From the NCBI RefSeq assembly GCF_006345805.1, contig NC_042999.1, positions 47,368,001-47,432,000 of the forward strand: a stretch of DNA of 64,000 bases, written 5' to 3'. The translations under genes were made by a program, and so were the position numbers. Position 1 is the first letter of the stretch; each line of letters opens with the position of its first letter. Below are positions 1 to 64,000 of the stretch, piece after piece. The DNA is from Octopus sinensis (lineage: Eukaryota). Under the pieces are notes generated by a model. It saw only the letters and a list, made by a program, of their open reading frames with translations. It did not search any database and was not told the DNA's origin.

Positions 1-329
1 AACTACAAATTTTTAAATTTAAATTTACAATTAATTATAATTTTTCAAAATTCGAATTGGGGAGGACTAAAGTTGTTATCTTTCGCATACTAGACATTTA
101 AATAGGCAGGAAATACTGCATAAAAGTGAAACTAACAATAACACTAAGTATGAGAATAAAATGATATAGATAAAAATAGTTTCAAGAATTTAAAATCAAT
201 CAAATTCACAGCTTTACACAAATGCCCAAGCTGTAGTCCTGCAAATAACAGAAATCCTTCCTGGTAAAAAGTTTTCAATTCAGTGCGATATTTTAAGAAA
301 TAGACTCTCCGTATACAAAACATTACCTA

Positions 330-1620
330 CGAGGGACGTTCAATAAGTAATGCCTTTGACCTACTTGCATTTGTTTGATCTAGCTGACATTTTGCATGTG
401 CAATTATTTATATTTCGATAGAGTAAGTGGCAAATTACAGCTCTGGATTTTCTGTGGTTTCTGATTTACAGGTGTTTGAACCGAGTCAAGTGTGAAATGG
501 AGCCTGTTGAGTGTCAAGCAGTGATCCGGTTATGTATTTGAAAGGACGCACACCACGGGAAACTTTTGATGAAATTAAAGTAACTTATGGTGATGATGCC
601 CTATCATATGACCTTGTAAAACGCTGGCATCGTGAATTCAAGCATGGTCGGAACTCTGTGGAAACAGCTCCCAGATCTGGTCGCCCCCTTCTGCCATTGA
701 TGAGGCATCTGTCCGTCAAGTTGAGGCTGCCATTTTGGAAGATCGACGCATAATTATTCGCCAAATAGCCCATGAGGTCAAGATTAGTACCGGGTCTGTG
801 GAAACTATCATTCATGACCATTTGCATATGCAAAAGGTGTCTGCCAGATGGATTCCCAGGTTGCTCACGCCTTTCCAGAAGCAAGAACGCGTCGAGTGCT
901 CGAGGGTGAATTTGGAGATGTGCCAAGAAGATGAGTCAAAATCTTTCAAAAGACTGATTACACAGGATGAAACCTGGGTCCATCACGATGATCCAGAGAC
1001 CAAAGCCCAGTCAATGCTGTGGAAGCACCGTGACTCACCCCCTCCAAAGAAGGCAAGGGTGCAGCCCTCCGCTGGCAAGGTCATGCTCACAGTCTTCTGG
1101 GACCAGGACGGAGTAGTGATGACAGATTTCCTGGCAAAGGGTACCACAATTGCAGGAGCCTATTATGCTTCACTTTTGAGGAAATTAAGAGAAGTTATCA
1201 AAATCAAGAGGCGGGGCAAGATCAGCAAAGGCATCCTCCTCCTGCAGGACAACGCTCCGGTCCACAACTCGCTTGTCGCCAGATCAGAAGCACAGGCGTA
1301 TGGCTATGAACTCCTCCCCATCCCCCCTACTTTCCTGACCTTGCACCCTCTGATTTTCACCACTTCCCAATCATGAAGTTGTTTTTGAAAGGAAAGCGTT
1401 TCCCAGATGATGCAGCCTTGTTTCTGAAGTCACGTTGAGGTTGGAGGGCCAAGCTGGGTTCTCCTACAAAAACGGTCTCCAGAGCCGCATCAAACGATGG
1501 GGTAGATATGCGTAACTCTGGGTGGTTCCTATGTAGAAAAAGACTAATAACTGTGCCAAGTTTCGTTGCTCTACTGCTATGGGAAGTGGGTCAGGGGCAT
1601 TACTTATTGAACGCCCCTCG
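330..1620 (+). mobile_element. Full-length (~1.29 kb) mariner DNA transposon, inactivated
   Basis: TIRs CGAGGGACGTTCAATAAGTAATGCC (from 330) and GGCATTACTTATTGAACGCCCCTCG (to 1620). TA target duplications at 328-329 and 1621-1622. Internal transposase remnants. Confidence 0.96.
497..1547 (+). pseudogene. Frameshifted mariner DD34D-type transposase
   Basis: ATG at 497 (MEPVECQAVIR). HTH region (VKRWHREFKHGR..PRSGRP), WIPRLL, ITQDETWVHH and LLQDNAPVH are present. PYFPDLAPSDF lies in a shifted frame and the protein ends GGSYVEKD* at 1547. Several frameshifts split it across ORFs 511-753 and 735-1376. Confidence 0.93.
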
Positions 1621-2667
1621 TATATAATCATGACACAGTTAAAGATTATTTACTCCTCATATAATCTGTAAAATCCCCACCAAACGCTGTAACAATCACA
1701 GTTTTTGTGTTTTTAAATGGCAGGAATCTAGTTGATATTAGTCATTTACCCTGTTCAGTTTATTATTAAGCAGATAGTTTAGTTAATGAATTCCAACAAT
1801 GAATATCTCTGGCATAATATAAACAATATATTATCTATAACATAATAAAAGCTAAATGTTGTAGCTTACAACGCGGTGTAGCCAAAGGTGGAGAGTTCTT
1901 GAAAAGGATAGATGACGCTTTTAAAATAGAACGTAACACAGAAAAGGCTTTTCGGCAAAAGAACGATGAGTTAAGGTTGCAGAGCTTTTGTAATATAAAT
2001 CAAAGATATATACGTGGTGTATTTCAATCTCATTATTTACATACAAACTGATGGCAAATCTGCAATGAAAGTATGGCAGTGTACATACATCCATGTGAAA
2101 ATAACCAATAAATTTGACATTCACTCCGTCTGGCCGCTCTGTTGGATAATATCGAAAAGCAGCGCTTTCATATTTGATACTACTCAAATCTTCCTAATGT
2201 CTCGAACAAGTAGCATCGTTAATACGAATATAATCATACAGTATTCGTTCATCAATTAAATATCACTCGCTTACAATGGCAATAAAAACCTAATTGGGAT
2301 AGTAATAAACATGTTACTGCCGTAATAAACTTCCTCTGGTTCATAATAAGCCGCATAATTGTTTTAATTCCTTTTCTCTCTTCCCTACATTATGTCAAAT
2401 GAAGTGTTCGTTCGTTGATGGATGCCACAGACTGCAAAATGCCAAGCAATAAATATTATTTGTAGACAATTATTTCAACATTAATTTTATCAAACTCATC
2501 ACATAAGTAGAACTTGCATTGTTTTACTGTCAATGTTTTTGTATTTTGAGTTCTTTTTATGAGTTGATCTATTGACAACGTTAACTGATTGCGATTAAAT
2601 TGGACTCCTTCGTTTCCTTCTATCAGTTTCCCGGTTTCCACCGTACTGTGTATATTTTAGACTGGGT

Positions 2668-2790
2668 TTAAGGCCGCCTATTAGCAGAGTCGTTAGTGTC
2701 TTTATAATATTGCCTTGCGTAATTCATTTCGGCAGTGTTGACTACCGTGGTCACCATTGCTTTTCATCATTTCGAGATAGATACATAAGG
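2668..2790 (+). mobile_element. Highly decayed tRNA-derived SINE (family B, as at 32.96 and 34.4-35.2 kb)
   Basis: TAGCAGAGTCGTTAG A-box-like head and TTGCTTTTCATCATTTCGAG resembling the family-B core TTTGCCTTTCATCCTTTCGG. Confidence 0.45.
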
Positions 2791-3341
2791 AACCGTTCCT
2801 TAACTCAGGTTGATTACTCTCTTTCTCTCTCTGATTCACTATCCCTCTGGAAGCAACCTGTTATAGTATAATATGGTGAGTGATAGGTTCTCTAAAGTAT
2901 GAAATTTCCGAAGATACACTTTCTGTCACGACTGAGCCCTTATGCCACCCTTAAGAGTTCCCGGCTACAGCTAACGCATGCAGAATTTGATTGTTACTAT
3001 AGGTTCAACATCTAATATACATAGTAGAATAATATTCTGTAGTTTATTTTAGAAATGTTTGTAGTGGGCACGATTATTTAATGCTGGCTAAAACAACTCT
3101 ATATAGATAACAAAAAGTCCTATTTTAGTTGGCTAAAAATTTAAGGTGAAGCAATTTAAAATAAGCACAAGAGATCCATCCGTTGAATTGGTTTTCTAGC
3201 CAGCTATAATTGGATTCACTCTCGCTACGGGTGTATAGGTAGCCGCTAATTTAGCTACGTGCTGACAAATAACTTCTCCGACTTCAGTCCCACTGCATGG
3301 CACCTTCGTGATATATCTTGTCCCATATATATATATATATA

Positions 3342-3547
3342 TACTATCCGTAGCCATTTCAACATGGCTGTCCTTTGGAACGAACTCTACTGTGATTTTT
3401 TAACCCCAAGAGGACATCTCTAACAAGTGAAAGATACAGAGCTCTATCTGCTAAAAGAGCTAGACGAGATGTCTTCTTGGAGTTCAAAAAGATCGCAGTA
3501 GAGTCCGTTCGAACGGACAGCTATGTTGAAGTGGCTACGAATATTAC
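3342..3547. mobile_element. Palindromic MITE-like repeat (~200 bp)
   Basis: Imperfect inverted arms of ~75 bp: CGTAGCCATTTCAACATGGCTGTCC...GGACATCTC versus GAGATGTCTTC...GGACAGCTATGTTGAAGTGGCTACG. Adjacent to (TA)n. Confidence 0.75.
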
Positions 3548-6500
3548 TCATAAAACTACCGCGTTGAATTCTTAGAGATTTTAGTACTGGCCTCTTTGCT
3601 TATATATAAATAAATAAATATATGCATACATGCATACATACATACATACATACATACATTCATTCATACATACACACACATACATACATAAATGCATCTA
3701 TAGGTTCGTGTGAGTGTACGCATATTTTCGAAATGAGTCGACCTGTGATTGAGTATTCTTCCGATAATGAGTTTTGCATCAAGGCTTGAGAGTCTCTGGT
3801 TCGCAAGGGCACTGACTCCACTATTGTGTCATTTCTACCGACACTGAAATAACTTCTTTCCTGTCCCACTTGCTTCTTCTCCAATCGCTATCGTGCCCAA
3901 GAACTAATTTCCAGCGCTAGTTACTGCACTAAATCTTAACTTCGGAGAACGAGAGCCCTCTCGGATTCTCTCTCTGCTAATATCTTTTCTGCATGTGGTG
4001 GCTTACACTATTTGAAAAGAAACATTAATAGCAGCAGTCTCGCAATCGCAGAAATAGATGCAAAGGCCATGGACACTGCCTCTTCAAACATTCCAACAAG
4101 TGAAGACAAAATACCGGGAAGATAACTGCACACGCGTAAAAAATAATGGCTATTTAATCACATTTGTTTTCATGTTGCTTAGTAGCATTTAAACTTCTAT
4201 CGTGTAAATAGTATACAGCCAGCACCAGTAAGGCAACAAATTACTTTTGAACTTATTGGCCAAAGACGGAAGCAGGATAATGGTGAAAATAGTGATTATA
4301 AAATTGTTATTAATATACAGTGCATAATCAACTGTGCATTATTATGGCCTTTAATGGCTGAATGTATCTCCATTGCTATTAAATAATTAATAGAGTTCTG
4401 ATACCATTTTTTGTTTGTTTTCTACTAGCTTACTAAATGTTATTTTCTGATCATCGTATCCTTGCTTTGTTATTCTACTGAAGTTGTTTGTTTTTCTGGC
4501 CAAATCCGTTTCAATGAATATGCATGCAAAATCGAGATAAACAGTGCAGGGAAGTCAACATTTGTTTCAACACTAATGTAAAATCAATGCTCATAAGAGA
4601 ACCTTGGCGTTTTGATACATGAAAGAAATATTACAAAGTAATTGTAACTAGAACATTTATAATCCGAAAAATCAAATCAAAATCCATTGAGAGTATACAG
4701 AAATAAATAATTACTACTAAACTGTTTTGAATATTAACTAATCTATTAGTAATATATTATCTTAATTTTATACCTGAATTACGAACTGCGATGAAGAGAT
4801 ATCTGTTTGTGTTGTACACTATTATATACACAATATAAATAATTTCAGCCGCCGGCGAAACATATGTCTATGCTTATAACAATACAAATTGCTTCATTTA
4901 GTCGTGTTTAAAACTCTTTCTGCTAGTCCTCTTGGCAGATAAGTGTCTTCTACATTTAGCGAATTTATTTTACATGCAAACTAACTTCAAATATCCGGCG
5001 TGGAGAATATGTACTAATTGTGAATACAATGCTTCACTGATAAAGGCTAGTAGCTTGGAATATTTATAGCTACAGTTTATGAGAGAACATGTAAAACAAG
5101 GATTTTCATGGGATGAGCCTTGTAATAGTTAAGGTGAAATAGAGAGTTCATATGTTGATTTTAAAGCTGCCAGGCAAAAAGATGTATACACACTCAGATA
5201 TTGCTCATAACTAAATTCTAGACTGGCTAGTGATGTATATCAAGACAGAAGTAGTGCTAATATATCAAATAAATCTAATTGGTTTTCTCGGAGCAAGGGA
5301 ATTCTTAGCAACAAATAAACTAAATTGGAGCAAATCCTATAAATTATTGGCAGAGAATAGTTCAAATTTGCATTCTAAAAGAAGAAATACTGATGAGATA
5401 ATGACAAAAGGAAAGTGATGTGGAATTAAGTACATGTAAATTTGAAATGTGACAATAGATTTAGTAGGTGACTTGACAACATAAATTGAAGTCAGCTTCA
5501 CGTTTTTATGTTATTCTTGACATGATTGCGCCTTACATATTCTCGAAAGTGAGAAATATCTCAAAATTGAATCAACAATATTAACCTTAACAAATAAAGA
5601 TATCACTTTTGTACTTTGAAATACGTATGTATCAAGTTCCCTAATGATAATGTGATTTTGATTTCGACTGTGAATATTAACGATAATTCTAAAATAAGGT
5701 TACAATATAAAAATTCAATTTTACAATATAGAAACAAAGAACAGAACAAGAATATCAGCATCTTGCAAGTGTTATAGAATAATAAATATATATATTATAT
5801 ACGTATAAGTCCACATAGGTTAGGTAAAGTAAATACAATGCAAAAGACTTTAAAATTATTTTAAGATTAATTTGTTGAAAACAGTCTCCATATATTGGAA
5901 ATATATTTGGAAATATAATCAAAAATATGTAATTTCTCATGGTATTTTATATTTTACCGTGATTTTTATGGTATTTTGCCGTATGCTGCATTATTAGCCT
6001 AACTGTAAAGCGTTTAATGCAATTAAACGCTAAGCAACTCACTGTTTAAACATTGGCAATAAATAACTTTGAAACATAATAAACTGTATCTTCTGAATTA
6101 CACAGATTTTATTCCAATGATTATTATCCTTCCAGCTGCTACTTTTTATATGTTATATTGTATGTTTTATGTTAGTAAAGATCAGATAAAGGTAAGTAAA
6201 ATTTATTCATTGATGTAGCTTTACCGAAGAGTGTTATTCTACATAAACATACTTTAATGTAATATTTCGCTTTTGTCACACATAAAAATGTATGTCGAAA
6301 GACACCGAAAATACATTGGTATTATTTTGCTGTTTGATATTGAAGAGGGGGAAACCAAAAGACTAACAAGAGATTTAAAAAAAGTATGAGCGCAACGGTC
6401 GCATGTTTTACGAGAATGCTTGCAGAAACGTTTATTTAAAACAATAGAGCTCCTTACCCCAAAGAACAAACGTCTGCATTTCCCTTAGTATCTATGTATA

Positions 6501-7978
6501 TTCTGTATATTCTTCTTTGGTGGAGTCATTAATATAAAGTAATTCAAAGATAAAATTGATCACGCCGTTCGTTCGTACCGGTATGAGAACATCCGCACAA
6601 ATTAGGATTACAAATACTTCCTGTAGGCCAAAACATTAAAAATGAAGCAACAATCTAGGAATGCATTCATGTATCACATTATGCTCATCTTAGCAGTTTA
6701 TATTCTAGTTGGTACAATTTCGTATATACGTAATGTAGCAGGACTCGTTTTCAATGTCATTTATAATTGACTATATTACTATAAGTTATTGAAGTTAAAC
6801 TGTTAAATTAGAGTCCTTTGAATTCATGTAAGTTAGGGAGGTAATTTACAGTACTCTGTATTTTGGAAACGGATATACAAATGCATTGAATGAAATAAAT
6901 TGACCGAATTGTTGAGATTTCATTGAGAATAAGAACACCAGATTGGACGCAAAAATTCTTGTCCCGAGTAAAAAATTAGTCTATATTCTTCGTTGTAATT
7001 CATGGGAAAATTTTACGAAATATGATGGATAGATATTCTAGTAAGTCATATTAACATAATTTGAAAATTATCAACAACTAATTTTACTCAGAATATCGTA
7101 CCACTCATAGGAAAATCACTTTCTTATGCAGGCACTGAAGATATCATGTCTACTATATAATATGAACATTAAATATAGCCGGTTGGAAATCAAATAACAC
7201 ATTCGACATCAATATAAACTATTGTTGGATGGGATATAACAAGTCCGTATCTTGCAATAACTTATATTTCTGAATTCAGTAATCAGAATCTCTCTCGGTC
7301 TACCGGAAACTGTCTGTGGCTTAAATTGTCTTTGTCAATGCAATTCAAATATCTAAAGTCAAAACCTGTAGAATTTCTTTCATATTTTCATTGCACCTAT
7401 CGAATGACAGACCTGTACCTTAATTTATGTTAGAAAGATCAAACAAAAACAATTTCTTTGGAGAAGAATGTGAGACAGATCCCAGACATATATAGAGGTT
7501 GAATATTGTGAGATATTCATAAATATTTAAAGATATGTTAAGGGGATAATCATAAATAACTATAAATGTTAGTGAAACGATTATTTAAGCTGAACATATC
7601 ACAATGTTATATACCCTTACGACATTGTAAAACAAAACTGGTGCTACGCTTTATTCATTTCTCTTGGCCGAGACTTTAACAAATCTATCAATAACATAAA
7701 ATTTCTTCGCCCCATATCCAATACTTTTCTTATGTGATGTTATTTATAAGAGTTTCGACCATATTTGATGTGTTAGAAAGATTTGTAGAACAACTCTGAA
7801 AACACATTCTTCTGTTTAAGGAATACAAATGCGGAAACAATATTAGTTACACACATTGTCACAAAATATATATCCGGATGAAAATTAGACCAACCGATTA
7901 GAGTTAAACAAGAAAAATAATACCAAATAGTAACAAAAATCAGTCATGAAACGAGGTATAATTGGCATCTGTATATAC

Positions 7979-8048
7979 CAGTGGTTCCCAATCCTTCTAT
8001 TTAAATTAATTCTCTCACGGCCCCCTTTTAATATGCTTATCCTTATGC

Positions 8049-8129
<81 letters not shown>

Positions 8130-8194
8130 ACGGCCACCCAGTAATATCTTTGCGGACTACCAGGGATCCGCGGACATCAGGTTGGAAACTACTG
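7979..8194. mobile_element. Short non-autonomous hAT (Charlie-like) element containing a (TA)n tract
   Basis: Termini CAGTGGTTCCCAATC and GGTTGGAAACTACTG form an imperfect 15-bp TIR of hAT-Charlie type. An 8-bp TSD is not cleanly preserved. Confidence 0.6.
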
Positions 8195-9748
8195 CTATAC
8201 AAACATTTTAAGGTTGCAACCTGCGAACTTCACAGTGAGACAATTGCTTAATTCCTTACACTTCCAACAATTTTCTGTACAAAATTTGGAATAAGCATTA
8301 TGTAGAACGCTCCTCCATAGTCAGTAATGGCCGAGGTAAAAGAAACGTGTTTCTTAAATGATTCATGCTCACAAAGAAAACAACGCAGAATAGAGACATT
8401 TACAAAAGCAGGCAACGAGCAAAATGAACCGCAGATAAATATCCTTATGAAATCAGTTTCAATCAATTGCATTTCCAAACAAAAACAGAGATATTGTAAA
8501 CTATTATGTGTAACATAGGTATCTCCATATAACAATAGATAAACGAATTCGGTTATCAGACACGACTATAAGGGTTATGACAAGTGTAAATAAAATGTTT
8601 ATAGAAGATATAAATAATATGACAACTTACAAGACACGCCTTTCGGTGTCTAACATTAAGGCGTGTGCATATGCGAAAGAATGTAAATATTTGTGCAGTG
8701 CTACTCCCACCGTCCTCTCCAAACACTTGATAGTTCACTTTGGCGCATATGCCAGATGCGTAAACAACTAGCATATCAAGTTTGAAGACAATTATTGATC
8801 AAGTAGTCGCGTCAAAATCATGAATTAGTGAGGAAGTACTTTTGCTAAATATTACTAAATATAACTGCCGCATTTTGGATCATTTGGCAAACTAGAGATA
8901 TTGATAAAATGTAGACCATCTTCCTATGATAATTTCATATTTATGTACATATACGCTTGCACAGCATGTGAAACCAGCAAAAGCTACTACACAGCTCACG
9001 TATAAACACAAGCATAGCTATATATTCTCACATATATACCATCTCTCTCTCCTTCCCCCTCTCTCTCTAAACACGGACACACTCACACAATATATATATA
9101 TATATATATATGCAAAGATAGAGAGAGAGAGACAGACATACAGAGAGAGGGAGAGAGAGAGAGACACACACAACATAAACTGGTGTGGTGGAATAGTGGT
9201 ATACTGGTATTTAAAGGCAATTCATTTACTAATCATACTAGATAGGATTGCGATGGTTTATGTAAATCTGTAAATCATTTACTTAAGAGACTTGTGATAC
9301 ACGAAATTTAACTCTATATCTATATATGAGAATGTATTTTTCATCTTTATATCGGGTCATATTTTCCATTGCGACTTTCTTCAAATTATGACACTATGAT
9401 GCAATAAGACGAAGCTGTTTTTTAGGAAAAGCTTTTCATTACAGAATCGGTCCTTGTTCGGTTCGAATTAACTTCCTTCGCTTTAAGATTCGTGTTTTTG
9501 GTGAAATTCATTTGAGAATGTGCGCACTCTGACCAGTCATGCGTAAGAAGTGTGGAAACACTCACACGTACAAGAAAATCTTCACACATACAAGGACTTA
9601 CATGCACACACACCATTTATTTACATCTTACTCGTTCCATTTCTTCAACTGTTGAAATCAAGGAAGGGACGTTACTAATTTACTAATTTCTTAATCACCT
9701 TAAGGAAGTACCTACCTATGACAATAATCTGAGAAGGTGGTAATGGTG

Positions 9749-9805
<57 letters not shown>

Positions 9806-9954
9806 GTGTAGGTATCAGCTACAGTGGTTTAATACCTCTATATTCGGATTCTGTTATCTAATTAATTAAAGACATACCAGCGAAAACCACGAGTTTCCCA
9901 ATGTTATTATATCCATTTTCTTCTCATATATATATATACATATATATATATAAC

Positions 9955-10073
<119 letters not shown>

Positions 10074-10095
10074 TAAGTGTGTGTGTGTGTGTGCG

Positions 10096-10382
10096 TGGAG
10101 GCGCAATGGCCTAGTGGGCTAGGGCAGCGGACTGGCGGTCGTAAGATCGCGCTTTCGATTTTCCGACTGGGCGAAAACACCTAAAAGCTCCACAAGGCTC
10201 CGGCAGGGGTGGTCGCGATCCCTGTTGTACTCTTTCGACACAACTTTCTCTCACCCTTTTTTCTGTTGGCCTGCTCACTTAGCCAGCGGGGTGGCGTCAT
10301 CTGAAGGCTAAAAAACAATGCGAAGCGCATTGTGACCAGCGATGTGTAGCAACATCTGATAGCCTGGTCGATCACGGTGATA
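10096..10382 (+). mobile_element. tRNA-derived SINE family A
   Basis: Head GGAGGCGCAATGGCCTAGTGG (A box) with a degenerate B box. The body matches the reverse complement of 15332-15624. Flanked by (TG)/(TA) microsatellites. Confidence 0.85.
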
Positions 10383-10386
10383 TACA

Positions 10387-10465
<79 letters not shown>

Positions 10466-12074
10466 TATATATATCAGATCATCAATCATACTATTATGAG
10501 CTGTAAATCTGTAAAGAAGAAATTTTTACCTGCAGTTCATGATTGAACAGAAAATGGGATGGTCAGAGAGGAAAAAAATTGAGGCTAATTCTGGTAAATA
10601 ACAGGAGCAATTTGTTACCGATAAACAATTGGAGTTTCTTCATGGAAACATAATGCAATTATTCCTACTAAACGACTAGCTTTGTTAACATTTACACAAA
10701 GGTGTGGCTGTTTTAAATTAGTTAGCCTAGAAATATGTCGATCCGTCTACGAACTTTAGTAGTTGTTAGATACTACTGAGATTCTTGCAGTGTATATCAT
10801 GCCTAGATTTCTGTGTGTTTACAACCTAAAGATAATCTTTAGGTTGCTGATAGTTTGCATAGTCGAAATGAATGTTTGGCATCATGGGTAGAAAACAATA
10901 TTTAGAGAGATACAATTATTAGGGAGGGGAAATCGGGCACTTAGTTCATTGAGATGTGGTAAAAAAACTTTTATGAATTGCAGCAGTATCCGTCTGGATT
11001 TTTAGGTATTAAGACGTTGGAAAAACTCATCAGTTGAACTGTTTTTGAACGGAACACTTAGTCCTTGTAACGTTGTTATTTTTGCCACCTGTATATATTG
11101 TTATATATATATTAGATGGTTTGGGGAGATCATCAGAGATTGTAAGGCGAATCTTATGCAGGTATTCTCTGGGTTATTATTCATGTTGTCATATGCTATA
11201 AAGGTGGATAATGCACGCAGGTCTTTCCTTAATATGTGAATTACGTGTGCTCTTGCCCTGATGTTAGGGACAATATTTTCACGGACTCGTTGCATTATAT
11301 TTTGCTGAAGGTTTCTATAGGTATAAATACTGCTGATTTGGAAATAGGTAACTAGTTTGCATAACATGTATTTTCAAGCTTAATGCATCACAAATGTGGT
11401 GTAACCTGCATAGGAGTTCGTATTTTTGGAGCAGATAAGTCCTTATTGTAGTCTTTAAAATGTGTGGTAGATATACCCACGTATCGAGGCAATTCGGAAT
11501 TGATAACGTGTGGCAGTCAACTCTCATGAGGATTGTCGCTGACTCACACGCCATGAACAGTGATCTGACGTGCAGCTCCTAAAGTAGGAACAATGCATAT
11601 AAAACCCATGGACTGATAGTATAACCAGGTGGAATCAATGAGCCTCAGCAGCATAACGTCTCTGTACCAGAAATTACAAGAAGCCATCCTCCAGAGCGCA
11701 ATTTCAAAATAGAATTAAGTCTAAACAGATGGTTTATAAACAGAAACAGGTGAGAATTTTGTTTCACAAAGTAACACGGTACAGGTGTTGGGCCTTAATG
11801 GTTACTTCAGGTCCAAGTAGGATAGGATTTCACGAATTCTGAGGAAGGAAGAAAATCCTTTAAATGACGATACATCTTAAATTCGAAAATTTCAAAATAG
11901 ATGTTATAGCAGGACTTGTGAATATCCAAATACATTCGAAAGATTCGCGACAAAATTTTATACTTTTCTTAGAGTGAGAATACTTGCAAATAACAAAGAG
12001 GAACATGCTTTCTGCGATGCGGTTATAATGTTATACACGTCAAGCATAGTGCTTCATATATCATCGTATCTTTT

Positions 12075-12300
12075 ATCGTTAATTTCTTTCAGTCATTGGA
12101 CTGAGGTCATAGTGGGCGACAGCGTTGAAACTTTTATTCGAAGAAATCGACTACTGTGATTCTAAGCCTGGTATTTTTTCTACAAAATCCTTTTTGTCGA
12201 ACTTCTAAGCAAGGACCTAAATGAAGCAACACATTTTCAAGTAGAGATAGGAGACAATCATAAACATAAATACACACACGCACACACATAAATACACACA
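12075..12300 (-). mobile_element. Decayed 3' body of SINE family C
   Basis: TTTCAGTCATTGGACTGAGGTCAT, AAGCCTGGTA and TTTTGTCGAACTTCTAAG resemble the family-C copies at 29.9 and 44.15 kb. It runs into (CA)/(TA)n as in those copies. Confidence 0.6.
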
Positions 12301-12387
<87 letters not shown>

Positions 12388-12490
12388 CATATATAATTTT
12401 CGAGATGATTATAATAATAATTATAATTTTGTTAGTATTAGTGGTATAAATATTAGAAATTATAAAATTAAAAATAAAAATAATAATAAC

Positions 12491-12552
<62 letters not shown>

Positions 12553-12601
12553 TAAGAATAATAAAAATAAAAATAAATTAAATAATAGTAATAATGATAA
12601 T

Positions 12602-13468
12602 ATGGATAAAATTAATAATATTAATAATTCCTTAAATGCTGTATATAGATATAATTCTGATAATAATTATAATAATATGAAGAATTCTAAATTTAATAAT
12701 TATAATACTGACAATTATAATAAGGTAAATAAGAATAAAATTTGGTTAATAGTTCCTTATGGTGATCAAGTAAAAACGAATATTATCAAAGAGATTTTAG
12801 ATATTATAGAACTATTTATTAGAGATAATCGTAAATATAAAAACATTTTCTCTAGTGATAATTTTGGAGTAGGTTATTCCACTACTAATAATGTAGGTAA
12901 CATTATTTCTTCATTTAATAAATTTAAACTGAAAAATGTTTATAAAAATAAATTATTTGATAATAATAATAATATGGATAAGACATATATTAATTGTACT
13001 TGTAGAGATAAATCTAAATGTAAATTAAATAATAAATGTGATATTAACGATGTAGTGTATAAATGTATAGTTATATTACATGATAATAACTTTAAGAAGA
13101 ATAATTACCCAAAAGCGGTTTATATAGGGTCTACTTCCTCTAAAATAAAATTAAGAATCGCACAACATATGAATTCTTTTAAAAATAAAAACTTAATCAA
13201 CTCCACTGGACTTAGTAAGTACATTTGGAGACTTAAATCACAAAATATTAATTATAGTTTAAATTGGGAAATAATTTGTAAAACTAAATCATATACTATA
13301 GGAGCGAATTGTTGTTATTTATGCTCTAATGAGTTTAAAGAAATTTTATTTTATAAGTATGATAATTTACTTAATATAGGTGAAGAGCGCAAAATAAAAT
13401 GTAGACATAGATTACTTTACCTATATAATAGTTCCATGATAAATAAAATTAATAGCCCCCTATTATAG
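12602..13468 (+). CDS. Penelope-like retroelement C-terminal GIY-YIG endonuclease domain (RT absent)
   Basis: 288-aa open frame. Cys linker CTCRDKSKC..C followed by VVY...VYIGST, R..QH..SF, T.LSKYIW, W.I, CYLCSNE and LLN..E..KCRH, the motif order of PLE GIY-YIG endonucleases. Confidence 0.85.
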   Translation: MDKINNINNSLNAVYRYNSDNNYNNMKNSKFNNYNTDNYNKVNKNKIWLIVPYGDQVKTNIIKEILDIIELFIRDNRKYKNIFSSDNFGVGYSTTNNVGNIISSFNKFKLKNVYKNKLFDNNNNMDKTYINCTCRDKSKCKLNNKCDINDVVYKCIVILHDNNFKKNNYPKAVYIGSTSSKIKLRIAQHMNSFKNKNLINSTGLSKYIWRLKSQNINYSLNWEIICKTKSYTIGANCCYLCSNEFKEILFYKYDNLLNIGEERKIKCRHRLLYLYNSSMINKINSPLL

Positions 13469-15125
13469 GTTACTTTAGATTAATTTGTTTTTAGTTTAGA
13501 GTACCATATATATATATATTTAGTTATATAGTTTAGGCTTTAATTATAGTTAATATTTAATTGGTATTTCTTTGTTTGTATTTACTTAATATTTTATTGA
13601 GTGTGGGAATGAATATTAGTGTATATATCGAGTTTTGTACGTATGTATATGTATGTGTGAGTGTGTATATGGTTATGTTTGTGGGTGTGTGTATATATGT
13701 GTGTGTATTTGTGTGTATTGTGTATGAAAGGGGTTTTATCTTTATCTTTATATTTGTATGTATGGATTTCATTTATCATGATTAGTTTAATAAGAATTTT
13801 GTATGTAGGTATGGGTGTGTATGTATGTGTGCGTGTGTACAAGTGTATGTATAGATGCGGGAGTGTATGAATGCTATGTAATTGAGTGTGATTATTTATG
13901 CACTTGTATACATGCAAGTTTTGAATGTGCGTGTGATTGCACCCATCTGCGTGTACACACTCATTTATATATATATTAATATCTATATGAGTCTTCGTTT
14001 ATTATGGTTGTTTTATTAAAGAATTTGTAGAAAGTTTTGTTTATTCCATTCATAATTTTTGAATTTACGTTCGTTTACTACGCGCAAAGAATTTTATATT
14101 CCATTCATAATTTTAATGACGCTCGTTTACGTAGCGCAAATAATTTTTATATGTTCGGTTCCATGGTAACGTAATTTTGTTTATTGTAATAACGGATAGA
14201 GTTTAAATTCACTTCATAATTTGATACTGATTAGAAGGTATGTCTATTTTTTTCTCCTTATGTTAATCTTGTTACTTATGATAATCTGATTACTTATGGA
14301 GTATTTTATATATCGTATTATGTGTAGAAATGTTGTTTTTCTTTTGTATGTTTATGTATGTGTGAATGTGTGTGCGTGTGCGTATTTGTTTGTATCGAGT
14401 TTTGTATGTATGTATATGTATGTGTGAGTGTGTATATGGTCATGTTTGTGGGTGTGTGTATATATGTGTGTGTATTTGTGTGTATTGTGTTAGGGGTTGT
14501 ATCGTTATATTTATACTTGTATGTATGGATTTCATTTCCATTCATAATTTTTTTAAAACGTTTGATATCCACGTGCAAAGAATTGTTCGGTTTTCTTTTG
14601 AGCGTTTATGTATGTGTGAATGTGTGTGTGGGTGTGTGTGATTGTTTGCGTAATTTATTTATCTGTTTGGGTGCGGGTGTTTATATATTGGTATATATCG
14701 TGTTCTGTATGTATGTGTATGTATATGTATGTGTGAGCGGGTATATGTATATTGTTTATGAATGAGTGTTGTATGTGTGTGTGAGGAAGTATGAATAAGT
14801 AATGTGTTGAGTGTATGAGCATGTGTGTGTATATATAGTTTATTTTTTGTTTTTTGTTTTTTGTTTTTTGTTTTTTGTTTTTTGTTTTTTGCTTGTTGTT
14901 TTTTGGTTTTTGTACATCTTTAAATATGAGAACTTTAATAATAGGTTTTTTTATATTCAATTGTTTATAGGGTTTATTTTAGATTATTTTAGATTATGTA
15001 TTGATTATATATAGATTATATATAGATTATATATAGATTATATATTTTTATTTTTATATTCTTTCATTGATAATTTTATTATTTTAAATTATATTTTAAA
15101 ATATTGATATTTTTAGATCGAAAAT

Positions 15126-15169
15126 CCACCTGAAGAATGTCAGTAGAAGACAGGAAACAATTGTAGTGG
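15126..15169 (+). ncRNA. Minimal type I hammerhead ribozyme
   Basis: CCAC-CTGAAGA-ATGTC AGTAGAA GACAG-GAAA-CAATTG-TA-GTGG. Stem I CCAC/GTGG, canonical core, stem II TGTC/GACA, palindromic stem III, GUA cleavage triplet. Confidence 0.8.
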
Positions 15170-15258
15170 CGGTTTATTTAATTCATATTAAAATTTTATG
15201 TATTGATTAAGTCTTTCCTTGTTTGATTTTAAAATAGTGGTTTTGTCTCGAATTATAT

Positions 15259-15331
<73 letters not shown>

Positions 15332-15333
<2 letters not shown>

Positions 15334-15624
15334 TCACCGTAACCGTCCAGGCTATCAGATGTTGCTACACATCACTGGTCACAATGCGCTTCGCATTGTT
15401 TTAGCCTTCAAATGACGCCACCCCGCTGGCTAAGCGAGCTAGCCAACAGAAGAAAGTTGTGGCGGAAAAGTACAGCAGGTATCGCCACTCTCCCCTGCTG
15501 GAGCCACGTGGAGCTTTAGGTGTTTTCGCACAATAAACACTCACAACGTCCGGTCTGGGAATCGAAGCCGCGATCCTACAACCGCGAGTCCACTGCCCTA
15601 ACCACTGGGCCATTGCGCCTCCAC
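15332..15624 (-). mobile_element. tRNA-derived SINE family A
   Basis: Reverse strand reads GGAGGCGCAATGGCCCAGTGGTTAGG...GCTTCGATTCCC (A and B boxes). The body is shared with 10096-10382. Confidence 0.88.
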
Positions 15625-15685
15625 ATATATACAAATATATACATAAATACATATATGTTTATGAAGAGCGTATGTGTATACCTGA

Positions 15686-16698
15686 TCTATACTTAAAAGG
15701 AAGTTTTCCCAGAAATCCTGTCTTTTACCTGTTGTTTCTAGCATGACCAAGATGATATTTGCGCCACCCTCCCACTTCTTTGTTTCTTAAATTTCTTCTC
15801 ATTCCTATATTTTCGATACGGGAGATGAGGATTTCGCCGCCAAATCACGTTCTCCATATTTTAATTTTCTCCTTCCCAACACCAATTTCTTCATGTTTTT
15901 TACTTTTTACCAATTTTTTTCTTGGTAATCCACGGAGAAAAACAGAGAATACGAATATTCAAGAACCTTTACGAAATTTTTTCTTAAAGAAACACTAAAA
16001 TCTCATTCCCAAACATACACCCATCACCTCACCACTTTCAAAAAGCTACAAACTCCCAGTTATTCACTTTTTGCTTTCTGGAAAGCGGGGTAAGTTTCTT
16101 CAGAAATAACGTCGTTTACCTGTTATTTCTAGCATGTCGGGTTTTCTAGTGGCGGCCTGGTAGTTTTAAGTCTGCTATTTCAGTACAAATCTACGCATGC
16201 ATGAAACATCAGACAAAAGTGGAGTTTTAGCTTATGAAAGCGGGTAGGTTTAGCTTAATCGTGGGGTTTAGCTTATGAAAGTGGGTAGGTGATGGATGGG
16301 CGAGGTATAAGAAAGGGAATAAAAATTTAATTTTAAAAGAAATATACATATTTCCCACATGTATATTCTGTGTGTTTCTCTACGTGGATAAAACATCGAA
16401 AAAGGTTACAGATTAAGAAATTGCGGTGTGAACGGGGTAAATCAAAATTTTGAAAACCTGATTTTGGGGCAAAATGGCATTGACCCCCTACATAGAAATA
16501 CAAAAGAAAGCATTCTCATGCAAGCCCATGCAAATGGTATCTTACTCCTTTCAGGTTTAAGCAAACAATAACTTCCATTACGCCAGTAATCCAGTTCATT
16601 ATATATAAGCGGTGTCGATTCTCTCCATAAGAAAGGTAAAGATTATACAATGTGGCTGAGGATCATAACATCCGGACAACGCCGGGTTGCATAGCCAG
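15686..16698 (+). mobile_element. Non-autonomous Helitron-like element
   Basis: 5' junction A|TCTATACTTAAAA. 3' hairpin CCGG-ACAACG-CCGG followed ~10 nt later by CCAG|T (degenerate CTAG). Inserted between A and T with no TSD. Internal direct and inverted repeats. Confidence 0.65.
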
Positions 16699-16749
16699 TG
16701 TGTGTTTGTGTGTGTGTGTATTTATATATATACCTGTGTGTGTGTGTGT

Positions 16750-16865
16750 GTGTTACCGCACTTTAGTCGGCTCGGTAAGATGCACTATCCAAAATGGCAC
16801 TGGTGGGACACAACATGAAGACGTGACTTGAAGCACTTTTGTTATCACCCAGCCACGCGTAGGCC
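16750..16865 (-). mobile_element. Decayed tRNA head of SINE family C
   Basis: CTTTAGTCGGCTCG, GTGGGACAC and CACCCAGCCAC align loosely with CTTTGGTCGGCCCG, GTGGGACTG and CACACAGCCAC of the 44450-44570 copy. Confidence 0.5.
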
Positions 16866-18249
16866 AGTAATTGTATTAAGTCGAATTGCTTTCTGGAAGT
16901 TTATAAACTATGTGCTTATGCAGATATACCTTAGTAGTACATTGACAGAAATATATGTGTGAATGTGCTGGGGAGCATGTGTGGGTAAGATTGCAGACGT
17001 ATGGATTGATGAATGTACATAAAGCTTATATAATATAAACCAGAACTTTGAATGAGAAAGATGTATGGTATTCAATATTTCTACACATCGAGTTTGGTTG
17101 ACTCCGTATTTAATAAAACTAAATCCTGGATAATAGGAATATAAAACCTTCAAGAATATAACTGCATGTTAGAAGTATGTTTTTAAGCTACAGAATATCA
17201 AAATCAGCAGATTAGTTTGGCCAGTAAAAAGAATACGGGCACGATAAAAATAATGTTTCTTAACATAACCTGTGAATAATATATTTGGTACGTTATCAAA
17301 TAACAAGTTATCTTTAATCTATTAAAAAGCACAAAATGCTGTTGTAACCAAAATCTACTGTTTACAGATTTTGAATAAAGTTCAATTGTTTATCATATAG
17401 AATTCGTCATATATTTATACTAAGAAAAAAATGTATATTTTTGCTGGATTTTTTCTGATCTTAGCAAATCCAATTGTTTACATGAAACTGCGAAAAACGT
17501 ACCGAAGTTTTACATGCGTAGAAGCTAACTTAATAGCTTATTGCTGTTGAAGAAGACGACACTATTTGATTCACACAAGGAAAGAAACAACAAGCTATCT
17601 ATTATTTACTTAGAATTGAAGAAGCAGAAAATGCGCTTATTTATCGAAAGAAATAAAGTAAAAAAATAGCCAAATTATTTTCATCCCTGTTTGAAATAAG
17701 ACACACATGCTAACTCGCATTAGTGTGCGTGTACTTGGGCGCGCATGTCACTATGTATGTATGTATGTATGTATGTATGTATGTATGTATGTATGTATGT
17801 ATGTAGGTGTGTATGTATGTATGTGTATAAAATGTGCGTTTTATGTTTGTGTGAGCGTATTTAAGTGCGCATGCTGTGTGTTTGTACGTGTGTACCTACG
17901 GATGAGTGTATGTTTACGTAGGTATGAAATCCCATTACCATTCCCTGAAAAACATGCCGGCAGATTTTAATTTTTCAGACTTTCATGGCTTGTGTGTAAC
18001 AACATACTGTAATATCACGAAGAATGACATTTGCAACCAATATTTTCTATTAGAATTATCATTCAAATTTAATACGCATGCGTACCTAATCTTCCAAACG
18101 CATCATCATCGTCAATACCGACGTTCCCATCAACATTATCGTCGTCTTGATTTACTGCAAGAATTTAGCCTGGGATAGAGGGACATTGCCTTTGATTTTT
18201 CAGGAAGTTGCATGCTGACTAGAATGATAACTTTGAAGTGCCACTTGTA

Positions 18250-19884
18250 CACAGGCAGGTAAATACAAATCGAAAAGGTGTTGGTAGAGACGACCACCAG
18301 CACTTGGAGACTGTCCACAATGCTGCTGGTTTCGATCCCGTTTTCAGAGACTGGCACGCTGCATTATACAGCAGCATCTGTTCAGTGGTCAAAGTAAATG
18401 GCCACCTCTCGGAATCGTTTAGTATCGCATGTTTCCTCCAACAAGGCTGCCCAATCTTACCCCTTCTCTAATTACTGCGGAAGCTGGATCTTTCGATGGA
18501 CATCCAACATGAACTGGGATGCGGAAGGTACGTGTCAGCGTATACGATCAACGTCAACGTGATATTATCGGACATCTGAAAATCGAGATCATCGGCATTA
18601 CCCTAAGGGAATACAAAGCAGTGATTGGAGCAATGTTCAACCAGGAGAAGTCAGTAGACCTGCAGCTCGACACCTGGAGAGGTAAGCACATGCCAATCGA
18701 CAGCGTGGTGGGGTGTTGGTCGGAAAGACATGTTAAGTCGCTAGGGGTCTGGTTCGGTCAGGATTTCCAAATGGAGAAGAACTGGGGCGAGGTGACAGAC
18801 AGGATGTCCAGTCTCACCCAGAAATGGGCCGAAAGGAATCTGTTCCTGAAAAGTCGGGTGAATGTTGGGAATGCGTGCATTGCATCCATCATATACTATT
18901 GCCTTACTGTCGTCCCTTGCCCCGTTTCGTGTCTGTACGGGTTGGTGCGTTTGCTCTTCCGCTTTGTTTGGAAAGGACAAGTACCGCTTGTCAGATGATC
19001 CTCTGCTCTCAGCACCTGTTGCGTGGGTAACTGGTTATGCCGTGGCTGAGGATACGCAGACATGGGCTGAAGCTGTGACATCTCCAGTGATACCTTGGTG
19101 AGTAGGTGAGGCTGCCGTTTGTTGAAAGCTCTTTTGCGCAGCTCATCTCCTTGCCGGAGCTACAAAGCTGCATCAGACGTAGACCGAAGCGCTGTCTGTT
19201 TTACATAAGCTCTACAAGCACACATATGCAGTCAATCGGGCTTGTCCGAGATGCAAGTGGAGCGACGAAAACGTTCTGCATACTCTCGTTGAGTGTCTGC
19301 GCATTGCTGACTTGTGGAGCTTTGTCGAACAGATATTGACACGTGTAGGAAGGATCCAGCAATCGTCCAAGTGAAGATTGCCCCGCCTACTTCCTTTAGC
19401 CGGGAAGGGATGTCAATTTTTCTATGCCTGGTGGTTATGGCAAAAATATGTTGTGGGGTTCACACAGTTTAAAGGGTTGAAGACAGGAACCTTACTCTTT
19501 GGTCAAGGGCTCATTGACTTTTTCAAGTTCTACTTGAGAAAGGTAAGTAAGGCTGGAGAGGGAGGTAAGTCACCCAGTAATTTCGTAGCAAAGTGGGTAA
19601 ATATGACAAGAACGGCCCGCGTGGAGGGGCCTGCTTTACGTAGGCCAGGTGGAAGGGAGGAGAGATGGTGCCTTCCTCAGGAGCAGTTGGTGTTTAGGGG
19701 TCCAAAATGCGTGAGGTTTCTTTCGGCAACTTACAATTTGAACAACCCCTGTTAGGGAAGCAACTTCTGATTTAATCTCTTTGTTAATCGTTGTGTTTGT
19801 TGGCTGTTTACACGTTAACCTCACTGTCCCTCGTCTGTATACCGTCCTATATGTTTGGTGTTCGGCTCTAGAGGTTAATAAAGA

Positions 19885-19887
<3 letters not shown>
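18250..19887 (+). mobile_element. 5'-truncated, decayed Tx1/L1-clade LINE (RT to 3' end)
   Basis: DH..L..V...GF..VFRDW..LYS, VNGHLSESF, QQGCPILPLL, LGVWFG and EKNW.EV are homologous to the 35.2-40.2 kb element. The tail ends AATAAAGAAAT followed by (AAT)n. Confidence 0.85.
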
Positions 19888-19940
<53 letters not shown>

Positions 19941-19974
19941 TATAAATAATAATAATAATAACAATAATAATGAT

Positions 19975-20525
19975 GAATGCTCTGATGAAGTACCAGGCAG
20001 TGGCTCTCGTGGTTTCTGATCTTAACTGATTGGAAGTAGTTATCATGTACATTGTTTTGTCTTGGTATAAAAGATGGGCTGTAGCAAATATTCTGCTCAA
20101 TACTACAGATTTGCTTGTCAGTTGTTTGACCTTAAGCAGTTGACCATGTCCCTTAGTGTCTGACGATATGTGCATCTCTGATCACAAGCAGACGTAGTGG
20201 AGGGAGCATCATAGCCGTGTGTTGAAAGGAATTCTTAGAGATTTGAATAATTCACCTTTCGAAACAGGAGTGGTTCGTTCATCATCCTTAAACAACCCTT
20301 ATTCAGCGGGATGGGTTACTCGACCAGAAGAAAATTCTAACCGGGCCCCACCTGCAAGGTCATGTGCTGTTTATCTTGATATGAGATCACCATGTTGCGC
20401 ACACATGGTTGTGATGCATGTACCTGGTGTACTCTTATCAGACAGGTAGTCATGATGAGTATACTGGGTTTCATATATTTTACCCCATTGTCACTTTGAT
20501 GGCATGCACTGCTCTCTCATTTAAT
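19975..20525 (+). mobile_element. ~550-bp non-coding retroposon (family D) embedded in (AAT)n
   Basis: Matches 59716-60135 and 59581-59677 on the same strand, and 41889-42307 and 42394-42813 inverted. Ends CTCTC(A/T)C/T(AAT)n. Confidence 0.85.
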
Positions 20526-20555
20526 AATAATCATAATAATAATAATAATATTAAC

Positions 20556-20601
<46 letters not shown>

Positions 20602-20699
20602 TTAATAATAATAGTTGTTATTGTTGTTGGTGTTCTTCTTCTTCTTCTTCTCCTTTTTTTCTTCTTCATCTTTCTATTTCAGGTTTTGCAACTTCCGAA

Positions 20700-20955
20700 G
20701 TCTTGCATGCTCAGCATGCTTGCTGCCGGGAGTTTACACTAGAATGATATTTGTTCTTTTCAACTAATACTTTCTTAATTATTCTAGCCGTGTCAATGTG
20801 TCAAACCTTTTGTAACAGTTCTAGTAGGCACTGTATTCCGATCTCTTTTATATTCCTCTTGGTGCTTTCTGGTACTGTCTGCAAGAAACCAACAATAATT
20901 GGCACTACCTGCACCTTCGTCATTCTCCATAAGCGGAGTATTTCGTATATAAGAT
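20700..20955 (-). mobile_element. 3' fragment of R4/Dong-type RLE LINE
   Basis: YEILRLWRMTKVQVVPIIVG...IGIQCLLELLQKV is the C-terminal end of a restriction-like endonuclease ORF. Bordered by trinucleotide repeats. Confidence 0.75.
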
Positions 20956-21049
20956 GATTGTATGTGATATTATTATTATTGTTGTTGTTGTTGTTGATGT
21001 TGTTATCATCATCATAATTATCATCTTCATCATTACAAGTATTATTATT

Positions 21050-22610
21050 ATTCAATGTGTGCAAGAAGATTTTTACATTCGGAATCAATGTAATAGCAGG
21101 CCACATCCAGTTTCCTTAGATATCGAGGATCTCACAATCCTTGTCTTTTCCCCCAATGATGCACAATTTTTCCCCCTTGTTCAGACTGATTATATTTGGT
21201 CGCCTTGCATGAAGTTCGTAACCAGTCTGTATTTAAAAATGATTTCCCATTTTGTCTTAAACTGGACGTTCACTGTGTTGGTACAATTTTCTTCATACTT
21301 CAATTCCTATTTGCCGTAGTATGTCCTAGTGTAGTACCTTTCCTACACAGTCTTGTATGCGTGTATATTCGTTCTCTACCAAAGACCTACAGGAACTTAG
21401 TGGGTTCCTCTTTCTCATTACGTACTCTGCAATTTGTACTTTTCACGGATGTGTTTATTCTATTCTTGATATGCATTGATATTCGTTGATATTCACGATC
21501 CTTCCTTTCCTCGCGTTGATATTCGTTGATATTCGTATTCCTTCCATTTCTTGCTTATTATCTCCAATCTTCAACCATTAGAAAGATTCCTCTGCTGCGA
21601 CGTCCTGCGTTTGTCTGAGATAGAGGCTGAGTAGTGCATTTCCCCAGACGTTTCTTTGTCGCTCCTGCTACTTTTTTTCCCTTCTCCACAGCTTATTTCT
21701 CCTCTTCTCTGACAGCTGTTATCTATCTTTCTGAGATGCTCCTCACGTACTCTTCTGTATCACGTTTTACTTTCTCTACACAGAATTATATTGTCCCCGT
21801 CCCTTTATGGTAGGTATAACCTGCATGTGTACTCTTTCTGAGCCAGACTTTCACAAGCAGGTGTGTCACGCTTTCGACCCTCTTCCCACATGTCCTGCAG
21901 TGTTTCGTTGTACTTGTGTGTTATATATCTCTCTTCACTGAGTTGGTATTGAATGTCTGATCCTGGACAGCGATAGTTAGGCTTTCGGTATGCTTCTTTG
22001 GGCCACCCTTGCTGAGCCATTTTCATGATGCTTCTTGGGCGTTTAAGTTCTTAGTTTCAGAGTGGAACTGACCAAGTAACTCCACGTGGAGTAGGGTTTC
22101 TTCTCTCTCGTTGGCTGCTCGTGATTGAAATTCATGATCAATCTTGAGTCCATTTTTGGTAAATCCTTCTACACTAGCAGTATACAGTAACAGGCTCTGT
22201 TTGCTATTTACCAAATGTTTTGCCATATTTCTTCCTTCACTGTTGATGCACTCCCGTATGCCAATCAGCCCACATTAACTTTTACTCCTATTAATGTGTA
22301 CATTTACCTGAGGGTTGAAGGCATCAAGTATAGTCATTGTCTTTCTAGTAGAGCGGTCGAGATATTTAATCTCCGCTTGTTCCCATTTCAGGATAGGTGC
22401 ATTATAAGAGACTACAGAAACAACCCATATGTTGATGGTAGTCAAATTTTCTTGAGTTGAATTTTGACTTCAAGAGATTTTTGAGTTGCAAGATATTTTC
22501 CAGCTCCGGGATTCCATGTAACTTGAACCCTTCTTCATCTGGGTCTTCCATCCTCTCTCTGTTTGGCAATTCTATGCCCCTACAATCTGCTCTTTGTTAT
22601 TTTTACTAAT
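21050..22610 (-). mobile_element. Decayed R4/Dong-type LINE fragment (post-RT region and CCHC knuckle)
   Basis: Frameshifted CRTCGKR..H...CESLAQKEYTCR zinc-knuckle context near 21820-21905, homologous to the 59.0-59.2 kb fragment. Confidence 0.55.
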
Positions 22611-22654
22611 TGTGATCTTGTTATTGTCTTTTATTATTATCATATTATCATACT

Positions 22655-22950
22655 CTTTCTCTTTTACTTATTTCAGTCATTTGACTGTGGCCATGCAGGA
22701 GCAACGCATTTTAGTAGAGCAAATCGTCCCCAGGACTCATTCTTTGTAAGCCTAGTCCTTATTCTATTGGTCTCTTTTGCCGAACCGCTAAGTTAGGGCG
22801 ACGTAAACGCACCAGCATCGTCTGTCAAGCGATTTGGGGAGGGGGTGGAGCAAAGACATACGCACAAACATACACACATACATATATACACATATACGAC
22901 ATGCTGTTGTTGGTAAGCAAGCTACGTACCACACAGCCACTCCTACGCCT
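22655..22950 (-). mobile_element. SINE family C with internal deletion
   Basis: Matches the 29891-30347 and 44138-44570 copies but lacks the segment between TACGAC and GTTGGTAAGC. Confidence 0.85.
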
Positions 22951-22999
22951 ATTATTATTATCATCATTATCATTGCTATTATTATTATTATTATTATTA

Positions 23000-23204
23000 C
23001 TTTTTTTTTTCTTCTTTCAAATTTGCTTCCATTTCTTGCCGAGTGTCTTCCCGACTCCTAGGGCAAAGAAACTCATAGTGTATATTGGTAGGCCATTAAA
23101 CCAAACTCAGTATTTCGTTCATTTTTAAAATTTTTTTTTTAAGTTAAATTAAAATACATGAGCAGCAACAGTTCTCACATCGACAATGCTCTTCTCAATA
23201 CGTG
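23000..23204 (-). mobile_element. Extreme 3' end of an R4/Dong-type LINE (second family)
   Basis: Near-identical inverted copy of 58453-58650. Encodes HVLRRALSM* plus 3' UTR. (ATT)n on both sides. Confidence 0.8.
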
Positions 23205-23220
23205 TTTATTATTATTATTA

Positions 23221-23269
<49 letters not shown>

Positions 23270-23312
23270 CATTAAAAAAATAACATTTCACGTAAACGGT
23301 TCTTGAAAATAG

Positions 23313-24219
23313 ATAGACAATAAGAAAAGCGTGATGCGAATTGTAATAGATTGTTTATTTAACGGTGTGAATGATATTTCGACAGATCGTTTGTCTTCAA
23401 GTTCAAAATGTAAAATGAAAGCAACTCCAGAAATAAGTTTTCAATTTTGTAACTGTTAATAAGGAATAAGAAAGAAAAATGAGGGAAGAAAGAAGAAAAG
23501 GGTAAAGAGAAAAGAAAATGCAAAGAAAAAGAAATTGCAAAGAAAAAATAAAAAAAATATTTAGTCGAACGGTTTTGTTACTCTATTCCTTCCTACAAAT
23601 ACATTTGCCCTTATGAACGTTGAGAATTGTGTAGTAGATTCAGAATAATTTCTCAGAATGTGCAGTTTCGGGTATCCTCAAAATTGCGCCCGCTATATGT
23701 AAATAACTAGAGTATTGGTTCATGACAATTCTGGGGTTTGAATGTCATCAGTAACTGCCGACATAACCTCCGAACATTTTACATCAAGCGGCTCCAATTT
23801 TGAGAAACACCTGGAAGTGAACATTCTCAGAAAATATTCTGAATCAACCACACTTTTAGTCCTCAAAATGCAGGAAGACAAATATATTTGTGAATTACTA
23901 ACGTCATCTCCTGGAGGAATTAATAAAGTGACAGGTAAGTTTCATCAGGTTTACAATAAACGGTTCAACTAAATATCCTTTTCATCTTTCTTCCGTTTTC
24001 CTTTTTCTTTTTTTCTTTAACCAAAATCGTAAACTGATGATGTCATGCCATCAAAATGTGAACATAGGGTTTCCTCGTTTATATTTTGAATTCCTGTGTT
24101 CCTTTTTTCATTTTCATTTTACATTTTGAACTTGAAGACAGACGATCTGTCCAAATATCGTTCAAACCATTAAATAGGCAATCAATTACGAATCGCATCG
24201 CGCTCCTCTTATTGTCTAT
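23313..24219. repeat. ~900-bp imperfect palindrome (fold-back or MITE-like element)
   Basis: Paired arms: 23313-23420 with 24110-24219, the purine tract with the pyrimidine tract, 23557-23580 with 23950-23976, and 23628-23686 with 23794-23853. Centre near 23733. Confidence 0.8.
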
Positions 24220-24232
24220 GATTATTATTATT

Positions 24233-24962
24233 ATTCTATGTTTGACTTTTGCTTTATGTCTGTACAAGTTGGCTCCAAGTCTCACCCAGAGACCTCAAGA
24301 GACAACAGGTTGGAAGTTCTGTGCCATATATTTGGTTTTTTTTTGGTGTTGTACTAGTGAATGTCTAATACATAAAAATAAAATTAAAAAATAAATAAAT
24401 AAATAAAATAAAATAAAATAAAATAAATAAATAAATAAATAAATTTTAAAAAAGTTTGTTTTAAACCTTGGGATTACATAGAGAGTATTTTGCGTAGGAT
24501 ATGAGCAGTTCCCATGAACACTATCTTTTGAATTTCTGCTATTTTGGGGTTTCCTGGTATCTGAGTTAGGTAGCAATTAGTTCCTTTCGCTATCATTCCC
24601 AGGGTACCTATGACAACAGGTATTGTTTTAGTCTTCAGCTTCCACATTTTGCTGATTTCTATTTCAAGATCTTTATATTTGCTCAGGTTTTGGTAGGTCT
24701 TGACAGATACGTTTATATCGATTGGGACAGTCATATCAATGAGGAGGCATGTTCTTTGTCTGAAGTCTTTCAATATGATGTCTGGCCTATTTGCATCTAT
24801 TTTCCTGTCAGTTTGAATGGTGAAGTTCCAGAGGAGTGAGATGTGGTCATTTTCAAGCACTGGAGGTGGATTGTGTTCCCACCAGTTTTTTTCATGGGGC
24901 AAATCCAGGTTTTTTCAAATTACCCAGTGAATATATTGTGCGGCAAATCCAGGTTTTTGTAA
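24233..24962 (-). mobile_element. 5'-truncated R4/Dong-type LINE: RLE domain plus 3' UTR, in (AAT)n
   Basis: ORF 24474-24902 reads WNFTIQTDRKIDANRPDIIL...LLIDMTVP...KYKDL...IPVVIGTLG...GTAHILRKILSM*, a PD-(D/E)xK restriction-like endonuclease. Same family as 60146-60591. Confidence 0.92.
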
Positions 24963-25027
<65 letters not shown>

Positions 25028-28000
25028 CATCATCATTTTCATCATTATTATTAATATCATTATCATCATCATTATTATCATCATAATTATTATCATAATT
25101 ATTACCATAATCATCATCATCATCATCATGATTTGAATTCAGAGAGATATCGTCATCAACATTGGTTAACGCTCCCGAGTTTGATAAAATATTTGTCGAC
25201 TATTCGAGACGATATCAACGACAGGTTTTACCCAAAAACTTCTAGCATTAGAACCACTTAGCAACGGAGGCAGGCTAGTAGAATACCTAGCAGGTGGGTA
25301 CAAAATGTTAAAGAATACATATGCATGGTATTTACGTTTTATGAACTAATCAAACCACCGCCAGTTTATCCACTTATTCTTAATTTAGCGATAAAATAAA
25401 ATAGCAATCAGTGGCGGTCATTTTATCGAATGGTTTCTTCCACAAAATTTCAGGACTCCTACAATCGTGAGAAAGAATTAATATTATAACAAGTACTCGC
25501 AATGAGTAATGAAAACGTTCTTGAGAAATACATATGTCGAAAACATTTCTACAGTTATCAGATTCGATGCTCTCAGATAATATTTAGCCCATGCTAATTT
25601 TTCCGATGTCGATAATATAAATAGTAGCCATGTAACCACTGCAGGACGCAAGCCGATAAAGAAAATTCTTATCGATCGCATGATATACTAGATATGGCAG
25701 TCAATTCACACTCAAATCACACCATACACATTTAAGAAGTGAAGTACACATTGATAACGTAGACTTAGATATATCACTATAAGAACTGGTCATATTTGAA
25801 ACGCTTTAATTATTGGTGTGATCGATCAGAAATTGATATAAGGCGAACCGACTAAAACAAAAATATCAACAATGTAGAGGGAGTACTATAATCTGGGAAA
25901 ATGAGTCTCTAGTTTGCATTATTAAACCAATTAGTTGTTCTTACTCTACTAATGATTCTGACCTATATCATAAACGTCAATTAATCTCAGTTATGTGAAT
26001 AATGATGAAACACATTACGATTCTTGTACATTTCACAATCGATATAAATCTGAAAAAAGATTAATCTAGCTCCACCCACTCGCATCTAGGGAAATATTTG
26101 TACACAATAATTTCTTCGGTTGAAATAGTAGGAGTTGTTAGTGTTTTTGGCAACGTTTTATAATGAGTTATAGATAATCGCAAACATTTTTCCCCACAGT
26201 ATCTTACAGATACTATAACACAAATTGCTATAATACATTGTGTGTGAAAATTTCCTTCAGTCAGAATTTACAGTACGTTTCTTTTTTCTCTCCTCCGATA
26301 TCTCCTCTTCTATTCAGATATAGCATATCACAAATGATATATGCCTTAAGTAACATCTTTATTTTTGTGAAAATGACTCCGGTACTTCCCAGTTTTACAC
26401 AATTTTGTGACATCATTAAACTATTCAAAAGATGACTAGCTTTTATCTGAAATGGTTTTCCTTCTAACTTTCTGTCCAATGTTATAGCCTGTAGAATATG
26501 TTATTCAGAGATAACAATATTGCACTGCTCGTGTGATTTTTTCCTTTTTTTATTGTTTATACTTTAGTTACTCCGATCTTATCGTAATTTGTATTTTTTT
26601 TTTATATTTCTCGTTTTTGTCATAAATTCTCGAATAACATAGAATTATGGAGTATTATCTGAACATAAACAGCCTCTGAAATTATTGTGTTTTGCTGATA
26701 GACTTGTCACCTCTAAATAGTTTACCATCCATGTAATGCATTCCATTAATGTAATGAAACCTTCAGGAATTACATTATTAAGTTTAGGATCGTTGAAAAT
26801 TTTGTCCGCAGCATCATTTTTACCATCTATTTGCATTTTCATATTAAGATAAGATGAGAAAATCATGTATATTGGTTGATTTGTTGATTCTATAAGATTG
26901 TGTTCTGTTTCACAATATACCCCAAATATTCGTTGACTGTTCTTACTCCTACTGCAAATCATTTTTTCCTTATTTTTTTTACCTGACATAATTTACATGT
27001 AGTAGGAGGTGGATTCAAATGGTCTCATGTATTCATACACCGTTAATAAAATAGTTTTACCAGTTATGTAACACTATCTTATTGTATAAATATTATATTT
27101 TAAGACACACCAACTATATACTTATGATTCCAAGAATTTTATATTTTATAATCATGTAATTTGTCTGATATTGATTTTGGTTCAGTGAAAGTTGTAATTG
27201 ACGAAAGGAGTACAAATGTTAAACAGAATTTATATCAGAGTGCTTGATCCTGAGCTCAAGTAAATAATTTGATCAACAGTGATTTATTTTCTATCATACA
27301 AAAAAATAGCAATGCAGATGACGAGGCTTATTTCTTCAAGCCAGTATTATATATTTGAATTATTTCGACCTTCTATTAAACAAAACCCATGAAGCAATAG
27401 TGTCGTACTGATTAACCTAATATGATATGTATTTACAATTAGTTTATTGAGGTGATGAGAGATGGTGTGTGTGCACATTGTCACAGTTCAGCGTCTGTTA
27501 TGAGATTTACAACTTCAGATAGATTTATCTAACACATATAGCAGTATTACACAAAGTATCAATTTAAAGACTTGACATGTAAAAAAATCTGTAAAGGTAT
27601 TATGTTACATGCGTGCGCACCGGATCTGCTTAATTTGACAACCGTTTGCTAATATCATAAGATTATAATACCATGACAACAGCTGAAATGGTTCATATAA
27701 TTATATTCATTCCTTGTTTTATTGTTTTACATGTATTATATTATATAACATAAACCACAAAAAAATAAATACCAAAAGTACATATAATATATCAGAGAAC
27801 ATATTGCAAGTAGTAAACCTATATATGGCTCCAGATGAATGTGCGTAGTAATTGCTATCTGTTCGTGTTTATAGTATCTTATACAGATTCCTATGGGTTT
27901 GGAGTGAGTTGACCCCAGTGTCTTACTGCTGATCGTGTTGAAATGCAGCGCCTGTATATATGAGAATCCAGTTATTTGAACCGGTAATTTGATTTTACTC

Positions 28001-28602
28001 TCATGTTGCATTAACTAAATTTTTGAAACGGAAGCACTAGAGTAATTTCCTTAACAAAGAAATGGAATTTTTAAATATATTCTAAAGTATTTTAATTTGT
28101 ATATATATATTGTACCCTCAAGATTTCATTAAGTTCTATATACCTATTGTCGCTGACATAAAAATATTATGCTCAACCACATAAAATTACAACTAGAGGA
28201 ACCGAGGCATATAAATACAACATGTGCGTCTAATGGAAAACTCTGTTATCCTTCATCAGCTATCGATGAAAAACAATCATCCCACTCTCGACGATTTATC
28301 GATAATTTTGATCAAATTTTTGGCGTGAACAGCAAAAGCCGCTCGAATATGAACGAGCAAATGTGAAGTATAGAATGAGCCAAGTACACACACAAAAACA
28401 AAACGAAGAAAATTTCGGGCTGTCATAACCGAACTGTATAAAGGACAAGTTATGACAAAGAAAAATACATAAAACTAATACACAAGGACCATAACAAAAG
28501 AGAGCACACAAACACACTCACACAGACACACGCACATATATACTATATGTATATATACATACATAGACAGGTGTATATACACCTGTTTACATATATATAT
28601 AA

Positions 28603-28853
28603 ATGCGACCTTTATCAAGCCTAGCCAGCCTCGTGGGCCCGGTTTCCCGGTTTCAGTGGCGTATGAGTTCCCCAGCTGGACGCGGGATGCAAGTCCATCG
28701 CAGCGTTACTCATTTCTGCCAGCTGAGTGGACTGGAGCAACGTGAAATGAAGTGTTTTGCTCAAGAACAAAACGCGTCGCCCGGTCCAGGAATCGAAACC
28801 ACAATCTTACGATCATGATGCTGACACCCTAACCACTAAGCCACGCGCCTCCA
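28603..28853 (-). mobile_element. tRNA-derived SINE family E (V-SINE-like core)
   Basis: Reverse strand reads GGAGGCGCGTGGCTTAGTGGTTAGG...GTTTCGATTCC with core CTGCGATGGACTTGCATCCC. Related to 61837-62079. Confidence 0.82.
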
Positions 28854-28886
28854 TATATATTTATATGTATATACAATTCATTCATG

Positions 28887-28923
<37 letters not shown>

Positions 28924-29890
28924 AACACACAAACGCGTTCATATATTTGTATGTATGTATGTGTGAATGTGTATGTATATGTATCGGGACTATGAATGAC
29001 TGGACGAGTTTTGGAATAACTATACGTAGTAAGGAATCAAAAGCTTGCAAGATTTATTTAAAAAAAAATATGTTACACATTATTATGAAATATTTTTTTC
29101 TTTAAGTCATTGAGTATATCAAACATTCTACTGTTACCGAAATGTCTGTGAATGTATAAGTAACTGAATACACAATGGAACGGCTGAAATACAATCACGT
29201 ATATTTAGAGCGAAAACTCTTAACCTGAAAATACACATCTCAGGTTTACATAATCTTGCCTTTTCTGGCTTATCGTCAAAGCGTTTTCGTTTTCTATATT
29301 GTCTACTATTTCCAGAATAGATATTGATCTTCAGCATTTGCCAACTATACAACATCTTCATTCAACAAAAATTACTCGTTATACTTGACACTCACCAGCT
29401 AGGTTCTTTTACCGCCTAGATTTCATACCAAAGATAACAGGAATAGATTTTTTTGCAGGGGGAGGTAGTTTGTACACCTCCCACTCTAACGATGTTCAGA
29501 AAAAAAAAACACTACAATTTCAAGCATCTTAACAAATGTTATATTTCTCTCAAATGCCAATGCTAAGTGGGAAAGAGATTTCCATAGCATTGGGATGCCC
29601 TCTCTTTGAATATACAAGAATAAAGTAGGTATCAATATAATCTAATTTATTTATATCTATTTGTTCCAATTATACTGCATTACTTTCATGCTTATTTAGC
29701 TTTCAGTGACATATCAAATTCTGCACTATATCAATATGTTACAAATTTCGATTATGTATTTTTTTATAATTTTTTTTTTTTTTATCAGGTAGCGGATTTA
29801 TTCTTACATAAAAAGGAAATACATGGTACATCGTCTGCTATTAAATGTACATACGAATCAAATATACTCAAATGGTAATTAGTGATACTC

Positions 29891-30088
29891 TTTTATTCTT
29901 TTACTTGTTTCAGTCATTTGAGTGTGGCCATGCTGGAGCACCGCCTTTAGCCGAGCAAATCGACCCCAGAATTTATTCTTTGTAAGCCTAGTACTTATTC
30001 TATCGGTATCTTTTGCTAAGTTACGGGGACGTAAACACATCAGCATCGGTTGTCAAGTGATGCTGGGGGGACAAACGCAGACACACAA

Positions 30089-30174
<86 letters not shown>

Positions 30175-30347
30175 ATATATACGACGAGCTTCTTTCAGTT
30201 TCCGTCTACTAAATCCACTCACAAGGCTTTGGTTGGGCCAAGGCTATAGTAGAAGATATTTACCCAAGGTGCCACGCAGTGGGACTGAAACCAGAACCAT
30301 GTGGTTTGTTAGCAACCTACTTACCACACAGACACTCCTACGCCTAT
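29891..30347 (-). mobile_element. SINE family C, full length, with internal (CA)n(TA)n microsatellite
   Basis: Reverse strand head GGCGTAGGAGTGTCTGTGTGGTAAG...GGTTTCAGTCCC. Internal microsatellite at 30090-30180. Tail GAAACAAGTAAAAG. Confidence 0.9.
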
Positions 30348-31049
30348 GGTGATGCAGAAATATTAACAACACGAACTTGAATCTTATTTAGTCGATATAT
30401 TTCTTGCATAGTGTGACATTGAGAAACGTAATTTTTGACTTTGCTTTGCTAAAGTGGTAAAATTGGAAACAAATTCAGAGAGAAATATTCATTATTTTTT
30501 AAATGAAACTCTGAACGTTCTGAAAAAAAAAAGTAGTTTAATTGTCTTTGCGACTCATCACACTTTCATCGAAATAATTCAAACCAATTTTGAAGTTTTG
30601 CATCTCCAAATTTCCACCACAAAGTCCTTTCCTTATCATGGTGCAGTTGTTTGTGTGCCTCAATCAAAATTAGATGCATACTAAGGGAAGGCTCCTGATA
30701 GGGCCTCCCAGGTTAGGCTAATGTGGACCATCTCTTTCTGGGTGTAAAACCTTTACAGTAGAGCCAACAACAATCCATCGAAACAATAGAGTTACAGAAA
30801 TATCGATGATAATTCAAAACAAAAAAAAAACCTGGCTGATAAGAAAGGAAAAAATGGCAAATTAGAGTCAAGAACTGGAAAAAAAGTCATCGATGACTTC
30901 TGCTTCATCCCGTTAATTTACCATCTTAAGCTCCTCCAAGAGAGGAGCTTAAGTGGGTAAATAATACTATGAATATTTGTAGCATTGTACGTATACCGGA
31001 ATTACTATCAGTGACATGGATGCGGTGAGTTTTTGGAAATGTCAGCATA

Positions 31050-31170
31050 TAAGGGAAAAAAAGGTTAGTGCATTCAGTCCGTCATTACCTTCTGAATTTA
31101 AATGCTGCCGAAGTCGAATTTTCCGTTCATCTTTTCGGAGTTGGTGAAATAAGTATCGGTTGAGAATAGG
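31050..31170 (-). mobile_element. Decayed SINE family B
   Basis: TTCTGAATTTAAATGCTGCCGAAGTCGAATTTTCCGTTCATCTTTTCGG on the plus strand resembles the family-B B box and core. Orientation is uncertain given the decay and may be plus. Confidence 0.35.
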
Positions 31171-32959
31171 TTTCATGTGATAGTCTGGCTTCCTCCTCCA
31201 AAACATTAGGCATTGTAGTTGTATTATTATCAACATTATGGAACGACAGGATGTCGTTACTGAAAACAAGGTGTTTAGTTGAACTGTTGTTAGGATTATG
31301 TTCCCAAGTTCGATTCTGGGACTGAGTAGCACATTGATTCTTTCAGTTTCATGTCCTTTGCTATTGCCTTCTTAGATCAACAGGAGTGCTGGTTGCATCT
31401 TTGGGTTAATTTGTGATAATTTTCTTCGGTATACTTGTACACTGTCACCTAAACATTAATTCAACTTATATTAAATCGCGCGCGTTTACAATCTGGTGGT
31501 AGATTTAGAAATTACCCAAGCGTCAATGTTGTTAACCAGTATTACGTTGTGGCTAAGGTGCCTCCTTGTTGATTTTGAGTTCGAGCTTCTGAAATCGTTC
31601 AACAATTAAATATCCGTTCATTATTTTCTGTGGTGTAACAGAAAGTTTAAGTGAGAGTTTATTCACAGTTATGAGGACATGGATTAAGTTTTTGGTAATT
31701 TAGGCGGGAAAAGTGTGAAAGCCGAAGACAAATTGAGAGAGATAGTAAAACCCTTGGTAGTCTTTCAGTATGTGTCATCGTAAGCTAGATTTTATGTATT
31801 TTATATATTTTATTTATTCTGATTTCATACAGGAAGTTATTTATTCGACAATTTACAAAGATGTTCAATTAACCAAAATATTTTCATAATGATCACATAG
31901 TTCCTAATTGATTAATGTTATTCTGTTTTCAGCGGTGTGATTTCTGGTAATTTAGCTTGACTTTCAGCTAACGATGAATACTTGAGAAAATCGTATATTC
32001 TCAATTTTACTTTATAAGATAGGGTTTCTTGCTCAGCCTGTTTAATTTCTATAGAATTTACCAGTTCACTTGAAAACTGTAGAGTGTCGGATAAATTCAA
32101 TGGAAGGCATAATAAATATATTGAAAAGCGAGGAATGAATAGATATATTCAGTATTAGACTGTCAGACAGATAGATTTATGCGTGTAGGTCAGGCCATGC
32201 ACAATACAATGGGGAGTATCAAATATAGAGAATATGGAGAGCGTGCAAAAATGCAATAATAACGGTAACCAAACTCCATTATCGTTGATTTGTCATCCAG
32301 AACGTACACGGTTATTGTAGACCATGTGGTAAGGAAAAATTATAAATAGAAAAATGTATATGAAACTGAATAATACAAATTTCGTTCATTATACAGTTTA
32401 AAGTATGCAGATTTCTGCTATGAATAATAACCTCTTGATCTGTTGATATCAGAATTCCTTGGAGTTTCAGTGTCGAAAGTAAATAGAAGACGGTCGCCGA
32501 CCAGATATAATGCTAGTCACAAAATGGCTAGACACATAAAGATATGGAATATTGCTCTATTTGCTACGTTATAATTGCGAAACATGAAATAATAGTAAAA
32601 TAGAAGTAAAGTAATCATAACTTTATTAGTATAGAGACAAATATCCCAATCCCCATAAAATATTTTAAAATACTTTATACATCTGATGATTGCCCCTCTA
32701 TTTGCAGTGGCTAATTAGCATACGTAAAATCAATAGTATGATAACAGCGCTGTGTAAGTTTCCACAATATAAGGAAGATAAATCACGACATTATAGCACG
32801 AGTATGGCACTGCAGACTTAATACGAAAAGATACTTACAAAGATAATAATTGTTCGTAATTTCAATAACGGTAAAAAGTTAATGATAGAAATATATTAAA
32901 ATCAATAACAGTAAATAAGGAGGATACATTTTATAATCAAACTTCGCTAAGGTTTAGAA

Positions 32960-33120
32960 CTTGCAAAATCATTAGCACGCTGGACGAAACGCATAGCGGT
33001 ATTTTGCCTGTCGCTAACTTCTGAGTTCAAGTTCCGCCGAGTTTGACTTTGCCTCCTCAATCTTTCGGGGTCAATATATTAAGTAACAGTGGGGTCGATG
33101 TAATGGACTACTCTGCACCC
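32960..33120 (+). mobile_element. tRNA-derived SINE family B, uninterrupted (empty-site copy)
   Basis: TGCAAAATCATTAGCACGC...TAGCGGTATTTTGCC...GAGTTCAAGTTCCGCCGAG..GACTTTGCC. The A box to B box interval is continuous. Confidence 0.8.
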
Positions 33121-33236
33121 CAACAAAAAATATTTGAGGCTCTTTGCCTCCAATAGAAAAGATTATACTCAAACTTCGCTCAAAAGATAATAGTAAAAGA
33201 AACGAAGAAAGAAAACCTGCTACCAATATGGTCATA

Positions 33237-34110
33237 GGATCTTTTCGGTTTGAACGACAGTTTTTAACATAATTTCTAGGTAACAAAAACATTTTAAACT
33301 TCGTATACTGGTAGAACGTGTTTATAAAACATTTTTTCTATTGGTTTTATTAAGAAAATTCTATAGTTTATAAGATATAAAACAAATTCTCGCTATAAAC
33401 ACACCAAGGCATTTTGCAATGAGCCCTAGCGAGACTGATGGATGCATGCATTTTGAATTAGTTATCTCTTCTTCTGTATCAGACCCTGGGAGTGTTAGCT
33501 GCAACGGAATGTCTTGAGATAGAAGCCTTCTAACTGACTTGGTGTGTTTACAGCATATTATATTACTACGAGTAATTTCCTTCATGACAAAATGCAATAA
33601 ATTATTTTCTTACAGGTTCGAATATGCCGCAAGCATATTTCAAATGACGACAAGTATATCTTATATTCATATAATTTGCTAGATACTTCGGATCCTTTCG
33701 GTTTGAACGGCAGTTTTTAACATAATTTCTAGGTAACTAAACATTTTTAAAATTCGTATACTGGTAGAATGTGTTTATAAAACATCTTTGTCTCTTGGCT
33801 TTATTAACAAAATTCTATAGTTTGTAAGATATTTGTTGTTCTTTTCTTCAATTTCTGCAATTTCAACCAATCAATGATGTCCATTGAGGTAAACAGCATT
33901 CTGTGCCGTATGAATATATCCCTCGTTTAAGAAACAGATTGGGTTTATTTACATTTGTGAAGAAAAAAGATGCCCTTCCCCCCAACCCTAATCCTAACCC
34001 TAACCCTAAAATAGATTGAAATGCAATAGATCGATACTAGGGTCATAATTATGGGTGACAATTTCATATGACACCGCTAGAAAAAACTGCCGTTCAAACC
34101 GAAAAGATCC
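33237..34110. mobile_element. Composite non-autonomous DNA transposon with GG termini and 8-bp TSD (Merlin-like)
   Basis: TIR GGATCTTTTCGGTTTGAACG(A/G)CAGTTTTT and AAAAACTGCCGTTCAAACCGAAAAGATCC. Perfect TSD TGGTCATA at 33229-33236 and 34111-34118. A second left end starts at 33690. CCCTAA repeats at ~33980-34010. Confidence 0.85.
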
Positions 34111-34384
34111 TGGTCATATAACCACTAGAAAGAGAGTTACATATCGGGGCATATATTCAAGAAGAATGAAATAGTAAGACAAATGAATGCATGATTTTCC
34201 AAATGTACTCAAAGTAAGAAAGACGTTTCCCTTATGAACATAAATATGGGTGCCGGTAAGCCATAAATTTGATTTCATATAAAAATCTATCTATCTATAT
34301 ATATATATAACTGGGAACATACATACTGAAAAATAATAATAACAACAGCATTAATGCTAATAGTAATATGAATAATCCCTACCA

Positions 34385-34570
34385 CTAAATACATAACGCC
34401 TACAATTTTGGGAAAAGGGACTAGTCCATTACTTCAACTGAGGTATTTCACTCGAACTTAATTTTTCGAAACCGAAATGATGAAGGTCAAAATCGACCTT
34501 CATGGAATTTGAACTCAGAACGTAAAGACATATGAAATATCGTTTAGATTTTTACCCGGCGTGCAAATGA
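34385..34570 (-). mobile_element. Decayed SINE family B
   Basis: GGAATTTGAACTCAGAACGTAAAGAC and CCCGGCGTGCAAATGA are shared with the adjacent copies. Confidence 0.7.
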
Positions 34571-34654
34571 TTTAAAATTCCTTTGATAAAAATTTCAATT
34601 AAATATGACATTTGATCACTTGTTTTCTTTATTCCAAATTCAGACAAAACTTAA

Positions 34655-34920
34655 GGGACGACCTGATACTTATTTAATCTACCCCGAAACGATGAAAGGC
34701 AAAGTCGACCTCGGCGGAATTTGAACTCAGAACGTAGCGCCAGGCGACATACCTATTTCTTTACTACCCACATGCGGCTAAACACAGAGAGGTCAAACAA
34801 GGACAGACAAACGGATTAAATCGATTAAATCGACCCCAGTGCGGAATTTGAACTCAGAATGTAATGGCAGACGAAATACGGCTACGCATTTCGCCCGGCG
34901 TGCTAACGATTCTACTAGTA
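34655..34920 (-). mobile_element. Nested SINE family B: a tailed copy (from 34754) abutting a host copy at the GAAATACC site
   Basis: The SINE sequence stops at GACATACC (34753). Next comes TATTTCTTTACTACCC...GCTAAACACAGAG (reverse 3' tail), then SINE sequence again, continuing through a complete head. Confidence 0.75.
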
Positions 34921-35019
34921 CTCAGCCCCAATAAAAATGATCAAAATAGTGATGACGTAAACAAATCTGTAATAGTTAATATTCTGTTATATAGTGAATA
35001 AATAAAAAGTAAATTTGTA

Positions 35020-35187
35020 CTTTTCTACTTTACGCAGAAGGCACTAAACTTTTTGGGATGATGCCAGTCTATTAGACCGACCCCAGTACGCAATTGGTAC
35101 TTACTTTATCGACCCCGATTGGTGGAGGAAAAGCAAAATCGAGCCTGGCGGAATTTGAACCCAGAACGTAGTGGCAGACGAAATACC
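35020..35187 (-). mobile_element. SINE family B, 3' part (5' head resumes at 40168-40220 after the Tx1 insertion)
   Basis: GGCGGAATTTGAACCCAGAACGTAGTGGCAGACGAAATACC at the left junction joins GCTAAGTGTTTCGCCCGGCGTGCTAAC at 40181. Confidence 0.85.
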
Positions 35188-35419
35188 AATTTCTTTATTG
35201 CACACTGGGGGCTAAACTCAGAAATGGATAGAACAACTGATGGGATAAGTAATGCGATATCGTTTTAAATATAGTGTAACTTTAAAAATTCAATAAAATA
35301 TTTTTAAAAATCGAATGAAATTAACAATACAGAGACGATACAAATGAGACGATGAACAAGCCACGCCCCGACCCCACAAGCCCTGATCTATGAATGGTAC
35401 CATTTTTGTTCTCTTTTCC

Positions 35420-38400
35420 TATTCACACGGCTCCCTGAATGTACACCACTCGTGCAACACGCTTCCATCTCTTTTGGAACGTACACTTCGACAGACATCT
35501 CTTCTCCAGCCACACCTTACTTTCCAAATGAAAAGTAAAAAAATGATCGTAAATTGTGGCCAGAGATAAAGTTGCCTGTCTTAATCCCTTTTATCCTAGT
35601 CGTCCATACTGCCTCTTTCACTATTGATACAACCGTGAGAAAAAATTCTTACCTTCGTTTGTTAAAACTCCCAGTGGGTCAAGTTTTATAATTGACTCAG
35701 TCGACAGCTGTACTCTTCCTTCGCCAGACAACACGTAGTCAGCATAAGCCCACATTTCAGAAACAGGCGAGGCACCTCTGTAGCATTGCCATGCTAAGGA
35801 CTTTTGGAAATTGTCCAACCTTCTCAACCCGAATGTATGGTGAAATAAGCTGTCTACTTGAATAAACCCGAGACCTATAGCCGCCCCTAGACCATCGTCG
35901 CATTCCGACACTACCAACCCACTATATAAAATCTGTGTAGAATCCCCACCGCTAGCGTTGCCGGAGCACCGGAATAGTAAGAGGGCCTTGCGGCACTCTT
36001 TATGCCATTCACTCGACTTCGATCTGCGAGAACACCAGGCTCCCTATTCACAAAAGCATTTGAAGTCTAAGAACATTTGTCTGGCCAGCGGAGACCACAC
36101 CCGTTCACTATCCAGGAGAATCCAGGTGTGCCTTAACCTCAACGCATGCCTGCGCATCATTAACCAAGGCATCCCTAAACCTCCCTTTAAAAGCTTTTGA
36201 CCGCAGACAGCGTTTCACTAGTGGCGGCTTGCCCTTCTACAAAAAGCGAAAGAGCTGTCTCTTCAACCTGATCAACCAAGAATCCGGACAGAGCACAACA
36301 GCTAGGCTGTAGGTAATGACCGATGTGATAAACACATTGGCCACCTCCTCCCTCCCTTTCAGGGATAGCCACCGCCAAGACCAATACTTGACTACTGCAG
36401 CCACCCTGCTCAATACCTCCGTCAAGGCTTCTCTATCTGGAGGCCTAGTCCAAACCAAACTCCCAGCAACTTAACCGGTCATTCCGTCCAGCGCTCAACA
36501 ACGCAGTCTGAAGGCATCGACTTGGCAACCCAAGTGCCGAGCTGCAAGCCGACCGACTTTTCCCGGTTAATCTTTGCTTCTGCCACCTCCTCATAAGCCT
36601 CAATCATCTTACCCACTTCATGTAGTCGTGCTACCTAGGTTACGCTGATAGTGATATCATCCACGTAAGCCATAACAAACTCCTCTAGACCTGGTTCTCT
36701 CGGGATGCCACTCAAGCTTCGCAGTTGGGGCTAGAGAGCTACCAAATACAAAAGTGGTGAGAGCGGACATCCTTGACGAACCGACCATCTGATGCAGAAC
36801 GGCTTCCAAAGGAAACCGTTCAGCCGAACAATTGAGTCGATGTTTTGGTACAAAGCGATAAACTACCTGAAGAAGCCAACGCCCGGGCCAAACAACGCAA
36901 GTACAGTAACAAGGTATCGATGGTCAACCCTACCCAAAGCTTTAGATTGTTCCAAATGTACCAATGCCCCACCTTTGCGAGATTTATTACCAACCCTCTC
37001 TATGGCATATCGGATACGGTGGAAATTATCCTGATTGGTTCTGCCTGGGATGGCACATGTCTGTGCCTCCCCGACCATACCATTCGCGACACACACCAAA
37101 GTTTTTGCTAAGACCTTGGCCAAAATCTTCACTTCTGCGTTTAACAGAGTGATGGGCCTGAAATTCTCTCTAATGTCCCCCTTGTCCGGGTCCTTTCTGA
37201 CCAACGTCACTACTCCCCGGCGCACAGATCTGGTGATAAGCCAATTATGTTGTCAGTTTGCGTACACGTCAGCCAGTAGATGCCCGAACAAGTCTGGCAT
37301 ACATTTATACAGCTCGTACGGAAGACCATCAAGTCCCGTTTTACATTCGGCCAAAGCCTCCATTAATTCCACAGGCGTGATTGTCCCTTAAGACTCCGCA
37401 TCCGACACCGAGAGGCACGGCAGCCCGACAAGAAATTACTCGAGGGCTCTCCCAACATCAAGGCCGCCGCCACCCCCGACCAGCTGAGCGAAATACTCCC
37501 GAAAGGCTTCACACATTTTCTCAGGTTCGTTTACTAAGACACTATTTTCATTCATAAAAGTCCGAGTAGTGGAACTATTTCCTTGACGAGCTTCCACCAC
37601 TCGGGCCTATCCAGCGGCCTTGATTCCTTCAATTTCCATGACAAGTAACTAGGTTCTCGAAATACTTCCCATGTGTTGGGCTTCAATATGCTGGTTTAAC
37701 TCCAGACTTTTCCCTCTCGCTTGGTCCGCATTACCAGTCCTCCAGGCTTCTTCTAGTTCCTTAACTAAACCATCTTCTATTCTATGACCCTTCTTAGCTA
37801 AACGTACGCTAAACATAATAGACTCATATTTGATGGCTCTTTTTAGGGCGTACCACCATTTGTTATTAATGATGGTACCTGTTAATGCCCTCTGTATTAA
37901 CATCTTGATCCGATTTCTGTACTCCTCAATCGCCAAAAGGGACATATTGATTTTCCAGTAGCCAGATGCCTGCAACCAATCTACTGTCAGTTTACAGGTA
38001 AGCACCTTGAGGTTAATGCAACTGACTAGAAAAAATTATGGACACTTGGCTATGGACTTATCTGTTTCTCTAAGTAAAATCCTCTCTAGATATGTTCTAG
38101 AAGACCCGTCACTATTTGACCACGTCCGCTGTGGAGTGTTCGGGTGTTCCAACCTATATGGATCAGCTAGCTGAAAGTGACGTAGCAGATCCCGTAAGCC
38201 CGGGTTACATTTTCTGTCCATGTTCGAGCCAACACAATCTGTGTGTGCGTCACATATTGTGTTAAAGTCTCCTATCAATACTAGCGAATGTGGCGTGGCC
38301 AAGAACTTGCCCAGATCACGAAAATATTCACTTTGCGGACCCATAAATAGCGACTAGCCAGAGTATCATGCCACAACAGAATGTCAGGTCAAGAACGACC

Positions 38401-38670
38401 AACCTGCCTTCTGTGTCAGAAAAAAACAACTTTTTCTCGGCTACCCAGTTTCTTTTTAGTAGGACCAATACCCCACCCCATCTCCCACTCGACTCGGAGA
38501 AACGTATTTCTCATAGTCGTTCAAGAGGGGGAGCAGATCTTGGCCCCTTTATCCGGGTTTCTCTTACAACAATCACATCCAATTTTCTTGACCAGATGTC
38601 ATTTAGGAAGCGACCTTGCTTCCAGCTAGACATCAGGTCACGAACATTTACACAACTAATGTGAATAGAC
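35420..38670 (-). pseudogene. Tx1 ORF2 (APE endonuclease + reverse transcriptase), many stops and frameshifts
   Basis: APE motifs VNVRDL, LIGDFN, TWSNSDGSSRTYLERI and GYWKINMSLL. RT motifs ENFRPITLLNAEVKILAKVLA, VRQGCPLSPLLY and AYVDD. Downstream WSWRWLSLKGR. Confidence 0.88.
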
Positions 38671-38849
38671 ATAACTTACCTGTTTATCTGGGGTGTCCAG
38701 TGGAAAAAGACACTCCACCTTTTCTTGACACAGGGTCAAAAGTGGCACGTTTTTGAAAATAGATTGATTAAAATCCAGTCTTATTACCGATACGTACTTT
38801 CTATAAGTATTTAATAAAATATTATGAGTCTGCTTATCCATTTCATATT

Positions 38850-39923
38850 GTTCCTAATTTTTATATTTGTCCGAAAGTCCTGCTATCCTGGTGGCTGATT
38901 TTTTGTTTTTATCTCTCTCATGAAATCATCATTTTTGTTATGTAGTGTCACAATCCCTCTCTCCGCTACTTCTTTCTTTGATATTTTTGGTTGGACACTT
39001 TTTGCTGTCGTGGTTCTTCTGGTTTTGGTTGGTTTTCATTTTTCATTTTTCTTTTGCTAGTAACATTCTTTTCTTCTGTTTGTTTTTCCTTCTCTTCCTC
39101 TTCATCTTCAGATTCCTCCTCGCCTTCCTTACAGTATTTTTTTATATGGCCCACATGGCCATACTGAAAACATTGGGGTTTACGACCCTCGACAAAAACG
39201 TTGAGGAACTCCTCCCCAACTTCTGTTTTTTTTCTGGAAGCTGTTCAAATACAGCCTGTTCTGTTTGAACAGGTGGACCGTGTGGCCGGTTCAATTTGCC
39301 TTTTCTGAAACGGTAGCCTGAAGTATTGTTACCTCATCTACTGTTTTTGCCAGAACTGGTGCCATCAACCACATAGGATCGACTTGAGGTGGAACCTTTG
39401 GTATTCGTATTTTGGATGTCCTCATACCCATGTATATTGGCATTCAAATCACGTCTTCTGTTTCCCAGGATTTTACCTTGTGCAATTGTGCAGTTTCAAT
39501 CTTTTTTAGGCGTACCTCGATGGTATCAAACTTTTTTCCTCTGGCTAGATATGTTATATCCTGTGCGTTAAACATTTTTCTACCTTCTCGCTTACTCGCT
39601 CGATTTTTCTTTCTTATGGGTTGTATGTTTTAAATGTAATTGCTTTTTTACTTCTCTGTCAATAAAAGCTTTTCTGGGGGTTGAACCTTGACAAAGCCGT
39701 CTTGAATTATTATCATGTCCTTTTAGATTAAATCGTCACTTTTCTTCGTCGACAGTTGGCGAGTTCTATCTCCAGCTGCAGACACAAAACTTTTTTTCTG
39801 TTTACCCTCCTCCGCTTCAAGTCCTTTCACTTCGACAGTCTTCCTTGCAACGGCAGTCCTCGAAAGTTGTGGGAATTCGCTCTCAGAAGAATCCGAAAAA
39901 TCTTCCAATAATACTTTTTCCAC
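38850..39923 (-). pseudogene. Tx1 ORF1 (gag-like, zinc knuckle), disrupted
   Basis: Degenerate CCHC knuckle CFQYGHVGHIKKYC near 39130-39175 followed by an acidic/basic low-complexity tail. Lies upstream of the APE domain. Confidence 0.7.
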
Positions 39924-41766
39924 TTTTTGGGTCAGATTTAGAAATCTGTCAAATCCTCGTCAGATGAATACAGACTTTTTGGCATCTTGCCAGCAATTAG
40001 CTTGCCCCCTACATGGAAAAACACACAATAGTTTTCGAACAAAAACTATTATACAAATTCTAACAGAAACAGCAAATATAACAAGTAACAACACGGAACC
40101 AGTCAACAGAAACTACACTTACCATACAGACGCACTTCGGCAACAATAACAACACTTCCAATTCAAACAAACGAAATCCCGCTAAGTGTTTCGCCCGGCG
40201 TGCTAACAATTTTACCAGCACGATCAAAATAGTGATGATGTTAACAAATCCTTAATAGTAACATTCTATTATATTGTGAATAAATAAAATAATAAATGTA
40301 TTGTGAAAGGATCTAGATGATGCATTCACCCTTAATGCTGTTGGTTTATTTTCTACCTTCAGAAATGACAATAAACATGAATACAAGAATGATTTCAAAT
40401 CGTAACTACATAATAATTATATTATTAAAATTTAATCGGCTTTCATTAATTATCTTGCTACGATAAAATTAATTTCATTTAGACACACACCGTATAAATA
40501 TCTAAAGATTTTGTCATAAATATTGTACTGACGATAATATATAACAAGTTTATAAAGGTTGATCCAACAACTATCTCTAACCATTTGGGTCATGGCTTAA
40601 ACAAAATACTCACAGATTATGAAGGATTCCCGGAAAATTGCCCAAAGAATATTCTGGGATAGATTGTGACTTCTTGGAAAGCTATTGGTATGAATAGGTG
40701 TTTTTCTTGTTGACTGGTTACACTGCACAAACGCATAATATATCTATTCCAAGAAAAAAAAGAAAAAAACAACGAACCTGCATCGAATATGAACTAATAG
40801 TTCAATATGTTATCCCATCGGTACTTCATAATTTTTTCTTGAAATACTTTTATGGGTAAATTAAATAAGTCGGTGTTCTAAATTGATATCATGATACTTG
40901 TAGAGTTAGTAATCTAATGTTTGCATCAGTTCTGCTTTCAGTATTAGGTCGGATCTAATATCTAACTGCAAATACATAATATGCATAGAATCTGTATTAA
41001 ATTGAAAAGTTTACTTAAATGAAATTAACGATTTCTGTTATTAGCATGTGTCTGAAGCGAATAATGTCGTTAGACACTTAAGCTTGCAAAGATTATCTGC
41101 TACGCAGTTGATGAGCCGTTGCAACTAACAGAAAGTGTTCATTCGAATTTTGATGCATGTTATTTATTCTGTCGGTAGTGATTATCATGACTGCAGAGAA
41201 TATTCGTTAAATCTTTAATTGCTATCGGTCCGAATATTTAATTCATAGGGTGGAATCGCACTTCTAAAAAGCTATTCACGTGTCGAGTTACTAGTCCTCG
41301 GTTAATGAGGCTACTTCTTACATTTATAAATATGCAACTCTGATACGCAAATAGCTGGATTTCTTATGCACTTTCTCAAGTGACAATATAAAGAAAAATT
41401 TCTGGTACTTGTAATAATCTGTAGCTTTCAGATTTTTTTTTAATACTCTTTTACTTCACAACATGGATAGCGGCAGTTTATTTTGGATTTGATTCACTCA
41501 GAATCTTGTACGAAGCGCCTCTTTCAGAATTGTTTTTTAAACAATAGACAAAGACAAATATACATATAATTCTGATGTGTGTAGAATACATGTATGTTTC
41601 AAGAGCAATTGCGTATAACATCTGATGATTTGGACAAGATTAACACATATTTTAGATAAAATATATACATCAATCGAATTTGTTTGTGATCAGTATCCTT
41701 GCAGATGGATATTTCTGTACATTATTTTCATTTGACGGATATTTGTCCTCATCTTGTTTGTTGTTG

Positions 41767-41810
41767 AAACAACTATTCGGCTGATATACAATCCAGCCTT
41801 CATCAGGTGT
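41767..41810 (-). ncRNA. Degenerate minimal hammerhead ribozyme (Penelope pseudo-LTR remnant)
   Basis: Minus strand ACAC-CTGATGA-A-GGCTG GATTGTATAT CAGCC-GAAT-AG-TT-GTTT. Core and stem II are intact, GAAA is mutated to GAAT, stem I is imperfect. Confidence 0.55.
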
Positions 41811-41827
41811 CTTGGGGGAAATTTCGA

Positions 41828-41888
<61 letters not shown>

Positions 41889-42319
41889 GAGTGAGAGAGT
41901 AGTGCATGCCATCAAAGTGACACCGGGATAAAATATACGAAGCCCAGCATACCCGTCTGATAGGGGCACACCAGGCACATGCATCACAACCATATGTGCA
42001 CGACATGATGATCTCATATCAAGATAAACAGTGCATGACCTTGCAGGTGGGGCCCAGTAAGAATTTTTTTTCTGGTCGAGTAGCCCATCCAGCTCAAAAG
42101 GTCCCCGAATAAGGATTGTTTAATGATGTTGAACGAAACACCGATGTTTCCACAGGTGTATTATCCAAACCTTCAAGAATTACTTTCAACACAAGGCTAT
42201 GATGCTCCTCCACTACTTCTGCTCGTGATCAGAGATGCACATATCGTCAGCCACTAAGGGACATGCTCAACTGGTTAAGGACAAACAACTGATAATAATC
42301 TGTGGTATTATTATTATTA

Positions 42320-42393
<74 letters not shown>

Positions 42394-42810
42394 GAGTGAG
42401 AGAGTAGTGCATGCCATCAAAGTGACACCGGGATAAAATATACGAAGCCCAGCATACCCGTCTGATAGGGGCACACCAGGCACATGCATCACAACCATAT
42501 GTGCACGACATGATGATCTCATATCAAGATAAACAGTGCATGACCTTGCAGGTGGGGCCCAGTAAGAATTTTTTTTCTGGTCGAGTAGCCCATCCAGCTC
42601 AAAAGGTCCCCGAATAAGGATTGTTTAATGATGTTGAACGAAACACCGATGTTTCCACAGGTGTATTATCCAAACCTTCAAGAATTACTTTCAACACAAG
42701 GCTATGATGCTCCTCCACTACTTCTGCTCGTGATCAGAGATGCACATATCGTCAGCCAATCAGGGGACATGCTCAACTGGTTAAGGACAAACAACTGATA
42801 ATAATCTGTG

Positions 42811-42813
<3 letters not shown>
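41889..42813 (-). repeat. Tandem pair of near-identical, identically truncated family D retroposons separated by (ATT)n
   Basis: 41889-42307 and 42394-42813 (period ~505 bp) differ at only a few bases. (ATT)n occurs before, between and after the copies. Confidence 0.93.
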
Positions 42814-42895
<82 letters not shown>

Positions 42896-43213
42896 TATTA
42901 TTCAGATCAGAAATGCAGGATATCTTAGAGTGTAATAGTCACTAAGTTACAAATATGCGTGCAATATCATTTAGTGATTTATTACTTGGCCTTATTCGGG
43001 AACCAGCAGTTAATCAGTGTGGCGACATTATCTACTTTATGAGTAGAAAACCATTTTAAGAAAGCAGCTTTCACAAAAGTATATGCGTACTTTTATGCTT
43101 TTGCATCTGAAGATTATCAAAGATTTTGCAGTAAAGGCTTTCAACGGACTGAACGGTTTTACTTATTTATCAAATACGTAAAATGATGGTGATGTCACAA
43201 CACCGCAAACACT

Positions 43214-43555
43214 TTGTTGTTGAGACCCCCTTCGGTCATGACTGACCGTGTGATTGCACCTAGAAAGTTACCCTCCCAGGTACAAGTGAGGGCAACGTTG
43301 TTTATGGAAGACCAGCGGCCGCCCATGCATACCGGCCTCCCCTCTCCATGTCACTAGTGTGATCCAAGGGAAAGGCAACAGCAGATACAGCTTGGCACCT
43401 CTGACGTCGCAACTCATTTCTACAGCTGGGTTTACTGGAGCAACGTGAAATAAACTGTCTTGTCTAAGAATACAACACGCTGCCCGGTCAGGGATTCGAA
43501 CTCACAACCTCACGATCGTAAGCTCGACGCTCTAACCACGGAGCCATGCGCCTTC
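43214..43555 (-). mobile_element. tRNA-derived SINE (family E-related head, different tail) with 14-bp TSD
   Basis: Head GAAGGCGCATGGCTCCGTGGTTAGAGCG...GAGTTCGAATCCC and a (CAA)n tail. Perfect TSD ACACCGCAAACACT at 43200-43213 and 43556-43569. Confidence 0.92.
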
Positions 43556-44137
43556 ACACCGCAAACACTAACCCACAAAATATATTCACATATGTATATA
43601 TTTATCAGTATATGTGTAGGCAAGCATATACATAGACACCCGCAAGCACACTTGTTTAGATGTCTGTATGTATGTATATATACATAGAAATATACACGCA
43701 TGATTAGGATATGGTATTTAGTATGCTGGCCACTGATAAATCATCAAAAATGAATTTATCCTAATTACGTATAAAAATATATATTAATTCACTCCTATAA
43801 CATATTGACTGCAGAAATATTCTGAGTAAAAAAACACATGGTTCAAATAGACGCTTGGATTTAAATTCGTGAATAAGTGCAAAAAGCCTGTACATTATTT
43901 GCACTTATGACGGTATGTATAAAGTATTGACGTTAAGTATGCTACCACTGATGATCGGAAAATGTCTTTAACAACTAAAACCATATAGATATGGCACTAT
44001 CCAAATTATTTTATAAATCCTCGCTGACAATTTTCTTCGCTTACTTTCTTGTGTAGTGGAGTAATAATCCATTTGAGGGTCTATTTCTAGCAGACTGTTG
44101 TTGTAATTCAAGACCCATATTATGATTTTAATAGATA

Positions 44138-44570
44138 CTCTTCTCCTCTTTTACTTGTTTCAGTCACTTTGACTGCGGCCATGCTGGAGCACCGCCTTTA
44201 ATCGAGCATCTTGACCCCGGGACTTATTCTTTTGTAAGCCCAGTACTTATTCTATCGGTCTCTTTTGCCGAACCGCTAAGTAACGCGGACGTAAATACAC
44301 CAGCATAGGTTGTCAAGCAATGCTAGGGGGACAAACACAGACACACACACGCATATATATATATACATATATATGCGTGTGTGTGTGTATATATATACAT
44401 ATATACGACGGACTTCTTTCAGTTTCCGTCTACCAAATCCACTCACAAGGCTTTGGTCGGCCCGAGGCTATAGTAGAAGACACTTGCCCAAGGCGCCACA
44501 CAGTGGGACTGAACCCGGAACCATGTGGTTGGTAAACAAGCTACTTACCACACAGCCACTCCTGCGCCTA
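44138..44570 (-). mobile_element. SINE family C, full length, with internal microsatellite
   Basis: Colinear with 29891-30347. A box TGGCTGTGTGG and B box GGTTCAGTCCC on the minus strand. Confidence 0.92.
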
Positions 44571-44583
44571 TACATATATATAG

Positions 44584-45562
<979 letters not shown>

Positions 45563-46331
45563 TATATATATATATATATATATATGCATATATATGCATG
45601 TGTGCCTTCGTCTTTTGTTTATTTTCATAAAGCTTCCCGTTATATATATATATATATACACAGATGTATGTGTATGCATACATGTGTATAGTTATATATA
45701 TATATGTGCGTGAGGTTTCATATATATATATTTTCCCTGTAAGTTTGGATTTACTCCCTAATATTATTATTATATGTATATATATACATTCCCATACACT
45801 TACACACATACATAATTGTATAGTTCTACATATATAAACCCACACATATATGCATATGGATATATATATCTATATATTCGCGCGCGCACACACACACCGA
45901 CACACATTCACGCACACACACATATATAAACAGACATACTTAGAGAAGTGTATAAGTATATGGATAAATATTTGCGTATGTGTAGCAAATTAGAGAAAGC
46001 TTTTTATATCACATTTCTTATTGGTGACTTCATGATATATTAATAGAAATCTCTATAGAAATTTAATAATTTTATTGGCACATTTTACTGAATATTTCTC
46101 TTCAGAGTTGATATATTTTTAGCAATAATTAAATATATAGGCTATAAACGGATTTTCATACGTGTTGTGTGTAACTGGAGTTTTGTTTTTTTATCTATTC
46201 TTCTTTCAATAAACAATGATTTATGATTTTGTACATATAAGCAAACAAATAGGCCAGAAGTACTTTCGAAAGTCAGCCATGACAAAATCTAAGTAATCTA
46301 CGAATATTATCATATTAAATATATTTCAGTA

Positions 46332-46377
<46 letters not shown>

Positions 46378-48431
46378 ATCTACACACAGATATATTCTCG
46401 CTAAGTCTCATGAATTTTAAATAATTTTCGTAGGTGTGAAGCGTAGGCATGCAATTAAATTCTTTTTACGTAAGTGAAATCTCAAGATATTCATAATACA
46501 TTATAAGTTGTCTCTGGTGGTTCGACAGATATTTTTCAGACATTAAAATTGTTACTTTAACATCATTGTTTTTATTTTCTCACGCATATTTCATTTAATA
46601 ATTTTATTTCCCATTTGGATGCATTACATTATGGTATTTCCCCCACTAAACTTAGAACGTCTTACCAAAGATCGTATTTCGACTTTCATCTCCGCCTACA
46701 CTACTCTACTTGTTTTTACTAGTTAGGTTAAAACAAAAACCACGGAACTCTTCTCTCAAGATTAACAAAACGAATAATTCATCTAAATATAAGCTTTCGA
46801 ATATTTTTATAAATCACAATATCGGAGTGTCAAGATACATATACAAAAATTAAAACGAAACTCATCTATTATCTTCTACACTGAATGTTGCCTTTTATAT
46901 CTCACCTTTTCACCGACAACCTTATGTTTTCAATTACAAATCTACCATTCTCGTTCTTGTTTCTATTTTCTCTCGTCTTATCTCTTTCCTCTCATAGATT
47001 TTGTTCTTTCTTCATCCACCTCTGTTATGTTCCCTGCTTAAACTTTCGTTTTTATTTGAACATTTACCTTTATCATGCCACACTTTTTTGTTACTAACAG
47101 CTTATCATTTCACTATTATTTTTTCTCTCACAAAGATAAGCGTGCTATCAGAATAAGAAGGGAAAGGGAAGACGCATCAAAAACTATTGTTCCTAATTCT
47201 TAAGTTTGAACTTATTTTAGATAAGCACACACACACACATACAAAATTATGATTGATTCTTTAAATTCTTTGACTCATAATAATTCATGTGTAATAAGAA
47301 TAATTTCCAAGTAGTAAATTTTACTTTGTAATCCAAAATACAACTTCAGTGTCACAGAAAAATCTTTTATCTTCGATAGGAGAACTGAGTAACATAGTTA
47401 ACGTTCTTAGATTATCTATTACATATTATAGAAAAAATAATTAAACCAGCGTAGAATAAGTAAGTGGTCTCATCAGAAATTCTACAAATACCAGCAGTAG
47501 TACTGGACAAAGAAATCATAACGTAGTCCAAAATTTCATCTCAAAATATATTCAGCTATTTAATGTTTATATGGCCCGTATTAGCGAGTATGACTTTAAA
47601 CTGCATAATGTAGTTGGGTCCCTGGTTTTGGCATTCCATATTGCATTAATATATATATATATATATTTCCAGTAATCATGAATTGAGTGTTTAGCGTTCA
47701 ACTAAGTGATTATTCGAAAATAAACTCTTGTTGTTTACCAGTAAAGAAAAATATGGAGAAGAATCTGTCAATACATTATAATCTGACCCGAAAGTATGAC
47801 CCACGGAATTAGATATTTCTTTCGAAGAACTTATTTAAAACTATGAAAAATTCAGTAAAATTTAGAATGATGTTTAGAAATGTATGTTTGCTGAACTACA
47901 AAGTGTGGCCGCAGTTAGAATATATTTTTTGTTAATATGTAAAGCCTGCCGTACCTTAGTTATTTCAATTTTAAACGTTCTTAGCAATGTCCGTATGTTC
48001 ATTGAAATCAGATTCTATAAAATTTATTTCCCTTAGTTAATTTCATTTATTATTTGCAAATTATAATTATCAAATGATTTTTCTTGTATTTTCTTATAGC
48101 GTGACCCATCTGATGAACCATGTTTCATGCATTTCGCTTCTGTAACAATGTAAACAGAATCTTGTCCACCATTGTTCCTTACAGGCAATGAAATATCGCA
48201 GTTTGCCCTCAATACGTATTTAAATTAAGCTTAAGAAATTATTTCGAGAATATTTTCTTCATTCTTTTTCAAGAGTAGTTAACATATTGGCTTATTTTCT
48301 TTTTAATTTTCAATATCAGAGAAATTTGAAATTCGAACATTTTTTCCCTTTGGCATTCAGTAAATATCTTCTAGCTTAAATATCCAAATGCATATTATTG
48401 GCCTGTCAGATTTATTTCACTTATAATCATA

Positions 48432-48477
<46 letters not shown>

Positions 48478-48511
48478 ATCTATCTATCTATCTATATATA
48501 TATATATATAT

Positions 48512-48545
<34 letters not shown>

Positions 48546-48553
48546 ATATCTAA

Positions 48554-48593
<40 letters not shown>

Positions 48594-49197
48594 ATAATTA
48601 TACACACACATACACACACACATATATATATTAATATATGATATATGAATGAAAATGCGTGATCTATGCGTATGTTTATGTATGTGTGTGCTTCCTCGAA
48701 TGTGTATGTCTGCACTGATATATAGGAATGCATTTATAAATTTAAAGATGCTAACAAGGCTAGAAAATTTAATCGCTAATTTTGGTTTTCAAAAAGCTTT
48801 GTGACAGACTGCTCTTCCTGAAGAACTTATAATGAACCAAGAAAAACAAACATCAAAGATTAATGAACTCTATTTCAATGCAGGTATCAAATTTTTCAAA
48901 GATAATAAACATAAAAGCAAGAAATATCTAAAATAACCAAAACAGAATTTAGAGAGCGTACAGGAATAAAAGAAGTCATATTATTTTGTTATTTAGAATT
49001 CACACGTTATTATTATCTTAGCATTATAGAATTCCTCCTGCAACTGCTGACCATTTTGAAACTTAAATTTATAGCAAATGTTATGATACGCATCAGCTAA
49101 TATTTCAAGACGTTCTTGGCGACATCAACGCATTGTAATGGTCGTCAGTAGCGATATTTACCACGCTTTGCATTCGGCACTAAAAGGATCATGAGAA

Positions 49198-49476
49198 ATG
49201 CAATGTAACTAAGAAAATAGTTAATGCCTTACTTAAGATTGTTTAAAGATCTCTCTCTTTTTATGTGTGCATGTTCGATTTCTAAAATCTTATATGTAAG
49301 GTTTTTCATCACTAATGAAAAGGGACATCATGCAATGTAACTAAGAAAATAGTTAACGCCTTACTTAAGATTGTTTAAAGATATCTCTCTTTTTATGTGT
49401 GCATGGTCGATTTCTAAAATCTTATATGTAAGATTTTTCATAAGTATCCACTAATACACTAATGAAAAGGGACATC
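49198..49476. repeat. Local tandem duplication, ~132-bp unit
   Basis: ATGCAATGTAACTAAGAAAATAG...GAAAAGGGACATC starts at 49198 and again at 49330. The second unit has 15 extra bp. Confidence 0.92.
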
Positions 49477-49878
49477 TATACACCAATAAACGCATACACT
49501 TATTCATAGATAAATGTAAGTATACTGAAGAATGAAAAAGTCTGAATATATTAGGTGCGTTATAAAGTATCCAACGCTACTTTTTCCCGCTAAAATTCAT
49601 GCTGCATGGGCTAAGTCCTTTGGATGGGAGATGATGCTACCCATCTTTGGAGTGCTCAGCCACTTGCACGCTAATTTTACGTTGATCGGATCAACCGGAG
49701 CTCTCGTCGTCGTAATCAACGGAGTGCCACGACGAATCCTCTGCAAATCTTGCGGATTAATACATAGAAATGTTTACATCCCCTATAGATACATACATAA
49801 ATACGCACACATAGAAATACTCTTGCATGTGCGCACACGCATATATATGTATATATATGTATATTTATGTATATATAT

Positions 49879-49939
<61 letters not shown>

Positions 49940-49956
49940 GTATATATATGTATATA

Positions 49957-49987
<31 letters not shown>

Positions 49988-49988
49988 G

Positions 49989-50021
<33 letters not shown>

Positions 50022-50845
50022 TGTATGTATATATATATATATGATATATATATATATATATAGATATATATATATATATATTATATATATATATATTATA
50101 TATATAGATAGATATATATATGTAACTTGTGTGTGTTATATAGATAGATAGTCTCGACGTCAATTCCTGAACCTATTTAAATGTGCCAGAGCTAGATATT
50201 CTTTCAAATTTCCCACGCTTGACATAGTGGAAAATCGATAGTTTGATAGCAGGGGTAAGAAGGGATTGTACTAGCACTATTCTGTACTCATCTTTAAGCT
50301 GAGTTTTCAGGATCATCATGAAATGATGTGCATTGCCCAAAGGGACAACGTGCAGCTCATTTTCGGAATCGACTCTAGGACCTTGTGATCGTAACTTCAA
50401 TAACTTCATTACTAGCAGTTTGCGTTCACACATGCATAAGCACATTCATATACGCGCACGCACACACAGGCACGCACACACACACACACACGCACATGTA
50501 CACGCAAGCACACGCAAGCACACAAGAAGAACATGCACATACATAAAGATTGCTTTGGTGCGATGCATTTGAGGTCCTCCATTTCCATTTTTGAATGTTT
50601 CACTTTTCTTTGATGAACAAGGGCAATACTATAAGGTAGACATAGTTCTATCACATAACTCTTAGCACATGTCTAATTATCCTAAATTATTACATGCATC
50701 TGCTACAGTATCTAAATGTACTTTTACCCTATATTCATAAGATATTTATTATTTTGCCGTGAGAGACAATGTGCTTTCTGCATATATTTTTCTTTTCTTT
50801 GCAGCTGTATATACATAATTTCCATATTATACATTATAAAAATAC

Positions 50846-51141
50846 GGAGATGTACTTGGATAGCAAGTGATCTGATCTGAGATCGTGTGCTGGAAAGAAG
50901 CAATTGCAGCGTGGAAGGTGTTTATAAACCATTTAAGAAACACACAAAACCCGTTAGATTCACTTCAACATTTAAATTTAATTTGTCAAAATATTTTCAT
51001 CGCTTTGAGACTGCGATCTGTTCACTGTCAAAATTCCGTGCTGCGACGAAAATATTTTGACAAATTAAATCTAAATGTCGAAGTGAATCTAACGGATTTT
51101 GTGTGTTTCTTAAATGGCTTATAAACACCTTCCACGCTGCA
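50846..51141. mobile_element. Inverted-repeat element, probably tail-to-tail Penelope-like pseudo-LTRs
   Basis: Near-perfect inverted arms of ~100 bp at 50905-51003 and 51043-51141 (TGCAGCGTGGAAGGTGTTTATAA...). A hammerhead-like motif spans the left arm and spacer. Confidence 0.75.
50982..51032 (-). ncRNA. Candidate minimal hammerhead ribozyme with G3-C8 swapped core
   Basis: Minus strand TTTGACA-GTGAACA-G-ATCGC AGTCTCAAA GCGAT-GAAA-ATAT-TT-TGACAAA. Confidence 0.5.
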
Positions 51142-52356
51142 TATATTATAAACTTAACCCAATAACAATATCTGTCTCAGCAGTACGATTTAAATTTCAT
51201 TCGTGACGAATTCAGCTGAGACTGAAACATTTGCTTGGTTTTCTACAGAACTAAGTATACAAATTTGCTTATGCTTTGGTCTAACCAGATCTCATTAGGG
51301 AAGCATTGTTTAATCTGCACTGCTAGGGAGTATAGCAATTTAGTATAGAAAATAGAGTATAATATAATTTAACCGTTACTGTCAGTATGACTTGGGAAAA
51401 TACAGCACTTTAATGAATGAGTACAGTATGGCTTTACTAGTTATAATAATGACTAAAAGAACTATTTAAAGAGTACATGCAACACACTTTTTTTAATGTG
51501 TGTGCATATGTGTATTTCGGAGTGCGTGCCCGTGCCTTTTTAAAACTGAGTCACAAGCTATGTTCCTATAGCTATGTGATGGTTTTGTACATTTGATGAT
51601 TAATAAGGTTTCTATTTCATTGATAGGGGTAGTACAGAAAATATGACAAAAATAAATACATTAATCTTAAATATTTTCTTCGTTTCCGGTCTGATTTCGT
51701 TTCATTTTTCATTTTAAAAGTATTTTCCACTAGAAACTTTGCAGATTTCAAAGCAAGTTTTTCAAAGATTTATTTTCAACTTCCATTATGAACACGTTCT
51801 CTTTCTCTTTTTCCTGTATGAAAAATATTTAACTTTGCTTTCAAACAAACATTTATATATATATATTCTTTTTTTGAATTTTTGAAAATCAAAAATGATT
51901 TCATGTCTTACCATGTCGGCTATTTGTGTAAGGGTGAATCCAAATTTCACAACTACGGCGTGCGAAGCATTGTAGACAGGGCGTGAGGCTGTATCGTAAT
52001 TAGCTAATAGTCTGCTTAGCAGGCGTTGCTCATCAGGAGTACGACGGTGTTCGACGTGATGTCTGCGATGTCTCCTTCCTGGACAATTAGGTCATTTTAA
52101 AAAGTGTTTTAGAATAATTTTTTTGTCGTTTTGAGATGTTTATGTGTTGTTGTGGTAGGTTTTATACACAGGATAACAGTTCAATTAAATCGGAATTGAT
52201 ACGTGTAGTGTTGTAGCGAAGAAGTTTTAAGTTTGCAAAAAAGAGAGAGAGAAAAAAGTTTTATATATATTAATTTATTCAGTTTTATATTTACTCTAAC
52301 ATGTCAAAACAAAATAAGAAATTGAAACACATCATTAAAATCAAAGCCGTGACAAC

Positions 52357-52440
<84 letters not shown>

Positions 52441-52502
52441 ACAGACGTATATACATATATGTATATCTATATATCTATATATCTATATATATATGTATAT
52501 GC

Positions 52503-52538
<36 letters not shown>

Positions 52539-52568
52539 GTATATATGTATATATATATGTATGTATAC

Positions 52569-52603
<35 letters not shown>

Positions 52604-52614
52604 GATTATGTGTA

Positions 52615-52647
<33 letters not shown>

Positions 52648-53400
52648 ACTATTATATATTATATATATATATATTTAAGAATTTTTTATATGTGTGAAAA
52701 CTATTCAATTTGAAGCTCATATTCAAAAGTAAAACGGTCGTTGCTTACGCTCAAAAGAGTAGTCTGCATGGAAATCTAAGACCTACATAAAAATAACAAT
52801 ATCGTTAAATATACAATAGCAACACACAAAGAACAAGAACGGAGAATATTAAGACATCTAAAGAAACAAAAACAAACAAAGACAAAGACAACAATAACAT
52901 TCGTTATTACAATAATAGACCGAAACATATTGCTGCCACTACTGTTTTGAACATTGCTAATGGAATATGTCAATTTTAAAAATTAAAATGATGTATAAGC
53001 TCCGCTACCTCTCCAGCATGAACACGACCTCATCAACAATCAGTGCCTCTACAACACTGATCATAAGCTTTTAACAGTTCACCACCAATACAAAAAAACT
53101 TTGAACAGCAAAGCACCAGCATTCAGCATACGGTCAACATTTTAAGTATTTATTTTCGTATTAGAATCATTATACAGGCTAGTCGGGCTAATTTTAATGA
53201 TATATTATGTCTAATGTTTTCAAGAAACAGCCTGATGCAGTGATGAAAAGTCAACAGCGTTAGAGAGCATGGAGCTTAAAGTTCTCACGTCTAGCACGTA
53301 TACCCAGTAAATATCAGCATACAGGATGGATGACTTAATTCTAAGGATATTATTACGTCTCCTTTTCTCTAGGAATAGATTGATATATTGATAAACAATC

Positions 53401-53670
53401 GTGGAGGCATATGGTATAATGGTTAGGTCATGTGCCTCCAGAGAAGCGGACTGGCGCTCGAGAGATCGCTGGTTCGAATCTCAGACCGGGCGAGAAACAC
53501 CTAAGCTCCACACGGTTCCGGCAGAAGGTAATGGCGAACTTCCGCTGACTCTTTCGCCACAACTTTCTCTCACTGTTTCCTCCTGCATCTTGCAGCTCAC
53601 CTATACGCCAAGGAAACCGGGAAGCCGGCCCTTATGAGCCAGGCATGGCATGAGTAGCAACAAAAAACAA
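53401..53670 (+). mobile_element. tRNA-derived SINE, family A-related head with a different tail
   Basis: GGAGGCATATGGTATAATGGTTAGG...GGTTCGAATCTC. GAAACACCTAAGCTCCAC and CACAACTTTCTCTCAC are shared with 10096-10382. Confidence 0.78.
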
Positions 53671-53759
53671 TTGATGAACAATCAATGGCGATCGAGAGCA
53701 TAAAGCCTAAAATTCTGACGTCTAGCCCGAATATTCTGAAGAATCAGTATTGTTATTCG

Positions 53760-54585
53760 AAATATCATCATCATCATCATCATGGCTCTCATCCTCACCC
53801 CCCACCCCATTATTGCAATCGTACTCCATCTCTCTTCATCATTATCGTTACTATTTTCAAGTAAAACATCATAAGTATCATGTACTTGAAAAGCACCACC
53901 ACCACCACCACCACCACCATCATCATCACCACCAATACCACCACCACCTCCACCACCACCACCACCACCACCACCACCACCACCTCCACCACCACCACAA
54001 CCACGTCCACCACCACCACAACCACTCACCATCATTATCAGCAACCAGAACATCTAATAACATTATGATCATCTCCAGCACCAACATAACCACGTCTGTC
54101 GTCATCATCATCCTTATGATCATCATCTTTACTATCATCACCAACAGGAAAATTACTTTCTCCACCATCTGTAAAACTAGGACTAATATCGCCTCCACCA
54201 CCAACACACCCCAATATCACCCCCGTCATTACCAACAAAACCGTCATTTGCACACTACCATCACCAACACCATTAAGAACATTATGCGCATCCAGATAAT
54301 TATTAATATGATGACCTTATCGCCTTAAACATAATGAGCAACATAATCCATACGACCAGGATCTTTATCTTGAGCGTTATCATTATCCATTTCGCCGTCA
54401 GCGCAATTATCGTACTACTTATAATTTTAAAGATTTCCTCTTTTAATACAGCCATCATCATTATCATCAACGTCATCATCGTCGTCGTCATCGTTGTCAT
54501 TGTCGTCATCAACATTATCGTTATCATCGATATCATCATTCTCGTCATCATCACCATCACCATCCTCACCATCGTTATCATCATG
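53760..54585. repeat. Cryptically simple (CAC)n/(CAT)n low-complexity region
   Basis: Mixed CAC, CAT and CGT trinucleotide arrays generate the poly-H/T/G/V/W ORFs. Confidence 0.9.
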
Positions 54586-54929
54586 AACAGAAATATATTT
54601 ATTAATTAATTAAAACACTTGATCGTCCGCACTTCACTCTCCCCTAAGAAGATTTTGCGAAATATCCACAAGACTTCCATTAGTGCTTCATGTAATATTT
54701 GTTAAGGACAATACGTAGATCACGGAATCTCTGTCTTTTTCATTTTGTTTTTTTATTCTTTTCCTTCAATGATGCCATCTTCCTTTAATATTTTAAATAA
54801 TAATGATAATAGTCTCTCAGAAAGACAAAAGACCGCGATGTTTTGTGGAGATGTGTTTATTCATTGCAAATTACAATAAACTTAATTGATAATTTCATGT
54901 ATTGAAGCAGGGATTAGGGAAAGCAAAAT

Positions 54930-55075
54930 TGGTGGGTGCGTGGTTAGACACTTGCTTCCTATTCACATGATTCCCGGTTCAGTCACACTGTGTGGCACCT
55001 TAGGCAACTGTCTCTACTAGAGGCTCGCCGATCAAATCGTTGTGAGTGGATTTGGTAGAATTGAAAGAGGGATTG
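54930..55075 (+). mobile_element. SINE family C tRNA head (decayed)
   Basis: GTGCGTGGTTAG..CTTGCTT..CCCGGTTCAGTCACACTGTGTGGCACCTTAGGCAA..TGTGAGTGGATTTGGTAGA. Confidence 0.75.
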
Positions 55076-55102
55076 TTCTCCTCTCTCTCTATATATATAT
55101 AC

Positions 55103-55181
<79 letters not shown>

Positions 55182-55584
55182 TATTAATAAAATGTCCCCG
55201 CTTACCGAAACGTAATTATTCTACGCCAGCTGCTTGTTGTTGTTGTTTTGTCTCATTTGGTCTAAAGTCGTATGACAATCACCGTATATATATTTTGTTT
55301 ATTCATTACTGTTTTCAATTTCGTTTCGTCTCTTGTATTCACATCCGTCTTGTGCGTTCACATTCCTGTCTTCTACCAAGAATCTATGCTTACAGCTTAG
55401 TTTTTTTTCTTGGGGCTGGCCGAGTTGGAGCAATATCAGAAATTGAACACCGAAATTTGCTATGATGATTCGGTGTCCTGACTGAAGATTGAAGGCTTCG
55501 AATGATTTGTCTGTGTTCCGTGTTCGCCCTTCCTGTATTTCACGTTCATTATATTAAAAACATTCATTCTTATATATATATATA

Positions 55585-55915
55585 ATGGTTGTATACTGTC
55601 AATCTAACAAGAATGTGACAGTAGGGGTAACACCACCGTTATATAGCCCTAGGAGGCATCGAACGCCTCCTGACAGCTTCGACACATTTTATCCTGTGTC
55701 CTTATATACACATACGAAGGGGAGATAACACCCCCAACTGCCGGAACTGCATCTAGGGACACCGTGTTTTCAGGATCATTGTCCTTCATCGGCCTAGAGT
55801 AGCAGACACGGTCAGCTGGCGATGTCTGTCTCGACTTCGTATCTGTATATCTATAGTCAGGAAGTTATTCACTGATTATCAAAATAAGAATATTGGTTTC
55901 AAACTCAATATTTCT
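55585..55915 (-). mobile_element. Probable Penelope-like pseudo-LTR fragment in (TA)n
   Basis: Higher-GC island between (TA)n tracts carrying a hammerhead motif at 55752-55798. Confidence 0.6.
55752..55798 (-). ncRNA. Candidate minimal hammerhead ribozyme (U4C core)
   Basis: Minus strand TCTAGG-CCGATGA-AGGA CAATGA TCCT-GAAA-ACAC G GTGT-C-CCTAGA. 6-bp stem I, 4-bp stem II, GUC triplet. Confidence 0.7.
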
Positions 55916-55928
55916 TATATATATATAT

Positions 55929-55970
<42 letters not shown>

Positions 55971-56432
55971 TTATCTATATATATATATATTATATATGTA
56001 TATATGTATGTATATGTATATATATATATATATGTATGTATGTATGTATATATATATATGTATGTATTATGTATTATATACGTATATATGTATATATATA
56101 TATAATATATATATATATATGTATATATATGTATATATATATAAAATTATAAATAGGGTGAAAATCGATATTAATTTAATAATACCGTCAATTTAACACC
56201 AAGTGGCTTAGCACAAAAACTACGGAGGAATACAATTTTATACATAAATTATTAGAGAGTTTATCCACTATGTGGATAACTCTATGCTAAAAAATAGCTC
56301 CGAAGCAACCACAGAAGATCCGTTTTCAACTAGAATCAACACACATTTAACCGAAGGAAAGTGAAATACAACGAATAAAATAGATTGACTCTATACAATT
56401 GTTTCATTACTAATGCAATATGTAGTTTTACT

Positions 56433-56506
<74 letters not shown>

Positions 56507-56774
56507 TATATATATATATAATGTATGTATATATATGTATATATGTTATATATATGTATGTATATATAGGTATATATGTATATATGTATATATATGTATA
56601 TATATGTATATATATATATGATATATACATATGTATATATATATGTATATATACATGTGTATATATATGTATGTATATATATATTTATATGTTTGTATGT
56701 ATGTATGTATATATGTATATATATATATGTATGTAGGTATGTATGTGTGTATGTATATGCATATGTCTGTGCTT

Positions 56775-56975
56775 GTCCCACACAACCGATTGAAAACTGG
56801 TGCTGGTGTGCTTACATCCCTGGAACTTAGCGGTTCGTCAAAAGAGACAAACAGAATACGTAAGTATTAGACTTTAAGAAAATAAGTCATGTGGTCGATT
56901 TATTCGACTAAAACACTTCAAGGCAGCGCCCCAGCAAATCCGCAGTCAAATGACTGAAACAAGTAAATGTTAAAA
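56775..56975 (+). mobile_element. SINE family C 3' body
   Basis: TGCTGGTGTGCTTACATCCC..AACTTAGCGGTTCG..AAAAGAGAC...CAAATGACTGAAACAAGTAAA is the reverse complement of the 29.9 and 44.15 kb bodies. Confidence 0.78.
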
Positions 56976-57914
56976 GCTAAATGAATCGCAAATAATTCCG
57001 CAGTTCTACCCTTCTACTATAACAACATTTCCCTGCAAAGAAACATGGCCTGAAATATTTTGTCCATATCACCAACAACAGGATTTTACTGGTTGGTTCT
57101 GATTAGCGATTTTGAAAACATAACATGCGTATATGACATCAGACAGATATGAGATTACAACGTATTCTTATTTTTTACAAATACCCAAGTCCAAAGTTTA
57201 TAGGTTGTGAACAGTCCACTATAGTTATTCTATTGACTGCTTTTTTTTTTTTTTGTTTTATTTTTACTCTTATCGATAATCGGGGAAAATGGCGGGCAAA
57301 TTTGACTTCTGAAATAAAGCTACGTGATTAAATGTTCTAAATCATTTGATCGTTACTAATCTGACTGTAACAATCCTTTTCTTTTGGAATTCTGGAATAC
57401 TAAGAATCTGACATTAAACAAGTTGGCTAGATAGTTTTTTTTTTTTTTTTTTTGGTTTAAAAAATTTATTTCTAAAAATTCGTTAAAGTTTTTACGTGTC
57501 TTAAAAATCAACATGAAGTGAATTACAATTTATCGTGACGCGAAACAAGGTCAGCGACTCGGTATTCTGAAAATTTGCCACACTTAATTTGTAATAACAT
57601 GCAACACGTCGGGTTTTCTTTATTATTATTTTTTTCTTTTTAGATTTGTAAAGTTTTCAAAAGAACAAACGCAAGTGAGGAGGGGTTCATCAAATTTGCT
57701 TTATGTAGGTTAGTATTTTATTTGTTTAATCGCTTACAAAGGAAGGATTTATGAATTGTACATTGACAAGATGAAAAGACCAATCGGAGAAGAACAACAA
57801 TAGGGTGGAAGAAGAAACAGAAACAAGAAAGGAAGAAGAGAAAATCAGGATGTAAAAATGCCTTAAAATTTCACTCATGTAGAGGATGATGAGGATATCT
57901 ATTATGAAAAGGAA

Positions 57915-58225
57915 CTAAGATGAAGATGATGGCGATGACATCAATGATGATGATTATGTTGATGATGAGGAGGATGATGATAAAGGATAAAGAAGAAGAA
58001 GAAGAAGTAGAAGAAGAAGACGACGACGAAGAAGAAGAAGAAGAAGAAGAAGAAGAAGAAGAGAAGAAGAAGAAAAAGAAGAAGAAGAAAAAGAAGAAGA
58101 AGAAGAAGAAGAAGAAGAAGAAGAGAAGAGAAAAAGAAGAAGAAGAAGAAGACAGAATAAGAAACGAAGAAGAAGAAAAGAAGAAGAAGAAGAAGAAGAA
58201 GAAGAAGAAGAAGAAGAAGAAAAAA
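57915..58225. repeat. (GAT)n/(GAA)n microsatellite
   Basis: Directly visible. It explains the poly-E/K and poly-F/S ORFs. Confidence 0.95.
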
Positions 58226-58430
58226 GGACGCTCTCGTTGAAGACGACTTATAAGTATTCGGTGTTTGCTGAACGATTTTTTGCTACTGCCCCTGCCACTT
58301 TCCCTTCCCAAGATTTCAGCCATATTGTAACATGTTTTATCCTTCACTCACACCAGGATGGTTGGTGAATCTCGTCAAGTGACTGTAACAAACATGCAGA
58401 TTAAAAGTAAATAATAATAAAAATAATAAA

Positions 58431-58648
58431 GATTGTCTTAACTGGTACATCACACGTATTGAGAAGAGCATTGTCGATGTGAGAACTGTTGCTGCTCATG
58501 TATTTTAATTTAACTTAAAAAAAAAAAATGAACGAACTATTGAGTTTGGTTTAATGGCCTACCAATGTATACTATGAGTTTCTTTGCCCTAGGAGTCGGG
58601 AAGACACTCGGCAAGAAATGGAAGCAAATTTGAAAGAAGAAAAAAAAA

Positions 58649-58652
<4 letters not shown>
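58431..58652 (+). mobile_element. Extreme 3' end of an R4/Dong-type LINE in (AAT)n
   Basis: IVLTGTSHVLRRALSM* parallels IVFMGTAHILRKILSM* of ORF 24474-24902. Inverted twin at 23000-23204. Confidence 0.82.
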
Positions 58653-58689
<37 letters not shown>

Positions 58690-58693
<4 letters not shown>

Positions 58694-59580
58694 AGAGGAA
58701 GACAACTGATAACTGTGGAAGACTGCGTGTGTATCGAACTCGAGAGCTTTATGCTATACCTAGCCCAAAATAAGGAAACCTTGCTTGTGGCAGTTAGGTT
58801 CGAGGGAGTATTTAAAGCTGGGAGAAAAGGTAAAACGAAGGAAGAATTACAAAAAGAACTGAAGAAGAATTGTGCAAGAAGTCACTACACAGTCAATTCC
58901 ATGTAGACACAACAGAGGTTGCTGAAGAAAATAGATGGAATTAGCTGATGAATGGTACACATACAAAAAGAGATGTAGAGCACTACACTGGCAGCGCAAG
59001 ACTAAACTCTGGACACGAACTGGAAGATCCACCTAAGGAATGAACAAGTGTCTCCGGTTTTCCGCATCCGCAATAGAGTGGATGACACCATTGCTCACAC
59101 CACGAACGAATGCCCTAGACTTGCCCAACACCACAACAAGCTATGGCGACACAATTAGGTACGAAAGTGCTACGTTGGAAACTGTGCGAAAAAGTGGATG
59201 GTAGAGAAAGGCAAGACTTCGTATGAACACAAATCGGAGAGTGTGGAGGAGTCGGAGACTAGCAAAATCCTCTGTCATCTCCCAATCCAAACAGATCGGG
59301 TGTTAGACCATAACAGACCAGGTTTAATTGTGGTAGACAAGGTGTACCAAATATGCTATATTGTTTACTTTGCATGCCTCTTTGACTCACGAATAGTCAA
59401 GAAGGAAGGTGAAATAATTAATAGATACAACCCTCTTCAGGACGAAATAGCACGGCTATGGAAAATGAAGAAGGTGGAGATAGCGCCAATTATTGTATGA
59501 GAAGGCATCAATGAAATTGATATAAATGGAAATGGAATAGAGTGTCCAGTAGAACTGTTACAAAGGTTTTGCCACCCTGG
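58690..59580 (+). mobile_element. Decayed R4/Dong-type LINE fragment (CCHC + RLE)
   Basis: AAQD, ECPRLAQ..RHN and PIQTDRVLDHNRPGLIVVDK...EIARLWKMKKVEIAPII (ORF 59198-59500). Confidence 0.85.
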
Positions 59581-60135
59581 CGTGTGTACCTTTATCAGAC
59601 GGGTAGTCATGATGGGTATACTGGGCTTCGTATATTTTACCCCAGTGTCACTTTGATGCATACACTGCTCTCACTCAATAATAATAATAATAATCATAAT
59701 AATAATAGTAAAATACCTTGATGCAGTACTAGGCCGTGGCTCTCATGGCTTCTGAACCGATTGGAAGTGTCATCATGTACATTGATTTGTCTTGTTATAA
59801 AAGATGGGCTACAGTAAATATTCTGCTCAATACCACAGATTTGCTTGGCAGTTCCTTGACCTTTACCAGTTAAGCATGTCCCTTGGTGGCTGATCATATG
59901 TGTATCACAAATCACGAGCAGAAATAGTGGGGGAGCATCATAGCCATATGTTGACAGGAATTCTTTGGGGTTTGGATAATTCACCCTTGAAATCATGGGT
60001 GTTTCGTTCACCATCCTTAAGCAAACCTCGCTCAGGGACCTTTTGAGTGGGATGGGCTACTCGACCCGGAGGAAATTGTAACTGAGCCCCACCTGCAAGA
60101 GCATGTGCTATTTATCTTGATATGAGATCACCATA
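59581..60135 (+). mobile_element. Family D retroposon pieces (3' 100 bp, (AAT)n, then 5' 420 bp)
   Basis: Homologous to 19975-20525, with the two parts in permuted order around an (AAT)n tract. Confidence 0.8.
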
Positions 60136-60145
60136 ATAATAAACT

Positions 60146-60591
60146 AAACGTATCTGTTAAGATCTACCAAAAACTAAGCAAATATAAAGATCTTGAAATA
60201 GAAATCAGCAAAATGTGGAACCTGAAGACTAAAACAATACCTGTTGTCATAGGTGCCCTGGGAATGATAGCAAAAGGGGCTAATTGCTACCTAACTCAGA
60301 TACCAGCAAACCCCAAAAGGGCAGAAATTCAAAAGATAGTGCTCATGGGAACTGCTCATATCCTACGCAAAATACTTTCTATGTAATCTCAAGTTTTAAA
60401 ACAAACGTAATTTTTGTATGTTTATTTTTTTAGACATTCACTAGTACAACATTAAATACAAAACCAAATATATGGCACACTAGGCATAACAAAACATGAA
60501 CTTCCAACCTGTTGTCTCTTGTGGTCTCTGGGTGTGACTTGGATCCAGCTTGTACAAATATAAAGCAAAAGCCAAACATAGAATAATAATA
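60146..60591 (+). mobile_element. 5'-truncated R4/Dong-type LINE 3' end
   Basis: KYKDLEIEISKMWNLKTKTIPVVIGALG...GTAHILRKILSM* (stop at 60384-60386) and a 3' UTR nearly identical to the inverted 24233-24715. Confidence 0.92.
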
Positions 60592-61127
60592 GTATTAGCC
60601 GTTGACCAAACCACTCTCAATTCAGCCATCTTCATATACATCATATTTTATTAGCATAATAGAGATATTACAATCTTTAATGGATAGGTTTTCCAGATTT
60701 AAAATGGAGGAAAAGAAGTTATGATTATACTACGATAAATGTAAACAATCACTTAATAATAGCGACTGCTTTTCTGTACATGGAACCCATGCTGGCTCTC
60801 ATGATAAAGTTAAAGATGTTTATTCTATAAATGGTAGTAAGGGACGCCTGATAAAATTACTGTATCCATAAGCAAAACAAATGTTGTTCCATGAGTTTTC
60901 ATATTTTATGTTAAGTATCTGGGCAGTACAACTAGGAATAAAACATTATGTACAGCACACCAATATGCTTGCATGCACGTCGGTGTTTGTGTATATGGAA
61001 GCCCAGCAAGGTTTGGAAATGATTAAGTGTGTTCATAATTTTATGGATTTATGAAGAAATAAATAAACATACTCTGATTATATATCTGCTACCTAATTGC
61101 ACGTATATACTTATATCTGTTTGTCTG

Positions 61128-61204
<77 letters not shown>

Positions 61205-61836
61205 TCATATATATATATGTGTGTGTGTGTGTACGTATGTGTGTATATGTTTTATGTGTGTGTGTGTGTGTAAAAAGAGAGCATGAGAAAAAGAGAGTGA
61301 TACATATCCACAGCAAAAATAATCATACAAGCATCAAAGTAGAAACACGCAAGTTTATAAACACATGCACAGGTATACACACACATACTCACCCATACGC
61401 ACATATACGCACGCATGCATATATGTTACGATACAAATATCCTTTTGTGCTTTAGTTAATATTTTGTGTTTTGAAAATAAGTACCGAATATGTACATTGA
61501 ACACTTTTGAATTTACATAACAGCTATTTACCATTTCAAATACGGCAAGTTAACACTAACTTTTTGTAAACTTATACACTTGTCATTTGAAAAGGGCGCT
61601 GAGGGTGGTTTATGCAATGGACACTAATTTTCATTTAAGAATATTACATTTCAGTTTAAAGTTATACGTTTGTGCTTTCTTCAAAGTCATTAAGTCGATG
61701 TCATTAGAATGCAGATGATACTGCAGATTAGGTACACCTATTAATTAAAGTATTTGAAGAGATCATATGATTCCCTTTCTTCCTGATGCATTACTAGATA
61801 TATCTTATATTTTCATATAAATACAGTTGACAGTAA

Positions 61837-62079
61837 GTGGAGCCGCGTGGCTTAGTGGTTAGGGGTGTTGGAGTCATGATGGGAAGACTGTGGTTTCGTT
61901 TCTGAATCGGGTAACACGTGTTCTTAAGCATAACACTTAATTTAACATTGCTCCAGTCCACTGAGCTGACAAAAATGAGTAATCCTTCGATCGGTCAGTG
62001 TCCAGTCTGGGTAGAGTATACAGCACAGAAACCGGGAAACCAGCCCTGTTAGTCTATATGTCGTGTACGTAGAACATAT
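61837..62079 (+). mobile_element. tRNA-derived SINE family E with TSD
   Basis: Head GGAGCCGCGTGGCTTAGTGGTTAGG. TTGCTCCAGTCCACT.AGCTG is shared with 28603-28853. TSD AGTTGACAGTAA at 61825-61836 and 62080-62091. Confidence 0.85.
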
Positions 62080-62859
62080 AGTTGACAGTAATCGTAAAAT
62101 TCTGCTCCAAGAGAAGAAACTGCCGAATGAAGATGAGTTTACTGCTAGACGCCAAGAAAGAAAAAAACTAGGTTATCAATCGAAATCCCCTACATCATCT
62201 GCAATATTGCATTGAGCATAAATATAGGACTAAAGTCTTAGAAAATCCCACGCTTAGTGACAAAACACCCATTATGTGTATTTTATTTAATTATATCTTT
62301 TTCTAATAGCCCATGAAGAACAAAAAAAGAATGTCTTCAGTTTTAAGCACAGTATTCTGCAATGGCGAAAGCTTGTGTATTGATCCTGACTGTACAAGCC
62401 AGAACTCTAAAGCAAAAATAAGTATTCTTCAGGATACTTATATGAACTTTCCATAAATGGACAATAGTTCTTTATGATGCTCACATAAACTTTCTGAAAA
62501 ATATCTGGGAGTCTACCATTGCACTAGATATATGATATCGAAAGATAAATGGGCAAAATCATGACATACTCTACAGAAAATGAATGGCACAAAGCACAGG
62601 GCTTCTAAGGCTGTTTTATATTTCGTTTTAAACAACCACATACAGTAAAGTTGTATTAAGGACACACAAATGAAGCAGATACAGAAGTCAAATAACGCTA
62701 ACAATGTGTTACAAAGTTTGCCTAACCGAATTTTTGACAAGGAGCCACCATTCTATGTTCTTAACAGTACTGATTGATATTTTTATTTGTAATTTTTGTA
62801 CAATCCTGCATTTCATCTAAAACCATTTTTCTTATCACTGCATTCCAACCTTTAATCAT

Positions 62860-63075
62860 ATTTCGGCATTATTTTGGCTTAACGATACCACGTACCCGGC
62901 TCATCTCGAAACAAAGTGAATGGTTGTTCTTTGATTTGTATACAAATTATCTTCTACATCTACTACGCTACAGCACATCAGCAAATAGACTTCACTGTTT
63001 ATATATACGTCATAAAACTGCGATTGAATTCGTTTCGTGATTACGTAGTATAATGAAGCCAAAATAATGGCGAGA
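62860..63075. mobile_element. Decayed MITE-like inverted repeat
   Basis: CGGCATTATTTTGGCTTAACGATACCACGTA pairs with TACGTAGTATAATGAAGCCAAAATAATGGCG. Internal GCACATCAGCAAATA.ACTTCACT recurs at ~63303. Confidence 0.55.
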
Positions 63076-63736
63076 TATCACTATGTATGAATCTCGCAGT
63101 TTCAGAGGCTTATTAGCTCGCTTTGATCGTGACATCCACTTGTTCTTTACCACTCGGTGTCTTTTGAGAAGCTTTTTCCAGACGTTATTCATCATAAAAT
63201 TTGGCGTATAAACAAAACACACAACATTTGTGTGACCGATAATGTTGACATTACTGCTTTTAATTCGTAATTTAATTTTTCTGTACCATGTGCTACACCG
63301 CCGCACATCAGCAAATAAACTTCACTCTATTTGCATCTACATCGTAGTCCATCAATTCACTTCGTTTTGAGGTTATCCCTCTACTTGTTATTAACAAGGC
63401 ATAAAAATAGCGAAATCAGCTTTCTCAGTGATTCTGACCCGATTTGTCTGGCCAGGTCTCTGACATTCATGGGCTCGTTAACGCACGGCGTCATTTGGGT
63501 GGCTTACCCAAAACCTTATCTCGCAGCAGGTTTGGCGTAGAAACAAAATATAGACTATGCAGGTGCAACCGATGGTATATATAAAAAGGGGATAGTCAGA
63601 AGTTTTGATAATAATGTTTTTTAACGCTCTCATCACGTTTCAAAGATTCCGTAGGTATGATTTATTCGGAAAAAATTATATCTTTTATGTACATGTATGA
63701 TAGCTAGCTAGGTAAGCTGTTTCTCTATATTTTCAG

Positions 63737-63804
63737 GTGCTAACGCAGTAGAGCTTGTGCAATTCTTTCTATCGAATGGATTTTCTGTGGATCATTGCGC
63801 GTTG
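63737..63804 (+). CDS. Probable internal coding exon of an ankyrin-repeat protein
   Basis: Acceptor TTTCTCTATATTTTCAG and donor GTAAAG bound a 68-nt phase-1/phase-0 exon. It encodes xANAVELVQFFLSNGFSVDHCAL, matching the ankyrin helix-2 pattern E.V..LL..GA.VD. Confidence 0.55.
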
Positions 63805-63891
63805 GTAAAGGGAACTTTTGGTTTCACCAATTTAACTTCACCACACGCTCTGCACAATGCATACACATGTATATGCACACACGCATATATA

Positions 63892-63949
<58 letters not shown>

Positions 63950-64000
63950 TATATTATATATATATATATATATTTTAATGAGACGGCGTACAAAAATTTC

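What the first reader, a model, noticed from the sequence alone, without database searches (positions are those of the whole stretch)
34655..40220. A Tx1 LINE and a tail-sharing SINE both sit at the same nucleotide inside a SINE's tRNA head
Seen: two neighbouring family-B SINE copies are broken at the same position, (GAC)GAAATACC|, between the A and B boxes. At 35187 the insert is a ~5-kb Tx1 element with an imperfect 13-bp TSD, and the SINE resumes at 40181. At 34753 the abutting sequence is a tailed copy of the SINE itself. The copy at 32960-33120 shows the uninterrupted site. Established: several Tx1-clade families (Tx1L, Keno, Dewa, Mutsu) are sequence-specific for multicopy targets such as snRNA, tRNA or 5S genes and transposons. 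Inference: this is a Tx1 family that targets an abundant SINE, and the SINE uses the LINE's machinery to insert into its own family, so the passenger multiplies the target. Only two junctions support this here, and I cannot confirm it is undescribed.
Basis: partly seen in the sequence, partly recalled or inferred. Interest (0 to 1): 0.8.

Follow-up and report, generated by a model that had tools for sequence, protein, structure and literature searches.

The report
LINE family inserts inside its passenger
A family of L1/Tx1-type retrotransposons in this genome sits almost only at one exact nucleotide inside an abundant short repeat (a SINE), and a SINE that shares its tail, and is likely copied by such enzymes, sits at that same nucleotide tens of thousands of times, so the passenger would keep making new landing sites for its driver.

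Summary
Confirmed, and larger than the window shows. The 5-kb element (35188-40180, minus strand) is a decayed APE-RT-zinc-finger LINE inside a tRNA-like SINE head. The first 30 of 146 exact LINE 3' ends all abut that nucleotide (site 1), as do 27 of the 30 best relatives. In a young subfamily (28 near-full copies, 4 with an open ORF2), LINE bodies differ by about 1% but their SINE flanks by 11-13%, and target subtype does not follow the LINE tree. These are independent insertions, not one composite repeat. The tail-sharing SINE is less strict: 33 of 98 sampled tails, and 28,582 of 132,833 exact tails, abut site 1, as headless 184-186 bp units. Some lie inside SINEs with other tails (true targeting); others share private variants (multimer copying or tandem duplication). 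A sister LINE copy, ORF1-only elements and a second SINE tail variant use a second site in the A box. Closest precedent: crocodilian Tx1-Mar/SINEU, whose target is a third element. No description found in ten searches; Repbase could not be searched. Tx1 placement by phylogeny and the SINE's actual driver are untested.

The parts
40181..40222 (-). 5' half of the target SINE head (A-box side), ending at site 1
40168..40180 (-). 13-nt copy of the target site at the LINE 5' end (11 of 13 match to 35175-35187); TSD-like, likely partly a LINE-carried leader
35188..40180 (-). decayed L1/Tx1-type LINE, about 5.0 kb, older subfamily; 87% identical over 3.1 kb to the young intact subfamily
38668..39920 (-). 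ORF1 remnant in three pieces (41-68% identity to the ORF1 of locus L184)
35426..38672 (-). ORF2 remnant (APE, RT, zinc finger), broken by frameshifts and stops
35188..35237 (-). LINE 3' tail shared with the type-A SINE (35 of 52 aligned positions with the window SINE tail); no poly(A)
35020..35187 (-). 3' half of the target SINE: site 1, B box, body, type-B tail
34940..35014 (-). 76-bp flank duplicated at 40223-40297 (87%); local duplication or long TSD of the type-B SINE
34754..34921 (-). whole type-A (tail-sharing) SINE with a C-type head and an internal deletion after the B box
34663..34753 (-). headless second SINE unit starting at site 1, cut off before its tail
34456..34572 (-). older diverged copy of the same SINE superfamily
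32956..33120 (+). SINE copy with the site unbroken (32997/32998)

Best explanation
A LINE family sits at one nucleotide in the head shared by three abundant SINE families, likely because its APE endonuclease nicks there and primes reverse transcription, and the SINE family that carries a LINE-like tail is likely mobilised by this LINE lineage into the same site, which would add new sites. Shown: site fidelity, independent events, 14-17 nt duplications, a shared tail, headless SINE units, and a second site used by sister elements. Inferred: the bottom strand is nicked at the site and the top strand about 15 nt downstream; full-length LINE RNA starts with a short target-like leader whose cDNA anneals to the overhang; SINE cDNA, homologous along the whole head, anneals the same way, so the new unit borrows the target's head and a head + (unit)n array results. 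Each added unit carries a fresh site. Arrays then also grow by copying of read-through multimers or by tandem duplication.
For: LINE ends at site 1: 30 of the first 30 of 146 exact ends and 27 of the 30 best relatives, the window copy included; two loci are in both sets, so 55 of 58 distinct loci. Independence: 28 young copies differ by 0.95% (mean) while 3' flanks differ by 11.4% and 5' heads by 12.6%; the C/G target subtype agrees on both sides in 28 of 28 (one needs a 1-nt shift) and is unclustered on the tree (8 changes, shuffled mean 8.4). Truncated copies have their own duplications, including one off target (L005, L017). Older copies hit all three SINE tail types (B 12, A 8, C 3, unclassified 4 of 27). 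Leader: 19 of 28 5' copies differ from the 3' copy within 16 nt, and one 5'-only variant recurs in 3 copies in both target subtypes. SINE: 33 of 98 tails at site 1 in 1.2 Mb; 7 of 72 terminal junctions lie in non-A or unclassified SINEs, about 80-fold over a motif-only expectation; 8 of 26 further arrays end in a type-B unit; none of 48 arrays shows two heads; monomers at unique sites have clear duplications, mostly 12-19 nt. LINEs also sit at internal array junctions (L194, L201). Protein domains.
Against: No LINE with a tail identical to the SINE's was found: 35-40 of 52 positions for the site-1 LINEs, 34-37 for microsatellite-targeting sisters, 42-44 for a site-2 ORF1-only element, so the driver is not identified. 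The young LINE hits C-type sites in 18 of 30 cases, but SINE tails precede a C-type site only 293 times against 28,582, so the young LINE is probably not making most SINE junctions. 26 of 33 sampled site-1 junctions lead into another type-A unit, and several arrays share private variants and have one duplication around the whole array (L137 with 10 tails, L213), which fits multimer copying or tandem duplication. Terminal units are only weakly older than upstream ones (4.6% vs 3.7%, n 15 and 24, p 0.07). Only 1 of 28 young LINEs is at a headless junction, though 35 of 195 sampled sites are of that kind, so added units are poorer targets than headed ones. No biochemistry.
Confidence: 0.8

Rival explanations
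1. The LINE targets the SINE, but SINE arrays come mostly from read-through multimer transcripts and DNA-level tandem duplication of a few founder dimers; SINE self-targeting is minor.
For: 26 of 33 junctions are A-into-A; shared private variants and one duplication around whole arrays; C-type heads are always followed by G-type units in the arrays seen, and tail + C-type site is 1% of tail + G-type site.
Against: Arrays ending in type-B or C units cannot come from transcripts that must end in an A tail: 6 of 22 and 8 of 26. Terminal units belong to several subtypes. The two processes are not exclusive; this probably accounts for a good part of the A-A junctions.
Confidence: 0.4
2. Specificity is set mainly by RNA-DNA pairing: elements transcribed from inside a SINE carry target-like sequence at both ends, which pairs with a target nicked by a relaxed endonuclease.
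For: LINE 5' leader (also in site-2 elements). SINE tail variants switch site: among the first 100 listed, 2 of 100 site-1 junctions but 88 of 100 site-2 junctions have the C tail variant (counted by eye), and off-target flanks begin with the first letters of the matching site.
Against: The first base of the LINE's 3' flank follows the target, not the LINE tree, so it is not copied from RNA. A separate ORF2-bearing element and ORF1-only elements sit at site 2, so two enzymes can explain the two sites. Sister families sit in (TATC)n and (TTA)n, as expected for endonuclease-set targets.
Confidence: 0.25
3. One ancient LINE-in-SINE composite was spread as a fixed unit.
For: In the window the two SINE copies share a duplicated flank.
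Against: Flanks are about ten times more diverged than the LINEs they hold, subtype is unclustered, truncated copies have their own duplications, and targets have three tail types.
Confidence: 0.02

Closest known systems
Tx1-Mar LINEs and SINEU of crocodilians (Kojima 2015, PMC4494074; parts 1-4 of 5 of the text read, supplements not seen)
   Same: A Tx1 lineage and the SINEs it is thought to mobilise share target positions inside an abundant repeat; two preferred positions are used by different Tx1 and SINE families; tandem SINE insertions occur; relatives target microsatellites.
   Different: There the target is a third element (Mariner-N4_AMi, a DNA transposon) and the SINEs show no LINE-like tail. 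Here the target is the head of the SINE superfamily itself, the passenger shares a tail with the LINEs, fidelity of the LINE is to one nucleotide, and self-insertions are headless.
Tx1L, Keno, Kibi, Koshi (as summarised in PMC4494074; Christensen 2000 and Kojima and Fujiwara 2004 not held); Dewa and Mutsu recalled
   Same: APE-type LINEs specific for multicopy targets; the microsatellite-flanked sisters here parallel Kibi and Koshi.
   Different: Listed targets are a piggyBac transposon, U2, U5, 5S, satellites, microsatellites, Mariner, Harbinger and LTR elements; a SINE is not among those in the text read.
R2/R1 site-specific LINEs (recalled; PMC3414825 seen as a search listing with abstract start only)
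   Same: Target-derived sequence at the RNA 5' end and homology-resolved 5' junctions are the likely model for the leader seen here.
   Different: R2 uses a restriction-like endonuclease and a host rDNA target; no ribozyme match was found here.
SINE-derived satellites of squamates (PMC10702118; passages)
   Same: Tandem arrays made of SINE parts; long arrays homogenise.
   Different: Explained there by recombination and repeated insertion at a locus; the passages seen name no site-specific LINE.
Octopus tRNA-derived SINEs OR1, OR2, OK (Ohshima and Okada 1994; seen only as cited in PMC4824008 and PMC4758252)
   Same: Recalled resemblance: several SINE families sharing a tRNA-like head and body with different tails; the host looks like an octopod.
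   Different: Identity not tested, no reference sequence available; the passages seen mention no targeting.
HAL1-type ORF1-only non-autonomous LINEs (name from PMC4494074 reference list; features recalled)
   Same: About 1.67-kb elements with ORF1 only and a LINE tail.
   Different: Here they stack in tandem at one site in a SINE head.

Membership tests
Tx1 clade LINE | ORF2 with APE endonuclease, RT and C-terminal zinc finger (shared with the L1 clade) | tested here: met
   Pfam PF03372, PF00078, PF13966 above cut-off on intact relative L184; best solved-structure match human L1 ORF2, E 2e-64
Tx1 clade LINE | ORF1 with a CCHC zinc knuckle (that this marks Tx1 is recalled) | tested here: met
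   PF00098, 22.9 bits, cut-off 20.8
Tx1 clade LINE | Target specificity for a multicopy sequence (Kojima's threshold: over 20% of flanks) | tested here: met
   55 of 58 distinct loci
Tx1 clade LINE | RT groups with named Tx1 families in a phylogeny | not testable with these tools
   27 homologues and the members of 10 clusters gave no Tx1 name; atlas names are generic
tRNA-derived SINE | tRNA-like head with A and B boxes | tested here: inconclusive
   Boxes recognised by eye against recalled consensus; ARAGORN and Rfam gave no match
tRNA-derived SINE | Short, non-coding, high copy, with TSDs and a LINE-like tail | tested here: met
   132,833 exact tails; duplications; tail alignment
tRNA-derived SINE | Transcribed by RNA polymerase III | not testable with these tools
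   No run on record as RNA
Tx1-Mar/SINEU-type pair | LINE and SINE share target positions | tested here: met
Tx1-Mar/SINEU-type pair | Target is a third, unrelated element; SINE head from U1/U2 | tested here: not met
   Target is the SINE superfamily's own head; no Rfam match
Octopus OR1/OR2 CORE-SINEs | Sequence identity to the published families and CORE domain | not tested
   No reference sequence from a tool; resemblance recalled

The most novel reading that the evidence does not exclude
A self-feeding retroelement community: the head of one SINE superfamily is the landing pad for at least two sister LINE lineages (two sites 33 nt apart), ORF1-only half-LINEs and the SINE itself; self-insertion rebuilds a complete A-box/B-box head from target plus insert and adds a new site, so passenger and driver expanded each other, and target choice is partly guided by target-like sequence carried in the RNA.
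Probability: 0.35. Interest if true: 0.85.

Novelty: new variant of a known kind. Interest (0 to 1): 0.72.

Why it matters
Site-specific retrotransposons usually live in a host gene family or a third repeat of fixed size. Here the target is the non-autonomous passenger family, so a parasite would supply the safe harbour of its own driver, a feedback that could help explain SINE abundance and SINE tandem arrays in this 2.7-Gb genome. Sister families with about 50-73% ORF2 identity and different targets (two SINE sites, two microsatellites), with young open copies, give a natural series for asking how APE endonucleases change specificity and how much RNA-DNA pairing adds. It also warns annotators that the 184-186 bp tandem repeat here is a SINE product.

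Tried and rejected
The repeat finder on the whole window was swamped by microsatellites. ARAGORN and Rfam found no tRNA or ribozyme at the SINE head or the LINE 5' end. A pattern meant to find a LINE with a SINE-identical tail gave 865 matches; the 100 listed look like mutated SINEs and the 6 loci fetched were not examined further. Expression: no RNA holder listed; four contig sets cover the LINE 5' part and two contigs bridge head and LINE, but they cannot show start, strand or level. An arms-race reading of the C-type head (escape from the old LINE: 0 of 27 old vs 18 of 30 young copies) was set aside because age explains it: C-type SINEs are about 3% from the column majority, old LINEs 12% apart pairwise. 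A required cruciform was set aside because two LINEs sit at headless junctions, although the head hairpin is kept (58 of 66 heads pair at the base pair closing the loop) and headed sites are preferred. The idea that the tail end mimics the target was dropped because sisters with other targets end alike. No earlier scan findings. The sample stayed at 1.2 Mb, taken at round-number coordinates of the 25 largest contigs, not truly random. Literature: ten searches gave no description; three papers were not held; Repbase Reports and subscription journals were not searched, and no supplements were read.

Full report
Observation. On the minus strand the window reads: SINE head (40181-40222), a 5.0-kb LINE (35188-40180), the rest of that SINE with a type-B tail (35020-35187), a duplicated 76-bp flank, a whole SINE ending in a LINE-like type-A tail (34754-34921), and a headless SINE unit (34663-34753). 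Both tails abut the same nucleotide between the A-box-like and B-box-like motifs, here called site 1. The copy at 32956-33120 shows the site unbroken. The window LINE is decayed; its pieces align along ORF1 and ORF2 of an intact relative, whose ORF2 has APE, RT and zinc-finger domains and whose ORF1 has a CCHC knuckle. No named Tx1 reference was reachable, so 'Tx1' rests on architecture and behaviour.

The LINE is site-specific. A search with the last 233 nt of the LINE gave 40 scored matches; of the 30 best, the window copy included, 27 abut site 1 and 3 do not. An exact 23-nt end occurs 146 times, 54 times followed by the G-type site start. The first 30 listed were all at site 1, 18 in C-type and 12 in G-type heads; the other 116 were not read. 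Two loci are in both sets. About 195 SINE bodies lie in 2.4 million strand positions of the sample, so chance is excluded.

The insertions are independent. Of 40 loci fetched at length, 28 hold a near-full copy of a young 5.35-kb subfamily and 4 have an open ORF2 of about 1,133 aa. LINE bodies differ by 0.95% on average, their 3' SINE flanks by 11.4% and 5' heads by 12.6%. The C/G subtype agrees on both sides in all 28 and is not clustered on the LINE tree (8 changes, shuffled mean 8.4, 241 of 500 as low; the tree is poorly resolved). Two truncated copies carry 16-nt duplications of their own targets, one of them off target. Older copies, about 12% apart, sit in SINEs of all three tail types. 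A fixed composite repeat is ruled out.

The 5' junction. In 19 of 28 young copies the 16 nt at the 5' side differ from the 3' flank; one variant found only at the 5' side recurs in three copies in both target subtypes, while one private target variant is duplicated (L181). The simplest reading, inferred, is that full-length RNA begins with a short target-like leader whose cDNA anneals to a top-strand overhang. The window's imperfect 13-bp duplication fits this.

The SINE. Three families (tails A, B, C) share head and body. The A tail resembles the LINE tails and lacks poly(A). Exact A tails number 132,833; 28,582 are followed by the G-type site, 293 by the C-type site and 2,539 by a second site in the A box. 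In 1.2 Mb taken at round-number coordinates, 98 tails were found: 33 at site 1, 6 at site 2, 5 in TA repeats and 54 elsewhere with a loose five-letter preference and clear duplications in many. Site-1 units repeat at 184-186 bp; none of 48 arrays shows a second head (22; 26 after dropping 4 overlapping loci). Six of 22 and 8 of 26 arrays end in a B or C unit, which needs a targeted insertion; several of these carry the C-type head, seen with tail A in 20 of 20 classified sample heads, so part of the head came from the incoming copy. Counting only terminal junctions, 7 of 72 lie in non-A or unclassified SINEs, roughly 80-fold over a motif-only expectation (denominators rough).

Results against a simple picture. 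26 of 33 site-1 junctions lead into another A unit. Some arrays share private variants and have one duplication around the whole array, one has ten tails; multimer copying or tandem duplication must contribute. Terminal units are only weakly older (p 0.07). SINE tails almost never precede a C-type site, which the young LINE uses often, so the young LINE is probably not the maker of most SINE junctions. Only 1 of 28 young LINEs, and one older copy, sit at headless junctions, fewer than their share of sites (p about 0.03 against all sites, 0.0003 against type-A sites), so added units are usable but poorer targets. No LINE with the SINE's exact tail was found.

A wider family. A distant homologue found many other open LINE copies (40 scored). 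Of 20 whose 3' ends were fetched, 13 run into TATC-type or TA-rich repeats, 3 into TTA repeats and 4 into other sequence; their ORF2 ends are 47-55% identical to the site-1 family, and the microsatellite-flanked ones have related tails. A pattern for non-SINE ends at site 2 gave 87 matches; 3 of the first 8 were not SINEs. Eight longer stretches showed one ORF2-bearing element (73% identical over 617 aa) ending at site 2, ORF1-only elements of about 1.67 kb stacked there in tandem, and a truncated copy with an 18-nt duplication. SINE tail variants split between the sites (2 of 100 vs 88 of 100 listed junctions with the C variant), and an ORF1-only site-2 element has the tail closest to the SINE's (42-44 of 52). 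Only one ORF2-bearing site-2 copy was seen, and only in part.

Mechanism. Most likely (0.8) endonuclease-directed target-primed reverse transcription at site 1 and site 2 by sister LINEs, trans-mobilisation of the A-tailed SINE through the shared tail, and homology-resolved 5' junctions that leave head + (unit)n arrays. The nicking, the trans-mobilisation and the annealing are inferred from junctions and from established LINE biology; none was measured.

Comparison and novelty. Kojima 2015 (PMC4494074, parts 1-4 of 5 read) describes Tx1-Mar and SINEU sharing two positions in a Mariner transposon; that is the closest case, but its target is a third element. An octopus repeat annotation (PMC13282606, parts 1-2 of 3) counts young L1-Tx1 families and says nothing on targets in the parts read. 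Passages of PMC3747384, PMC5911963, PMC4758252, PMC8869645, PMC4824008, PMC5753468, PMC10702118 and PMC8967140 did not show a LINE that targets a SINE head. Ten searches found none, but Repbase Reports, subscription journals and supplements were not seen, and a note there is quite possible (my estimate: about one in three). Verdict: real, a new variant of target-specific Tx1-like LINE/SINE pairs, interest 0.72.

Noticed in passing
L288, L291, L286, L292 (G000 C2:169359500-169366000 and others): A second site in the SINE's A box holds an ORF2-bearing sister LINE and ORF1-only elements of about 1.67 kb, up to four in tandem, each starting with a target-like leader.
   Followed up: partly
L257-L269, L274-L276: Several young sister LINE families with open ORF2 and related tails run into (TATC)n or (TTA)n microsatellites.
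   Followed up: partly
L270:680-1300: A LINE copy ends inside a tandem repeat of about 335 bp of unknown nature; L271-L273 end in other non-microsatellite sequence.
   Followed up: no
sample loci L031-L110, L211-L250: Type-B and type-C SINE tails are followed within 110 nt by another SINE head in 7 of 46 and 10 of 56 cases, hinting at a further preference just upstream of SINE heads.
   Followed up: partly
SINE head around site 1: Site 1 lies at the edge of a 4-nt loop on an 11-bp stem; the C-type subfamily changes both partners of the closing pair, and 58 of 66 heads keep a standard pair there.
   Followed up: partly
window 34940-35014 and 40223-40297: A 76-bp flank is duplicated on both sides of the type-B SINE that holds the LINE; possibly an unusually long target duplication.
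   Followed up: partly
window 18274-19629 (+): A fragment of another L1/Tx1-type ORF2, 32-47% identical to the site-1 family.
   Followed up: no
window 33238-33340, 33690-33830, 34085-34112: Repeated and inverted copies of one motif, like the ends of a small DNA transposon; a few CCCTAA-type repeats at 33985-34010.
   Followed up: no
L006, L008, L010, L012, L018, L025, L027: Many older LINE copies have large internal deletions yet keep both ends.
   Followed up: no
L137: A ten-tail SINE array with shared private variants, a small SINE-derived satellite.
   Followed up: partly
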